From Eledone cirrhosa (lineage: Eukaryota): DNA of 64,000 bases. Of this stretch, positions 1 to 64,000 are shown one piece after another. The stretch spans positions 17,918,001 through 17,982,000 of the forward strand of contig OZ024766.1 in assembly GCA_964016885.1 (NCBI GenBank), written 5' to 3'. Positions within the stretch are counted from its first letter, which is position 1. Each line of letters starts with the position of its first letter. The position numbers were made by a program, and so were the translations under genes. The notes under the pieces are model-generated. The model was not told the origin of the DNA, searched no databases, and worked only from the letters and a program-made list of their open reading frames with translations.

Positions 1-44170: not shown

Positions 44171-44208
44171 GCCGACAATGTTTCGTCCTATTAAGGACTC
44201 ATCAGGGC
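44171..44208 (-). ncRNA. Minimal type-I hammerhead ribozyme motif with a canonical core
   Basis: Minus strand: GCC CUGAUGA GUCCU uaau AGGAC GAAA C auu G UC|GGC. Confidence 0.75.
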
Positions 44209-44580
44209 AATCAAAACAACAAGAAGTATATCGGCAGATACAAGCCGGAAACTCTGAATATATATATATATATAAATACAATATCGGAGAAAGCTTTTAG
44301 CGATACTCCGGCCGAATTCCAACTCACTCAACAAACATTAGGAAATAAGTGATTATATTCCTAATTAAGCGTTTGGGGTGCTAACTAAAAGTATTGCGTG
44401 GAAAAATTGGCTGTATTATTTCATATGAGACATATCTAATATATCTCTTCCCAGCCGGACGTCTCTTTTCATTATAGGATTCTTACAATTTGGGTGAAAT
44501 TATACCAATTTATGTAGGAGCTTATATACCATCAATAGATATATATTCAAGTGGGCTCCTATAATTCATCAGTGGGTGCC

Positions 44581-44634
<54 letters not shown>

Positions 44635-44638
<4 letters not shown>

Positions 44639-45255
44639 GAGGTTATATTTAATTTGTTGGGATACAACAAGCAAAATATTTTTATAACTGATATAAAGCA
44701 CTCAACAAATTATTGGAGTAAATATACAATATATTAACAAATGGAAACTATATTTATAAAACCATATTTATTTCATTATACATATTTCAAGGACACCAAG
44801 TTAAATTATGGTGTGCTTTCATCAGATAAAATATAATATAGAACAGTTTTATAAATAAATATTGACATACCCTTAAAGAATGCAACCATTTTTGTTGGAA
44901 GCTCTTTCTCTGCCTCTGTAACCCAACGGCTTATTTTAAAAATATCCTATACTAACTTATCTAATAATTAAAGCTACAACCCGGGAGCTTCCAACAGTAA
45001 TGGTTGCATTCTTTAAGGGTATGTCAATATTTATTTATAAAACTGTTCTATATTATATTTTATCTGATGAAAGCACACCATAATTTAACTTGGTGTCCTT
45101 GAAATATGTATAATGAAATAAATATTGTTTTATAAATATAGTTTCTATTTTTTAATATCGTATTTTTACTCCAAATATTTGTTGAGTGCTTTATATCAGT
45201 TATAAAAATATTTGCTTGTTGTATCCCAACAATTTAAATAGAACTTTACACACAT
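44635..45255. mobile_element. About 620-bp fold-back element with a hammerhead motif in each arm (Penelope-like)
   Basis: Arms about 44635-44904 and 44985-45255; motif at 45056-45120 (+) and 44769-44833 (-). Confidence 0.8.
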
Positions 45256-45259
45256 ATAC

Positions 45260-45558
45260 ACTGAGGATGAAAAACTCAGAACTGTATGGGAGCATCCCAA
45301 AAGTCAGCTCAAAAGTGACACAGAGGAGACTGAGGTTAGCTGGACATGCTCACCGACATCCAGAGTTGACATTGCACTCAGTGCTCCTTTGGGAGCCCCT
45401 ACACGGACACACTAGAAGAGGAAGACCAAGGTTAACGTATGTTGATGCCCTAAGAACAGACACTGGTCTGTTGGAGACGCAGGACATGGCAGCGATAATG
45501 AGGGACAGAGACCGCTGGAGAGAACTCGTCCATGGATCTCGGGAATTTTACCCGCCTT

Positions 45559-45561
<3 letters not shown>
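45260..45561 (+). mobile_element. RTE-clade LINE 3' end (5'-truncated)
   Basis: NSELYGSIPKVSSKVTQRRLRLAGHAHRHPE...LLWEPLHGHTRRGRPRLTYVDALRTDTG...MRDRDRWRELV*, a typical RTE ORF C-terminus, followed by (TA)n. Confidence 0.88.
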
Positions 45562-45609
<48 letters not shown>

Positions 45610-45995
45610 AATTACATAACTTAAATTCGTGGATTTATGGACGGACAGCTTTTTTAATGAGTCAGCGGCAAATTGTTATCTTTCTTTACAGGTTCTAGAA
45701 AGGTCTGGGTGGGGTGGGCAATGGGGGAGAGGGTGTGGCTGTTGTGATGGAAAATTACTTAATGTAGGACATCCGAACGGAAGAAAAGAGTCAATTGTTT
45801 AATTCAGGCCGAAGGAAACAATGTTGCAATTGGATTTTCTATTACTGATACAGCTTGTCAGTCTCTCATAGTTACTGATTGAAGAAAGGCTCTAACCATC
45901 AGATCGGACCGAGGAAACGATGTTTCCTTTGGTATTGTCTGTCAGCCATAATTCTTAGAAGAAAGGACCCTCTTTGCATTGTTGGCACTCCCTCT

Positions 45996-46042
<47 letters not shown>

Positions 46043-46136
46043 GATTAAAATGAGTTGCTTAACGTAGAGTGCTTTGTCTACTATACATCACGATTAATTA
46101 AATGGAATGACCAGCTCTATCCAGTGGTGATCAACT

Positions 46137-46187
<51 letters not shown>

Positions 46188-46214
46188 GTTGACCTCTGAA
46201 GAGGATTCAACCCC

Positions 46215-47090
46215 AGTACGAGACTGGTACTTTATTTATCGACCCCGAAAGGATGAAAGGCAAAGTAGACCTCAGCGGATGAATCGACCTCCGTACAAGG
46301 CTGGTACTTATTTTATCGACCACGAAAGGAGGAAAAGTAAAGTTGACCTCGGTGGGATTTGAACTCAGAGCAGAGAGAGTCAGGAATTGCTAGAGCGTCT
46401 GACGAGATGCCTTGCGGTATTTATTCCAGCTCTCAACATTCTGAGTTCAAATCCCGCCGAAGTCAGCTTTGCCTTTCATCCCTTCGAGGTTGATAAAAAA
46501 AGGGCACCAGTCTAATTCTGGGGTTGATTTTTCCTTTGGGTTCAACTTTGCCTTTCATCCCTTCGAGGTTAATAAAAAAAGGGCACCAGTCTAATTCTGG
46601 GGTTGATTTATTTCCTTTGGGTTTAACTTTACCTTTCATCCATTCGAGGTTAATAAAAAGGGCACCAGTCTAATTCTGGGGTTGATTTTTCCTTTGGGTT
46701 TAACTTTACCTTTCATCCATTCGAGGTTGATAAAAAGGGCACCAATCTAATTCTGGGGTTGATTTTTCCTTTGGGTTTAACTTTACCTTTCATCCCTTCG
46801 AGGTTGATAAAAAGGGCACCAATCTAATTCTGGGGTTGATTTTTCCTTTGGGTTTAACTTTACCTTTCATCCATTCGAGGTTAATAAAAAGGGCACCAGT
46901 CTAATTCTGGGGTTGATTTTTCCTTTGGGTTTAACTTTACCTTTCATCCCTTCGAGGTTGATAAAAAAGGGCACCAATCTAATTCTGGGGTTGATTTTCT
47001 TTTCCCTTTGGGTTCAAATTTACCTTTCATCCCTTCGAGGTTGATAAAACCCCAAAAAAAGGTACCATTATCGTACTGGGGTTGATGAAA
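46215..47090. mobile_element. Head-to-head tRNA-derived SINEs; the central domain of the + copy is expanded into about 8 x 77-bp tandem units
   Basis: B-box GAGTTCAAATCC at 46443; repeated cctttcatcccttcgaggttgataaaa...caccagtctaattctggggttgatt. Confidence 0.85.
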
Positions 47091-47509
47091 ACCTTGACAG
47101 TCATGTAGAAGGCATTCTGGGCACAAATTCTGTAGTGAAACGAATATGATGGCGGTTACAAGGGTTGAGATGATGAAGGGGGTGCTGATGACAATGAGAT
47201 ACTAAGCAACGAAAAAAAAAAAAGAGAAAAAGGGGGGCGAAATGGGGGACGAAGCAAGAGACTTTAAACACCAGCTTGTTCGTGCGCATGGCCATCTTTT
47301 GAGGGATAGGATAAATGTAAAGGCCGATTATGGTATGAAGGAATGGTACTGACGAGCATGAATTTTGAATGAAAATGGGAAACTGCAGAGTGAGATGGGT
47401 GTCAGTATATATATATATATATATATATATATGGGTGTATGTATGTGTATATAGATATATATATATTTAAGTGTATGTATGTGTGTATATATATATATAT
47501 ATTTAGGTG

Positions 47510-47549
<40 letters not shown>

Positions 47550-48020
47550 TGTATGTATGTATATGTATATATATATATATATAGGTGTATGTATGTGTGT
47601 ATATATATATATATAGGTGTATGTATATGTATATGTATATATGTATATGTATATATATATATGTGTATATGTATATATATGTATATATATATATGTGTAT
47701 ATGTATATATATATATATATAGGTGTATATGTATATATATATATATATATAGGTGTATATGTATATATATGTATATACATATATATGTGTGTGTGTGTGT
47801 ATATATATATATATGTACGTGTGCGTATTTATATATATGTATATATATATTTATATATGTCGTATATATATATATATATGTATATATATATTTATATATG
47901 TCGTATATATATATGTATATATATATTTATATATGTCGTATATATATATGTATATGTATATATATATTTATATATGTCGTATATGTATATGTATATATAT
48001 ATATATTTATATATGTCATA

Positions 48021-48086
<66 letters not shown>

Positions 48087-48679
48087 CAGATGCCTCAGGC
48101 TTTACTTTACGCATTTTATCACGCATGCCCAATAGCTACTTTATACATACATAGGATATCTCGTCCCTTTGTGTAGTCTTTGAGTCCTGTACGTTTTACT
48201 TTGGTTTTGCATATATATATTTGTATATATGTATATATATGTATGTATGTATATATATATGTTTGTGTATATATATGTATATGTATATATATCTGTATAG
48301 GTATGTGCATTCATAAACATATATAATATATATATTTTATGTAAGTATGTACATATGTGTGCGTGTATATATATATATATATATATACATATGTGTGTGT
48401 GTATAGATGTATATATATATATATATATATACATGTGTGTGTATATGTATAGATGTATATATATATATACATGTGTGTGTGTGTATATGTATGTGTGTGT
48501 ATATGTATGTGTATATATATATACATATATGTGTGTATATACATATATGTGTGTGTATATGTATAGATGTATATATATATATATATATATATACATGTGT
48601 GTGTATATGTATATATATATATATAATTATGTGTGTGTGTATATGTATATATGTGCATATGTGCATATGTATATATGTC

Positions 48680-48729
<50 letters not shown>

Positions 48730-48799
48730 TTTATATATATGTATGTATGTGTGTGTATGTAAGTATATGTATGTACATGCACGTTTCGATGTACAATTC

Positions 48800-48849
<50 letters not shown>

Positions 48850-48879
48850 AATATCTCCCGCTCGCTCTTCAAACATACA

Positions 48880-49003
48880 CACAAACTCATACAGACATTT
48901 AAAAACACACAGCAAGATGCGCACATAAATCTCTCTCTTTATGTAACCGAGTTTTGATTACACAAACACACACACACAAACTCACACACACACACACACT
49001 CTC

Positions 49004-49064
<61 letters not shown>

Positions 49065-49219
49065 GTCTCACACACAAACTCACACACACAGACTTACAGA
49101 CATTGAAAAAAAAACGAAAAAAAAAACAACGCAGCGAGATGCGAATGTAAATCTATCTCTCTATGTAACCGAGTTTTGATTACACAAACACACACACGCA
49201 CGCAAACTCACACACACTC

Positions 49220-49280
<61 letters not shown>

Positions 49281-49432
49281 TATATATATACTCACACACA
49301 TATACTCACACACACAGACTTACAGACATTGAAAAAAAAAACGCAGCGAGATGCGAATGTAAATCTCTCTCTCTATGTAACCGAGTTTTGATTACACAAA
49401 CACACGCACACACGCAAACTCACACACACACA

Positions 49433-49471
<39 letters not shown>

Positions 49472-49630
49472 CATCTCTCTCTCTCTCTCACATATATATA
49501 TACTCACACACATATACTCACAGACATTGAAAAAAAAAAACGCAGCGAGATGCGAATGTAAATCTCTCTCTCTATGTAACCGAGTTTTGATTACACAAAC
49601 ACACACACACACGCAAACTCACACACACAC

Positions 49631-49666
<36 letters not shown>

Positions 49667-49796
49667 CATCTCTCTCTCTCTCTCACATATATATATACTC
49701 ACACACATATACTCACACACACAGACTTACAGACATTGAAAAAAAAAAAAAAACGCAGCGAGATGCGAATGTAAATCTATCTCTCTATGTAACCGA
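48880..49796. repeat. Five-copy tandem repeat of about 180-230 bp directly upstream of exon 5a
   Basis: cagacattgaaaaaa...cgcagcgagatgcgaatgtaaatctctctctatgtaaccgagttttgattacacaaac with variable CA/CT runs. Confidence 0.9.
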
Positions 49797-49821
49797 AATA
49801 ATGATTTCTTTGAGAATGTAG

Positions 49822-49933
49822 TGGTGAATCAGGTGCCGGCAAAACTGAGAGTACAAAGAAGGTGATAATGTATTTTGCGGAGGTGGCCGCTACATGGGAA
49901 AAAAAACGTGAGAAACTATTCAATAACAGAGCT
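49822..49933 (+). CDS. Mhc: Myosin heavy chain alternative exon 5a (P-loop plus loop-1 start)
   Basis: aatgtag acceptor; 112 nt T+[37 protein letters not shown]; GTAAGT donor. Same length and phases (2 to 0) as 52834-52945. Confidence 0.93.
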
Positions 49934-49974
49934 GTAAGTTTGTTTTAGGGTTCCACCATCTTTCCTTATTTGTA

Positions 49975-50021
<47 letters not shown>

Positions 50022-50208
50022 GTGTATATGTGTACTTGTATATATTCATATATCATATATATACATATATATATGTATGTATAAATAAATATGTATATAA
50101 ATATGTATGTATATATATATATGTGTATAATTATGTATATATAATTGTATATACATCCATTAATATATATATATAATTATATATAATTTTATATATATAT
50201 ATATATAT

Positions 50209-50501
<293 letters not shown>

Positions 50502-50807
50502 TATATATATATATATAAAATTATATATATATATATATTATATATATATTGCCACGTTATGGGGGTTTAGTAATACAAATTGCTGGTTATTATTCGTTGT
50601 TATATTTTATCTATTCTTATTATTTTTTCTGTTTCCGTTTCCGTAGAATCACAAAATATATATTGCCGCCATGTTGTTCCATTAATTTTGCCGCCTTTTT
50701 TCCCCCAAAAAACTGCCGTTGTGTATATATATATATCTTATTTTCTTTGTCATGCTATGTTTTTTTACAGAAAAGTATTGTTTAAACCTTGTTTTTACAT
50801 GTATATG

Positions 50808-50852
<45 letters not shown>

Positions 50853-50906
50853 ATCTGTCTTTCATCTTCTCTTTTCTCATTTTTCATCTTGTATAATATA
50901 TGTATA

Positions 50907-50938
<32 letters not shown>

Positions 50939-51008
50939 GCTGTATTTACATATGTATATATGTATAAATGTATATTTATATGTATATACATATATATGTA
51001 TATATATT

Positions 51009-51040
<32 letters not shown>

Positions 51041-51050
51041 TATGTATGTG

Positions 51051-51082
<32 letters not shown>

Positions 51083-51675
51083 TATGTACATGTATGTGTA
51101 TATATATATATGTATGTGTATATGTGTATATATATATATGTATGTGTATATATGTATGTGTATATATATATATGTATGTGTATATATATATATATATATG
51201 TATGTGTATATGTATATATATATATATATGTATGTGTATATATATGTATATATATATATATGTATGTGTATATATATATATGTATATATATGTATATAGT
51301 ATTTCTCACCTCATATATAAAAAAAAAGTTTCTCACACACTGTTTCTTTCTCTTTTTCTCTTTCTCCTTCAATGAATTCCCCCCTCGTCCTATCACCTTC
51401 ATGTCCCCCCTCCTCCTCCTACACGTCAATCTGTTACAATCCTCCTTTTCCATTTAACTCGCCCCTCTCTTCCTCTAACCTCTCTCACCTCTGCTATTTG
51501 CTGTACGTGTCCTGCGCATTGTCACGTGGGGTACAACCCTCCCCCTTCAACGTATCGTTGCTTCGCTTGGTTCAACTCTCCGTTTTGTTTGTCTCCGTAT
51601 CCCCGTGTCTTCCGCTAAATCCTCCCCACCCCCCATACTGCTGTCCTTAACGATTTATTGTCCTACTAAATTTCC

Positions 51676-52790
51676 CTTCTGTCCACTTGGTACAACCCCC
51701 CCCTCCCTTTAATTTGTCACCCTTTCGTCTGTTGCTCTGTTTCTCTCTATTACACTTTTACCTTCTGTCCACTTGGTACAAAACCCCTCCCTTTAATTCG
51801 TCACCCTTCCGTCTGTTGCTCTGTTTCTCTCTATTACACTTTTACCTTCTGTCTACTTGGTACAAAACCCCTCCCTTTAATTTGTCACCCTTCCGTCTGT
51901 TGCTCTGTTTCTCTCTATTACACTTTTACCTTCTGTCCACTTGGTACAAAACCCCTCCCTTTAATTCGTCACCCTTCCGTCTGTTGCTCTGTTTCTCTCT
52001 ATTACACTTTTACCTTCTGTCCACTTGGTACAAAACCCCTCCCTTTAATTCGTCACCCTTCCGTCTGTTGCTCTGTTTCTTCTCTATTACACTTTTACCT
52101 TCTGTCCACTTGGTACAAAACCCCTCCCTTTAATTCGTCACCCTTCCGTCTGTTGCTCTGTTTCTCTCTATTACACTTTTACCTTCTGTCTACTTGGTAC
52201 AAAACCCCTCCCTTTAATTTGTCACCCTTCCGTCTGTTGCTCTGTTTCTCTCTATTACACTTTTACCTTCTGTCCACTTGGTACAAAACCCCTCCCTTTA
52301 ATTCGTCACCCTTCCGTCTGTTGCTCTGTTTCTTCTCTATTACACTTTTACCTTCTGTCCACTTGGTACAAAACCCCTCCCTTTAATTCGTCACCCTTCC
52401 GTCTGTTGCTCTGTTTCTCTCTATTACACTTTTACCTTCTGTCCACTTGGTACAAAACCCCTCCCTTTAATTTGTCACCCTTCCGTCTGTTGCTCTGTTT
52501 CTTCTCTATTACACTTTTACCTTCTGTCCACTTGGTACAAAACCCCTCCCTTTAATTCGTCACCCTTCCGTCTGTTGCTCTGTTTCTCTCTATTACACTT
52601 TTACCTTCTGTCCACTTGGTACAACCCTCCTTTTAATTCGTCAAACCCTTCCGTCCGTCGTGCAATCTCCTCCTCGCCAACAACACCTTTCTCTCCCCCG
52701 TTCACACGGTACAACCCTCCTTTTAATTCGTCAAACCCGTCCGTCCGTCGTGCAATCTCCTCCTCTCCAACAACACCTTTCTCTCGCCCC
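51676..52790 (+). repeat. 81-bp pyrimidine-rich minisatellite (about 11.5 copies) plus a duplication of about 90 bp, upstream of exon 5b
   Basis: Unit ccttctgtccacttggtacaaaacccctccctttaattcgtcacccttccgtctgttgctctgtttctctctattacactttta. Confidence 0.95.
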
Positions 52791-52833
52791 CACCGTTCGC
52801 TTTTTGTTACAATCCGCCATTTAACCCCAACAG

Positions 52834-52945
52834 TGGTGAGTCCGGTGCTGGTAAAACTGAAAACACCAAAAAAGTCATCCAGTACTTCGCTCTTGTCGCC
52901 GCTTGTCTTGATGGCAAGAAAAAGAAGGACGATGAGGAAAAGAAG
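52834..52945 (+). CDS. Mhc: Myosin heavy chain alternative exon 5b (P-loop plus loop-1 start)
   Basis: ccccaacag acceptor; 112 nt T+[37 protein letters not shown]; GTAGCG donor. Confidence 0.95.
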
Positions 52946-53399
52946 GTAGCGTTTACGGAGCAGACTATTTCCGCATGCTGGGCCTCGTGTGTGGTTTTCT
53001 CCCCCTCTTTCTTTCATCTCTCTATCTCTTTTTTTTCTTATTCTCTATCATTTCTTTCCTTTGTGTGTATTTTACAAATTAAAAGAAAAAAAACAAAAAA
53101 AAACTTTCTATATTGGGTCAAGTATGAAATTTGTAGAAACTTATAGAAAAAAATTAACAAATTTCTACAAATTTCATATTTGACGACCCGATATGACAGG
53201 AAATGAGTTGCAGCGAGCGATGCGTGTGTAAATATTTTCGTAAAATTGTAAAAAATCAAAACCGGAAACAGAAGTAGCTGTGAAATTGCCAATTTCCGTT
53301 ATAAATAGCAACAAGTCGGATTGAAATATATTGAAAAATATATTAAATATATTTTATAATACAATTAATAAAATCCTGTAGTTTACTTGAAGCATTGTA

Positions 53400-53443
<44 letters not shown>

Positions 53444-53916
53444 TAAAAAAATAATGAATAAAACAATGAAACAGTTCCTTATATTAAACAAAAAAAGTTC
53501 ATTATTTAACGATCGTTTCTAGGACATATATGTGTTAGAATTGGCATGCATATTCAAAAGATCTATGTACAAAATTATACAAACTATCAAAGAGAATATA
53601 CATACCATCACATATATATGCTGTCTACTATATATATATATAGTATGGAAAGTGATATAAAGTTAAACAATGCAAAATCGACACTAAGGTAAAGGTAACG
53701 AAAAGTAAGTTGCCTGATTACCTTTGCTTCGTTTGGGTTGCTGTTGTTTCTTTCGTCCTAATATTTCGGGGCTAAAAGTCCCTTCTTCAGAGGTTAAAAA
53801 ACTCTGAGAAGATAATTTTCCGTTTACTTTCCTACGACTCTTTGCTATTTATAATACCAGTTGGGTGTACCACAGCTATTTCCACGTTTGAGATATAACA
53901 CACACACACAAATATA

Positions 53917-53950
<34 letters not shown>

Positions 53951-54774
53951 ATATATATATATTATATACATATATATATATATATACATACATATATATA
54001 TATATTATATATATATATATATATATAATATTATATATATATTATATATATATACATACATATATATATATATATATTATATGTATATATATATATATAT
54101 TATATATATATATTATATATATATACATATATATATATATTATATACATATGTATATACATATATATATATATTATATACATATATATATATATATATAT
54201 TATATACATATATATATATATATTATATATATATATATACATATTATATATATATATTATATATATATATATACATATTATATATATATATTATATATAT
54301 ATATATACATATTATATATATATATATACATATATATATATACATATACATATATATATATGTATATATATATATGTATGTATATATATATATATATATA
54401 TAAAACAAAGGAAATGTGGTAAGGAACCAGACGGACCATAACGCACCAGAGTACTCAATACAGTCCAGAAATAGCCGTCGAAACGGCTTGAGCTCTGCCG
54501 TCGGGGTCTTACTTTTTCCTATATATATATATGTGTGTGTTAGATTTTCAAACGTCTGTCCGTTTGTCACAACGTCCATCAGAGTGGTTTTTGATTTTCT
54601 TTTTACATTACCCTAACAAACTATACTAACACGTTGAATTTGAATCAGGCATTTAGGGAGTCAATATGGCGGCCCTCGGGCCTCCCTAGCGGCCCCTTTT
54701 GCTTCGTATTCATCTCAACACTCCCCCCTCCCCTCCTCACCCTGTTATTTGTCATTTAAGTTTAGCTATTAGGC

Positions 54775-54811
<37 letters not shown>

Positions 54812-54841
54812 GATATATATTATAAATCTATATTATATATA

Positions 54842-54882
<41 letters not shown>

Positions 54883-55630
54883 ATATACATATTATATATA
54901 AATATTATATATATTATATTATATTATATTATATATATATATATTATATATATTATATATTATATTATATATATTATATATTATATTATATATATATATA
55001 TATATTATATTATATATATATATATTATATATATTATATATTATATATTATATATATATTATATTATATATATATTTTATATATATTATATAATATACAT
55101 ATATATAAATATGATATATATTATAAATCTATATTATATATATTCATTATATATATATATATATATATGTACATTTGAAACTAGACGCCTGATGAAGGAA
55201 CCTGACGAGACGTGATTGTAATGATACAAATTTGTCAGGGTGCTCAGGCACTTAGAGACTAAGGATGAGATCGGTTGATTTATGGGCTGTTTAAAGGCCT
55301 TTGAACTAACGGGTGGCATTTGTCAGGATTACTGGTGGCCTGGGGTCAAACAACAACAACAGCATCAGCAACAACAACAACAACAACAGCATAGTAGAAG
55401 TATTTGTGGTGCGACGATGACGTCTCGTAATGAATTCCATCGATTTACATAAATTAGAGGAGGTGGTGTAGAGCGGTGGGTTATTATGTAGTAGTTGAGT
55501 GGGAGTGGGCATAGAGAATTAGAGGCGGTTGAGGTCTATAGGGATGATGGTGGTGGTGATGGTGGCGGTGGTGGACGGGGTAGTAGTAGTAGTTGTAAAT
55601 GATGGAATGATTATCAGATCCGCAGTCACA

Positions 55631-55662
<32 letters not shown>

Positions 55663-55863
55663 TTGTTGTTGTTGTTGTTTACATCGAAGAGATTCTGCCA
55701 CCAGCTTTTGACCGATCCAACCACGGACATCCCGAATATTAATAATGAACATAATTTAGAAATTATATCTACCTATAAAACATAATTATCTGCTGAAGGT
55801 TCGTGGAGACTTAACTGCTATTGCTAGCAGGTCTAGCTACCGTTTAGACGTCTCCATTATTAA

Positions 55864-55899
<36 letters not shown>

Positions 55900-55993
55900 T
55901 AGATTAAATATAATAGGTTAAATAATGAAGGTTCACGGAGACTTGACTGTTATTTCTAGCAGGTCTAGCTAACGCTTACAAGTCTCTCTCATT

Positions 55994-56037
<44 letters not shown>

Positions 56038-56301
56038 CACTGGCATATCTCAATGATTGCATAACTAGACTAATGATTGCGTAAGCATCTGACGAAGTCG
56101 CATGAATAGCCATGCAACAGAAATATATACAATGCAATAAACAATTATGGAGATTTAATCCCGGTTTAACTACCATTGAGGTTGACTTTGCCTTTCATCC
56201 TTACGGGGTCGATAAAATAAAGTACCAGTAATGCACTAGGCAATTGCTGGCCTTGTACCAAAAGTAGAAACAATTATTTGATATATATATGCCAATCCAC
56301 C

Positions 56302-56493
56302 AGGGCGGTGGATTGGCAGTATCGGTCGAGGGTCGGGCGCCATGCTTTCCAGCATAGTTACGTCCCTTTACGATCTGAGTTCAAATCCCGCCGAGGTTGA
56401 CTTTGCCTTTCATCCTTACGGGGTCGATAAAATAAAGTACCAGTAATGCACTGGGTAATTGCTGGCCTTGTGCCTAAAGTAGAAACAATTATT
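56302..56493 (+). mobile_element. Near full-length tRNA-derived SINE (other copies 15930-16083, 26655-26770 -, 27450-27585, 29270-29450, 40550-40730, 56177-56279)
   Basis: A-box-like TGGCAGTATCGG, B-box GAGTTCAAATCC, and conserved ctttgcctttcatccttacggggtcgataaaataaagtaccag domain. Confidence 0.88.
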
Positions 56494-56498
56494 TTATA

Positions 56499-56551
<53 letters not shown>

Positions 56552-57176
56552 CTAGATAACTGCTCCTTTTAAAAAATATTTCTAGTATTATTAGTAATTT
56601 TAGGATTTGAACTCTCTTGAGCCGTCTTCCTAATATATATATATATATATATATATAGAGTTTTTTTCAGAATGTATTTGACTGCTATTTCTTGTAAATA
56701 AACATTCACTTCCATCCTGACGTCACTAGCCCCGTTTTTTCCTCATGTGCTTTTTCATAAATACACATGAAGGCGAACTAGCCAGTTTTAGAATTCCCTT
56801 TTTCGGACTATATTACTGTGAGAGCCCTGGTTTTCTGTTGAGCTCTGCTGATGAATGATATTCCAACCGTTACCATCTCCACTGAAAGTTTTCATGAAAT
56901 AGTCTTTTAAGACTATACAGAGCATTTGATGTTATTCCAAATTGAAGGATAAGTGTTTCAGACTTTGTTTTATCATGAGTTAAAGGTCTATAGATTTTTC
57001 CATGGATTTTACTAAATTCTGTGGATGAATTTGTATCCTGATTCTCTTTTGAGATGAGTTTGAGTTATTTTTCCTAAATCTTTCGTTAACTACTTTTCCC
57101 ATCTTGACGTTATAGTCGCATATATGTTATAGAATGCCGTTAGCTTCTTGCTAAAACAATCTCTATACCTCTCATT

Positions 57177-57231
<55 letters not shown>

Positions 57232-57627
57232 CTTCACTAATCAACATATTAACAACTAACCATCTGTACTTTGCATATATATACATTTATATATATGTGT
57301 GTGTATATAGGAATATATATAGGTATATAGCTATATCTATATATCTATATGTATATGTATATGTGTATATATACATGTATATATATATGTATATATATGT
57401 ATATGTGTATATATATATGTATATATGTGTATATATATGTATATATACATGTATATATATGTATATATGTGTATATATATATATATATATATACATGTAT
57501 ATATATACACACACACATATATATATATATATATGCCAACAGACGAACTATAGTTATAATAAAAAATGTGTGTGGTGATGTTTAAGCCTTGATGATGGAG
57601 ATATATATGCACATATATATATATATG

Positions 57628-57674
<47 letters not shown>

Positions 57675-57867
57675 TTCATCATCAAAGGTTCCCCTCCCCC
57701 CCACTAACTGTTTTCTAGATTTTACAGATTTTCCAAATAATAATAATAATAATAATAATAATAACCTACCATTCTATTTTGTGGCTAACGATATTCTTAA
57801 CTCCATCTCTTTCATTATTCCTTTCTTTCTCAGAATTAACCACATCCGGAAGGAAGTCACTTTATAA

Positions 57868-64000: not shown

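Follow-up and report, generated by a model that had tools for sequence, protein, structure and literature searches.

Paired hammerhead motifs in an octopus myosin intron: a fold-back element best read as two truncated PLE-like copies joined head to head

An intron of an octopus myosin heavy chain gene contains a long fold-back element, the right arm of which carries a hammerhead motif in the sense orientation of the gene while the left arm carries the same motif on the opposite strand. The question raised by this locus is whether the hairpin is a device that holds back a ribozyme until the host releases it, or the remnant of a mobile element in which the motif is simply carried along. A sequence-only reading of the window (the whole stretch of DNA analysed, 64,000 nucleotides) had proposed a sense hammerhead masked by its own antisense arm. 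Here we argue, with a probability of about 0.85, that the element arose as two 5'-truncated copies of a Penelope-like element (PLE, a retrotransposon) inserted head to head in a (TA)n tract and that the hammerhead is an inert passenger. The pattern itself is published (PMC4209133, PMC8557442, PMC3846280); new is one further instance of it, in an octopus myosin intron. Published papers are cited for those portions of their text and supplements that were accessible.

RESULTS

Position of the Element within the Myosin Gene

The host is a + strand gene for a myosin heavy chain with a Pfam Myosin_head match. Against a protein of Octopus bimaculoides one exon reaches 100% identity across 52 aa, and exons 1 and 2 reach 94–95%, which makes the source an octopus, though not necessarily of that species. 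The element had been placed between exon 4 and the exon 5a/5b cluster with its motif in the sense direction, and both points are confirmed (Table 1): it lies ~1.0 kb past the upstream donor and 4.6 kb before exon 5a, and the right-arm motif is on the + strand, as is the gene. The intron, with the element, is predicted to be removed by normal splicing, and nothing supports a link between the element and exon choice.

Two features of the gene model itself may be recorded. Exon 4 has 29 nt where the homologue implies 28; a surplus C within a short run puts the reading frame out and is probably an assembly error. Around loop 1 there are two consecutive pairs of alternative exons (49822–49942 and 52834–52946, followed by 60558–60665 and 62065–62154), the octopus protein P0001 using the first and the fourth and the squid protein P0002 matching the second and the third.

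Table 1. Coordinates of the fold-back element, its hammerhead motifs and related features in the window
Feature	Position	Strand	Details
(TA)n microsatellite, left end of element	44584–44630		Likely insertion target
Left arm	44631–44904	-	3' end of repeat (PLE pLTR-like), outward-facing into (TG)n/(TA)n
Spacer, 80 nt	44905–44984		Head-to-head junction inside; depth V-shaped, minimum near 44960
Right arm	44985–45254	+	Second 3' end, same repeat family as left arm
Adjoining separate high-copy repeat at right end	45255–45560	+	Loose ends at 45255; no Pfam match
Minimal type I hammerhead	45056–45120	+	Sense to host gene; stem I 8 bp; CUGAUGA 45064–45070 (C3 45064); stem II 45071–45100; GAAA; self-complementary stem III strand 45104–45111; AUA triplet; cleavage base A17 45112, predicted cut after A45112
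Mirror hammerhead	44769–44833	-	Antisense to host gene; C3 44825, A17 44777
Coding exon 4 (DRENQ...)	43596–43624	+	Upstream border of intron 4
First alternative GESGAGKT (loop 1) exon, 5a	49822–49942	+	Downstream border of intron; 3' end approximate
Second alternative GESGAGKT exon	52834–52946	+	Start about 52834
Second fold-back, outward hammerheads in both arms	3645–4043		C3 3886+, 3802-; stem III AGUACU; (TA)n flanks
Third fold-back, outward hammerhead cores in both arms	4100–4311		C3 4185-, 4226+; stem III ACCA-C-UGGU

Geometry of the Fold-back

Arms of about 270 bp had been described, and this is borne out by a whole-arm BLAST comparison with 93.8% identity across 274 columns. The inverted-repeat match comprises 174 nt at 97% (44731–44904 against 44985–45158) and a further 59 nt at 93%, in an element that spans ~620 bases, has a GC content of 0.26 and contains no ORF. 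As RNA, a 631-nt segment folds at −379 kcal/mol against −105.5 ± 4.6 kcal/mol for 20 shuffles (z about −60), and the hairpin has 222 A in 600 nt. Examination of the ends for a target-site duplication found a microsatellite on one side and another repeat on the other. The repeat on the right looks like an RTE-type LINE of which a truncated 3' end is left. The window was found to contain no direct repeat of the arm, and there is no same-strand head-to-tail tandem such as retrozymes have.

The Two Hammerhead Motifs

The right-arm motif is present as it had been described, with its 8-bp stem I, CUGAUGA, stem II, GAAA and AUA triplet, and the mirror copy on the opposite strand likewise stands, being identical over 45056–45120; both motifs face outward, with 239 nt between their C3 positions. 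Stem II consists of 3+6 bp with one C–C mismatch, and its first pair is A45071–U45100, not G10.1–C11.1. The description fails at stem III, which had been drawn as a UA-ug-UA hairpin: this would need a 2-nt loop and cannot close, and the 8-nt strand (AUAUGUAU) is instead self-complementary at 8/8 positions. Judged by its sequence, the motif has the conserved core and helices I and II of a minimal type I hammerhead, together with a stem III of the dimer-dependent type, like that of PLE hammerheads. Dimeric PLE hammerheads are reportedly the subject of a paper by Lunse et al. (2017), from which no evidence is drawn here.

A relaxed hammerhead scan gave 6 matches in the window and none in 200/200 locally (block-) shuffled windows. 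Rfam gave 0 matches at the gathering score in the 64 kb, and at E ≤ 10 no model matched the target motif, Hammerhead_1 (RF00163) included. Rejected at that threshold were miRNA look-alikes driven by hairpins; a metagenome pattern match (L001) was likewise dismissed as chance, lying inside a 285-aa ORF and lacking the stems.

The Arm as a High-copy Repeat

A 916-nt query (44640–45555), which includes the adjoining LINE-like piece, was matched in part by 20 of the 24 listed public runs under 17 organism labels, none of the runs being recorded as RNA. Four of them (X1, X5, X6 and X22) were aligned to 44905–45555 at 85% likeness; runs X10–X20 held small shares and were left out of the evidence. 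The arm and the hammerhead region appear in X1, X5 and X6, under three organism labels. In X1, where 12,283 contigs aligned to 44905–45555, the summed depth, which conveys a relative trend only and no copy number, is about 2.0e6 at 45103–45124, 8.4e5 at 45037–45058 and 5.5e4 at 44971–44992, and within the spacer about 5e3 at 44905–44948 and 466 at 44949–44970. The arm is a high-copy (mass) repeat, and in all four runs depth peaks near the outer arm end and drops by orders of magnitude inward, the spacer lying about 170- to 4,000-fold below the arm in X1 and about 100- to 1,400-fold below it in the raw reads of X22. This inward fall fits 5'-truncated retrotransposition and not a unit that moves with its spacer. 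Loose ends of family copies enter TA repeats at 45150, 45158, 45163, 45247 and 45258, and there are two classes of family 3' end, about 45150–45163 or about 45247, some 85–95 nt apart; A17 of the hammerhead lies near these ends.

The same data bear on a MITE- or Foldback-type DNA transposon, a single 620-nt unit that had captured a hammerhead in long terminal inverted repeats. Such a unit would share the long inverted arms, the short spacer, the AT-rich composition and the lack of an ORF, but its spacer should have been amplified with the arms and is 100- to 4,000-fold rarer (X1, X22), the family ends are variable and enter (TA)n, and three sequence-unrelated fold-backs in the window share the hammerhead geometry, so that we regard this origin as highly improbable.

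The expectation that family copies would keep the core held as far as the variants compared go. Among 40 of the 72 rows of family variants, 9 fall in the 65-nt motif and 0 in the core or stem I, an absence with p = 0.003 for core plus stem I and 0.14 for the core alone. The variants hit both partners of one stem II pair (C45076T and G45095A), and G45108A makes stem III perfect, a fully Watson–Crick palindrome. Rows with A>G changes were rejected as signs of editing; the runs are DNA or unlabelled and the rows are family variants.

Origin of the Second Arm

If the second arm did not arrive as a copy of its own, a solo PLE end could have been duplicated and inverted after insertion by template switching in replication, or the assembly could have folded back on itself. 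The 127 nt that are identical between the arms (44999–45125) would suit either course, as would the apparent one-base error in exon 4, and among the rows shown, in a comparison of the right arm and spacer, no record spans the arm–spacer–arm junction. Against this, the inversion stops where the repeat stops and no flanking sequence is duplicated. The arms differ at 15 alignment columns and their flanks are unlike, which argues against a fold-back read artefact, and the outer-arm differences carry two common family letters, unlike those of a local copy. We hold a later inversion or an artefact to be very improbable.

The distribution of these differences is itself uneven: 11 of the columns belong to the outermost 93 nt (Fisher test, p = 0.004 when columns are counted and 0.02 when events are). 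Setting aside 45126 and 45146, which are private right-arm changes, the left-arm letter is a family variant (11–51% of X1 depth) in 5 of the 7 other substitution events, the right-arm letter also being common. Independent mutation would give that 5/7 with p of about 1e-6 to 5e-5, using 27 and 59 polymorphic sites (at least 26 were seen), in a test made of summed contig depths and a post hoc count. As a lead, the outer arms may come from two templates, or from conversion by other copies, with the inner part homogenised later.

Other Fold-backs and Hammerheads in the Window

Hammerhead cores occur in only three of 19 inverted-repeat rows, namely the target and the second and third fold-backs of Table 1. 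The latter two share no sequence with the target, have a palindromic stem III and TA-rich flanks, and lie outside the coding span, the first coding exon being some 26 kb further downstream; the hammerhead of the third fold-back with C3 at 4226+ has its stem I cut off.

Several other repeats were noted. A solo compact hammerhead, antisense to the gene, lies 420 nt from the element at 44167–44211 (-) and matches Rfam Hammerhead_1 with 31.7 bits (E 2.3e-5), short of the 34 required at gathering. The target family has degenerate relatives at 3300–3370 (motif at 3340) and 34930–35061, 79% and 68% alike. A fold-back at 13537–13843 has a (TA)n centre and inward-facing hammerhead-like half motifs (CAGAAGA) in both arms, with a partial third copy to about 13960, and is possibly a pair of tail-to-tail insertions in one microsatellite. 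Hairpin repeats of about 130 nt without hammerhead cores cluster at 35230–36640, with kin at about 3400–3650 and 54150–54530. Minisatellites, their units about 48 and 72 nt long, form arrays at 1596–3113, 4999–7353 and 14246–14958, the 72-nt array at two places.

Predicted Folding of the Sense Motif

The upstream arm had been proposed to sequester the ribozyme in dsRNA, and computation bears this out: in the whole element every tested hammerhead base is paired to the left arm (p ≥ 0.997), and this pairing holds in all co-transcriptional snapshots. When the left arm is removed from the calculation, the helix III pair probability is about 0, and that of helix I is 0.52 for the isolated motif and 0.03 and 0.002 in two longer contexts. 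The active fold is thus not predicted even without the left arm, and the sense hammerhead likely stays unfolded in the myosin pre-mRNA as an inert passenger. Masking of this kind comes with every head-to-head pair, whatever the orientation of the gene; it is no sign of special design, since any such pair supplies one sense motif with its complement upstream. The special masked design that the sequence-only reading implied is therefore not upheld: the element is a mass repeat, two unrelated fold-backs have the same design, and the fold is predicted to be inactive once the left arm is gone.

These calculations also weigh on a switch used by the host, in which the hairpin masks an active ribozyme and editing or unwinding frees it to cleave the nascent intron, with an effect on whether exon 5a or 5b is used. 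Such a switch is favoured by an intact sense motif that has an identical copy in the other arm, by the predicted masking, by a site upstream of alternative loop-1 exons and by the very high hyper-editing in octopus (PMC5625713). However, the computed probability of the active monomer fold is about 1e-4 and an intermolecular stem III duplex is computed at only −2.2 kcal/mol; a same-orientation partner would be needed, and the other kin in the window are degenerate (3340; 34930–35061). The A-rich core bases would themselves be targets of editing, the element belongs to a mass repeat and is separated from exon 5a by 4.6 kb, and in the accessible part of PMC11167929 the RNA-seq of an Anolis PLE has no reads that end at the hammerhead site. 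A host switch of this kind is extremely improbable. In octopus, dsRNA of this length and near-perfect pairing would be a plausible substrate for ADAR (PMC5625713), and A-to-I editing, by analogy with other such repeats, would probably be a by-product of the hairpin.

A second sense motif, hammerhead-like and solitary, occurs at 56842–56923 (+), downstream of the second GESGAGKT exon in the intron that precedes the next pair of alternative exons. Here stem III can close as a true hairpin (p 0.96–1.0), stem I has 6 bp and no arm masks the motif; stem II, of 4 bp, is not predicted to form. On these models it is a better candidate than the reported motif for monomer cleavage of the pre-mRNA.

DISCUSSION

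The reading that we prefer, two truncated copies joined head to head, assigns the arms to PLEs by their structure. The PLE traits present are a hammerhead near the 3' end, a trend of 5' truncation, an inverted head-to-head copy and a bias for (TA)n. No RT or GIY-YIG remnant was found by Pfam in 99 of 118 nearby stop-to-stop frames, and the copies are too short to hold an ORF; the sole Pfam match in those frames, to Tospovirus, was below the cut-off and unrelated. Searched with short exact strings, the accessible part of the supplement of Craig et al. (PMC8557442) lacks the motifs of the target family, and strings from all three fold-back families gave two short look-alikes there, in other elements.

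We suggest that a PLE protein supplied in trans would have cut the (TA)n tract, that the 3' end of its RNA would have been reverse-transcribed with an early stop, and that the 5' ends of two such short copies would then have been fused. The hammerhead of the parent element would act as a dimer in cutting a tandem precursor RNA; once inside the myosin pre-mRNA, the arms would pair with each other, the hairpin forming while it is transcribed. Precedents exist for the separate parts of this scheme. The PLE protein of Frangieh et al. (PMC11167929) cuts and extends both strands, and hammerhead cleavage was unnecessary for insertion in vitro, with no RNA-seq ends at the cut site. Head-to-head is the most frequent inverted form according to Arkhipova et al. 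(PMC3846280), and in the account of Craig et al. (PMC8557442) an inverted, 5'-truncated copy sits next to the 5' end, the targets are (TA)n and a tail of 30–40 bp is optional. In O. vulgaris, PLEs of 190 families occupy 6.83% of the genome (PMC13282606). We found no publication that describes such an arrangement for octopus or deals with its editing; the family may already be present in the repeat library of O. vulgaris or in bioRxiv supplements.

The single locus matters little, being the fossil of a described insertion pattern. More generally, it is an example of how PLE ends, and not MITEs, can account for fold-backs in octopus assemblies. A wider reading, which as a whole we think unlikely, would have three parts: head-to-head PLE doublets would be self-muzzling and kept in introns where solo sense copies are purged; doublets, three per 64 kb here, could rank among the main sources of the tight dsRNA that underlies hyper-editing in octopus; and the mosaic arms of this copy, with unlike family alleles on the outside and identity on the inside, would be the trace of two RNA templates whose priming used both strands of a single cut. 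Were it true, counts of solo versus paired orientations in introns would provide a genome-only test of PLE hammerhead cleavage in vivo, and in vivo cutting by minimal PLE hammerheads is an open point in the accessible text of PMC4209133 and PMC8557442. Arm mosaics would in turn bear on the origin of PLE inverted repeats.

Comparison with Known Systems

The closest likeness is to inverted insertions of endonuclease-bearing PLEs such as Penelope-13_HM, which has the same hammerhead on both strands (PMC8557442, supplement), and Adineta Pen2a (PMC8557442, PMC3846280), with which the element shares outward 3' ends, identical hammerheads on opposite strands and a (TA)n target. It also shares with these head-to-head insertions the 5' truncation and a hammerhead 40–140 nt from the 3' end; unlike them it has no ORF, its optional 3' extension seems to be longer (85–95 nt against a described tail of 30–40 nt), and its outer arms may come from different family variants.

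At the level of the motif, Cervera and De la Pena (PMC4209133) describe dual min-HHRs 100–700 bp apart on opposite strands and a palindromic helix III in PLE terminal repeats, of which two copies are needed, a single motif remaining uncut and dimers being weak. The target motif has the same CUGANGA/GAAA/NUH core, long helix II, short palindromic helix III and dual arrangement; it differs in its A–U first helix II pair, C–C mismatch, 8-bp helix I and AUA triplet. G10.1–C11.1 is highly conserved in that study, and several Hydra PLE motifs in the supplement of PMC8557442 are also without it. Like Hydra-clade PLEs, among them Hydra-1_Obim, the target prefers (TA)n and carries its hammerhead near the 3' end (the O. 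bimaculoides Hydra PLE has its own at position 2403 of 2507 nt; PMC8557442, supplement), whereas its stems match none of the Hydra-clade rows accessible there. The other two fold-backs come nearer: the third has the ACCA-N-UGGU stem III of Hydra-1_Obim, and the second resembles the ctgaagat/tgc...gca/tgaa type of Hydra elements (PMC8557442).

Non-LTR retrozymes (bioRxiv 10.64898/2026.07.22.740005) are, like the target as read here, non-coding, PLE-derived and equipped with a type I hammerhead, but they are head-to-tail tandems, whereas the target is head-to-head and has no same-strand partner. For the RNA, PMC5625713 reports that palindromic repeats serve as ADAR substrates, that Penelope is heavily edited in lizard and that hyper-editing is very high in octopus. 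The Xenopus Harbinger palindrome of that paper is, like the target, a self-folding repeat that gives tight dsRNA without a second insertion; the target differs from it in being probably derived from a retroelement, locus-specific and a putative editing substrate.

What the first reader, a model, noticed from the sequence alone, without database searches (positions are those of the whole stretch)
51329..52833. About 1.5-kb AG-exclusion zone ahead of alternative exon 5b, including an AG-free minisatellite
Seen: by eye there is no AG dinucleotide on the sense strand from 51329 to the acceptor AG at 52832-52833. This spans about 350 nt of unique sequence, about 11.5 copies of an 81-bp unit and about 210 nt of 3' flank. 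The zone opens with a branch-like TTCTCAC (51330-51336) followed by a strong pyrimidine tract (51341-51370), while the acceptor itself (ttaaccccaacag) has a weak tract. Established: long AG-exclusion zones mark distant branch points with scanning to the first AG, as in the mutually exclusive exons of vertebrate alpha-tropomyosin and alpha-actinin, normally over a few hundred nt. Inference: this could be a kilobase-scale distant branch point, with repeat expansion tolerated only because the unit lacks AG.
Basis: partly seen in the sequence, partly recalled or inferred. Interest (0 to 1): 0.85.

Follow-up and report, generated by a model that had tools for sequence, protein, structure and literature searches.

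The report
Kilobase AG-free zone before myosin exon
In an octopus-type muscle myosin gene, the last 1,503 bases before one of two alternative motor-domain exons contain no AG, which likely marks a splicing branch point about 1.4-1.5 kb upstream, pushed that far by a young repeat expansion and over three times the longest distance cited in the papers read, though no RNA data show it yet.

Summary
Confirmed: 51329-52831 has no sense-strand AG. The acceptor is that of exon 5b (P-loop/loop-1, one of a mutually exclusive pair) of a cephalopod striated-muscle myosin heavy chain gene. Two-thirds of the zone is a young 84-bp minisatellite (not 81), so 1.5 kb overstates the signal; 466-563 nt are non-repetitive. 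That remainder is still beyond chance: 0 AG-free runs of 200+ non-repeat nt in 400 kb of control DNA, while the four longest in this 142-kb gene region all end at alternative-exon acceptors (5b, 6a, 6b, 6c). These acceptors have weak local U-tracts, and the only two branch-plus-U-tract sites in the 5b zone lie at -1499 and -1377. Best reading: a distant-branch-point design, likely about 0.5-0.6 kb originally, stretched by the repeat. Whether the far site is still the one used is unshown. The tropomyosin-type steric block does not apply (5a donor is 1.4 kb away); double inclusion gives a stop codon. No RNA run or second cephalopod genome was available. The scan noted similar kilobase zones in other genomes (sea urchin). 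New variant of a known kind.

The parts
43596..43624 (+). Exon 4 of the myosin heavy chain gene; its donor (43625) is the 5' end of the lariat when 5b is used. 29 nt, one base more than the frame needs
   Evidence: homology to P0002/P0003
49822..49933 (+). Alternative exon 5a (cluster-2, P-loop/loop-1), 112 nt, AG-free run only 57 nt
   Evidence: same exon type in O. bimaculoides model P0002
49934..51328 (+). 5' half of intron 5a-5b: mostly TA-type microsatellite, 334 non-repeat nt; puts the 5a donor 1401 nt from the first branch candidate
51329..52831 (+). AG-exclusion zone, 1503 nt, 75% pyrimidine
51330..51370 (+). Predicted branch site 1 (A51335, -1499) and U-rich tract; 8 nt after the last upstream AG; predicted largely unpaired
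   Evidence: inferred function
51452..51490 (+). Predicted branch site 2 (A51457, -1377) and pyrimidine tract
   Evidence: inferred function
51329..51670 (+). 5' unique part, 342 nt, 0 AG (5.4 expected), not detectably related to the repeat unit (P=0.27)
   Evidence: 51374-51680 matched by run contigs
51671..52655 (+). Minisatellite, 84-bp unit, 11.7 copies, 93-100% alike, AG-free, found only here by the genome search; each unit has a weaker branch-like site with 25/30 Y downstream
52610..52789 (+). Two ~90-nt copies (93% alike), partly related to the minisatellite unit
52832..52833 (+). Acceptor AG of exon 5b, U-poor proximal tract, no YTNAY at -15 to -45
52834..52945 (+). Alternative exon 5b (cluster-2), 112 nt; same type as in squid myosin P0003
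60218..60555 (+). AG-free zone before exon 6a (338 nt, 265 non-repeat); only 3 AG in the 1.3 kb upstream; no site passed the branch-plus-tract filter
60558..60665 (+). Alternative exon 6a (cluster-3)
61571..62059 (+). AG-free zone before exon 6b (489 nt, 271 non-repeat), predicted branch sites A61681/A61685 (-381/-377)
62062..62154 (+). Alternative exon 6b (cluster-3); a third copy, 6c, with a 390-nt zone lies about 500 nt past the window end

Best explanation
The 1,503 bases before alternative exon 5b of this muscle myosin gene hold no AG, and the likely reason is a distant branch point: the spliceosome would branch at A51335 or A51457 beside the only strong U-rich tracts of the zone and then take the first AG downstream, 1.4-1.5 kb away. 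Shown: the zone, its excess over chance after repeats are collapsed, the U-poor acceptor, the position of the two sites, and the same layout (branch-like motif, strong tract, 160-520 nt of AG-free spacer, weak acceptor) before 6b, 6c, 17b, e21 and e35 of the same gene. Inferred: the layout was about 0.5-0.6 kb long, like its neighbours, until a local AG-free 84-bp piece expanded to 11.7 copies between branch site and acceptor; any AG in the spacer would capture the acceptor and break the motor domain, so AGs are purged; the long pyrimidine spacer would serve as a platform for regulators and slow the second step, tuning 5a/5b choice (loop 1, ADP release per PMC3912159). It does not itself make the exons exclusive by steric block; a 5a+5b product meets a stop at the second codon of 5b and would likely be removed by nonsense-mediated decay.
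For: After repeats are collapsed the 4 longest sense-strand AG-free runs in 142 kb end at the acceptors of 5b (466 nt), 6c (280), 6b (271), 6a (265); antisense control maximum 117. 0 runs of 200+ non-repeat nt on either strand of 400 kb control DNA, 270 kb non-repeat. 7 alternative against 33 constitutive acceptors: non-repeat zone longer, Mann-Whitney P=0.0005 (P=0.002 without 5b on 31 constitutive). AG in the last 300 non-repeat nt: 0, 1, 2, 1 for 5b, 6a, 6b, 6c against 7-23 in the 10 other introns (of 23 examined) that had 300 such nt; GA there is 12, 6, 7 for 6a-c, so the loss is AG-specific for those three. Zone length falls with U content at the acceptor (rho -0.61, n=40; -0.51 in 33 constitutive). 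In the 5b zone only 2 sites pass a branch-motif plus U-tract filter, both in the first 130 nt; control density 0.15 per kb; a YTNAY with 27+/30 Y within 25 nt of the start occurred in 1 of 364 control AG-free runs. Composition-matched control windows hold 3-9 AG, none 0 (4 windows of 342 nt, 11 half-overlapping of 250 nt). In mapped human cases with long zones 8 of 9 exons used distant branch points (PMC2991248).
Against: No lariat or RNA evidence. GA is nearly as rare as AG in the 5b zone (2 against 0), so part of its signal may be composition; in matched control windows GA fell to 1 in 3 of 11. The array is young, so the AG-free 5' part could be a relic of selection before expansion, with branching now shifted to a repeat copy or the 3' flank: 34 YTNAY motifs lie in the zone, and insertions can add branch competitors (PMC7969005). 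PMC1431707 describes a 369-nt zone caused by a repeat with the only good branch site at -17, and a human 1126-nt zone whose mouse orthologue is 229 nt. PMC5378181 found that deleting distal branch sites had only a modest effect in three minigenes that also had proximal ones. 6a has a long zone but no site passing the filter. 5a (57 nt) and 17a (68 nt) have ordinary zones. In four annelid-like loci a conserved branch-like block lies about 150 nt before the second cluster-3 exon, yet 1-3 AGs (many in L016) lie between, so strict exclusion is not conserved that far. The filter thresholds were set by me after seeing the sequence, and the branch motifs are recalled consensus, not measured in octopus.
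Confidence: 0.55

Rival explanations
1. Relic plus shifted branch point: the 5' site was the ancestral distant branch point at about -500 to -600, but since the expansion branching happens at one or many of the weaker sites in the repeat copies or the 3' flank (about -100 to -1100); the 5' part is AG-free only because too little time has passed.
For: Units are 93-100% alike, so the array is recent; each carries a YTNAY with 25/30 Y downstream; multiple branch points are usual in long zones (PMC2991248); inserted elements can add competitors (PMC7969005); cited verified distances stop at about 400 nt.
Against: None of the repeat or 3' sites passes the U-rich tract filter that the two 5' sites and the sites before 6b, 6c, 17b, e21, e35 pass; e35 has ~450 nt of microsatellite between a strong branch-like site (-515) and a U-poor acceptor, suggesting such stretching is tolerated.
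Confidence: 0.25
2. Ordinary or dual branch point near the acceptor, with a long pyrimidine-rich silencer/enhancer platform upstream (PTB/MBNL type, or a distal 'holding' branch as in PMC5378181); AGs are purged because any AG after such tracts would be a cryptic acceptor stronger than the weak real one.
For: A TNAY-type site exists at about -25 (one search shows one TNAY in -15..-45); the zone is 75% pyrimidine; whole introns of clusters 2 and 3 are AG-poor well beyond the last zone; annelid-like loci keep a distal element without AG exclusion.
Against: No YTNAY at -15 to -45 and a U-poor tract at 5b; 6c has 0 U in its last 20 nt; YGCY, UCUU/UUCU, YCAY and ACUAAY motifs are not enriched over dinucleotide shuffles; strong tract-plus-AG decoys at 50626 and 50769 are tolerated upstream of the zone.
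Confidence: 0.15
3. Chance and composition: a pyrimidine-rich, low-purine stretch in a microsatellite-rich genome, lengthened by an AG-free tandem array, with no splicing meaning.
For: Raw AG-free runs of 500-1768 nt are common in this genome's repeats; GA is depleted too.
Against: Non-repeat runs of this size did not occur in 400 kb of control DNA and cluster at four alternative acceptors; the run ends exactly at the used acceptor and starts 8 nt before the best branch-plus-tract site.
Confidence: 0.05

Closest known systems
Human exons with distant branch points and AG-exclusion zones (Gooding et al. 2006, PMC1431707: PTB exon 11 zone 381, branch -351; nPTB 438; Tpm1 exon 3 branch -175)
   Same: AG-free stretch to the acceptor, branch-like motif with U-rich tract at its 5' end, weak acceptor, alternative exon.
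   Different: 1503 nt against the 'up to 400 nt' stated there and in PMC2991248; two-thirds is a minisatellite; invertebrate; nothing mapped. That paper already lists an unverified human zone of 1126 nt (tyrosine phosphatase sigma), so a kilobase zone as such is not new.
OGDH exons 4a/4b and alpha-tropomyosin exons 2/3 (steric exclusion by a branch point within about 50 nt of the upstream donor; PMC7969005)
   Same: Duplicated exon pair in a muscle-relevant gene; long pyrimidine tract and AG-free zone before the downstream exon.
   Different: Donor-to-branch distance is 1401 nt (334 non-repeat), so no steric block; OGDH's design restricts intron size and keeps insertions out, whereas this zone has taken up about 900 nt of repeat.
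Mutually exclusive exon clusters 2 and 3 of protostome muscle Mhc genes (PMC3912159)
   Same: Same exons (P-loop/loop-1; loop-1 to switch-1), tandem copies of like length and phase.
   Different: The passages read do not discuss branch points or AG exclusion; they report only cluster-3 variation for squid, while this gene has two cluster-2 and three cluster-3 copies.
Docking-site/selector RNA pairing in arthropod Mhc, 14-3-3 and Dscam clusters (PMC11802352 passage; PMC6071210 listing only)
   Same: Alternative way to choose among Mhc exon copies.
   Different: No convincing pairing found: 10 perfect 11-mer pairs touch 49800-53000, scattered and mostly AT-rich; not testable without orthologues.

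Membership tests
Distant-branch-point exon with AG-exclusion zone | No AG for 100+ nt before the acceptor, beyond composition | tested here: met
Distant-branch-point exon with AG-exclusion zone | Branch-like motif with adjacent U-rich tract near the 5' end of the zone | tested here: met
   (recalled consensus, own thresholds)
Distant-branch-point exon with AG-exclusion zone | No good branch site and tract at the usual position | tested here: met
   no YTNAY at -15..-45, 4 U in last 20 nt; note 16 of 33 constitutive acceptors also lack a YTNAY there
Distant-branch-point exon with AG-exclusion zone | Lariat mapped at the distant site; inserted AG is used | not testable with these tools
   needs RNA or a minigene; no RNA holder listed
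Distant-branch-point exon with AG-exclusion zone | Zone conserved in orthologous introns | tested here: inconclusive
   no cephalopod or other two-copy exon-5 locus among 80; annelid-like cluster-3 introns keep a distal block but not AG exclusion
Steric mutually exclusive pair (Tpm1 2/3, OGDH 4a/4b type) | Branch point within about 50 nt of the upstream exon's donor | tested here: not met
   1401 nt, 334 non-repeat; also 925, 1975 and 3853 nt for 6b, 6c, 17b
Muscle Mhc cluster-2 mutually exclusive exons | Tandem homologous exons of like length and phase coding P-loop to loop 1 | tested here: met
   both 112 nt, AG/GT ends; both types in octopus/squid and other mollusc proteins
Muscle Mhc cluster-2 mutually exclusive exons | Both exons seen in transcripts of this species, never together | not testable with these tools
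   no RNA; P0002 is a gene model of another octopus
Docking-site/selector RNA pairing | Conserved competing complementary elements | tested here: inconclusive

The most novel reading that the evidence does not exclude
The octopus spliceosome branches about 1.5 kb upstream of exon 5b and finds the acceptor across a kilometre-post row of 12 repeat copies, over three times the longest cited verified distance; more widely, this repeat-ridden gene shows that tandem repeats can expand between branch point and acceptor if they lack AG, so repeat length becomes a heritable dial on which myosin loop-1 variant a muscle makes.
Probability: 0.45. Interest if true: 0.78.

Novelty: new variant of a known kind. 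Interest (0 to 1): 0.55.

Why it matters
How far, and how, the spliceosome finds the 3' AG after branching is an open question; verified distances in the papers read stop near 400 nt. A natural 1.4-1.5-kb case with a countable, probably length-variable spacer would be a ready test of scanning against looping. It would also extend distant-branch-point regulation to molluscan muscle myosin, where exon choice in loop 1 is linked to ADP release, and show that in repeat-rich genomes AG-free repeats can stretch the branch-to-acceptor distance instead of being kept out as at OGDH. If branching has moved into the repeats, it is still a clean example of a minisatellite supplying new branch sites. If neither, it is a caution that raw AG-free length is inflated by repeats.

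Tried and rejected
Sequencing runs: no RNA holder listed; four runs laid on 51285-51680 gave no joints, loose ends or other letters, the two RAD runs had no reads there, and 51285-51373 was skipped; this says nothing about lariats. Orthologues: 80 metagenome loci; 29 of 80 have an intron AG before the P-loop exon, all with one copy in the held DNA and zones of 14-120 nt (one cut short), several being other myosins; none is a cephalopod two-copy locus. P0122 holds both exon types of a bivalve-like gene but its DNA could not be fetched. No look-alike stretch in the scan's other genomes, no notes on this genome. Inverted repeats in 43400-64000 are swamped by TA arrays (17,506 pairs); pairing of the two TA arrays could in principle bring the 5a donor near the branch site, but such pairing is unspecific and I do not count it. 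A 10-nt complement between 51327-51336 and exon 5a (49909-49918), seen by eye, is expected by chance and was not counted. Regulator motifs not enriched. The 5' unique part folds at z=-2.1 with the branch region mostly open: uninformative. 5' part as old copies of the unit: not supported (P=0.27). A second hinge exon was not found in the 23-kb stretch searched, so that cluster could not be added. Antisense CT-free runs are a lenient control because the sense strand is pyrimidine-rich; the 400-kb two-strand control is the one relied on. Papers not held: PMC3244340 (squid isoforms), PMC2844630 (HTR4).

Full report
Observation. The + strand has no AG from 51329 to 52831 (1503 nt); it is the longest AG-free run in the window and in the 142 kb made of the window and the next 80 kb of the contig. 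The zone is 75% pyrimidine. It is made of 342 unique nt, an 84-bp minisatellite of 11.7 copies at 51671-52655 (copies 93-100% alike; all 12 matches of the genome search lie here, which does not prove rarity) and a 176-nt flank that holds a ~90-nt duplication partly related to the unit. X1 may be the source of the assembly, so it is not independent.

The gene. The exon after the zone is a myosin P-loop/loop-1 exon. A neighbouring exon (42383-42539) is 100% identical to an Octopus bimaculoides myosin model and 90% to squid muscle myosin. Mapping with those proteins gives about 40 exons, the first coding exon at 29850. There are two copies of the P-loop exon, 5a (49822-49933) and 5b (52834-52945), both 112 nt, three copies of the next exon (6a, 6b in the window, 6c just beyond) and two of a later one (here 17a/17b). 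These match clusters 2, 3 and 8 of PMC3912159 (passages read; the cluster-8 label is my match). The squid protein has the 5b type, the octopus model the 5a type, and several snail and clam genes have isoforms of both types. Joined to 5a, exon 5b reads a stop at its second codon (sequence), so double inclusion would likely be cleared by decay; cluster-3 double inclusion would stay in frame.

Is it more than chance? With repeats collapsed to 563 nt, 8.9 AG are expected and none of 20,000 shuffles gave 0; the 5' unique part alone gives P=0.002. GA is also low (2 against 8.8), which weakens a plain shuffle test, so I used empirical controls. Keeping one unit of every tandem array, the four longest sense-strand AG-free runs of the 142 kb end at 5b (466 nt), 6c (280), 6b (271) and 6a (265); the fifth (248) abuts the 6a zone. 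In 400 kb of other DNA of this genome (40 stretches: 100 kb upstream and 300 kb over other myosin genes; 270 kb non-repeat; both strands) no run reached 200 non-repeat nt (maximum 196). Seven alternative acceptors have longer non-repeat zones than 33 constitutive ones (P=0.0005; constitutive maximum 176); the first coding exon and exons past e37 were not included, and exon numbers are mine. Against this: raw length is cheap here. Eight of 33 constitutive acceptors have raw zones of 200+ nt and an unrelated array gives 1768 nt. One 84-nt unit has only 1.2 AG expected, so the AG-free unit is not evidence by itself.

Where would it branch? The long-zone acceptors are U-poor: 4, 5, 4 and 0 U in the last 20 nt for 5b, 6a, 6b, 6c against a constitutive median of 10, and zone length falls with U content over all 40 acceptors (rho -0.61) and over the 33 constitutive ones (rho -0.51; total pyrimidines show no such trend in the constitutive set). 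A filter for a recalled branch consensus followed by a tract of 18+/20 Y and 9+ U finds two sites in the 5b zone, A51335 (-1499) and A51457 (-1377), none in the array or near the acceptor; it finds sites at -377/-381 (6b), -298 (6c), -222 to -132 (17b), -164 (e21), -524 to -453 (e35), -52 (e36), near -30 (e37), and none for 6a, e10, e30, e31, e34 (13 zones examined; control density 0.15 per kb). The e35 intron is instructive: strong branch-like motifs and tract, then about 450 nt of CT/TATC microsatellite without AG, then a U-poor acceptor. The thresholds are mine and were set after seeing the data. Looser YTNAY motifs number 34 in the 5b zone, one or more per repeat unit.

Mechanism. The best reading is a distant branch point with selection of the first downstream AG, as in PMC1431707 (passages and section 6 read) and PMC2991248 (passages), both giving 'up to 400 nt'. 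The pre-expansion length would have been about 0.5-0.6 kb, near the 6b, 6c and e35 values, and the young array adds about 0.9 kb. I put the distant design at about 0.8 and present-day use of the far sites at about 0.55; the gap is the chance that branching has moved into the array, since insertions can add competitors (PMC7969005, passages). The steric mechanism of tropomyosin and OGDH needs about 50 nt from donor to branch; here it is 1401 nt, 334 non-repeat, so it is excluded as such. PMC5378181 (passages) adds a rival in which distal branches mostly delay splicing while a proximal site does the work; PMC5959240 (passages) finds far-distal sites enriched before cassette exons but seldom dominant.

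Comparative evidence is thin. Of 80 metagenome loci none has two P-loop exons; the 29 with an intron there have zones of 14-120 nt, which fits the zone being tied to the duplicated exon but mixes myosin classes. Four annelid-like loci (L016, L032, L036, L075; 77-86% to a Capitella model over these exons) have two cluster-3 exons and share a conserved intron block with branch-like motifs about 150 nt before the second (about 430 nt in L016), but AGs lie between block and acceptor. This shows a conserved distal element and argues against strict AG exclusion being ancient. No other cephalopod genome could be searched.

Novelty. Eight literature searches (listings only, except the papers named) showed no report of AG-exclusion zones or distant branch points in a mollusc or in Mhc clusters; the library lacks most subscription journals, two relevant papers were not held, and supplements were not read (Gooding's online list may hold longer zones). 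A kilobase zone is already in print as an unverified human case of 1126 nt, and a repeat-made false zone of 369 nt is described in the same section. The scan's own unchecked notes list zones of 1.48 kb and 916 nt in sea-urchin genes and 750 nt at muscleblind. Verdict: real, non-random, a new variant of a known kind; the 1.5-kb branch distance is plausible and untested. Interest 0.55.

Noticed in passing
window 60218-60555, 61571-62059; L002:4125-4514 (about 125-515 nt past the window end): Three copies of the cluster-3 exon (6a, 6b, 6c), each with a 338-489-nt AG-free zone in which GA is not depleted; 6c has no U in its last 20 nt. PMC3912159 passages describe two copies in molluscs.
   Followed up: yes
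window 43596-43624: Exon 4 is 29 nt, one base longer than the frame allows (a run of three C); likely an assembly error, not checked against reads.
   Followed up: partly
G000:C27 about 18051730-18052343 (e35), 18008050-18008822 (e21), 18001117-18001425 (17b): Introns further down the gene have a strong branch-like motif and tract 160-520 nt before a weak acceptor, with AG-free microsatellite between (e35): distant design also at apparently constitutive exons.
   Followed up: partly
L032:3080-3300, L036:11330-11535, L075:6690-6876, L016:2635-2740: Conserved ~75-nt intron block and a repeated CTCGG-type element before the second cluster-3 exon of annelid-like muscle myosin genes; in L016 about 300 nt extra lie between. 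Possible regulatory or pairing element.
   Followed up: partly
G000:C27 about 18024065-18024790: 240-codon Ser/Pro/Gln-rich open frame inside the 18-kb intron before the hinge exon; may be a catchin-type alternative first exon (name recalled; catchin is cited in PMC3912159). A 307-nt AG-free run (212 non-repeat) lies 2.2 kb before it.
   Followed up: no
window 50600-50627 and 50740-50770: Two strong tract-plus-AG decoy acceptors in intron 5a-5b, upstream of the zone; a microexon is not excluded.
   Followed up: no
window 51301-51309: A second copy of the branch-like heptamer 27 nt upstream of the first, before the boundary AG.
   Followed up: partly
window 59241-60555: Only three AGs in 1.3 kb before exon 6a, with branch-like motifs and a long CT tract at 59565-59710; the 6a branch site may lie there with two weak AGs bypassed.
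   Followed up: no
window 47406-48847, 49973-50549, 50892-51298: TA-type arrays flank exon 5a on both sides and could pair as RNA (72-79% over 400-500 nt), looping out 5a or the spacer; unspecific.
   Followed up: partly
window 1596-3113, 5069-7353, 14249-14954, 24480-26606, 31112-33255, 46467-47049: Many other minisatellites; about 56% of the 142-kb region is tandem repeat.
   Followed up: no
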